This document shows positions 1 through 34,593 of a stretch of 34,593 nt of DNA, in pieces. The notes beneath the pieces were generated by a model. That model saw nothing but the letters and a program-made list of their open reading frames with translations, was not told the origin of the DNA and did not search any database. Positions within the stretch are counted from its first letter, which is position 1. Each line of letters opens with the position of its first letter. This DNA comes from a virus (Duplodnaviria; Caudoviricetes). The stretch is from positions 1 through 34,593 of the IMG/VR virus record IMGVR_UViG_3300033513_000035, one strand, 5' to 3'. The position numbers were made by a program, and so were the translations under genes.

Positions 1-398
1 ACGTCCCGCGCGACCTGGAGATCCTTCGCCTCGCGCCCCGCCCACAGGGTGTCGACCCACGCGTCGCACGCGACGAGGACGCGCTCCGTGGTCCTCGGCC
101 ACTTCGCGCGGACGGCCTGCTTGAGCTCCGCGACGGTCGCCTCGGGGAAGAGGCGGAGGTTCGCGCCGACGAGGGCCGCGATTGAATTGAGGGACCGCTC
201 CGCGAGCTTCACGGGCCGGTCCTCGGGGAGGGGGGACAGGGCCGCCGAGGACTTGCGGACCTCGCGGCCGGTCTTCAGGTTCGTGCAGACCCAGGGTCTC
301 TGCGTCCCGTCGATGCGCCCCGTCACCTTCACACGCACGCGATCGCCGGACACCTTCGCAAGATACTCGCCGCCGATCGTGATCTCTTCCTTGCGCAT
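1..398 (-). CDS. Hypothetical protein, runs off the window (MRKEEITIGGEYLAKVSGDRVRVKV...)
   Basis: Not in the ORF track because it has no stop in the window; translated by hand. AAGGAGGT RBS precedes ATG at 398. N-terminus resembles a small beta-domain I recall from Planctomycetota prophage proteins. Confidence 0.8.
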   Translation of the reverse strand, partial: MRKEEITIGGEYLAKVSGDRVRVKVTGRIDGTQRPWVCTNLKTGREVRKSSAALSPLPEDRPVKLAERSLNSIAALVGANLRLFPEATVAELKQAVRAKWPRTTERVLVACDAWVDTLWAGREAKDLQVARD

Positions 399-413
399 GC
401 CGCACCTCCTTCA

Positions 414-443
414 TCTATAGCCCTAAATACAAGGCATGATGAA
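414..443 (-). promoter_or_regulatory. Candidate promoter, TTCATC-N18-TATAGA
   Basis: AT-rich intergenic island in GC-rich DNA, directly upstream of an RBS. The GGG(C)TATAGA motif recurs at 13913-13922. Confidence 0.4.
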
Positions 444-499
444 GAAGATTTAAGTATCGCGCTGAAGGGCGTACGAGCCTCTCTGTTGCGTTCGACGGG

Positions 500-775
500 T
501 CACGCGACCGGAATGACCTCCGGGGCCTCGATCTCGCCGCCCCGGGGCGCGTGCGCCGCGATTTTCTCCCACTCGTCCCTCGGCGCCGCCTCGAGGGCGC
601 GGCGGAGGTCCCTCGCCTCCTTGTTGCCCTTCCTCCACGCGACGAGGAGCCCGGTCGCGACCTCGGTGACGCAATAGCCCTTCCGGGGCGCCTTGTGAAT
701 GACGAGCAGTCCGGGGCGCTTCGTGACGTCGCCGGCCACCTCAGGTCCGCCGGGGAACTGGTACTTGATTTTCAT
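500..775 (-). CDS. Hypothetical protein (91 aa, MKIKYQFPGGPEV...)
   Basis: ATG at 775 overlaps the upstream stop (ATGA); natural amino-acid composition. Confidence 0.75.
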   Translation of the reverse strand: MKIKYQFPGGPEVAGDVTKRPGLLVIHKAPRKGYCVTEVATGLLVAWRKGNKEARDLRRALEAAPRDEWEKIAAHAPRGGEIEAPEVIPVA

Positions 776-1173
776 AATCCGAGCCTCCGGAATTCCTGCC
801 CGAGCCGGCGCGCGTGGTCGCGGTCGAAGAGCCGGACGAGCCGGAGGAACTCGCGGCGCCACGGCCGGCCGTGCCGCGTGCGGCCGTCGCGCCGGAACTG
901 CGCGACGACGTGCGCGAGCTCGTGGGCAAGGACGACGCGCCACGACGACGAGCGCATGACCCACCGCCCGAGGCAGATCCGGCAATTCCATCCTCGGGAA
1001 TAGCCGAACGTGTTGTTGTCGGCGCCGAAGTAAAGGTGGACGGTGGGGAATCGCGACCGCGGGAACCGCCGGCGAATGAGCCAATCGAGGAACCTCCCCA
1101 CCTCCTTCTTCCCGCCCTCGGGGCCGCACGCCCGCTGCTCCGCGAGGTACACCTTCCGCTGGTCATTCGGCAT
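772..1173 (-). CDS. SprT-like / TIGR04338-like HEXXH zinc metallopeptidase
   Basis: QRKVYLAE N-terminus, LAHELAH motif, downstream HG..W..EF; GAGGTG RBS before ATG at 1173. Confidence 0.75.
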   Translation of the reverse strand: MPNDQRKVYLAEQRACGPEGGKKEVGRFLDWLIRRRFPRSRFPTVHLYFGADNNTFGYSRGWNCRICLGRWVMRSSSWRVVLAHELAHVVAQFRRDGRTRHGRPWRREFLRLVRLFDRDHARRLGQEFRRLGL

Positions 1174-1339
1174 CGAGCACCTCGCAATCGAACGCCCCAC
1201 AGTGGGGGCATTCCTGCGCGTCCTCGTCGTCGATGTCCGCCGGCCACACCGACGCGTGGGTCCGGAGACAGCATCGGCACCGGACGATGCCGGCGCACCA
1301 CCCGGCGTCCATCGCGTCGTCGAATTCGCCCCGGGTCAT
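1163..1339 (-). CDS. Small zinc-ribbon protein (58 aa)
   Basis: Hand translation MTRGEFDDAMDAGWCAGIVRCRCCLRTHASVWPADIDDEDAQECPHCGAFDCEVLDAE, with CxxC...CPHCG. ATGA overlap with upstream stop and fills the gap between neighbours; below the ORF-track cutoff. Confidence 0.75.
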   Translation of the reverse strand: MTRGEFDDAMDAGWCAGIVRCRCCLRTHASVWPADIDDEDAQECPHCGAFDCEVLDAE

Positions 1340-1626
1340 CGGAGGTCCCGAATCTCTTCGACGAGGTCCTTCCGGAAGCCCTCGAGCCGGTCGTCCATCA
1401 GATCGCCGAGCCCCTCGAGCTCGTCCCGGACGTCCGCGAGGAAGTCCTGCTGGTCCGCCTTGAACTGCGCGCGCTCGAACTCTTGACGGAGCCGGCGGAG
1501 CTCCGCGGTCATTCGGTCGAGGGCCTCGGCGACGTTCGCCGAGGGCGCCGGCTCGACGGCGCCGAGTCCCTCGGGTTCATTCGCTTGCATCGCCTGGATG
1601 TTGATCAGGGTCCTTCGCTTCACCAT
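1336..1626 (-). CDS. Hypothetical coiled-coil protein (96 aa)
   Basis: AAGGAGGT RBS before ATG at 1626; heptad-like acidic helix. Confidence 0.75.
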   Translation of the reverse strand: MVKRRTLINIQAMQANEPEGLGAVEPAPSANVAEALDRMTAELRRLRQEFERAQFKADQQDFLADVRDELEGLGDLMDDRLEGFRKDLVEEIRDLR

Positions 1627-2614
1627 CGACCTCCTTGCATTGCGGCGAGAGGAACAACGTCTCGCGACGTGCGTTCGCGTTATCCTCTCCCTGGTTCCCA
1701 TATCCCCCTTTCCCCTTCCACCTCACGGCGCGCCATCCGGCGCCGAGGAGCTCCGCGTGCTCCTCGTAGTAGCCGGCGAGAACGATGCGGTACTCGGGCC
1801 GCGCGCCCCGCTCCCTTGCCCACGCACGGACGTCCGCGGAGACGGTCGCGGAGTCCTTGTCGTAGAGCCCCCGCGCCCCCTCCGAGTATGGGGGATCGAG
1901 GAAGATTCCGCAATCCACGAATTTTATCGCCTGCCAATTTCCGCCACAGATCCTTGACCAGTCCCCACATACGACGCGCACGCCGCGGATCCGGGCCGCG
2001 AGGGCGCCGAACCACTCGAGGAGGTTCGCGCGGCGGACGATCCCTTGCCCCGGGGTCGTGAGGTGCGGGACCTGATTAAGTAATGCGCGATTGCCGGCAC
2101 CACCACCGGATCCTAAGTACGGGATCTTCCCGAGGGCCGCCTTGATGAGGGGCTTGTTCGATGGTCTACTGGTGTATGCCAAACTCGGAATCTGCCCGAG
2201 CCCCTTCGGTCGGTTCATCATCCCGCTCCCGATCCAAAGAGAGGAGCACCACAGCCAATAGCCGGCGAGGCGCGCGTCGAACCATTTCTCGTCCTCGACC
2301 ATGGCGGTGATGATCTCCTCGCCGCGGAGGAGCTCCCGGCGCCGGGCCGCGAGGTCGACGTGATTGACCGGCCAATCGCACCACTCGGCGACCTCCTCCG
2401 GCGCCCACTTGAGGGCGCGCCACACGTTCGCGACGTATCCGTCCGCGTCGCACACCGTCTCGACCTGTGGAGGGTCGGGCCGTGCGAGGAGCACGGCGCC
2501 GGAGCCGAGGAAGGGCTCCATGTAATGCTTCGGTTGCCCGAGGGCTTGCCACACGAGGTGCGCGGCCATCCCCTTGCCGCCGAAGTAGGGGGCGGGGAAC
2601 TTCAGTTTTTGCAC
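1577..2614 (-). CDS. DNA N6-adenine methyltransferase, D12/Dam class
   Basis: PYFGGK, EPFLGSG (SAM binding) and FLDPPY (catalytic) motifs; probable GTG start at 2614 after GAGGT. Confidence 0.9.
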   Translation of the reverse strand: MQKLKFPAPYFGGKGMAAHLVWQALGQPKHYMEPFLGSGAVLLARPDPPQVETVCDADGYVANVWRALKWAPEEVAEWCDWPVNHVDLAARRRELLRGEEIITAMVEDEKWFDARLAGYWLWCSSLWIGSGMMNRPKGLGQIPSLAYTSRPSNKPLIKAALGKIPYLGSGGGAGNRALLNQVPHLTTPGQGIVRRANLLEWFGALAARIRGVRVVCGDWSRICGGNWQAIKFVDCGIFLDPPYSEGARGLYDKDSATVSADVRAWARERGARPEYRIVLAGYYEEHAELLGAGWRAVRWKGKGGYGNQGEDNANARRETLFLSPQCKEVDGEAKDPDQHPGDASE

Positions 2615-2781
2615 GCCTTGAACCTCATGGCGATCGACACGAGGAGGATCCACGCGCCGGCGAGGACGGACATCCCGAGGACCTCGATGTCGTCCCACGG
2701 GTATCCCTTCGCCGTCATGTACACCATCCACGGCGCGGCCACCATCACCGACCACACCGTCGCTTTAAGTAGTACCACCAT
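2602..2781 (-). CDS. Small two-transmembrane protein (59 aa)
   Basis: MVVLLKATVWSVMVAAPWMVYMTAKG...VLGMSVLAGAWILLVSIAMRFK; TGATG coupling to the primase stop. Confidence 0.7.
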   Translation of the reverse strand: MVVLLKATVWSVMVAAPWMVYMTAKGYPWDDIEVLGMSVLAGAWILLVSIAMRFKACKN

Positions 2782-5111
2782 CAGAATTCCTCCGGGAGGG
2801 GCGCGGTGTCGTCCTCGCGCACCGTCTCCCAATTCTTCGGGCCGGCGAACGCCTTGTCGAACCAGTCCCGGCACTCCTCGAGCGCCGGGAGGACGTAGAA
2901 GTACGGGCGGGGGCACGTCGCGACGCTCCCGTTCGCCCGCGTGAATGTGTACGGAGTCCGCTTCTGAATCCGTTCGTGCTTGGGGACGAGGCGCCGAAAG
3001 AGGTGGCCGAACGCGAGGGAGCTCCGCTCCCCGGTCGCGTCGCGGAAGTCCTCGAACAGGGCGATGGCGGGGACCTCCCGCTCCCACCGCTCGTGCTCCG
3101 ACAGCACGCGCCCGTCGCGGAGCTTCGCGTACCACCACTGCTCCTCGGGCGGTCGCGAGAAGTCGACCTGCACGGCGTGCTCCCACGTGGTCGGGACCTG
3201 CCGGATGTTCCATCCCTCGAGGTTCCGGTTCAGGAGGAAGTGAAGGAGGGCCTCGCGACCTCCCGAGGACATCTGCCGCTCGAGGGCTTCAAAATAGGCG
3301 AAGTCCTTGATTCTCCGGTCGACCACGTCGAGGACGAAGAAGCGGCGGTCGTCGGTGCCGACCGGGGCGACCCACTGCTCGTTGCTCGCCATGATGAGGT
3401 GGACGCAATTCGCCGAGGTCTCCGCGTTGACGCCCTTCGCCTCGATTACCAGCATCGATTCGGTGATGAGGGTCTTTAGGACGCCCTCGGCGATCTTGTC
3501 CCCGGCGTGGAACGCCTCGTCGGCGAAGAGCACTACGCAGTCGCGGAGGTGGGAATTGAACGCGCCCACGAGAAATTTTGAGTTGGCGATCTGCATGAAG
3601 TGCCGGCCCCACAGGGATCCGAAGGTCCGCGTGAAGACCCCCTTCCCCGTCCCCTGCCGGCCGCGGAGGACGACCGCGACCTCGCCCGGCTGCGCGGGAT
3701 ATTGGACGCAATTCGCCATCCAATTCAGGAGGTAGTTAGACTTCTCGATGCTCCCGGCGCAGATCGTTTCCCGGACGTGCTCGAGGTAGAGGTCGCAATT
3801 GCCGGGGCGCGCGTCGCACGCGAAGCCGCGCCACAGGTTGTAGGCGCCGTCGACCTCGCGGCCGGGGACGAAGGTCACGCGATCGTATTGCCGGCGATGG
3901 GGATGTTTGAGCCACCACTTCCCGAGGGGCATCGTGATCGGGGTGCCGTCGTCCTTGTTGCCGACCGTCACCTCGACGTTGAGGTATGATCCCTCAATGT
4001 CGGTGAAGGATTGCACGGTGAGGAGGCTCCGCTCGAGGCGGTCGTCCCGCTGCTCCTCGATGACGCGGCACTTCCCGCCGTAGTTCCGCACGACCGCGTG
4101 CCGGTCGTTCATCTTGCGGAGGTTCTCGTCCTCGCACTCCTCCCGCGCCCGTTCGATCTGCCGGAGCGCGTACCGCTCCGTCGAGCTTCCCTTCTCGAGG
4201 ACGGACTCCGAAATTTTATGATCCGGGTCGGTGATGATGCTGTAGATGTCCTCGTCCGACACGTCCGCCCGCACGAGGGCGCACACGACGGCGAACAACG
4301 CCTCGGACCTGGAGGGCCACGTCTTCTCCCCCTCGGGATCCTTGCCGTGGACGATGACGGGTCCGCACCATCGGGGGAGCTTCTCGCCGAGCTCCTCCAT
4401 CACGTCGACGCGCCGCACGTTGCCGGGGGCGACCACCTTCCGGCCGGCGAAGCCGACGTCCCCGGCCTGCGTCGGCGCCGCCTTCGTGAACTGCTTGATG
4501 TCGTACTCACGGTCGACGCAGAAGTCGATGACCTTCGCGAGGGCGAGCTTTTGCCCGCGGGCCTTCTTCTTCGCGTTGGGCCGATTGACGGTTCCGGGAA
4601 GGCGCATGATGCGGTCGACGTTGCCGGTCGCGTCCGATTGAAAGAGGGTCTCGAGTTGCGTATTGTACCGCTTCGCGTCCTCGGCAAGGGCAACGTCCCC
4701 ATTGATGGGGACGGGTTCCTTCAGCCTCCAGAATGCCTGGTATCCGCCGCCCGAGAAGATGACGCACGTCGGGGGCGGAACGCCCGCCGGGGGCTGCTTC
4801 AACGACGAGAGGATGCGCGCCTGCTCCGCATCGAGGTCCTCCCCGGCCCTCGGGTCGAGGTCGATGTGGAGCCACGCCATCGCGGCGATGTCGGCGCGCT
4901 CCGTCTTCTTCTCGACGTCCCCGCGGACCGGGTTGACCTGGAAGTAGATGTTGTGGTCGGCGCCCTTCTCCTCGAGCCACACCCGGCACGCGGCCTCCTC
5001 GCGGAAGGTCCGCGTCGTGACGGCGCGGTCCTTGATCGCGGTCAGGACCCACACCCCGTCGGGGTGGAACGCCCGGAGGAAGTTGATCGAGGTGCTATAG
5101 TTTGCTTGCAT
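2781..5111 (-). CDS. DNA primase-helicase (RepB-like primase N-terminus + SF3-type/DUF5906 helicase)
   Basis: HIDLD, SGGGYQAFW and RIMRLPGT primase motifs; Walker A GRQGTGKG, Walker B LFADE, motif C MASN. Confidence 0.9.
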   Translation of the reverse strand: MQANYSTSINFLRAFHPDGVWVLTAIKDRAVTTRTFREEAACRVWLEEKGADHNIYFQVNPVRGDVEKKTERADIAAMAWLHIDLDPRAGEDLDAEQARILSSLKQPPAGVPPPTCVIFSGGGYQAFWRLKEPVPINGDVALAEDAKRYNTQLETLFQSDATGNVDRIMRLPGTVNRPNAKKKARGQKLALAKVIDFCVDREYDIKQFTKAAPTQAGDVGFAGRKVVAPGNVRRVDVMEELGEKLPRWCGPVIVHGKDPEGEKTWPSRSEALFAVVCALVRADVSDEDIYSIITDPDHKISESVLEKGSSTERYALRQIERAREECEDENLRKMNDRHAVVRNYGGKCRVIEEQRDDRLERSLLTVQSFTDIEGSYLNVEVTVGNKDDGTPITMPLGKWWLKHPHRRQYDRVTFVPGREVDGAYNLWRGFACDARPGNCDLYLEHVRETICAGSIEKSNYLLNWMANCVQYPAQPGEVAVVLRGRQGTGKGVFTRTFGSLWGRHFMQIANSKFLVGAFNSHLRDCVVLFADEAFHAGDKIAEGVLKTLITESMLVIEAKGVNAETSANCVHLIMASNEQWVAPVGTDDRRFFVLDVVDRRIKDFAYFEALERQMSSGGREALLHFLLNRNLEGWNIRQVPTTWEHAVQVDFSRPPEEQWWYAKLRDGRVLSEHERWEREVPAIALFEDFRDATGERSSLAFGHLFRRLVPKHERIQKRTPYTFTRANGSVATCPRPYFYVLPALEECRDWFDKAFAGPKNWETVREDDTAPLPEEF

Positions 5112-5517
5112 GGTGCACCGCGCTCCGCACGAGCCACGCGAGGAGGTCGTCCTCGGGGGAGGAGAAGATGGCGATGCGCGCCGCCGCGAGCTCGTCCGCC
5201 GTGGAGTAATCGACGATTCGGGCGGCCGTCTCCCCCCACAGGAGGAGCCAGTCCCGGCCGACCTTCAGGAGGAGCCACGCCGCGCCGCCGGCCTCGCACC
5301 TCTTGATGAGCCATAGGCGTTGTTCGGGGGTGAAGTGCGGGACGCGGACCGGGGTCTCGGGGCGCGCCGGCCACCCGTCGATGCTCTTGAGCTCGAGCCA
5401 ACCGAGGACGCAGTTGACGTCGGGGGTCCCCGCGCCGGCGCCGTTCTCGACGGAGACGGCGTGCAGGGGGCGGAGCGCCGCCACGACGCGCTTGCGCATG
5501 TCCCTCTCGAGGCTCAC
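5095..5517 (-). CDS. VRR-NUC / Holliday junction resolvase-like PD-(D/E)xK nuclease
   Basis: VEN..GAGTPDVN...WLELK...TPEQ..W; GTG start overlaps the upstream stop (GTGA). Confidence 0.8.
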   Translation of the reverse strand: MSLERDMRKRVVAALRPLHAVSVENGAGAGTPDVNCVLGWLELKSIDGWPARPETPVRVPHFTPEQRLWLIKRCEAGGAAWLLLKVGRDWLLLWGETAARIVDYSTADELAAARIAIFSSPEDDLLAWLVRSAVHHASKL

Positions 5518-5807
5518 GCGAATTGCCTCCGCAGCGTTTCCGCGAGGCCCGGGACCTCGCGCGTCAACCGCCGTACGGTCGCCAAAGCCTCCCGGACGGT
5601 CCGCCGGCGCCGGCGGCGGATGACGAGGAGGAACGCGTCGACGTGCGCCTTCCCGATGGTGGCGGACGCCGGCGAAAACCATCGTTCCTCGACGAGGTCG
5701 CGGATGCGATCGCCGCTCCGAATCGTCCCGGTCGCGACGTTCCACCTCCCCCTCGGGCTTGGGCATTGGTAGCACACCCCTCGGAAAACGACGTGAAAGA
5801 TTTTCAC
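5514..5807 (-). CDS. Hypothetical protein (97 aa)
   Basis: Coupled to both neighbours by GTGA overlaps. Confidence 0.6.
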   Translation of the reverse strand: MKIFHVVFRGVCYQCPSPRGRWNVATGTIRSGDRIRDLVEERWFSPASATIGKAHVDAFLLVIRRRRRRTVREALATVRRLTREVPGLAETLRRQFA

Positions 5808-6118
5808 TTTGCGAATTCCTTGAACTGCTCCGCGAGCCGGGAACGCTCCGCGATGAGGGCCTTGAGGACCCGCTTACGCTCCGCGAGGTTCTTGATCTCG
5901 GTCGTCACGTGCCGGCTTTGTCGCTGAAGGTCGGCGACCTGGACCTGGATCTCCCGAACGAGGAGCTGGAACGCCGCCCTTGCCGCCGGCGTCTTTCTTC
6001 CCGCGCGAAGCCTTCGATCCTTTTTGTACGCGAAGGGATCCTTGGATTCCTCGAACACGAGGTCGTTGAGGATCGGGTTTTCCGAAGATCGCTTCCCACC
6101 GTCGGCTGAATTCTTCAT
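5804..6118 (-). CDS. Hypothetical coiled-coil protein (104 aa, MKNSADGGKR...)
   Basis: AGGAGGT RBS before ATG at 6118; C-terminal heptads; stop coupled to the next gene. Confidence 0.7.
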   Translation of the reverse strand: MKNSADGGKRSSENPILNDLVFEESKDPFAYKKDRRLRAGRKTPAARAAFQLLVREIQVQVADLQRQSRHVTTEIKNLAERKRVLKALIAERSRLAEQFKEFAK

Positions 6119-6197
6119 CGGATACCTCCTTCGGTCGCCTCGCGTCGCCCTTGCCGCACCCCCTCGAGGGCCGAGGGACGTCCTTCCACTTCGCCAT
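5874..6197 (-). CDS. Possible small conserved phage protein overlapping 5804-6118 in another frame
   Basis: GAGGTG RBS. The segment GKGDARRP..VSDEEFSRRWEAIFGK matches a short phage protein pattern I recall (GKG..RP....F...W..IFGK). Confidence 0.45.
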   Translation of the reverse strand: MAKWKDVPRPSRGCGKGDARRPKEVSDEEFSRRWEAIFGKPDPQRPRVRGIQGSLRVQKGSKASRGKKDAGGKGGVPAPRSGDPGPGRRPSATKPARDDRDQEPRGA

Positions 6198-6226
6198 GAT
6201 ACCACCTCGAATCTTCGTTGCCTACC

Positions 6227-8176
6227 TTATTTCGCCTCCCCCCACGACGGGCCGATTTCCACGTCGACCTTCGCTGGCACGTCGAGGGGGACGACGTTTC
6301 GCATGAGCTCCGCGAGGGCCTCCGCCTCCGCCCGGTCGCGGACGGAGAGGTCGAGCTCGTCGTGGATTTGAAGTTGCAGGTAGAAGCCGGCGCGGTCCGC
6401 CTCGACCATCGCCGTCTTCGTTTGGTCCGCCGAGGATCCTTGAATGATACGGTTGAGGGCCTTGTGCGCCTCGTCGAGGTGCCCGTCGACGTATCGGAAT
6501 CGGCACCGCCGGCCGGAGAGGGTCCGGACGAACCCGACCTTCTCCGCCTTGTCCTGTGCCTTGCGCGCGAGGTCGCGGACGAAGGGGACCATCGCGTGGT
6601 ATTGGTCGATGATCGCCTGCCCCTCGGGGCCCGCGAAGTGCAACGTGGACGCCTTCGCCGCCGTCATGAAGCCCTTCGCGACGAGCTTCGCGCGCCGGTC
6701 CTTCGTCTCCTCGGGCCCGAGGAGCGGGAGCCCGAGGTTCCGGCAGAGCTTCCCTCCGCCCATGCCGTAGCAAAGCCCGAGGAAGATCGCCTTCGCGTTG
6801 CCTCGAGCCTTCTTGCGGTCGGGTTCGGAGGGGAAGCATAGGTCCGCGGTCGCCTTGTGGAGGTCGAGGTCGGGGTCCGCGCGGTACCGAGCCGCCATCT
6901 CGGGCCCGCCGGGGCACCTCGTCCGGCTCGCGTAGTGCACGGTCATGCGGGGCTCCTGCCCGGAGTAATCGCACGCCGCCCACAGGAGCCCCTCCTCGGG
7001 GACGTATATCGACCGCCACATCGGACCGATTTCGGGGTCCCGCGCCGGCTGCTGTTGGAGGTTCGGGAGGACGGCGGAGAGGCGGCCGTACGCGGCGCCG
7101 TCGGAATCGTCTCCCCCCATGTTCTCGCCCCGCATCTGGTTGAAGGTGCAGTGGATGCGACCGTTCACCATGTGGCGCTCGATCGACGCGACGAACGACG
7201 TGCGGACCTTGTTGACCTTCCTCGCGCGGACGAACGCCTTCGCCGCGGGGTGCGCGATCGCCTCGAACACGTCGCGCTTCGCCGAGGGCTTGCCCGTCCT
7301 CGTCTTAGGGGGCGTCACGCCGAGGTACGCGAGGAGCCGCTGCGCCGGCTCGGGGAGCCACACCTCGCCGACCCCGATCCGGATCCCGGACCGCGCGTGG
7401 ACCTCCTCGAGGGCCTTCGCCTCCTCGGCCTCGGACCACCGGCGGACCTCGTCGAGCTTTCCCTGGTCAATCCGGACGCCCCGCCGGCGCATCTTGACGA
7501 GGACGGGGAGGACGCGGGACTCGAGGTCGTACACCCGCCATAGGTCCTGTTCTTCAATACGCCGCTCCTGGAGCCGGAGAAGCCGGAGGGGGAGTCGGAC
7601 GTCCTGCTCGGCGTAGGCGCCGATGTGTCTCGCCGGGAGCTTCCAGAGCTCCGCCTTCGGGTCGAGGCCCCACCGCTCCGCCGCCGCCCGGAGGCCGGCC
7701 TCGTCCTTCCCGGGGATGGCGTACCGCGCCGCGACGCCGTCGAGGGAGTAGTCGTCCTGGAGCTCGTCGATGAGGGGCTCCGCGACCTTGATGCAGTCCC
7801 GGAAAAATCGGGGGCGCCGGAAGGAGACCCCGGCCTCCTCGAGGAAGTCGAGGTCGTATTGCAGGTTCGCGCCGACGACGTCGCCCATGAATCCCGCCGC
7901 CTCGGTGCGGAGGTATCCGAGGACCTCGTCCTCGGATAAGTTATCCCCGGCCGCGTGCTGGATGGGAAGGTAGAACGCCGGGCCGTCCTCGATCGCGACG
8001 GAGACGCCGACGATGTACGCCCCGCGGCGCACCCCGGGGCCGAGGGTCTTGATCTTCTCGTCCCGGGTCTCGACGTCGATGGCGATGCGCTTCGCGCCGT
8101 CCCACCTCGGGAGGCGCGCCGGGGGCCGCCACGTCGATCGCGGATCAAACATGGGACGTTGGACCCAATCGCTCAT
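6227..8176 (-). CDS. polA: Family A DNA polymerase with 3'-5' exonuclease
   Basis: Exo motifs IDVET, NLQYD, YAEQD; Pol motif A DYSGQEPR, motif B RGNAKAIFLGLCYG, motif C IHDE. Confidence 0.95.
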   Translation of the reverse strand: MSDWVQRPMFDPRSTWRPPARLPRWDGAKRIAIDVETRDEKIKTLGPGVRRGAYIVGVSVAIEDGPAFYLPIQHAAGDNLSEDEVLGYLRTEAAGFMGDVVGANLQYDLDFLEEAGVSFRRPRFFRDCIKVAEPLIDELQDDYSLDGVAARYAIPGKDEAGLRAAAERWGLDPKAELWKLPARHIGAYAEQDVRLPLRLLRLQERRIEEQDLWRVYDLESRVLPVLVKMRRRGVRIDQGKLDEVRRWSEAEEAKALEEVHARSGIRIGVGEVWLPEPAQRLLAYLGVTPPKTRTGKPSAKRDVFEAIAHPAAKAFVRARKVNKVRTSFVASIERHMVNGRIHCTFNQMRGENMGGDDSDGAAYGRLSAVLPNLQQQPARDPEIGPMWRSIYVPEEGLLWAACDYSGQEPRMTVHYASRTRCPGGPEMAARYRADPDLDLHKATADLCFPSEPDRKKARGNAKAIFLGLCYGMGGGKLCRNLGLPLLGPEETKDRRAKLVAKGFMTAAKASTLHFAGPEGQAIIDQYHAMVPFVRDLARKAQDKAEKVGFVRTLSGRRCRFRYVDGHLDEAHKALNRIIQGSSADQTKTAMVEADRAGFYLQLQIHDELDLSVRDRAEAEALAELMRNVVPLDVPAKVDVEIGPSWGEAK

Positions 8177-8463
8177 GCGTCTTTCTTCACGAGCTCGCGC
8201 GCGCGATCGAGGACTGCGTCGTTGTAGTAGTCTCCGGTGTCGAGGGCCTTTAACAGATCACGAACGCACGCCTCGATCGCGGCGATGCGTGCTTTTAGCT
8301 TTTCCATGTCGGAAACGGGAACAAGAAAATAGGTGCCTGGAGAAGGACACCCGGCGAAACAACAACTACCGAAGTCATCTGATTCTCTCTGAAAATCACA
8401 ACGAACACAACGCCCTATGTCGTGTCCGCTTCCTGGAATTTCGATTTGTTTATACTCGCTCAT
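8173..8463 (-). CDS. Cys-rich hypothetical protein (96 aa, MSEYKQIEIPG...)
   Basis: ATG 1 nt after the upstream stop; CVRC...CCFAGC; stop overlaps the polymerase start; visibly lower GC. Confidence 0.7.
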   Translation of the reverse strand: MSEYKQIEIPGSGHDIGRCVRCDFQRESDDFGSCCFAGCPSPGTYFLVPVSDMEKLKARIAAIEACVRDLLKALDTGDYYNDAVLDRARELVKKDA

Positions 8464-8464
8464 T

Positions 8465-8806
8465 CTACTTTTCCCACTCCGGCTTCTCGCCCCGCGCCGC
8501 GGCGCGCTCCGTCTCGATCTCCCGCTGGAGGAGGGCGAGGGCGCGCCAGGCGACCTTCGCGGAGTGCCGTTGTCCATCGACGTCGCGCTTCCCGCGGTCG
8601 AGGAGGTGTCGGACGAGGGCGTCGGCCTCGTCGCGGGACTTCTCCTTCGCCCAATGCAGGGGTTGACCGGGGTTGTGCTGATCGTTTCCCGCCTTCGACA
8701 CCCGCGCGACCTCGGCGAGGGCGTCGGGGAAGTAGTCGAGGACGCCGGTACAGATCGGCGTCGCCTTGCGCGCCGCCGCGTCCCCGGTGATGTGTACGTC
8801 ATCCAT
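8465..8806 (-). CDS. dATP/dGTP diphosphohydrolase domain protein (DUF5664-like)
   Basis: RKATPI.TGVLDYFPDALAEVARVS..GNDQHNPG.PLHW....S.D.ADALVRHL...H.AKVAWRALA pattern. Confidence 0.85.
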   Translation of the reverse strand: MDDVHITGDAAARKATPICTGVLDYFPDALAEVARVSKAGNDQHNPGQPLHWAKEKSRDEADALVRHLLDRGKRDVDGQRHSAKVAWRALALLQREIETERAAARGEKPEWEK

Positions 8807-9311
8807 CGGTCCGCTCCCAATGGTAGTCCTTCAGGAACAGGGCGACGGCCTGCGGGAGGTCCTTCGCCTCCTGCTCGAACCACGCCTCGAGCCATGCCAC
8901 GATGCCGGAGACGTGGTCGTTTCCCAGGTTGAGCTGGTCGTGGCACCACATCCACAATTCCACCTTGTCGATCGCCCGGAGCCATGCCCGCTCCTCGGGC
9001 CGGAGCTCCTCGCCGAGGATTCCGATCTTGCGCTCGACGTCCCGCGTCATCGCGCGGAACGAATCCTTCAATCGGGGGTCGACGTCGACGACGGAGCCGG
9101 GGAGGTCCCCGGTGTACCGCTCCGCGACGTCGTGGAGGAGGACGGCGGTCGTCAACCGCTGCGACGCCTTCGGGCACAGGACGTGCAGGATGGCGAGCAT
9201 GTCGAACGTGTGCTTGCCCACGGTGTATTCCCCGGGGTACGGGACGGTGTGGCACCGCCGGACGTTGCCGCCCTCGCGCAACCGAAGGATCTTCAGGGTC
9301 TTTTCATCCAC
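8799..9311 (-). CDS. HD-domain nucleotide phosphohydrolase (YfbR/DatZ-like)
   Basis: VRRCHT, VGKHT, LLHDVAE..TGDLP and IDKVE; metal ligands H..HD..D intact. Confidence 0.85.
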   Translation of the reverse strand: MDEKTLKILRLREGGNVRRCHTVPYPGEYTVGKHTFDMLAILHVLCPKASQRLTTAVLLHDVAERYTGDLPGSVVDVDPRLKDSFRAMTRDVERKIGILGEELRPEERAWLRAIDKVELWMWCHDQLNLGNDHVSGIVAWLEAWFEQEAKDLPQAVALFLKDYHWERTDG

Positions 9312-10089
9312 GTCTCCTCCTCTCGAGCCACGCTCGACCCGCGACGAGCCAGTCGTAATTTCCCGCGAGGAGCTTCGCCGCCTCGCCGGCGCGCGACGGG
9401 GTATTGTCGTACGCCCTCCACGCCGCGCGCATCGGGAGGGCCACCCGCCGGATGAATCCGCTCTCGTATCCGAGGGCCGGCCCCTCGGACGCGAACATCC
9501 GGAGCTCGGCGAGCCACCGATCCGGCGCGACGTCGACCACGGAATGCGCGACCACCCCGTCGTCGTATGGACCGCCGCCCGCCGGAAATTCCGTGATGAG
9601 GGGGACGATCCGCGCCGCCGCCTTCGCGTCGGCGAACCACATCGTCGCCGTCGCGAAGAACTTCCCGACCCGCCGCCCGAGGAGGGCCGCGATGTACTTT
9701 TGCAAGAGGACGGTCGTGATGTAACATCCCTGCGATAGGACGTTGAGGGCGACCGCGGACATGTGAATTCCGACCCGCCCGTCGGAATCGATGAACGGCA
9801 TGACCAGGGACGTCTTTCCCGCGAACGCCGAGACGGCGCGCAGATCCCGCACCCTCGCGGCGTCGTCCTCGTTCCACAGGAGCAACGCGTCGAGCGCCGA
9901 CGTCAGCGTGGTGAACGGGTTGTCGTCGAGCTCCGGCCAGAACGCGACGGCCTCCTCGGGGGATCCGATCTTCATCATCGCGGGCTCGTTCGCCGCGACG
10001 AGGTCCGACATCGGGCGCGAGTCCCGGAGGACGGTGCGCGCGACGTCCGGTACGATGGTGTGAAAATTCCTGCCGTGAACGAAGAACAT
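9304..10089 (-). CDS. Degenerate thymidylate synthase / dUMP hydroxymethylase-like protein, probably inactive
   Basis: GRNFH, EP, FWPELDDNPF, LQKYIAALLG..VG, F.RRVA.PM..AW and DWL.A...WL.RR match YuA-type TS homologues as I recall them. The PC, RS-D and H-Y catalytic motifs are not visible. Confidence 0.65.
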   Translation of the reverse strand: MFFVHGRNFHTIVPDVARTVLRDSRPMSDLVAANEPAMMKIGSPEEAVAFWPELDDNPFTTLTSALDALLLWNEDDAARVRDLRAVSAFAGKTSLVMPFIDSDGRVGIHMSAVALNVLSQGCYITTVLLQKYIAALLGRRVGKFFATATMWFADAKAAARIVPLITEFPAGGGPYDDGVVAHSVVDVAPDRWLAELRMFASEGPALGYESGFIRRVALPMRAAWRAYDNTPSRAGEAAKLLAGNYDWLVAGRAWLERRRRG

Positions 10090-10090
10090 G

Positions 10091-10324
10091 CTACCTCTCC
10101 ACCTCGACCTCCTCGGTGCGCCCCCCGAAGTCGAGGACGAGCCGGGCCCTGCCGGCGAGGACCTCGGGGGCGGCGCGGTCGTACAGGCGGACCGCGCGCG
10201 CGACGAAGTACGCGGGGGACGGGGACCTCGTCACCCGCGAGAGGTGGAGGATGCGATCGACCACCTCCCGCGGGAGCTCGAGGGCGAGCCCGACGACGTC
10301 GTCACGCTTTAGCGGCCTTCGCAT
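10091..10324 (-). CDS. Ribbon-helix-helix-like DNA-binding protein
   Basis: Alternating strand LALELP followed by two helices (EVVDRILHLSRV / PAYFVARAVRLY). Confidence 0.55.
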   Translation of the reverse strand: MRRPLKRDDVVGLALELPREVVDRILHLSRVTRSPSPAYFVARAVRLYDRAAPEVLAGRARLVLDFGGRTEEVEVER

Positions 10325-10562
10325 TCTTCCTCTTCTTGTAGAGCAGGAAGATGTTCTGCGCCAGCATCGCGGCGCCGAGGATCGCCTCCCCGAGGCCGGG
10401 GACGAAGGAGTCCGCGATCGGGGCGACGTACTTCGCCCCCTTGACGGCCTGCGAATCGCCGCCCCCCTCGGGCTGCCCGAGGAGCTTCTCGACCGCGGCG
10501 CACCCCGACACGAGGGCGAGCACCGCGACGAGGGTCAACAACAACGCGAAAGTGGTTTTCAT
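10302..10562 (-). CDS. Lipoprotein (86 aa) with a second C-terminal hydrophobic segment
   Basis: MKTT + hydrophobic stretch + lipobox VSG-C; GGAGGT RBS; C-terminal AILGAAMLAQNIFLLY followed by KKRK. Confidence 0.8.
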   Translation of the reverse strand: MKTTFALLLTLVAVLALVSGCAAVEKLLGQPEGGGDSQAVKGAKYVAPIADSFVPGLGEAILGAAMLAQNIFLLYKKRKNAKAAKA

Positions 10563-10605
10563 CCGTACCTCCGTTTCGTAACACCCTTGCTCGAGGGAAA
10601 GCACA

Positions 10606-10634
10606 ATTGTACACCCTCGGTGACGTTTCGTCAA
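10606..10634 (-). promoter_or_regulatory. Sigma70-type promoter TTGACG-N17-TACAAT
   Basis: Near-consensus hexamers with a 17-nt spacer, 43 nt upstream of the lipoprotein start. Confidence 0.8.
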
Positions 10635-11083
10635 GCCTTTTTCCAGGTTTTACCACTCTTGATGTGACAAATCGCCGCGTGGGTCACTGCGAAGTCCCGC
10701 GCTATGTCCGTTACCCGGTCACCCAACATTAACCGTTTCTTGATGCTTCGTACCTGATCGATGGAGAGTTTTCCGTATTGTCCTTGACGCTTTCTTTTCC
10801 ACATGTCCCGAATGTTGTCGGCATGGGTTCCGGCTTCAAGATGTTGAGGGTTTACGCATCGGGGGTTGTCGCATCGATGGCGGATTTCGATAGAAGCCGG
10901 AAGCGACGCGGGGTCTATCGCGCGTGCAAGACAGAACGAGAATCGGTGCGCGTAAATCTGTCTTCTCGGTCGCGAGAGCCTGAAGGATCCATATTCTCCG
11001 CCTCGGCCGCCGGCCCGGCCGGCGGTCCATTCCCAACAATCATCGGGGCCGCGTCGATCGACCTTGTCCCAGAATCGTTTCAC
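10631..11083 (-). CDS. HNH homing endonuclease with C-terminal HTH
   Basis: RFWDKVD...CWEW...YG.F...AHRFS...RHRCDNPRCVNPQHLEAGTHADNIRDM; lower GC than flanks. Confidence 0.92.
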   Translation of the reverse strand: MKRFWDKVDRRGPDDCWEWTAGRAGGRGGEYGSFRLSRPRRQIYAHRFSFCLARAIDPASLPASIEIRHRCDNPRCVNPQHLEAGTHADNIRDMWKRKRQGQYGKLSIDQVRSIKKRLMLGDRVTDIARDFAVTHAAICHIKSGKTWKKA

Positions 11084-12264
11084 GCGATGACCGTCACTTT
11101 CTCAATTGCACGGGTCAACGATGTGTACCTCCATCGGTTCGCCTCGGCGCGGAAGACCCCGGCCTCGTCGACCACCACTACCTCGGGCCACTGCGACCCC
11201 TGCGCCTTGTGGACGGTTAGGGCGTAGCCGTAGTCGAACTCGGCCGCCTCCCGGCGGAGGAAGTGCTCGATCTCGCGCCCCTCGAACGGGGCCCGGTGCA
11301 CGGGGATGGTGAGCCGGCCGAGGTCGTCCTCGATCGTGAGCTCGACGAAGTCCGAGCACGCCGCCCCCCGGTGGACCACGCCCCATATCGCCCCGTTGAG
11401 GAGCCCTACGTCGTGTATGTTTCTCAAACACACGAGGCGCTCCCCCGCCTCGGGGAGCTCCGCGAGAAAGCCCATCCGGCGCCGGCGCGCCGCGTTCGCC
11501 CGCCGGCGGGTCTCGTTCTTCCCGACGAGGATCTGGGTCTCCGGCCCAACCGTCAAGGGATCGAAGTCCCCCGGGGCGACGACCCGGCTCGAGCCGTACT
11601 CCCCCCGCGCGAGGCTACCGCCCTCGCGGACGATCGTCGCCATGTGGATGATGGGGTTGTCCGCGGCCTGCCGATGAATCTCCGACAGGAACGCGTCGGG
11701 CTCGCGCCGCGTGAAGAAGCCGGCGCCGTAGACCGGAGGGAGCTGCGCCGGGTCGCCGAGGACGAGGATGGGGACCTCGAACGACAGGAGGTCGTTCGCC
11801 ACCCGCTCGTCGACCATGCTGCATTCGTCGATCACGAGGAGGTCCGCATCCCGGATCCGGGAATCGGGGTTCAATTCAAAGATGGGCCTCCCGACCCGCT
11901 TTCGCTCCTCGCGGATCTCCGCGTCGAGGTCCGCGAGGAGCTCGGGGTCGGGAACGTCCTTCTTCTGCTCTTCTTGGGCCGCGTCGATGAGGCAATCGAG
12001 GCGCCATCGACCGTGCTCGGCGACGTGATAGATGAGAGAGTGGATCGTCGACGCGTCGGCGCACCCCGCCCGGCGCATCACGTGCGCCGCCTTGCCGGTG
12101 AACGCGGCGAAGATCACCCGCCCCGCGCCCTCGGCGAGGTGCCGCGCGATCGTGGTCTTCCCGGTCCCGGCGTAGCCGGCCAGGTAAAACCACGGCCGGT
12201 CGCCGGCGGCGAGCCATCGCCCTACGGCGTCGAGGGCCTCGGATTGTTGGGGGGAGAAATTCAT
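11080..12264 (-). CDS. RecD/Dda-like SF1B DNA helicase
   Basis: GYAGTGKTT, AFTGKAA, TIHSLIY, IDECSMV, GDPAQLPPV, YALTVHKAQGSQW, YTSLTRA. Confidence 0.93.
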   Translation of the reverse strand: MNFSPQQSEALDAVGRWLAAGDRPWFYLAGYAGTGKTTIARHLAEGAGRVIFAAFTGKAAHVMRRAGCADASTIHSLIYHVAEHGRWRLDCLIDAAQEEQKKDVPDPELLADLDAEIREERKRVGRPIFELNPDSRIRDADLLVIDECSMVDERVANDLLSFEVPILVLGDPAQLPPVYGAGFFTRREPDAFLSEIHRQAADNPIIHMATIVREGGSLARGEYGSSRVVAPGDFDPLTVGPETQILVGKNETRRRANAARRRRMGFLAELPEAGERLVCLRNIHDVGLLNGAIWGVVHRGAACSDFVELTIEDDLGRLTIPVHRAPFEGREIEHFLRREAAEFDYGYALTVHKAQGSQWPEVVVVDEAGVFRAEANRWRYTSLTRAIEKVTVIA

Positions 12265-12273
12265 GGGACCTCG

Positions 12274-12311
12274 AAAAAAAGGCCCGACGGGGGAGTCAGT
12301 CCCGCCGGGCC
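12274..12311 (-). terminator. Rho-independent terminator
   Basis: GGCCCGGCGGG...CCCGTCGGGCC stem followed by T7. Confidence 0.75.
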
Positions 12312-12330
12312 GCGGAAAGGGAATTGTCGA

Positions 12331-13158
12331 TCAGAACTCGACCGTCGGCTCTTCGTGGTCGACGTGCGCGATCGCCTCCTCGTTCATCACAACGTTTCCG
12401 GCGAGGACCATCTCGCGAAACCTCTTCGCCGTGACGTATCGAGGATCGTCCGGCTGCATGATGCACTCCTTCATCTTCGTGCCGCCGAGGAACGGTTCGA
12501 TCTTGATGGGGAAGTACGACCCTCCGTTCTTCGTATCGCGGGCCCCGACGCCGATGCGGATGCGATGGGCGTAGATGGGAGGATTCGACCTCCGGTTCGA
12601 CGAGGAGTCGACGAGGCACGTGTTCGCCTTCGTGCTCCAATTTTTCCACGGCGTGATCTTTGTGCTCGTGAGGGCCAAGATCACGAACTCGAGCCGCGCG
12701 CCGCCGTCGAGGACGAGGACGCCATACACGTAGAACGTCTCGACGAGCTCGTTCGATTCCTTCTGCTTGGGAGGATCGACGAGGAGCCTGCCGAACGTCT
12801 TCTCATTCCGACGAATGACGTCCGCGACGAAGGGGGAATTCTTGTCGTGCCGGCGAACGAGGCCGCCGCGATTCGCGCGCCACTCGACGAAGACGCGCTC
12901 GCTGTGCGCGGGGATGAACTCGACGGAATCGCCGTACACCTCCTCGGTGACATTGTTATAGAGCTTGCCGGCCTCGGCGCCGGGGACCTTCGCCCCCTTC
13001 GTTCCGGTGACCTGCGGGGAGAGGTCCTGGAGGAGGACGAGGAACGGGGTCTGCAATTCGTCCCGGTCCTTCCCCCGCACCCCCACGCCCTCGTCCTCGC
13101 CGAAGTCGTACTTGGCGAGCTCGCGGGCCTCGTTGATCTTTTCGATTTCTTGGGCCAT
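12331..13158 (-). CDS. Putative ssDNA-binding/annealing protein of the replication module
   Basis: PFLVLLQDLSPQV....GAEAG..YN.VT pattern, acidic tail ending in F, strong RBS, position between two helicases. Confidence 0.6.
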   Translation of the reverse strand: MAQEIEKINEARELAKYDFGEDEGVGVRGKDRDELQTPFLVLLQDLSPQVTGTKGAKVPGAEAGKLYNNVTEEVYGDSVEFIPAHSERVFVEWRANRGGLVRRHDKNSPFVADVIRRNEKTFGRLLVDPPKQKESNELVETFYVYGVLVLDGGARLEFVILALTSTKITPWKNWSTKANTCLVDSSSNRRSNPPIYAHRIRIGVGARDTKNGGSYFPIKIEPFLGGTKMKECIMQPDDPRYVTAKRFREMVLAGNVVMNEEAIAHVDHEEPTVEF

Positions 13159-13206
13159 GTGAATCTCCTTCGGCCGAGCACCTTAACGCCCCCCGGCCTC
13201 CGGGCG

Positions 13207-13231
13207 CCGCGGAAAAAGCCCGCGGGGCTTT
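13207..13231 (-). terminator. Weak terminator or stabilising hairpin
   Basis: AAAGCCC-CGC-GGGCTTT-TT overlapping the stop of the 166-aa gene. Confidence 0.35.
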
Positions 13232-13730
13232 ACTTCTTCACCTTCGTTATGCGTTGAACCTGTACCCCGAAGACGTCGAGGGGAATGTCCTCCCCGTCCT
13301 CGAGCTGTTGACGCACCCAAGCCTTCAGGGTCGAGGCATGCACCTCGCGCTCCGTCTTCACGGCGTAGCCGTCGTCGCCGAGGGCCTCGGCGAGCTCGCG
13401 AGCCTTGTCCTCGGACTCCTTCCCGAACCCGACGACGACGCGACGCTTGATCATGCCGCCGTGCCCGTTCGCGTCAAGCCAGTTGAAGGCGGCGTCCTTC
13501 CTCGCCTCGGCGATGTGCGCGTGAATGGCGTTCGCCACCTTGATCGACATCCCCTCGTCGGTCGTGAAGTCCGTGAAACCAAACTCTTGCATGAGCTCCG
13601 GGATCGCGTGCTCCGAGAGATGTACGGCGCGCCGTTGTACCTCGGCGAGCTGTGCCTCGAGGGCGAGGATGCTTTCCTGCGCCCCGAGGAGCTCGTTTGC
13701 GAGTTGGGATAGCTGCTTCAGATCGGACAT
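13230..13730 (-). CDS. Conserved phage replication-module protein (166 aa)
   Basis: N-terminal coiled coil, IPELM, AFNWL..NGHG.MIK and VHASTLKAWVRQQLE.G..IP..F motifs; GGAGGT RBS. Confidence 0.75.
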   Translation of the reverse strand: MSDLKQLSQLANELLGAQESILALEAQLAEVQRRAVHLSEHAIPELMQEFGFTDFTTDEGMSIKVANAIHAHIAEARKDAAFNWLDANGHGGMIKRRVVVGFGKESEDKARELAEALGDDGYAVKTEREVHASTLKAWVRQQLEDGEDIPLDVFGVQVQRITKVKK

Positions 13731-13739
13731 GTGACCTCC

Positions 13740-13908
13740 AAAAAAAGGTTGCCCGCTTATTCGTCCCCGTTAAATCACTGAGGGCTTAGTTCGCGGGGTC
13801 CCATACTTACGCAATGGGGGCGTGTAAAGGAAACTGGCGAACGCGCCCTGTGTGTCGCCGGGGCGTTCACCCCGCGCCGGCTTTCGTCTTTCGACGCCGA
13901 GACGCCGG
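13740..13908 (-). ncRNA. Candidate structured leader RNA, copy A
   Basis: Several stems, GNRA loops (GAAA, GTAA, GCAA), a long-range AGGGC..GTTCGC / GCGAAC..GCCCT helix and a T7 tract at the end; motif shared with 15664-15745. Confidence 0.5.
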
Positions 13909-13941
13909 AGTCTCTATACCCCAATGTCTGAATTTCCTATT

Positions 13942-15387
13942 TTACAGCCAAGTCCGGATTTCGTCGCCGGTGATTTTCGCGGCGATGTCGATTTTCTTTC
14001 TAAGTGCTTCGACGATGTGGACGTCCACCGTCCCCGACGCCATCAGGTCGACGTATCGGACGGAGCGGGTCTGCCCGATGCGGTGCGCGCGGTCCTCGGA
14101 TTGCAGGCGGTGTTCCAGGTTGAAGGAGTTGGAATAGTAGACCACCGTCGCCGCCGCGTGGAGGGTCAGGCCCGTCCCGGCCGCCGCGGGGTTGCCCACG
14201 AACCATCGCGCATCGCCGTCCTGAAACCGATGCCGAGCCGCGAACCGCCCGACCTCGTCGACGGCTCCGTCGTACCGAACGGCCTCGGGCCCGAGGGCCT
14301 CCATGATCTTGTCGACGTCCCGCCGGAATCGGGCGAAGATGATCGCCTTGCCCTCGACGTCCTCGAGCGCGTCGAGGAGGGCGGAGAGCCGGGGGTTCTC
14401 GGGGAAGTCCTCGATGGTCTCGCAGTCGTCGTGCGGGACGTATCCGCACGCGATCTGTTGAAGTCGAAGGAGCTGCACGATCACGAGCTGCGTCGTGATG
14501 GTCTCCCCGGACGCGAGGACCGTCATCAGGTTCTCCTTGACCTCGCGATAGGCGCGCTCCTGCGCTGGCGATAGGTCGAAGTACCTTTGCGTATATACCT
14601 TCGGGGGGAGGTCGAGGACGTCGTCCTTCGTGACGCGCGTCGCGATTCGGTCGACGATCTCCTTGAGTTGGTCGAGGTGCCGGAACGCGACGCAATGCTG
14701 GAACCGGCCGCCGGTGGAGTTGTTGATGCGCTCCTCCCAGATCCCGAAGTAGGTTTTGAACGAGGTATAATCCGCGATGCCAAGGTGCCGCCCCTCCCTC
14801 TTCCAGAAGTTCTCGTCGAGGAACTTGATCTGGGTGTAGATGTCGAAGGGTTTGTTCGTGATCGGGGTGCCGGTGAGGATGCGGCGGAACGCCGCCCGCC
14901 GGCCGCCGTACACCATGGCGCGGGTCCTCTTGGCCGACGGGGTCTTTATCCGGTGGGATTCGTCGGCGATCATCAGGCACCGCCGCGACGCCATGAACCT
15001 CTCCGCCGCGTCCCGGCCGGCGCCGGTCATGAATGCGTCGTAGGACATCGCGAGGACCGCGAGCCCGTCGAACCGCCCGAGCTCCGCGAGGCGCCGCGCG
15101 TGGTCCTTCGTGCCGGCGCGCCGGGAGCTGTAGGAATGGGCCGCCCACCTCACGTCGGGGGACACGTGCCGGGGGAGCTCGTCGGTTACCCAATTTTCAT
15201 GGACGCCGTTCGGGGCGACGACGAGGACGCCGCGGATCTGCCCCTCCAGGAAGAGCCACGCCGCGGTGTCGATCGCGAGCTTCGTCTTCCCCGTCCCCTG
15301 CTCCCACAGGATCGCCCGCGCGGGGAAGGCCCGCGACCGCTCGAACTCCTCGAGCTGGTGCCGGAAGGGTTCAGTTTTGAACCGCAT
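13942..15387 (-). CDS. SNF2-like (SF2) helicase
   Basis: EQGTGKT, ADESHRIK, LTGTP, LLRLQQI, GTGLTL, QSEDRAHRIGQ. Confidence 0.93.
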   Translation of the reverse strand: MRFKTEPFRHQLEEFERSRAFPARAILWEQGTGKTKLAIDTAAWLFLEGQIRGVLVVAPNGVHENWVTDELPRHVSPDVRWAAHSYSSRRAGTKDHARRLAELGRFDGLAVLAMSYDAFMTGAGRDAAERFMASRRCLMIADESHRIKTPSAKRTRAMVYGGRRAAFRRILTGTPITNKPFDIYTQIKFLDENFWKREGRHLGIADYTSFKTYFGIWEERINNSTGGRFQHCVAFRHLDQLKEIVDRIATRVTKDDVLDLPPKVYTQRYFDLSPAQERAYREVKENLMTVLASGETITTQLVIVQLLRLQQIACGYVPHDDCETIEDFPENPRLSALLDALEDVEGKAIIFARFRRDVDKIMEALGPEAVRYDGAVDEVGRFAARHRFQDGDARWFVGNPAAAGTGLTLHAAATVVYYSNSFNLEHRLQSEDRAHRIGQTRSVRYVDLMASGTVDVHIVEALRKKIDIAAKITGDEIRTWL

Positions 15388-15649
15388 TCGCCTCTCCCGC
15401 CGTGAACGTCCGCTCCCACCCGAGGGCGACCCGGACGCGCCACCTCGCGCCGGCCGCCGTCTCGATGAGGACGTCGGCCTCCTCGTCTTCGTCCCCCACG
15501 GGGACGCCGCTCTCCATCGCCTCCCGCGCCAATATGCGGGCGGCGATTTCCCCGTCGTCCGGGTCGTCCGGATTCCACATGGAGGATCTGACCTCGACGG
15601 GCCGTAACGTCGCCCCGCCGACCGTGATCGTGCACTTGACGGTTACCAT
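15371..15649 (-). CDS. Hypothetical acidic protein (92 aa)
   Basis: TAAGGAGGT RBS; overlaps the helicase start. Confidence 0.7.
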   Translation of the reverse strand: MVTVKCTITVGGATLRPVEVRSSMWNPDDPDDGEIAARILAREAMESGVPVGDEDEEADVLIETAAGARWRVRVALGWERTFTAGEANAVQN

Positions 15650-15663
15650 CCGACCTCCTTAGA

Positions 15664-15745
15664 AGGGCGCACCCTGTAACGCCGGGGCGCCCGCCCCGCG
15701 GCACCCGTGAGTCTCGGATGCTACTGCCCGATTATGACGCCGGGC
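15664..15745 (-). ncRNA. Candidate structured leader RNA, copy B
   Basis: Three predicted stems between the promoter at 15764 and the RBS; shares CCGGCGTC, CGCGGGG-N4-CGCCCCGGCG and ACAGGGYGCG with copy A. Confidence 0.5.
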
Positions 15746-16329
15746 CGACGCGTTTCAGTCCCTATTGTACCATTTTCGGCCGGGGTGTCAAGCTCGTTCC
15801 CCCACGCGTCCCACGAAGCCCTACGCTGCCGCGCGAAGAGCTCCAGGTACGGACCGTCGTACAGGGCCTCGATGCGGCCGTACGCCGCCTCCGGCTTCGT
15901 GGAGTGACGCGCCACGCGCGGGGCGGTGATGACTTGGAGGACGTTCGTCGCCTCGGGCCGGCGGGGCCGCTTGCCCCGGATCCCCAAGACGCACATCTCC
16001 GCCCCCGACCGCGTGTAGAAGCCGAGCCCGGAGTAGGGCCGGCCGTTCGGCCACGTCTTGTTCCACACGAGGGCGATCGTCACGACGCGGAAGCCCCACG
16101 CCTTGAAGATGGGGACGTGCTTCCCCTCGGCGAGGAGCGGAGCCGGGACCCACATGAAGAGGGCACAATCCGATGCCCCCACCTCCCGGACCGGGAGGGC
16201 GGCGATCTCCGCGATGCCCATGCAGGGGTATTGATCCGCGGCGAGTCCGGAGAGCCCCCGGCGCACCTGGAACTTCCACGGAGGATCCGCGAGGATCACG
16301 CGATATTGTGTGCCGGTCGGGAAGTCCAT
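15721..16329 (-). CDS. MT-A70 family adenine methyltransferase
   Basis: ILADPPW, Y.CM...EIAALPV, LFMW, AWGF, GLGFYTR, HSTKP, ELFAR, WGNE. Confidence 0.92.
   Translation of the reverse strand: MDFPTGTQYRVILADPPWKFQVRRGLSGLAADQYPCMGIAEIAALPVREVGASDCALFMWVPAPLLAEGKHVPIFKAWGFRVVTIALVWNKTWPNGRPYSGLGFYTRSGAEMCVLGIRGKRPRRPEATNVLQVITAPRVARHSTKPEAAYGRIEALYDGPYLELFARQRRASWDAWGNELDTPAENGTIGTETRRPGVIIGQ
15764..15791 (-). promoter_or_regulatory. Sigma70-type promoter TTGACA-N16-TACAAT with extended -10 (TGG)
   Basis: Perfect -35 and TGnTACAAT, embedded in the non-conserved tail of the MT-A70 gene. Confidence 0.75.
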
Positions 16330-16332
16330 CCG

Positions 16333-16458
16333 TCACCTCAAAGGTAGGGGGAGCCGGGGTTCTGCGCCCCGGCTCCCGTAGAAAAGGAGGTCCGCCGCGT
16401 TGGGACGCGGCGTGAGGAGGATGGTGTCCTCCTCAATTATAAGGGCATTCTTCGCCAT
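16333..16458 (-). CDS. Possible 41-aa ORF (MAKNALIIEEDTILL...)
   Basis: TGATG coupling with the upstream gene and fills the gap, but its 3' half is a perfect hairpin. Confidence 0.35.
   Translation of the reverse strand: MAKNALIIEEDTILLTPRPNAADLLFYGSRGAEPRLPLPLR
16349..16377 (-). terminator. 11-bp perfect hairpin (terminator/attenuator-like)
   Basis: GGGAGCCGGGG-N7-CCCCGGCTCCC; poor U-tract (CCTACCTTT). Confidence 0.4.
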
Positions 16459-16733
16459 CAGAAGGGGGCGGCCTCGGATTTCGGGGCCTCGGGCGCCGGC
16501 GCGCGGGACGCCTGGAGCTCCCCGATCTTCGCCCACGCCATCCGGGCGACCTCGGCGAGGACCAGGAGGTCCCCGTCGAAGAGGGTCGGGGTGTCGGCGT
16601 AGGTGCCGTCGTCCTTCCGGTACCGCTTCGTGATCGTGACGGAATAGTTCGTCCGTCCCTCCTTGCCGGGGTTCGCCCAGATCGCCGCCTGGATCGGGTA
16701 ACGGTTGACCTTTGCGACGGGTTTGTCCGCCAT
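16458..16733 (-). CDS. Small putative ssDNA-binding protein (91 aa, PC4/SpoVG-like)
   Basis: KPVAKV...IQAAIWAN....YSVTITKRY..DG.Y.DT..L...DLLVLAEVA..AW..I; C-terminal ...APF like SSB tails; TGATG coupling. Confidence 0.55.
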   Translation of the reverse strand: MADKPVAKVNRYPIQAAIWANPGKEGRTNYSVTITKRYRKDDGTYADTPTLFDGDLLVLAEVARMAWAKIGELQASRAPAPEAPKSEAAPF

Positions 16734-17884
16734 CACTTCCTCCGTTCGTCCCGGGCCCACGTCACGTGGGACCCTCGGTATGCGACCTCGTCGTAGCGCC
16801 ACGCCTCGACGGACTTCACGGGCTCGCCGATCATCCCCTGCTTGTGGTGCCACGCGTCAACGTTCGACAGGCTCGGGTTCCTCCGGACGAGGACGCCGTT
16901 CGTCGGGACCACGCCCTCGTATTCCTTCTCCCATCGCTGGTGCTTGTGCCCGGTCTGCACCTCGCGATAGGTGCTCCGGCTCCACTCGTCGTGGGCCTCG
17001 GTCGCGAAGATCATGGGGTACCGGTTCGCCGGGCAATCGTGCCCGTGGTCGAAGCCGATGAGCACGCCGCCGTGCGTGATGTACTTGCGGGGGTTCGCCC
17101 CGAGGTCGAAGGTTAGCCCCTTCCACCCCCGGTACCGCTGCGCGAGGGCGACGCACAGCGTGTAACCCGACGTCGTGTCGTGATTGCCGGGGACGTAGAG
17201 GACGTCGACCCGGCCGGCGACGCGCGCCGCCGCCTCGACGAAGTATGCGAGGCAGTCGAGGGCCGCGGTGTAAACCTTCGCGAATCGGCCGTCCGAATCG
17301 AGGAAGTGCTCGCCCATCGCCGTCTGTTGCCGGACGCTGTCGAAGTGCATCCAGTCGTTCCCGACCGGCATCACGACGCGCCCGATCTTGTAGGGCGCGA
17401 GCTCGAGGAGCATGTCGTCGATGGAATTCTTCACGCGGTCCGAGGCGATGCGGACGTCGAAGTCGTTCCGGGTCTCCTCGTTCCAGGCGTACATTCCGAT
17501 GTGGGTGTCCCACATCCCCCACACGAGCATCTGGTCGCCGGCGCGCCTCGCGGGCCGCCGCCTCCTCGTCGGGCGGACCTCCGCCCGGACGAAGTCGGCG
17601 ATCGCGACCTCGATGGCGTTCGACACCGCGCGCTTGAAATAGGCGGTCGTGATGAAGTTGGGGCCGTCCCGAACCGTCACGCGGGTCGGCACCCAAACCT
17701 TCGGGTCGAGATGCGCCGCGCGGCGGAGCTCCTCGACGCGGGCCGGGCGGTACACGGCGACCGCCGCCTCGTCGAGGGCGGTCCCCGGAACGTGCTCCCC
17801 CGCGGCGATCGCCCGGCGACGGGCCGTCTCCCGCGAGACGCCGAGGGCCCTTCCGATGGACTCAAAGGATTGTTTGCGCGCCAA
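16733..17884 (-). CDS. N-terminal HTH + calcineurin-like metallophosphoesterase
   Basis: SFESIGRALGVSRETARR HTH; DTH, GND, PGNHD, HGH and GHKH motifs; TTG start after GGAGGT. Confidence 0.85.
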   Translation of the reverse strand: MARKQSFESIGRALGVSRETARRRAIAAGEHVPGTALDEAAVAVYRPARVEELRRAAHLDPKVWVPTRVTVRDGPNFITTAYFKRAVSNAIEVAIADFVRAEVRPTRRRRPARRAGDQMLVWGMWDTHIGMYAWNEETRNDFDVRIASDRVKNSIDDMLLELAPYKIGRVVMPVGNDWMHFDSVRQQTAMGEHFLDSDGRFAKVYTAALDCLAYFVEAAARVAGRVDVLYVPGNHDTTSGYTLCVALAQRYRGWKGLTFDLGANPRKYITHGGVLIGFDHGHDCPANRYPMIFATEAHDEWSRSTYREVQTGHKHQRWEKEYEGVVPTNGVLVRRNPSLSNVDAWHHKQGMIGEPVKSVEAWRYDEVAYRGSHVTWARDERRK

Positions 17885-17909
17885 TGCCTTACCTCCGTTG
17901 CAGGGTGCA

Positions 17910-17938
17910 ATTGTACCACGGGAATCGGAGACTGAGAA
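17910..17938 (-). promoter_or_regulatory. Sigma70-type promoter TTCTCA-N17-TACAAT with extended -10
   Basis: TGGTACAAT in the 57-nt gap after the tail/holin genes. Confidence 0.65.
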
Positions 17939-17941
17939 GCC

Positions 17942-18163
17942 CTAATCTATGAGGGTCTTTGCCCACGCGGCGAGGCCGGCGGCCGCGGCGGCGATGGCGA
18001 GGAGGACCTTCTTGCGGAGGGACGCGAACATCTCGCGGTGCTCGCGGAGGGACGCGAAGTCCTTCTGGACCTCGAGGGGGTTCCCCGCGTCGATGCCGAG
18101 CCCCATGAGGGTCTCGCGCACCGTGTCGCGGATGAGCTCGCGGATCTCTTCCTTCGTCATCAA
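17942..18163 (-). CDS. Small protein with C-terminal TM helix, putative holin
   Basis: VRETLMGLGIDAGNPLEVQKDF..LR followed by VLLAIAAAAAGLAAWA; last gene of the tail operon. Confidence 0.55.
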   Translation of the reverse strand: MMTKEEIRELIRDTVRETLMGLGIDAGNPLEVQKDFASLREHREMFASLRKKVLLAIAAAAAGLAAWAKTLID

Positions 18164-21012
18164 TACACCATGATCGCGTAGGCGTTGACGGTTCCCGAGG
18201 GGGCGACGGCCTCGAGGAAGGTCTCGGTCGCCGTCCCGGTGTTCGATAGGTGCTGAACCTCTATTGTATCACTCGCCGTCACGCCCGCGAGGGTGCCGGT
18301 CACGTTTCCGGCCGCGATCACGGTCTGCCACGACCCGCCGTTGATGCGGGCCTGCACGGCGCCCGAGGGCATCGCCGTCCCGATGTTGAAGGTGTAGGTC
18401 CCGGTGACCGGCGCCGCCCACGTCGGGGATATGGTCCCGAAGGGGACGAGCCCCCAATTGGCGTCGTCGTCGAGGGTCGACGCGCCGGGGGCGAAGTCGT
18501 GCGGGCTCGCCTGGAGGGCCTCGTACGTGGTCCCCGATACGGCGTGCCGCGTCTCGACCTCGAGGCGCATCGTCGCCGGCTTGACGCCCGCCATCGCCCG
18601 GAGGATCTTCGTGCGGGAGACGAAGAGGAGCGCCGCGCCGGCGTTCCAGGCCGTGACCGCGAGGGAGGTCGGCGTCCCGTCCGGGTCGTCGATCGCCTCG
18701 GCGCGGTATTGCGTGGAGTTGGCCGCCGGGAACGTGGCGTCGAGCGTCGCGGCGTCGATCGTGATTCCGGCGACCTCGTCGTACGTCCTGAAGTCCCGGC
18801 GGAGGAACGTCACCTCGTAGCCGCGATCGTCGAGGGTCGTCCCGCCCGTCTTCATCGCGTCGTAGGTCGGCGCCGCGGGATACCGGGCCCCGTTGACGGC
18901 GAGCTCGACCGGGGGGTAGGGCCGGAGCGTCCGGTTCGCCATCGTAAGGCTGACCGTCGCGGATTCTCCCTCCGTCGATTCGTCGGTCCGGGAGAGCTGC
19001 CGGACCTGCGCGTGGACGTTGTAGCCGGGGGTGATGGTGTCGTACATCAAATCGCCGCGGAGGACGTACACCTTCGCCCCGATCGCGTGGTCCGCCGGCG
19101 CCGAGTCGAGCATGCCGCGGTACGTGAAGTTGAGGGTCAGATAGGTCGTGCTGTTCGTGACCGAGACGCACGCGAGGAACTCCGAATCTATCATGATCAA
19201 GTTGACGAGGTGCTGTCCGACCGACCCCGCGGAGCTCGCCGCGTCGAACGCCGCGAGGAGCGTCGCGACGGTGTCCTCGTCCGCCTCGACCTCGACCGAT
19301 CCGGGGTTGGCGCCGCCGGCCGCGAGGGCCGTCTTCAGCTTCCCCGTCGCGAGGAAGTCCGCGACCTCGCCCGAGAGGGCGTAGGCCCCCGAGGGCACGC
19401 CCGAGGCGTTCCGCTGGTAGGCCCGGAGGGCGCACGCGCCGGCGCTCGCCTGCCGGCCGCCGCACCACAGGCGGTCGACGACGTCGGGGTAGTTCGGGTC
19501 CCGCCGCGTCAGGGCGCGGGGCGCCTCGATCGCGACGACCTCGTCGGCCGGGATGCCGCCAACGGCCTGCGTGGGGGCCGACCACCCCGTCGCCGGCGGG
19601 GCGGAGCTGAAGCCCGGCGCGTACTCGAATACATCCTGGATCAAGTTGAGCTCGACCTTCCCGTCCGCGAGGGTGCCGAGGCTGATCCTCGAGACGCGCA
19701 TCGGGAGCTTGACGTGCCCGAGGGTGTCGTCGGTCCACGCGACCACGTCGCCGGGGTGCAGGTTCCAGAACTTCCGGTCGACGCGCACGGTCGCCTTCGC
19801 GAGGGGCCGGCTCCGCTCCCGGATCTCCCGGCACGCGATCTGGTTGGCGAGGGCCCCGTCCTTCACGCCGGGGTACCGGATGGTCGCGGGCTCGACCTTC
19901 CCCTGCGCCTTCTGGGTCGCGACGCTCTTCGCCTCGGCGAAGGTTTCAAAGTAGTCGCGCGCCCGGTCGGCGAACCCGACGCGGACCTCGTTCGCGACGC
20001 TCTCCCACGACCCCGGCGCCCAATCGACGATCTCGCAGCAGTTGGCGGAGGTTACTTGCGGGACGAGGTCGACGTCGTATCCGCCGCGGGTCAGGTTGAC
20101 CTTGAACTGCCCCGTCGCCGGGTCGAGGTACATGACGCCGCCGATCTGCCGCTCGAGCTCGCGGATGAACTCGCCGGCCTCCATCACCTTGTCGAGGAGG
20201 ATGGAGATTCCGTTCCCCTCGGAGTACAGGGTATTGCCGACCGCCTGGAGGTTGGCGACGTCGACGTCGGCCGAGGAGAAGCCGAAGCCCCACTCCGTGT
20301 TCGTGAGGATTTCATACAGGACGCACGCGGGGTTCGCGTCGTACGTGTTCACGATGTGCCGGCTCGACGTGAGCCCGAGGCCGTTCGGGAAGCGCGACAC
20401 CTCGAACTTCCACGGCTTCAGGCTCGTCGAGTTGCCGACGTACCCGCCCTCCCACACGAGGTAGCAAGTCCCTCGGTAGGCCGGGAGCGGGTCCTGGTGC
20501 GCGGAGAGGTACGCGTTCACCGCCTGCGTCGCCGACCCGGAGTGCACTCGGAACGTCCCGACCATGCCGCCGCTGCCGAGGTCGTCCCCGCCGAAGAGCT
20601 CCGGCTCGTTCACGTCGAAGGTCCCGTCCTGCACGGAGCCCGACCACACCTGGGTATCGCCGACCCACGCCCGGCGGACGGCGTCGATCCGGCCCTTGCA
20701 CAGCGCGAGCTGCACGCCGACGTCGTACTTGTAGCCCTGCACGAAGGATTGCGAGGACCACAGCCCCGTCTTCATCTTCTTCACGCGGGGGACCTGCCGG
20801 AGGTCGCCGTACCACACGACGTTCGCCCCGTCGATCTTCACCGTGCCCCACGCGACGGGGACGGGGCGGCCCTCGACCGCCGTCGGGAAGTTGAAGTCCC
20901 CGAGCCCCGCGGGCCTCGCGTTCTCCACCGCCACCTTCGGGCGGAGGAGCTCCGAGAGGATCATCGACGCCGCCGCGAGGACGAGCATGTAGCCGAGCTC
21001 AAGGAAACCCAT
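18160..21012 (-). CDS. Tail tip / baseplate hub-central fibre protein (about 950 aa)
   Basis: True start ATG 21012 (TGATG overlap). DFNFPTA.EGRPVPVAWGTV, PAYRG, ANPACVLYEILTNTEWG, NEVRV.F.DRA.DY and L.PGDVV motifs typical of the Phage-tail_3/GTA-like hub. Confidence 0.85.
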   Translation of the reverse strand: MGFLELGYMLVLAAASMILSELLRPKVAVENARPAGLGDFNFPTAVEGRPVPVAWGTVKIDGANVVWYGDLRQVPRVKKMKTGLWSSQSFVQGYKYDVGVQLALCKGRIDAVRRAWVGDTQVWSGSVQDGTFDVNEPELFGGDDLGSGGMVGTFRVHSGSATQAVNAYLSAHQDPLPAYRGTCYLVWEGGYVGNSTSLKPWKFEVSRFPNGLGLTSSRHIVNTYDANPACVLYEILTNTEWGFGFSSADVDVANLQAVGNTLYSEGNGISILLDKVMEAGEFIRELERQIGGVMYLDPATGQFKVNLTRGGYDVDLVPQVTSANCCEIVDWAPGSWESVANEVRVGFADRARDYFETFAEAKSVATQKAQGKVEPATIRYPGVKDGALANQIACREIRERSRPLAKATVRVDRKFWNLHPGDVVAWTDDTLGHVKLPMRVSRISLGTLADGKVELNLIQDVFEYAPGFSSAPPATGWSAPTQAVGGIPADEVVAIEAPRALTRRDPNYPDVVDRLWCGGRQASAGACALRAYQRNASGVPSGAYALSGEVADFLATGKLKTALAAGGANPGSVEVEADEDTVATLLAAFDAASSAGSVGQHLVNLIMIDSEFLACVSVTNSTTYLTLNFTYRGMLDSAPADHAIGAKVYVLRGDLMYDTITPGYNVHAQVRQLSRTDESTEGESATVSLTMANRTLRPYPPVELAVNGARYPAAPTYDAMKTGGTTLDDRGYEVTFLRRDFRTYDEVAGITIDAATLDATFPAANSTQYRAEAIDDPDGTPTSLAVTAWNAGAALLFVSRTKILRAMAGVKPATMRLEVETRHAVSGTTYEALQASPHDFAPGASTLDDDANWGLVPFGTISPTWAAPVTGTYTFNIGTAMPSGAVQARINGGSWQTVIAAGNVTGTLAGVTASDTIEVQHLSNTGTATETFLEAVAPSGTVNAYAIMVY

Positions 21013-21815
21013 CAGTCGAGCCCCGTAGCAAAGGGATTTTTGGTCGGAACGTAGGGGAAGCCGCCGAAGTTGATCGCGTTCGCGAACTTGTCCCGGCAAT
21101 CGGTCGTCAACCGGAGCCGGCACCCCGCCCGGGCGGAGACGGAGAATCCGATCGGGGTGGTCGTGAAGGGGACGAGGATCGTCAGGACGTTTCCGGCCTG
21201 CGCGATCACCGTCCGGTACTCCCCGCCGTACTCGAGGAAGCCGGCGACGAAGTAGTCCGCCCCGAGGGCCCCGGCGCCGGCGAGCGTGATCGTCTCCCCG
21301 CTCGCCGCCGTGCACGTCAGGGCGTGCGTGTAGGTCGCCTCGTTGATCCCGCACCCCGCGTCGAACAGGGTGTGGTTGCATAAGCATTGATACGTGTGCC
21401 GCGGCACCTCGCGGTCCCGGGCCGACGTGATGGCGAGCACCGCCGCGAGGGCCTTCGTCCCGTTCTCGACGAACGTCACGGCGTGGACTACGCCCTTGAA
21501 GTACACGATCGCCTCGGCGTCGCCCCGGTGGATTCGGCGGATGGTGAGGGTCGCCTGGTTCCCCGGGGGGAGGAGCATGTAGCGGGCGGCGAAGTCGTTC
21601 GTCGCCGGCATCCGGACCTCGATCCGGTCCTGCTTCTCGTCGGTGGTATTGACGATCTCGTTCCGCTCGATCGCGTCCGGGGCGTACTCGTAGCCCGAGA
21701 GGGTCAGCGGATTCTCCGACGACGTAAATCGAAACGTGAGGCCGCCGACCGAGAATTCGTAGAGCTCGACGGGCTCGCCCGCCTCGATCGAGGTTTCGTA
21801 GCTGTCGTAGGTCAT
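21012..21815 (-). CDS. Tail tip protein, BR0599/DUF2163 family (lambda gpL-like)
   Basis: C.HTLFDAGCG and GC......C..KF.N..NFGGFPYVP..NPF: four-Cys motif. Confidence 0.9.
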   Translation of the reverse strand: MTYDSYETSIEAGEPVELYEFSVGGLTFRFTSSENPLTLSGYEYAPDAIERNEIVNTTDEKQDRIEVRMPATNDFAARYMLLPPGNQATLTIRRIHRGDAEAIVYFKGVVHAVTFVENGTKALAAVLAITSARDREVPRHTYQCLCNHTLFDAGCGINEATYTHALTCTAASGETITLAGAGALGADYFVAGFLEYGGEYRTVIAQAGNVLTILVPFTTTPIGFSVSARAGCRLRLTTDCRDKFANAINFGGFPYVPTKNPFATGLD

Positions 21816-23509
21816 TCAAGCACCGCCCTCGTCGCCGCCACGACGCGCGCCCCGCCGACGCAGTCGTGGTGCTCAATGATCGGTTCGTCGGTGTCGAGCC
21901 GCGTCCGCTCGACGAGCTCGATCCGGTCGACGTCCGCGACGGCGACGTCCGCGCCCCACACCGAGTCGACGGTGACCTGCTCCTCGTCCTCGTCGACCTC
22001 CGCGGCGGAGACGATCCCGCGGATGATGGACGTCCCGTCCTTCTTCACGACCCGGAGGGCGGCCCGGGGCTTCCGGGAGCGCGCGTGCTTCGCGAAGCCG
22101 CAATTCTGCGCCCGGAGGACCGCGGACGCGGCCTGGAGGGCGGCGATGGGGAGGAAGTCGTCGTAGAACGTCGGGAGGTAGAAGGAGTCGCGCCGGCCGT
22201 GGAGCGCGTGCAGGAGGCGCCGGATCGCCCACAGGGCGGCGCGGGTCCTCGTCACCCATCGCTTCTGCGCCGACCGCCGGTCGACGTCCTGCGGCGTCGT
22301 GACGACGAACGCCCCCGCCCCGCCGTCGACGACCTGGAGCGGCCGGGCCGTCGCCTCCTCGAGGTCCCCCTCGAGGAAGTTGGCGTCCGACAGGAGGAGC
22401 CGCCCGCCGTAGGTCGGGATCCCCGTCGCGTCCGCGAGGTCCACGCCCTCGTCGTAAACCGTCAGGATCGCCTTGATGGATTGCACGCTGCGGGGCGCCC
22501 TCGAGCCCTTCAATTCATCGTTCAGGTACGCGGCGCGGACCGGCATCACGACGGCGCCGGCCGCGAAGGGCCGCGTCGTCGCGCTCCGGAAGGTGACGGT
22601 GGTCGGGCCGTACGAGTCCACCTGGAGGGCCTCGCAGTCGTCGAAGTCGGCGTAGATGATCCCGAGCCCCCCGGCCCGCCAGTCGGCGTAGGCCGTCGAG
22701 TCCACGGTGATCGTCGTCGTCCCGATCGGGGCCGCCGCCGCGAGGGTGCAGGGCTCGTGCCACATCGGGAAGCCGACGGCCCGGCCGTGCGCGTCGAAGA
22801 TGACGTTCTCCAGGAGCCGGCGCTCCCTCCCCTCGACCTGCCACTCCACCTCGAACACCTGCCGGGGGGCGTCCCGGAGCGCGATGCGCTGCTCCGTCCC
22901 GTCGAGGTGCCCGATGACGTCGGTCAAGAAGACGAGGCGCTCGATCATGGGCGCGACCGGGGCGACCGGGAGGACGACCGACCGGACGGCGTCGATGTGG
23001 AGTCGATACGTCGTGCCCCCGACGACGAAGACGAGGTCCCCGTCGATGACGGGGGGCCCGTCGAGGATTATCTGGAGGTCGAGCATGAGGCTCGCCTGCG
23101 GGGCGAGGGTGCGCGGGAGGGCCGGGAGGTTCGTGATGAAGACGCCGTCCCCGGCGTCGTTGACGAAGCTCGTCCAGTCCACGGCGGCGGTCCGGTGGGC
23201 GGAGTACACCTCGATCTGGTCGGTGTAGGTCGCGAGGAGGAAGCCGAGGTCGTACTTCCGTGGCACGAGGTGGATGGTGTCCCACCACGTGTCGCCAGCG
23301 CCCACGCGCGCGAGGAACCCGGCGTGCGCCGCGGGGGTCGCCGCCGGCGAGCCGGCCGACCGCGCCCCGCCCCCGGGCCCCGCGCCGACGAGCGCGCCGA
23401 CCTCGGTCTCCCACTGCGGGGGCGAATCCTCGGTGGCGTACGCGTACGCGCGCGCGACGACGTCGTCCGTGAGCCCGACCTTGCCGATCGCCCCGTAGCG
23501 CGCGGTCAT
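21812..23509 (-). CDS. Virion structural / distal-tail-like protein (565 aa)
   Basis: ERL.FLTDVI...DGTEQRIALRDAPRQ and L.GR..SFYLPTF; position between the TMP-adjacent genes and BR0599. Confidence 0.75.
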   Translation of the reverse strand: MTARYGAIGKVGLTDDVVARAYAYATEDSPPQWETEVGALVGAGPGGGARSAGSPAATPAAHAGFLARVGAGDTWWDTIHLVPRKYDLGFLLATYTDQIEVYSAHRTAAVDWTSFVNDAGDGVFITNLPALPRTLAPQASLMLDLQIILDGPPVIDGDLVFVVGGTTYRLHIDAVRSVVLPVAPVAPMIERLVFLTDVIGHLDGTEQRIALRDAPRQVFEVEWQVEGRERRLLENVIFDAHGRAVGFPMWHEPCTLAAAAPIGTTTITVDSTAYADWRAGGLGIIYADFDDCEALQVDSYGPTTVTFRSATTRPFAAGAVVMPVRAAYLNDELKGSRAPRSVQSIKAILTVYDEGVDLADATGIPTYGGRLLLSDANFLEGDLEEATARPLQVVDGGAGAFVVTTPQDVDRRSAQKRWVTRTRAALWAIRRLLHALHGRRDSFYLPTFYDDFLPIAALQAASAVLRAQNCGFAKHARSRKPRAALRVVKKDGTSIIRGIVSAAEVDEDEEQVTVDSVWGADVAVADVDRIELVERTRLDTDEPIIEHHDCVGGARVVAATRAVLE

Positions 23510-24492
23510 TACACTATCTTCTTATAGGCGAGGCCGGCGTACCCCGATTCGTCGGTGTCCGCCTGCAACCATTGCTTCCGGACCCACGGGAAGAACTTCC
23601 ACGTGGCCGCCCCGATCGCGATCTCCTCGGCCGGCGCGATGTACCGGATGTTCACCACCCGCACGTCCTTCGGGCTCCCGAGGAGGTACCACTTCTCCGT
23701 CGACAGGCCGGGGTCGCGCCGGTAGAAGAGCTGGATCGGCGTGAGGGGTACGTATCCGTTCGACGGGTTGACCGGGAGCCACGCGACGGCGTGCGAGAGG
23801 GGCCCGCCGCGGAGGGAGCCGAAGGAGCACCCCCGGGCCTGCGCGGCCCGGTCGTTCCCCGGCGTCGTGCCCGCCCACGAGACGAGCCAGTGCCCGTTCG
23901 CCGCCTGCCCGGGGAGGGCCTCGGCGTGGGTCGTCATGTAGTCGGTGTTCGTCGTCGAGCCGAGGGCGTCGAAGGGGAGGGCGTGCCGGGAGTCGAGGGG
24001 GTTGTCCCTCGCCGAGGCGACCCCCTGGTACCACACGTGGCCGTACGCGTACTCGCCGCCGGTCCACGACCCGACCTTCTCGAGGATCCCGAACCCGAAG
24101 TGCCGGAAGAGGCCGGCGGCGTACTCGAGGACGCAATGGATGTAGTAGTCCTCCTCGAAGAAATAGTATGCGGTGAAGGGCCCGTCGCCGATCTCGGCGA
24201 CGCGCCGCTGCGTCGTGATGGCGCCGGTGCCGATGAGTCCGGAGCCGGAGTCCTCGGGGTGGTTCCCCGGGGTGAGCCCCGCGGTGTAGCCCGTGGACTG
24301 GTACACCCCGATGGACCCGGTCGACGCGATCGCGTCCCACCGGAACTGCACGTAGCACGTCGAGCGGTGGAGGCAGAGCTCCTTGTTCGGGACGTCGAGC
24401 TCGTCCTGGGTCCACCCGTTCGCCTGCGCGAACGTGGAGAGCTTCGTGAGGAGGTCCTGCTGCGAGGACGCGGTTCCCGTTTCGTACGCCAT
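23509..24492 (-). CDS. Virion structural protein (327 aa)
   Basis: MAYETGTA start, similar to the upstream gene; tail module synteny. Confidence 0.75.
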   Translation of the reverse strand: MAYETGTASSQQDLLTKLSTFAQANGWTQDELDVPNKELCLHRSTCYVQFRWDAIASTGSIGVYQSTGYTAGLTPGNHPEDSGSGLIGTGAITTQRRVAEIGDGPFTAYYFFEEDYYIHCVLEYAAGLFRHFGFGILEKVGSWTGGEYAYGHVWYQGVASARDNPLDSRHALPFDALGSTTNTDYMTTHAEALPGQAANGHWLVSWAGTTPGNDRAAQARGCSFGSLRGGPLSHAVAWLPVNPSNGYVPLTPIQLFYRRDPGLSTEKWYLLGSPKDVRVVNIRYIAPAEEIAIGAATWKFFPWVRKQWLQADTDESGYAGLAYKKIV

Positions 24493-25794
24493 CTACTCCT
24501 CCTTCACGCAGAAGAACGCGAAGTGATCCGTGCGGTTGCAATTCTGCGAGACGAGGTACGTGTCGCCCCCGATCGCGATCGTGTCCTCGGCGACCATGTT
24601 CCCCGAGGTCAGGGTCGAGTTGACCCAGAAGAGCCCGTGGATCTCCCCGTAGATCCGGAACGTCGGCGCGTCGGTCTCGATGATCGTCGCCGGGAACGGG
24701 ATGCAAAGGTCGTTCGGGCTCCCGGGGGTCTGCATGACCTCGACCGCGGACGTCCCGGGGTGCCCGGAGTTGGGTACCATCTTCGTCGTGATGAAAAGCG
24801 GCGCCGTTCCCTGCATCCACCCGCGGTCCTCGGGCTCCGCCGCCGTCCAGTCGGGGAGGCCGGCCGGGTACACGACGCACACCTGCGACGCGTTGCGGCC
24901 CGCGGAGGACGTCGCCGTGCCGTTCTTGACCGTCCGCCACACCCCCGCGGGGTCGCGGACGAACGCGGGCCCGTAGGTGTCGGTCACCCCGCCGATCGGG
25001 TCGACCGCCCCGGAGAAGCCGGCGCCGGAGTAGGAGTACACCGTCGCGACGTCGGAGCACGCCCCGAGGACGAGGACCGGATACGGGTATTCGGTCGCCG
25101 TGCCGAACTGGTCGAGGAATCCGAACCCGCACGGAACGTAGGTCGTTCCGATCTTCGCGAGGACGAAGATCCACCGCGTGGTGACCTCGAACCAGTAGGT
25201 GATCGTTCCCGTGGACAGGGGGACGTATGCCCCCTCCGCCGCCGTTCCGACCCCGTCATATCGACCCGGGCTGATCCCCGGCTGCGTCGCCCACGGGTCG
25301 CCGGCCGAGTAGCCGGTGAAGCCGGCGAGCTCCCACGCGCGGTTGCTCCCGGACTGGAACGTCCGGGCGCCGCCGTAGATCGCCTGCGTCCCGTCGCCCT
25401 CGCCGTGCATGATGAGCTCGCGGTCCGTGCCCGAATAGACTACGTCGCGGTCGGTCGTCCACCCGCGCTTCGCGTGCCACGTGAGGTCGATGGTGCACCC
25501 GCTCCCGCCCGCCGGCGCGACGGTCGTCGCGACGGGGTTCGCCGGCTGGACCGTGTACTCGCCCTCCTCGACGAGGGTGATCGCGGTCACCTCGCCCGAG
25601 CCGCCGATCGTGTCGACGTTGAACGTCGCGGCGACGGTCCCCGTCCCGCCGACGACGGTCAGGACGTCGTTGACGGAGTATCCCGAGCCGGCCACGTTGA
25701 TCGCGCCGGAGAGGACGGCCCTCGCCGCGGCGAAGTCGCGGAGGGCCGTCAGGAGGGCGATGTATCCCGCTGCGGTGCCGGTCTTCCAAGCCAT
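24493..25794 (-). CDS. Virion structural protein (433 aa)
   Basis: True start MAWKTGTA at 25794 (TAATG overlap with the TMP stop); EYPYP and GEIHGLFW...AEDTI.IGG motifs. Confidence 0.75.
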   Translation of the reverse strand: MAWKTGTAAGYIALLTALRDFAAARAVLSGAINVAGSGYSVNDVLTVVGGTGTVAATFNVDTIGGSGEVTAITLVEEGEYTVQPANPVATTVAPAGGSGCTIDLTWHAKRGWTTDRDVVYSGTDRELIMHGEGDGTQAIYGGARTFQSGSNRAWELAGFTGYSAGDPWATQPGISPGRYDGVGTAAEGAYVPLSTGTITYWFEVTTRWIFVLAKIGTTYVPCGFGFLDQFGTATEYPYPVLVLGACSDVATVYSYSGAGFSGAVDPIGGVTDTYGPAFVRDPAGVWRTVKNGTATSSAGRNASQVCVVYPAGLPDWTAAEPEDRGWMQGTAPLFITTKMVPNSGHPGTSAVEVMQTPGSPNDLCIPFPATIIETDAPTFRIYGEIHGLFWVNSTLTSGNMVAEDTIAIGGDTYLVSQNCNRTDHFAFFCVKEE

Positions 25795-28370
25795 TATCTT
25801 AACGCCTTCTTCAAGGAGTTTCGGTTCGACGCGACCCAATTCATCATGACCTTGCCGCCCTCCGGCGTCGCCATCGCGGCGCGCGCCTGCGCGGGGTCGG
25901 TGATGTTGTTCACGATCAGGTTGACCTGCGGGGGTTCCGAGGGGCCCATCGGGACGATCGCGCCGGAGCTCCCCGGGACGAATATCTCGGGGCCCCGCTC
26001 GCCGACGGGATAGGCGCGCCCGAGGGACACGGACCCGCCGGCCGCCTTGCCGCCGCCCGTGGCCGCCCCGGCCGCGGCGCCGCCCGCCGCCCCGCCGATG
26101 GCGGACATGAAATTGCTCTCCCCCATCACCCCGGCGATCGCCTTCATGATGAGGATGCGGATGATGAGGGAGAGGATGTCCTTCGCGAGCTGCGCGAAGA
26201 GGTCGGAGAACGCCCGCTTCAAATCCTCGACGTTCTGGAACCCCGACATCACGAAGTCCGCGAGGGCGTCGGTCGCGGTATTGAAGGCCCCCGAGAGGGT
26301 GCCCGAGATCGCCCCCGAGATGTCCGAGATGTTCTTCAGCGTCCCCTCGAGGCCCTCGGTGAACTGCCCGGAGAGGTACTCGGAGAACGTCTTCGTGCTC
26401 TCGTTCGCCCCGTCGTTCGCGTTCTTCAGGTCGTTCATCTTCGTGATCGCGGCGTCCATCACCGCCGGGTCGAACTTCGGGGCGGCCTCCTCCTCGGCGG
26501 TCCGCTGGAACGCGAAGCCGCGCGCGCGGTCCATCACGTCCTGCACGACGTCGGTCGCCTGCGTCCCGACCTCGCGGAACCCGGTCTCGAACCCGAGCCT
26601 CGCGGCCGCGCCGATCTCGGCGAAGCCGGCGGTCGTCCGCTGCTTCTCGGCGGGGACGTCGAGGTAGCCGACGAGGCCGAGCTGCACGGTCTTCCCACCG
26701 TAGAACGCCTGCATGATGTTGATCTGCTTCTCGACCAAGATGATGAAGTTGTTGATCTGGCGGATGACGGCGTTCAGCATCTTCACGAACGATTGCGTCC
26801 AGAAGTTGGCGGCCTTCGACACCCAATCGTTGATCACGTCGCCCATGGTCTGGAAGGACGCGACGATGGCGCCGATCGACCCGGTCGCGACCGCGACGAT
26901 GGCGTCGAACGCCACGGCGACGAACTTCACGACGTCGGCGAAGGACGAGCTGGTCCCCTCCGCGAGGATGCCGAACGCCGACAGGACGCCGTCGACCGCG
27001 GGCCGGACGTAGTCGACCACGGCCTGGAGGGCCTCCCCGACGTACGTCATCACGGCGCGCACCACGTCCCCGAGGGAGACGAGCCCGTCGGACGAGACCT
27101 TGATCCTGTTCCGAAATTCGTACAGGAGCGCGCCCGCGGCGGCGATCGCCGAGGCGAGGAGCATGAGGGGGTGAGCCCGCATGAGGAGGAAGAGCTTCGC
27201 GAACTGCCGGTGCAGGAACGGGAGGACCGTCACCGCAAGTCCGGCGAGGGCGGCCGAGAGGAACTCGACGTGGTTCGCGAGGAACCGGACGCCGCCGGCG
27301 AGGGCCCGGACCGCCGCCTCGGGGCCCCCCTTCATCGCCCCGATCGACAGCACCGCGGCCTCCGCGGCGCTCCGCAGCGCGAGGAAGGCGCCGTTGAGGT
27401 TTCGGTCCATGATCTCGGCGACGCGCCGCGCTTCGCCCCCCGCGCCGTTCAGGGCCTCGTTCAGTCGCTTGATCTTCGGGACGGAGCTCGCCATGATCTC
27501 GAACGCGGGGCCGCCCCGGTCGCCGAAGATGGTGAGGGCCTGCCCGGTGTCGATGCCGGCGTCCCGGAGGCGCTCGATCGCGACCGTCAATCCGACCTCG
27601 GAGACCCTAACCTCCTTGGCGGAGACCCCGAGATCCCGGAGGACCTTGATCCCCATCCGCGTCGGCGCCTCGAGCTCGGCGATGATGCGCCGGAGCCCGG
27701 TCCCCGCCAGGGACCCCGCGAGGCCGGCGTCGGACAGGGCACCGATGACGGCGGTCATCTCCTCGAGCGGAACCTTCACGCCCGCCGCGACGGGGCCGGC
27801 ATACTTGATGGCGTCCCCGAGCTGTCGGACGTCGGTCGACGTGCTGTTGGCGGTTTTCGCGAGGACGTCGGTCACCCTCGCCGCCTCGGCCGTCGAGAGG
27901 CGCATGCCGTTCAGGACGTTCACCGTTACCTCGGCCGCGGCGCCGAGGTCGAGGGCCGCCGCCTGCGCGAGGCGGAGGGTGTCATCGATCGTCGCCATGG
28001 TCTGCTCGGCGGTGAAGCCGGCGCGGGCGAGGAACATCATGCCCTCGGCGGCCTGCGTCGCGGTGAACCGCGTGGTCATGCCGAGGTACCGCGCGGTATC
28101 GGTCATGATCTTGAACTGCGCGTCGGTCGCCGAGGACACGGCGCGGACGGTCCCCATCGCCTGTTCAAAGGAGGCGACCGCGCGGGTCGCCGCGCGGATG
28201 GCCCCGAGGAATCCGACCCCCGCGATCAGGGAGGTCAGGGACAGGGAGCTCCGCATCCCGTCGACCTGCACCCGCGAGACGTTCGCGGCGGTGCCGATCC
28301 CCGCGACCTCCCGCTTGACGGTTCGGGCCCCGGTCTCGCTGATCTGTATGATGAGCTTCTCGGTCGCCAT
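25794..28370 (-). CDS. Tape measure protein (TP901-type)
   Basis: FEQAM..VRAVS.AT...TTRFTATQAAEGM.FLARAGF; Ala-rich helical body; C-terminal A.GGSV..G..Y.VGERGPEIFVP. Confidence 0.95.
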   Translation of the reverse strand: MATEKLIIQISETGARTVKREVAGIGTAANVSRVQVDGMRSSLSLTSLIAGVGFLGAIRAATRAVASFEQAMGTVRAVSSATDAQFKIMTDTARYLGMTTRFTATQAAEGMMFLARAGFTAEQTMATIDDTLRLAQAAALDLGAAAEVTVNVLNGMRLSTAEAARVTDVLAKTANSTSTDVRQLGDAIKYAGPVAAGVKVPLEEMTAVIGALSDAGLAGSLAGTGLRRIIAELEAPTRMGIKVLRDLGVSAKEVRVSEVGLTVAIERLRDAGIDTGQALTIFGDRGGPAFEIMASSVPKIKRLNEALNGAGGEARRVAEIMDRNLNGAFLALRSAAEAAVLSIGAMKGGPEAAVRALAGGVRFLANHVEFLSAALAGLAVTVLPFLHRQFAKLFLLMRAHPLMLLASAIAAAGALLYEFRNRIKVSSDGLVSLGDVVRAVMTYVGEALQAVVDYVRPAVDGVLSAFGILAEGTSSSFADVVKFVAVAFDAIVAVATGSIGAIVASFQTMGDVINDWVSKAANFWTQSFVKMLNAVIRQINNFIILVEKQINIMQAFYGGKTVQLGLVGYLDVPAEKQRTTAGFAEIGAAARLGFETGFREVGTQATDVVQDVMDRARGFAFQRTAEEEAAPKFDPAVMDAAITKMNDLKNANDGANESTKTFSEYLSGQFTEGLEGTLKNISDISGAISGTLSGAFNTATDALADFVMSGFQNVEDLKRAFSDLFAQLAKDILSLIIRILIMKAIAGVMGESNFMSAIGGAAGGAAAGAATGGGKAAGGSVSLGRAYPVGERGPEIFVPGSSGAIVPMGPSEPPQVNLIVNNITDPAQARAAMATPEGGKVMMNWVASNRNSLKKALR

Positions 28371-28371
28371 C

Positions 28372-28791
28372 CTATCCCTCGAGGATCTTTCCCCTCTTCA
28401 CGGCCGCTTCCGCGGCGGCCACGGCGTGCTTCGCCATGCCGAATGGCGCCTGATCGCTGTGCCCGTTCTCGAGGGGCATGATGTACGCGACGTTGTTCGC
28501 GAGGAAGATCCCCTCCCCCTCGCCGTCGTAGTCGGCGATGACGGTTTGGGCCGCGGCGATCGTCTTCTGCCCGCCCCGGTCGAACTCGAGGACCGGATCG
28601 GTCTTCGGCGCGCCGATCGACGCGAGCCAATTCGCCCGCGCGCGGCCGGTGTCGACGGGGGTCCCGAGGACGACCGCGGCGTCGCACACGACGGCCGCCA
28701 TCCTGACGAGGTTACGGGCGCCGCCTTCGATCGCCCTTGAGACGACCGTCATCCTTTTGCTGAATTCGCCGAGGCTTCGGCTTATCGCCAT
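28372..28791 (-). CDS. HK97 gp10-like tail completion protein
   Basis: TPVDTGRARANW...IFLANNVAYI..LENGHS.QAP.G. Confidence 0.85.
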   Translation of the reverse strand: MAISRSLGEFSKRMTVVSRAIEGGARNLVRMAAVVCDAAVVLGTPVDTGRARANWLASIGAPKTDPVLEFDRGGQKTIAAAQTVIADYDGEGEGIFLANNVAYIMPLENGHSDQAPFGMAKHAVAAAEAAVKRGKILEG

Positions 28792-29119
28792 GCGTGCGCT
28801 CCCAATGACGAAGGTACTCCACATCCATTATACGGGCAAAGTACGCGAGGTCCGAGGTTTGGAGGTCGTCGAAGTCGTTCGCCGCGGCGTAATCGACGAC
28901 GGCGGACCACGGGATGGGGGCGGGGCCGGCGAACCCGACCGGCCGGCACGTGTTGAGGTCCGAGAACGCATCCCAGAAGAGCTCAAGGCCCCAGAAGAGC
29001 TCGGGGGCGCCCTCGATCTCCTTCGGAAGGGGTAGGCGTTGCCGGTAGCACGCCTCGGCGATCCACCGCTCGTCCTTCCCGACGCCGAGGTAGTAGCGGA
29101 GGACGTCGGTCAGTTTTTT
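28712..29119 (-). CDS. Tail assembly chaperone C-terminal extension (gpGT-like), reached by -1 frameshift
   Basis: No suitable start of its own; -1 frame reads KKLTDVLRYYL...APEL..GL..FWDAF.DL.TCR...PIPWSAV..YA...MD..YL. Confidence 0.8.
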   Translation of the reverse strand, partial: KKLTDVLRYYLGVGKDERWIAEACYRQRLPLPKEIEGAPELFWGLELFWDAFSDLNTCRPVGFAGPAPIPWSAVVDYAAANDFDDLQTSDLAYFARIMDVEYLRHWERTHGDKPKPRRIQQKDDGRLKGDRRRRP

Positions 29120-29517
29120 GCGTCGGCCTCGCGGACGTCCTCGCGGAAGAGGGCCGCGTTCTGCGCCTGCGCGTAGAGGTCGGAGAAGAGGTCGGGGAGG
29201 TCCTCGAAGAGCTTGATCGCGTTCTCCTTCGTGAACGGGAGGGAATTTCCCGCCTCGTCGGTCACGCCCTCCCACCCGAGGACGACCGTCGTCGCGACGA
29301 CCTCGCGGAGGATCTGACGGGAGACGTCCTCCGGCAGGGTGTCGAGCTGGATCTGCCGGCGGTGCTTGCGCGCGAACGCCTCAATCGCGCGGAGGAACGC
29401 CTTATTGTTGACGCCCCCGGCGCGCGCGATGCGGATCTTCACGCCGTCGCCGTAGTCGAGGATCACGCCGTCCCGCTCGACCGAGGGATCCGTCTTGAAC
29501 TGCTTGTAAAGCGACAT
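29110..29517 (-). CDS. Tail assembly chaperone (gpG-like)
   Basis: MSLYKQFKTD...E.DGV...RIARAGG.N...VLGWEGV...PFT.EN...LF.DLPDLF; AGGAGG RBS; lies between the major tail and TMP genes. Confidence 0.9.
   Translation of the reverse strand: MSLYKQFKTDPSVERDGVILDYGDGVKIRIARAGGVNNKAFLRAIEAFARKHRRQIQLDTLPEDVSRQILREVVATTVVLGWEGVTDEAGNSLPFTKENAIKLFEDLPDLFSDLYAQAQNAALFREDVREADAKN
29113..29119 (-). other. -1 ribosomal slippery sequence A AAA AAC
   Basis: GCA AAA AAC TGA at the end of the chaperone ORF; canonical XXXYYYZ. Confidence 0.85.
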
Positions 29518-29610
29518 CCGTCCTCCTGCCAATAACGGGACCGACCCGCGCCGGCCGGCCCCTCCCTCGCATACGTACGAACAACGGGGGGTCGCGCCCC
29601 GGAGGGGTCC

Positions 29611-31131
29611 CTATTGCTCCGCCCTCGTCGGGAGGTAGTCGTAGAACTCGATCCACATCGTGTAGTTCTTGCCGAACTTCGCGCCCGTCGACGCCTCGAA
29701 CGAGATGGGGATCGTCACGGGCTCGTCGGCCGCGACCGCCGGCCGGCCGTCGCCGAGGGCGATGAGGGGGAGGTCGATCACGATGCCGGCGTTCGCCTTC
29801 GCGACCGCGATGTCGAGGGTGCAATCCGCGTTCTGCATGACGGTTTGAATCGCGGCGACGTCGGCGAAGTATGCCGTCATCGTCCCGTTCACGTGGAAGT
29901 TGCCCGAGGACACCTCGATCGCGCCGAGGGTGCCGACCGCCTTGTTGGGCTTCACGCCGTTCGCGATCGTCAGCTTCAATTCCTGGAGGAACGCGAAGAG
30001 GGCCGTCGGATTCTCGGTCCCGTCGACGTGGGCCGAGAGCTTGATGCGCGCGAAGTCCGAGGACGTATTGAACGCGTCCGCCTCGGTGACGGCGACGCGC
30101 GTCCCGGCCTTGACGCCGGTCACCCCGGATCGCTGCTCGACGTTCGTACCGACGAACGAGAGGTCGCACGTGATCTTGTCGGCCGTGGCGACGTTCATCG
30201 TGAATTCGTTCGGCACCGCGCCGACGAGGTACTCGCTCTGGATCTGCGCGGGGGACGCGTCGTCCGGGGCGCCGAGCTGCCGCTCGATCTGGTACGTGCG
30301 CCGGACGATGGTCGCGGCGGGCTCGTTGTGGAGGACGCGGCCGAAGAAGATCCGGATCGTCTTCCCCGTGCCTACGTCCGTGACCATCGTCGCCGACGTC
30401 TTATCGAACTCGATCGCGCCGGCCGCGATCGACCGCACCCTCGCCCAACAGTTGTCGGCGGCGGTCGCGAACTGCTCCGCCGTGAGGTCGCCGCCGATGA
30501 AGATCCACTCGCCGACGAGGAGCCCGAGCTGCGTCAGGTTCTTCGCGGCCGCCGTGAGCTTCGGGTACGTCCCGGACGCGTCGATCGCCGCGTCCGTGGT
30601 CGCGAACTGGTGCCCGACCCTGGAGATCGTGCCGGCCTGCGCCGCGGCGGTCACGAGGTTCGTAGTCACGGGGACGGACATGGCGGCGGGGACCCCGGTC
30701 ACGACCTTGAGGCCGTTGTTCGCGGCGTCGGTGAAACCCTTCGCGAAGAGGAGGTCGTTCGCGTAGTAGCCGTCGCCGCCGGCCGCCGGCTGGTAGTCGT
30801 CGATGGTCGTATCGACCACCGCGACCGCGAGCTCGACCTTCTTGCGGAGGCTCGCCCAGAAGAATCCCTGGAGGAGCCCCTGAAGGTTCGCCTGCGTGAG
30901 GTCGGTCTGAAACCCGCCGCTCGCGTCGAGGTCGGTCGTCACGCCCTTCTTGAGCTGCCGGTCGGCGTTGATGGGGTTGCGCGCCACGAGGGCGAGCTCG
31001 CCGCCGAAGTCGGCGTAGGAGTTGGGCTCGAGGGCGTTCCACACGGGGGATCCGGGGAGGACGCCGATGGTAGCCTCCTCCGCGTACGCGAGCCCCGTCG
31101 CATTAGAATCGATCTTGACTACCGCCGCCAT
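29611..31131 (-). CDS. Major tail (tube) protein
   Basis: KIDSN.TGL.YAEE...W.ALEPNSY.DFGG....ARNPI..RQ.KKG.TTDLDASGG; position before the chaperone. Confidence 0.88.
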   Translation of the reverse strand: MAAVVKIDSNATGLAYAEEATIGVLPGSPVWNALEPNSYADFGGELALVARNPINADRQLKKGVTTDLDASGGFQTDLTQANLQGLLQGFFWASLRKKVELAVAVVDTTIDDYQPAAGGDGYYANDLLFAKGFTDAANNGLKVVTGVPAAMSVPVTTNLVTAAAQAGTISRVGHQFATTDAAIDASGTYPKLTAAAKNLTQLGLLVGEWIFIGGDLTAEQFATAADNCWARVRSIAAGAIEFDKTSATMVTDVGTGKTIRIFFGRVLHNEPAATIVRRTYQIERQLGAPDDASPAQIQSEYLVGAVPNEFTMNVATADKITCDLSFVGTNVEQRSGVTGVKAGTRVAVTEADAFNTSSDFARIKLSAHVDGTENPTALFAFLQELKLTIANGVKPNKAVGTLGAIEVSSGNFHVNGTMTAYFADVAAIQTVMQNADCTLDIAVAKANAGIVIDLPLIALGDGRPAVAADEPVTIPISFEASTGAKFGKNYTMWIEFYDYLPTRAEQ

Positions 31132-31134
31132 GTG

Positions 31135-31572
31135 CTACCTCCGATCGGTGTACTCAAAGTCGGCGGTCACGTTCACCTGGAACCACGGACCGTCGGCGCC
31201 CACTTCGTTCATTCTCACGTCCTTGAACCACAAGCTCGCGGTGCTCGCCCCCTCGAACGCGTTCTTCGCGACGTTCGCCAGGGCGTCGGGAAGGATCAGG
31301 CCGCCGCCGGCGTCGAGGGTCGCGAACACCTGCACTACTATTATACCGCGTCGCTCCCACAACCGCTCGCCCGAGGCGCTCGCGAGGCCGGCCTGCGACG
31401 CCCCGGAGTGCCTGATCGTCACGCGCGCCCACGCCGCCGTCAGGTCCCCGGCGCGGCCGGACGCGTCGTAGCGGACCGGGGGGACGACGCCGCCGTTGAC
31501 CGCCGGCGCGTCCGCGTCCCACCGCGCCTTGAAGATGTCGAGCATGGCCCTCCGGGCCTCGGCGTAGGTCAT
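31135..31572 (-). CDS. Tail terminator-like protein
   Basis: Start MTYAEARR at 31572 (ATGA overlap); WARVTIRH...Q..L...R.G...VQVF...WFQVNVTADFEY. Confidence 0.8.
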   Translation of the reverse strand: MTYAEARRAMLDIFKARWDADAPAVNGGVVPPVRYDASGRAGDLTAAWARVTIRHSGASQAGLASASGERLWERRGIIVVQVFATLDAGGGLILPDALANVAKNAFEGASTASLWFKDVRMNEVGADGPWFQVNVTADFEYTDRR

Positions 31573-31934
31573 CGCTTCACCACCACCTTGTAGAGGATCG
31601 TCTCCCCGTTCGGGCAGAGGGGCTCGGACGCGACGATCGACCACACCTCGCCGGACGCCCGGACGAGGACGTCGACCGAGGGGTCGGGCGCGACCGTCAT
31701 CCCCGAGGCCGCGACGTACACGACCTGATCTCCCGCCTTCGTGACGTCGCCGTCGGCGCGCCTCTTTGACTCCTCGAACCACACCGCGCGAACGGCGTGG
31801 GAGACGTAGGAGGGGGCCCCCGGCTCCCATTGACGGGGCGCCGCCGGGGGGTCGACGCGCCGGCGGAGCGTCGACGCCTCGCCGTATTGCGTGATGAGGC
31901 GGAGGGCGAGGGCGATCGCGTCGGCGTACATCAT
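31569..31934 (-). CDS. Head closure / head-tail joining protein
   Basis: MMYADAIALALRLITQYG..TLRR...W.I....PL.PNG..ILY; synteny. Confidence 0.75.
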   Translation of the reverse strand: MMYADAIALALRLITQYGEASTLRRRVDPPAAPRQWEPGAPSYVSHAVRAVWFEESKRRADGDVTKAGDQVVYVAASGMTVAPDPSVDVLVRASGEVWSIVASEPLCPNGETILYKVVVKR

Positions 31935-32440
31935 CCCCTCCGGATCTCGCCGGCCGCGACGACGAGCCCCGAGAGCCTCGCGTCCGCGGCGGGGTACTTT
32001 GGGGAGGCGAACGACGCGCCGGCGGCGTAGGTCACCGATTCCGAGATGGGCCCGACCGTCGAGGACTTCGCCTGCACGTCCCGCCCGGTCGCGTCCCGCG
32101 TCGGCGTCGGGTTCAGGGTCGACGCCAGGGCGACGAACGCGTACTCGGCGCACGCCTCCTTCACGCGGTCCGGGATCCCCTCGACGAGGTGGTCGTCCTC
32201 GTCGAACGCGTCGACGCGCGGCCACATCGTTCGCTGGTCGTCGTTCGCCTGGTAGCCGACGAACTGGAATCGATGATCCATGTAGTCCGTCGCCTTGACG
32301 ATCGCCCGCTGGATGTCGACGTCGCCGTAGGAACTGAGGTCGTTTCCTCGATCGGCGTGGTACGCCTTGAACTCCGCGACCGTGAGGTACGCGTTCGCGC
32401 CCGCGATCGATCCGTCGTCGTCCTGCACCGTGAACGCCAT
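31931..32440 (-). CDS. Head-tail adaptor (DnaT-like family)
   Basis: DG...GANAY.TVAEF..YH.DRG...A..KATDY.D...WPR...IP..VKEA.AE.A...VGPIS..V.Y. Confidence 0.85.
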   Translation of the reverse strand: MAFTVQDDDGSIAGANAYLTVAEFKAYHADRGNDLSSYGDVDIQRAIVKATDYMDHRFQFVGYQANDDQRTMWPRVDAFDEDDHLVEGIPDRVKEACAEYAFVALASTLNPTPTRDATGRDVQAKSSTVGPISESVTYAAGASFASPKYPAADARLSGLVVAAGEIRRG

Positions 32441-32448
32441 CTGGTCAC

Positions 32449-32778
32449 CTATTCGTAATCGGCCACGTAAACCTCGGTCGGCACCATCCAGATCTGGCCG
32501 AGGTCGGTCGCGACCTTGAACTCGATCCGGTACGGGGACGCCGCCTCGGTGCCCCCGCGGACGAGGACGGTGAGGGCGTTGTTCGCCCCGCCGTCCGGGT
32601 CGCTCGTGACGCGGAGGGTGGTCTGGTCGAGGAGCGTCGTCGAGACGTCGTTCCCGTCCTTGTCCGTCGCCGTCGCCGCGGACGACCCGAGGTTGACCGC
32701 CTCGCCGGCCTGCTGGACGAGCCGGATGCTGCCGGACGCGTCGAACTCTTCCGTGGGATGCTTGTTGATCCTCGTCAT
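32449..32778 (-). CDS. Fibre-adaptor-like Ig-fold virion protein (109 aa)
   Basis: Start MTRINKHPTE (ATGA overlap); K.P.E..D...V..GGT....Y.I...V.T..G pattern. Confidence 0.55.
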   Translation of the reverse strand: MTRINKHPTEEFDASGSIRLVQQAGEAVNLGSSAATATDKDGNDVSTTLLDQTTLRVTSDPDGGANNALTVLVRGGTEAASPYRIEFKVATDLGQIWMVPTEVYVADYE

Positions 32779-33047
32779 CGTCTCACCGCCTGCACGATCC
32801 GTCCCGGGTTCGATCGGGATGCCATTCGCGCCTCCATCGATCTTACCATCGTATAGCGCCCCCTCGCGGCGACGGCGAGCGTGTCGATCGCCTCGCCGAG
32901 GAGGACGCCGTCGAGCGCCTCGGCCTCGGTCATCGGGGACGGCCGAAACGGCAGGAACGCGAGCGGCCACCCGTCCGGGAGGACGAACCGATGCACGGCC
33001 CGGAGGCACGTGTACGGCCGGATGTATCCGCCCTCGCTGACGATCAT
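32775..33047 (-). CDS. Hypothetical protein (90 aa, MIVSEGGYIRP...)
   Basis: ATGA overlaps at both ends. Confidence 0.65.
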   Translation of the reverse strand: MIVSEGGYIRPYTCLRAVHRFVLPDGWPLAFLPFRPSPMTEAEALDGVLLGEAIDTLAVAARGRYTMVRSMEARMASRSNPGRIVQAVRR

Positions 33048-33460
33048 ACCTTCCCCCGGATGTAGTCCGACGGCCCGCCGTCGATCGACGAAGTGGCGAC
33101 CTCGCGCGGCCGGCCGTCGTACCACGCGGTCACGACGACCCGCTTGTCGAGCTTGACCGAGGTGAGCGTGTGCATCGTCCTGACGCCCGGCACCCGCTCC
33201 ACCTTGACCTCGAGGTCGGGCGCCGATTTAATCTTCGCGAGGTCCCACTCCGCCTCCCTCCCCGGCCGCGGGCCGCGGGCCCCGACGCCGACGGCGTCGA
33301 CGTGGTGGGCCACCAGGAGGAGGGATCCGAGGGAGGCCGCGATGGCGTCGTGCATCTCCGCCGAGAGGGCGCCGGACGAGCCGTCCGGGGGATCGCCCCT
33401 GATCTCCTCGAGGAGCGTTTCGGCCTGCCTGACGATGTCGAGTACGCGCGTCCATTCCAT
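33044..33460 (-). CDS. Hypothetical protein (138 aa, MEWTRVLDIV...)
   Basis: TAATG overlap with the upstream stop. Confidence 0.65.
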   Translation of the reverse strand: MEWTRVLDIVRQAETLLEEIRGDPPDGSSGALSAEMHDAIAASLGSLLLVAHHVDAVGVGARGPRPGREAEWDLAKIKSAPDLEVKVERVPGVRTMHTLTSVKLDKRVVVTAWYDGRPREVATSSIDGGPSDYIRGKV

Positions 33461-34593
33461 TACGTCACCCGCAGTCCCGAGAACGTTGCGTACGCCCCGG
33501 CGGTCGTCTCGCGGCCGCGGAGGATGACGCGCGCGACGAGGTCGTACGGCACGTCGCCCGCGGCGATGGCGATCGCGAAGTCGTGCGGCGTGCCGGTCGC
33601 CGTCTCGACCTTGTCCGCCGTCCCGGAGGCCGGGGGGAACTTGACCACGACCTGCGGCTGGAGCGCCCCGCCATCGAGGTCGCTCTCGCACAGCACGCGG
33701 ACCGTGACCGCGGCGCCCTTCAGTAGTGGTACGTGGTAGATTTCCTCGCCCTTCCGGTACACCGTGACGAGGGGGCCGTCGATCGCGTCGTACACGATCC
33801 CGCGGTCGTCGAGGGAGAACGGCCCGACGAGGCGGCGGTCGGCCGGCTGCCCGCGGAAGCGGGAGCCCCACGCCCGGCCGACGGCGTCCTCGGCCTGCTC
33901 CGTCGGGGCGGCCCCGTCGAGCATGTCGCCGTCCCGGAAGACGAGGGGCGCGAGGAGCTCCGCGAGGGTCCGGAGCCACACCTCCGGGGGCGGGTGGTTC
34001 GTGCAGTGACCCTGCGCCGCCTTGTACGCCGGCTCGACGGGGTGCGTGTTGATCGCGTTGTAAACCTGCCGGCAAAGGCTCATGTCGTGACCATCACTGT
34101 TCGTGTTATTGCCGTTGTTGTCGAAGAATCCGCCCCGCATCACCTGCTCCCCGCCGGACAGCGTCGTCACGAGGGGCCAGTTGCAGGACAGGGAATAGAA
34201 GTTGTCGACGGTCCCGGCGACGGTGATGACGCCGGCCCCCACGTAGCAGCAGAAGGCGGCGCAATTCTTTGCGGACACCGGATTTAAGAATCCGTAATTG
34301 TATCCGGCCATCGCGATCGAGCAGTCGTGGACCCCGCCGGTGAAGGCGTTCGCGGCCGCGATCCCGAGGCACCGGACGGTGCTGACGTCGGCCCCACCCC
34401 CGGTCGCCCCGCGGAGGACGCAGTCGACCGCGTTGATGTAGTTCGAGGCGCCGTACGTGGACCCCTGCGCGAAGCACCGGCGGAGGTAGTTGTGGGTCTT
34501 CGTCGCCCCGGCCCCGTCGACGGCCGCCGAGGTCGTGCCGTCGAGGTACATGTCCCAGAATTCGTTGTAGTCGTAGGTGAGGAAGTCGACGAC
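33460..34593 (-). CDS. Partial (5' end outside window) beta-rich fibre/spike-like protein
   Basis: Frame stays open to the window edge (..VVDFLTYDYNEFWDMYL..); Asn/Cys/Gly-rich stretch suggestive of a beta-helix. Confidence 0.55.
   Translation of the reverse strand, partial: VVDFLTYDYNEFWDMYLDGTTSAAVDGAGATKTHNYLRRCFAQGSTYGASNYINAVDCVLRGATGGGADVSTVRCLGIAAANAFTGGVHDCSIAMAGYNYGFLNPVSAKNCAAFCCYVGAGVITVAGTVDNFYSLSCNWPLVTTLSGGEQVMRGGFFDNNGNNTNSDGHDMSLCRQVYNAINTHPVEPAYKAAQGHCTNHPPPEVWLRTLAELLAPLVFRDGDMLDGAAPTEQAEDAVGRAWGSRFRGQPADRRLVGPFSLDDRGIVYDAIDGPLVTVYRKGEEIYHVPLLKGAAVTVRVLCESDLDGGALQPQVVVKFPPASGTADKVETATGTPHDFAIAIAAGDVPYDLVARVILRGRETTAGAYATFSGLRVT

Follow-up and report, generated by a model that had tools for sequence, protein, structure and literature searches.

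Why would a phage keep, among its replication genes, an open gene for an enzyme that has lost its active site? The question is raised by a 261-aa reading frame in a stretch of 34,593 nucleotides (the window, by which we mean the whole stretch analysed), which lies within a 58,968-base contig and is part of a YuA-like (Mesyanzhinovviridae-like) phage. The gene order, all on the minus strand, is tail genes, SNF2 helicase, gp33, gp34, Dda helicase, the gene in question and then HD, followed by a dATP/dGTP diphosphohydrolase, Pol A, a VRR-NUC-like gene and a primase-helicase. The features needed for the argument are these, with the basis of each assignment in brackets:

9304..10089, minus strand: dead homologue of dUMP hydroxymethylases, 261 aa, with a predicted MilA-like thymidylate synthase (TS) fold (homology, predicted fold, site mapping)
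9304..9534, minus strand: its C-terminal helical domain, codons 186-261, under the strongest constraint, with the patch G207/R214 (YuA G277/R284) (model, conservation, substitutions)
9883..9918, minus strand: its 'NPF' helix, residues 58-69, kept alongside the helical domain in 5/5 mini forms (model, mini-form comparison)
9628..9810, minus strand: what was its catalytic core (residues about 94-154), with other residues at the catalytic positions and the sheet retained in the prediction (model, site mapping)
8799..9311, minus strand: HD-domain nucleotide phosphohydrolase, YuA gp18-like, motifs intact (family match)
8465..8806, minus strand: dATP/dGTP diphosphohydrolase N-terminal domain protein (PF18909, E 6e-12)
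6227..8176, minus strand: family A DNA polymerase of YuA type, 51% to YuA gp21, Klenow-sized, candidate partner (family match, alignment)
2781..5111, minus strand: primase-helicase, YuA gp26-like, alternative candidate partner (family match)
11080..12264, minus strand: Dda-like helicase, upstream edge of the interval that lacks RNR and the modification cluster (family match)
1577-2755: adenine methyltransferase, D12 class (family match)
15721-16329: adenine methyltransferase, MT-A70 (family match)

The frame has no internal stop, a purine run containing GGAG sits upstream of its ATG, and it ends inside the HD gene, which it overlaps by 8 nt. Its codon use (GC3 0.88, CAI 0.64) is like that of the neighbouring replication genes (GC3 0.84-0.91, CAI 0.57-0.74). 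The original prediction, made from the letters alone, had described just such an intact frame with a ribosome binding site that runs into the HD gene, and this description stands.

What does the gene encode? The protein matches the PHROG thymidylate synthase family phrog_5131 (E 6e-9), and tblastn matched 84 phage records, with Yuavirus thymidylate synthases at the top. YuA gp17 aligns with it end to end, at 26% identity over 335 columns (pairwise E 2e-18). It has no match in Pfam or NCBIfam, and a sequence search of solved structures using the single window protein returned chance matches only. The AlphaFold model (pLDDT 93, pTM 0.90) presents the central sheet and flanking helices of the TS fold superfamily. 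Its best structural match is MilA (Z 20.9, rmsd 2.9, 239 residues aligned, 12% identity), and further matches are the dCMP hydroxylase AfhB (Z 14.6, residues 1-166) and ThyA (Z 12.8). The extra C-terminal helical domain of the MilA/YuA subgroup is present in the model as well. Going by alignment and predicted structure, the gene encodes a dUMP-hydroxymethylase homologue with a TS fold, in agreement with the kinship to YuA/M6-type enzymes that had been proposed from its motifs.

The active site is a different matter. None of the seven YuA residues C152, R173, S174, D176, N185, H215 and Y217 is kept in the window protein, the last two belonging to the H-x-Y motif, which we take to be a motif of the active site. 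R30, R130 and R131, to which we assign a presumed phosphate-binding role, are all replaced, and about 49 aa that include the YGxR segment are deleted relative to YuA gp17. The set that identifies an active dUMP hydroxymethylase (the PC-motif Cys, R-S-N-D, the specificity Asn, H-x-Y and the phosphate-binding Arg pair) is missing, and so is the combination expected of a flavin-dependent 5-hydroxy-dCMP synthase, Cys146 kept with D169N. A catalytic cysteine might have been repositioned; the only Cys of the protein, C122, falls at the column of the specificity Asn and is not common to its relatives. The loss claimed from the sequence motif by motif (PC, RS-x-D, specificity Asn, H-x-Y, YGxR segment) is thus seen in full, and by its residues the window protein, which has none of the catalytic positions of the hydroxymethylases, is catalytically dead. 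For orientation, the YuA columns C152, S174, D176 and N185 correspond to E. coli C146, S167, D169 and N177 in the section of PMC13326640 that deals with these positions.

The surroundings have changed too. The dead gene occupies the position of the dUMP hydroxymethylase genes YuA gp17 and M6 gp58, before HD and Pol A. Within the 34.6-kb window, YuA gp7-15 (including RNR) and gp23 have no tblastn match; genes for RNR, kinase, amino acid:DNA transferase, PLP, rSAM and dCMP deaminase are absent at the YuA positions; and the pair that would signal M6-type hypermodification, a 5-hmdU DNA kinase with an amino acid:DNA transferase nearby, is not found.

Catalytic death is not unique to the window protein. 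Among 1.84 billion cluster representatives a protein search found 120 matches, two of them spurious (the repeat proteins P0101 and P0102); 98 are 200-420 aa long, and 91 of these span both ends. Judged by their catalytic residues, 46 of the 91 whole-length relatives keep at least 6/7, and 45 lack the Cys or keep at most 3. Most of the 45 keep 0-2 residues, with P0095, P0034 and P0012 only lightly damaged, and a few could be enzymes with altered chemistry. Across 52 dead forms no new residue has become fixed in the site, and what stays are N-terminal positions and the C-terminal helical domain. By these residue counts the degeneration is family-wide. Separate searches for close relatives gave one other match at the protein level, and none among viral contigs. 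Eight matches (P0005, P0006, P0008, P0011, P0034, P0077, P0091, P0095) are full-length (320-350 aa) and keep YGxR and some arginines without the catalytic Cys; they may be early-stage deaths or enzymes with other chemistry. The long matches P0040, P0046, P0071, P0049 and P0068 comprise intein-containing hydroxymethylases, an Nmad5 fusion and one unannotated 280-aa extension.

Because dead-form alignments are too variable for a pattern search, we gathered genomic contexts through the polymerase. The 261 loci with a polymerase form 175 clusters at 90%, of which 74 were used for the tree (those with 40.5% identity or more to the polymerase of the window, together with L137, L144 and L218; at least 450 aa aligned) and the other 101 were dropped. 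The state 'none' was scored only where 6 kb upstream or Dda was in view. L218 (intact), L143 and L253 (dead) and L138 (none, classical ThyA only) were scored by hand, and protein-only matches (P0003-P0121) stay outside the locus counts. We observe 38 loci with an intact enzyme, 13 with a dead form, 5 with a mini form (below) and 18 with none. A profile that detects all 5 minis at E<1e-10 finds no TS remnant in those 18, and 4 records at least 90% complete have no detectable form of the gene.

Matches to YuA gp10-15 occur in 36/38 intact loci and in 0/13 dead, 0/5 mini and 0/18 empty ones, so death of the enzyme goes with loss of the modification cluster. It had been predicted that the protein was retained after thymidine hypermodification was lost, and this distribution bears that out. 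How often did it happen? Intact versus degenerate requires 12 changes on the polymerase tree, 10 of them forced by the starred branches of this quick tree, as opposed to only 3-5 intact/dead changes on the TS tree, a gap that may be due to long-branch attraction or to an old dead gene having been exchanged; independent deaths number between about 3 and 12. The starred clade of the window alone holds every state: intact (L177/L003), dead (the window), mini (L018) and none (L168).

Several of these loci deserve a remark of their own. L003 (1975-3042) has an intact enzyme and the window's gene order, but its locus lacks both modification genes and dCMP deaminase, and it may represent the state just before death. 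At L138 (7391-8209), a classical ThyA replaces the hydroxymethylase beside a YuA-type polymerase. L005 (8446-9219), L008 (8461-9189) and L013 (3830-4846) contain ORFs that resemble degenerate YuA gp14-type (aGPT-Pplase/kinase helical) genes and adjoin dead or missing TS genes; they may be another piece of the modification cluster that has been kept as a remnant.

If modified thymine had protected the DNA, did methylation take its place? Two adenine methyltransferases in the window had been proposed as replacements, and both are confirmed by family matches. The replacement itself is only a trend: across 28 records, any of four methyltransferase families occurs in 1/14 with an intact TS, 3/7 degenerate and 2/7 TS-less ones, that is 1/14 against 5/14 dead, mini or TS-less (Fisher p about 0.16). 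The sole intact-TS record with a methyltransferase is L003, the near relative of the window, so MT-A70 predates the death of the enzyme in this lineage.

Is the dead gene kept by selection, as had been claimed, or is it simply still open? For the dead pair L005/L008, dN/dS is 0.38 (bootstrap 0.25-0.55) at dS 0.42, and for L036/L112 it is 0.22 (0.15-0.31), intervals that both exclude 1; L143/L195 gives 0.5, and L141/L144 is saturated. The polymerase of the L005/L008 pair has a dN/dS of 0.11-0.14, by which measure the constraint on the dead form is relaxed but real. A close relative of the window gene, found in sediment runs X7 and X11 of one study, has 87 differences in 779 nt without any indel (~89% DNA identity). 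We scored codon position only, among the 40 differences listed, which lie in codons 123-246. Fifteen of the 19 listed differences in core codons 123-164 fall at first or second position and affect 13/42 codons, as compared with 2 of 9 in helical-domain codons 186-259, where 2/74 codons are affected (p 3e-5 against the core); the other 7 of these 9 listed differences are at third positions (p 0.008). In the lineage of the window, the old catalytic core changes freely and the helical domain is held. In L036/L112 this contrast is missing, with 0.29 for the helical domain and 0.31 for the core. The window gene is a real pseudoenzyme under purifying selection, as had been supposed.

The mini forms carry the same division to its end. 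Five loci (L012, L018, L114, L137 and L185) encode proteins of about 125-150 aa that are in-frame reductions to the NPF helix and the helical domain, with the whole TS sheet gone, a state that the polymerase tree accounts for with 4 changes. For the L018 mini a stand-alone fold is predicted (pLDDT 83), and no other TS was found in the complete 64.5-kb L018 record. A fold search with the mini model finds generic helical matches only (best Z 5.6, TPR-like) and, in the viral library, none at E<0.001; an Atlas search with the helical domain gave nothing usable. Of the positions conserved in the clade, the window protein retains 86% of 21 in the helical domain, 25% of 36 in the core, 10% of 31 in the deleted segment and 50% at the N-terminus; the 13 dead forms keep on average 57% (helical domain), 27% (core) and 13% (deleted segment). 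Within the helical domain, G277 and R284 (YuA numbering) are found in 5/5 minis, in 0.69 and 0.62 of dead forms, and among intact enzymes in 0.71 and 0.45 of those beside YuA-type polymerases but in 0.25 and 0.17 or less of the 12 beside more distant ones. The two residues appear to form a clade-specific patch, dispensable for the fold and probably exposed at the surface. To be held with YuA-type polymerases and rare beside distant ones is what one expects of a surface that meets a clade-specific partner. In the pages of PMC5175136 that describe it, the extra domain of MilA is distant from the active site and has no function assigned to it, and the authors supposed that it aids folding. A folding aid would not outlast deletion of the rest of the protein, so the minis imply that the helical domain has a function of its own. 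The mini of L185 (9534-9932) bridges the gap left by the TS sheet with a Cys-rich CxxC...CxxC linker, possibly a zinc site.

What could that function be? We propose that the helical domain is a protein-binding module, probably for the phage's own replication machinery, and we put the probability of this reading at about one half. The intact YuA/M6-type enzyme would already have had two jobs, 5-hmdUMP synthesis and docking via the extra domain; in a lineage that returned to ordinary thymine, the enzyme half would decay and the docking half stay, and later some lineages would dispense with the docking half too. Docking might serve processivity, loading or fork assembly. As to the partner, our best guess is the adjacent family A polymerase, a tentative choice well short of even odds. 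In its alignment to Klenow this polymerase shows no large insert in the thumb, and a Klenow-sized polymerase of that kind may need an accessory factor. Where neighbouring genes have been deleted the gene still precedes the polymerase, at a distance of at most 35 nt in 5/18 degenerate loci, a closeness that can follow simply from deletion of the intervening genes, in loci that were all fetched via the polymerase.

Other observations temper the replisome proposal. MilA, a cellular enzyme without a replisome role, carries the same domain, which counts against it. With 18 of 74 polymerase clusters lacking any form, the gene is not obligatory. When alignment columns are contrasted between loci with and without the gene, no clear partner emerges: the best polymerase value is 0.46, with the 95% level of the shuffles at 0.44, and six other neighbours stay within their shuffles. 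Paired coevolution by mutual information with six neighbours gives nothing above shuffles, at the low power of 18-56 pairs, and a weak search among the longer homologues found no fusion to the polymerase.

Which other explanations would account for a retained dead enzyme? The helical domain might bind a host protein, for instance blunting a defence or redirecting host metabolism, and not the replisome. Patchy retention, with outright loss in those 18 clusters, would fit an accessory role facing the host, as would the moderate dN/dS and the lack of a partner signal from phage neighbours; we still find this unlikely, given that the same G/R patch recurs across very divergent phages from different samples and presumably different hosts, and that in none of the 6 whole records with a match does the gene stand outside the replication operon. 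A slowly decaying pseudogene, open only for translational coupling to the genes downstream, is quite improbable. There is a graded series from intact through dead and mini to absent even in the window's clade, the old core has the near-neutral pattern described above, and 87 random substitutions leave no stop 9% of the time, so that an open frame alone proves little. Decay does not predict the dN/dS intervals or the third-position excess in the helical domain, nor that the frame stays open in L141/L144 despite saturated dS and in L005/L117/L253 across polymerases 62-67% alike, nor that deletions repeatedly spare the same two elements, the NPF helix and the helical domain.

The reading of the original prediction as a scaffold or regulator of the overlapping HD nucleotidase fares worse. 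The HD protein is YfbR-like and intact, with all near-invariant metal residues kept, the genes overlap in the window, and HD accompanies 32/38 intact and 5/13 full-fold dead forms. It is nevertheless absent from 13/18 degenerate loci, including 5/5 minis, and from 5/5 records at least 90% complete that have a degenerate form (it is also lacking in 2 of the 4 near-complete records tested that have an intact TS, and a different YfbR-like gene is found close by in L012), its loss accompanies degeneration in about 7/10 independent pairs (median p 0.016), and it persists in 4/18 TS-less loci. HD is not the partner in general, and we give such a role only a slight chance. In the part of PMC8989533 on phages with hmU, dTTPase and dTMPase serve the modification pathway, which fits the loss of HD after the enzyme dies. 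A second group of ideas, very unlikely as a whole, keeps a role for the core: poisoning host ThyA as a dominant-negative partner, a nucleotide sponge, or an enzyme with new chemistry. The model of the window protein still has the sheet that makes up the TS dimer interface in PMC5175136, other proteins put the TS fold to a new use, as in the flavin-dependent dCMP hydroxylases (treated in part of PMC13326640) to which the second fold match AfhB belongs, and C122 sits at the specificity-Asn column. The phosphate-binding arginines and catalytic residues are lost in 52 dead forms with no conserved replacements, and the core is the fastest-changing part. The suggestion of a dominant-negative ThyA inhibitor fails with the five minis, which have no dimer sheet, and a phage with ordinary thymine would have little reason to block ThyA; the sponge fails likewise, with the substrate-binding residues gone and the minis without a site. 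Against new chemistry, the flavin enzymes in that part of PMC13326640 keep Cys146, and relatives do not share C122. T4 carries a thymidylate synthase in its baseplate. A virion structural component would account for retention without catalysis; the gene belongs to the replication operon, well away from the tail genes, and no result points to the virion, which makes this the faintest prospect of all.

How does the replisome-binding proposal compare with known systems? The closest are the Yuavirus dUMP hydroxymethylases (YuA gp17, M6 gp58; PHROG 5131), with the same gene position, 26% identity and the same C-terminal helical domain; from these the window protein differs by its 0/7 catalytic residues, the deletion of about 49 aa and, over the 34.6-kb window, the absence of modification genes. 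The CMP hydroxymethylase MilA (PDB 5jnh, 5b6d) is alike over the 239 residues, including the extra five-helix domain, and is an active cellular enzyme in the account taken from PMC5175136, unlike the window protein. The flavin-dependent dCMP hydroxylases (AfhB, RB69 gp48) likewise put the TS fold to new use, but the part of PMC13326640 about them has the catalytic Cys and substrate site kept, and the AfhB match excludes the helical domain. Enzyme folds do serve as polymerase accessory factors: thioredoxin with T7 polymerase, PolG2 of polymerase gamma and the poxvirus E4/D4 uracil glycosylase are cases given in a portion of PMC13697223. These offer a working analogy between unrelated folds, and their polymerase binding is shown where that of the window protein is guessed.

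Phage base-modification systems were reportedly treated by Iyer et al. 2013. Our literature searches, which covered the main texts of openly available papers, found no inactive or truncated phage TS homologues, and the dead and mini forms appear to be new. Put in its strongest form, which we hold as possible at best, the helical domain of YuA/M6-type enzymes would serve the phage's family A polymerase as an accessory subunit so far unrecognised, coupling the supply of modified nucleotides to the fork, and after the loss of modified thymine the enzyme would repeatedly have been pared to a ~125-aa stand-alone replication factor. A protein family born from an enzyme would then have been caught at every stage. 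If the replisome reading is true, a well-studied class of phage DNA-modification enzymes hides a second function. The series from enzyme to pseudoenzyme to single domain is a rare and naturally repeated one, and it gives an entry point to a domain without an assigned role even in the solved MilA structure; in the cultured Pseudomonas phages YuA and M6, the intact enzyme carries the same patch. There is also a practical consequence: PHROG labels all forms 'thymidylate synthase', so that such phages would be wrongly predicted to carry modified thymine.

A few features of the window remain to be recorded. CTAG is absent from all of it (0 seen, 13 expected). Two small genes precede the dead gene at 10091-10562 (-), one of about 86 aa that resembles a lipoprotein by eye and one of about 75 aa, neither with a family match, and look-alikes of both occur in the same order in L003 (the first by tblastn) and L018 (by eye). 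The interval between diphosphohydrolase and polymerase, 8177-8497, has 41 different letters in its place in the close relative, so the small gene there is dispensable. Finally, an HNH endonuclease gene at 10631-11083 (-) has alien codon use (GC3 0.58, CAI 0.29), and the close-relative contig in run X7 skips 10637-11125, which identifies it as a recent mobile insertion.
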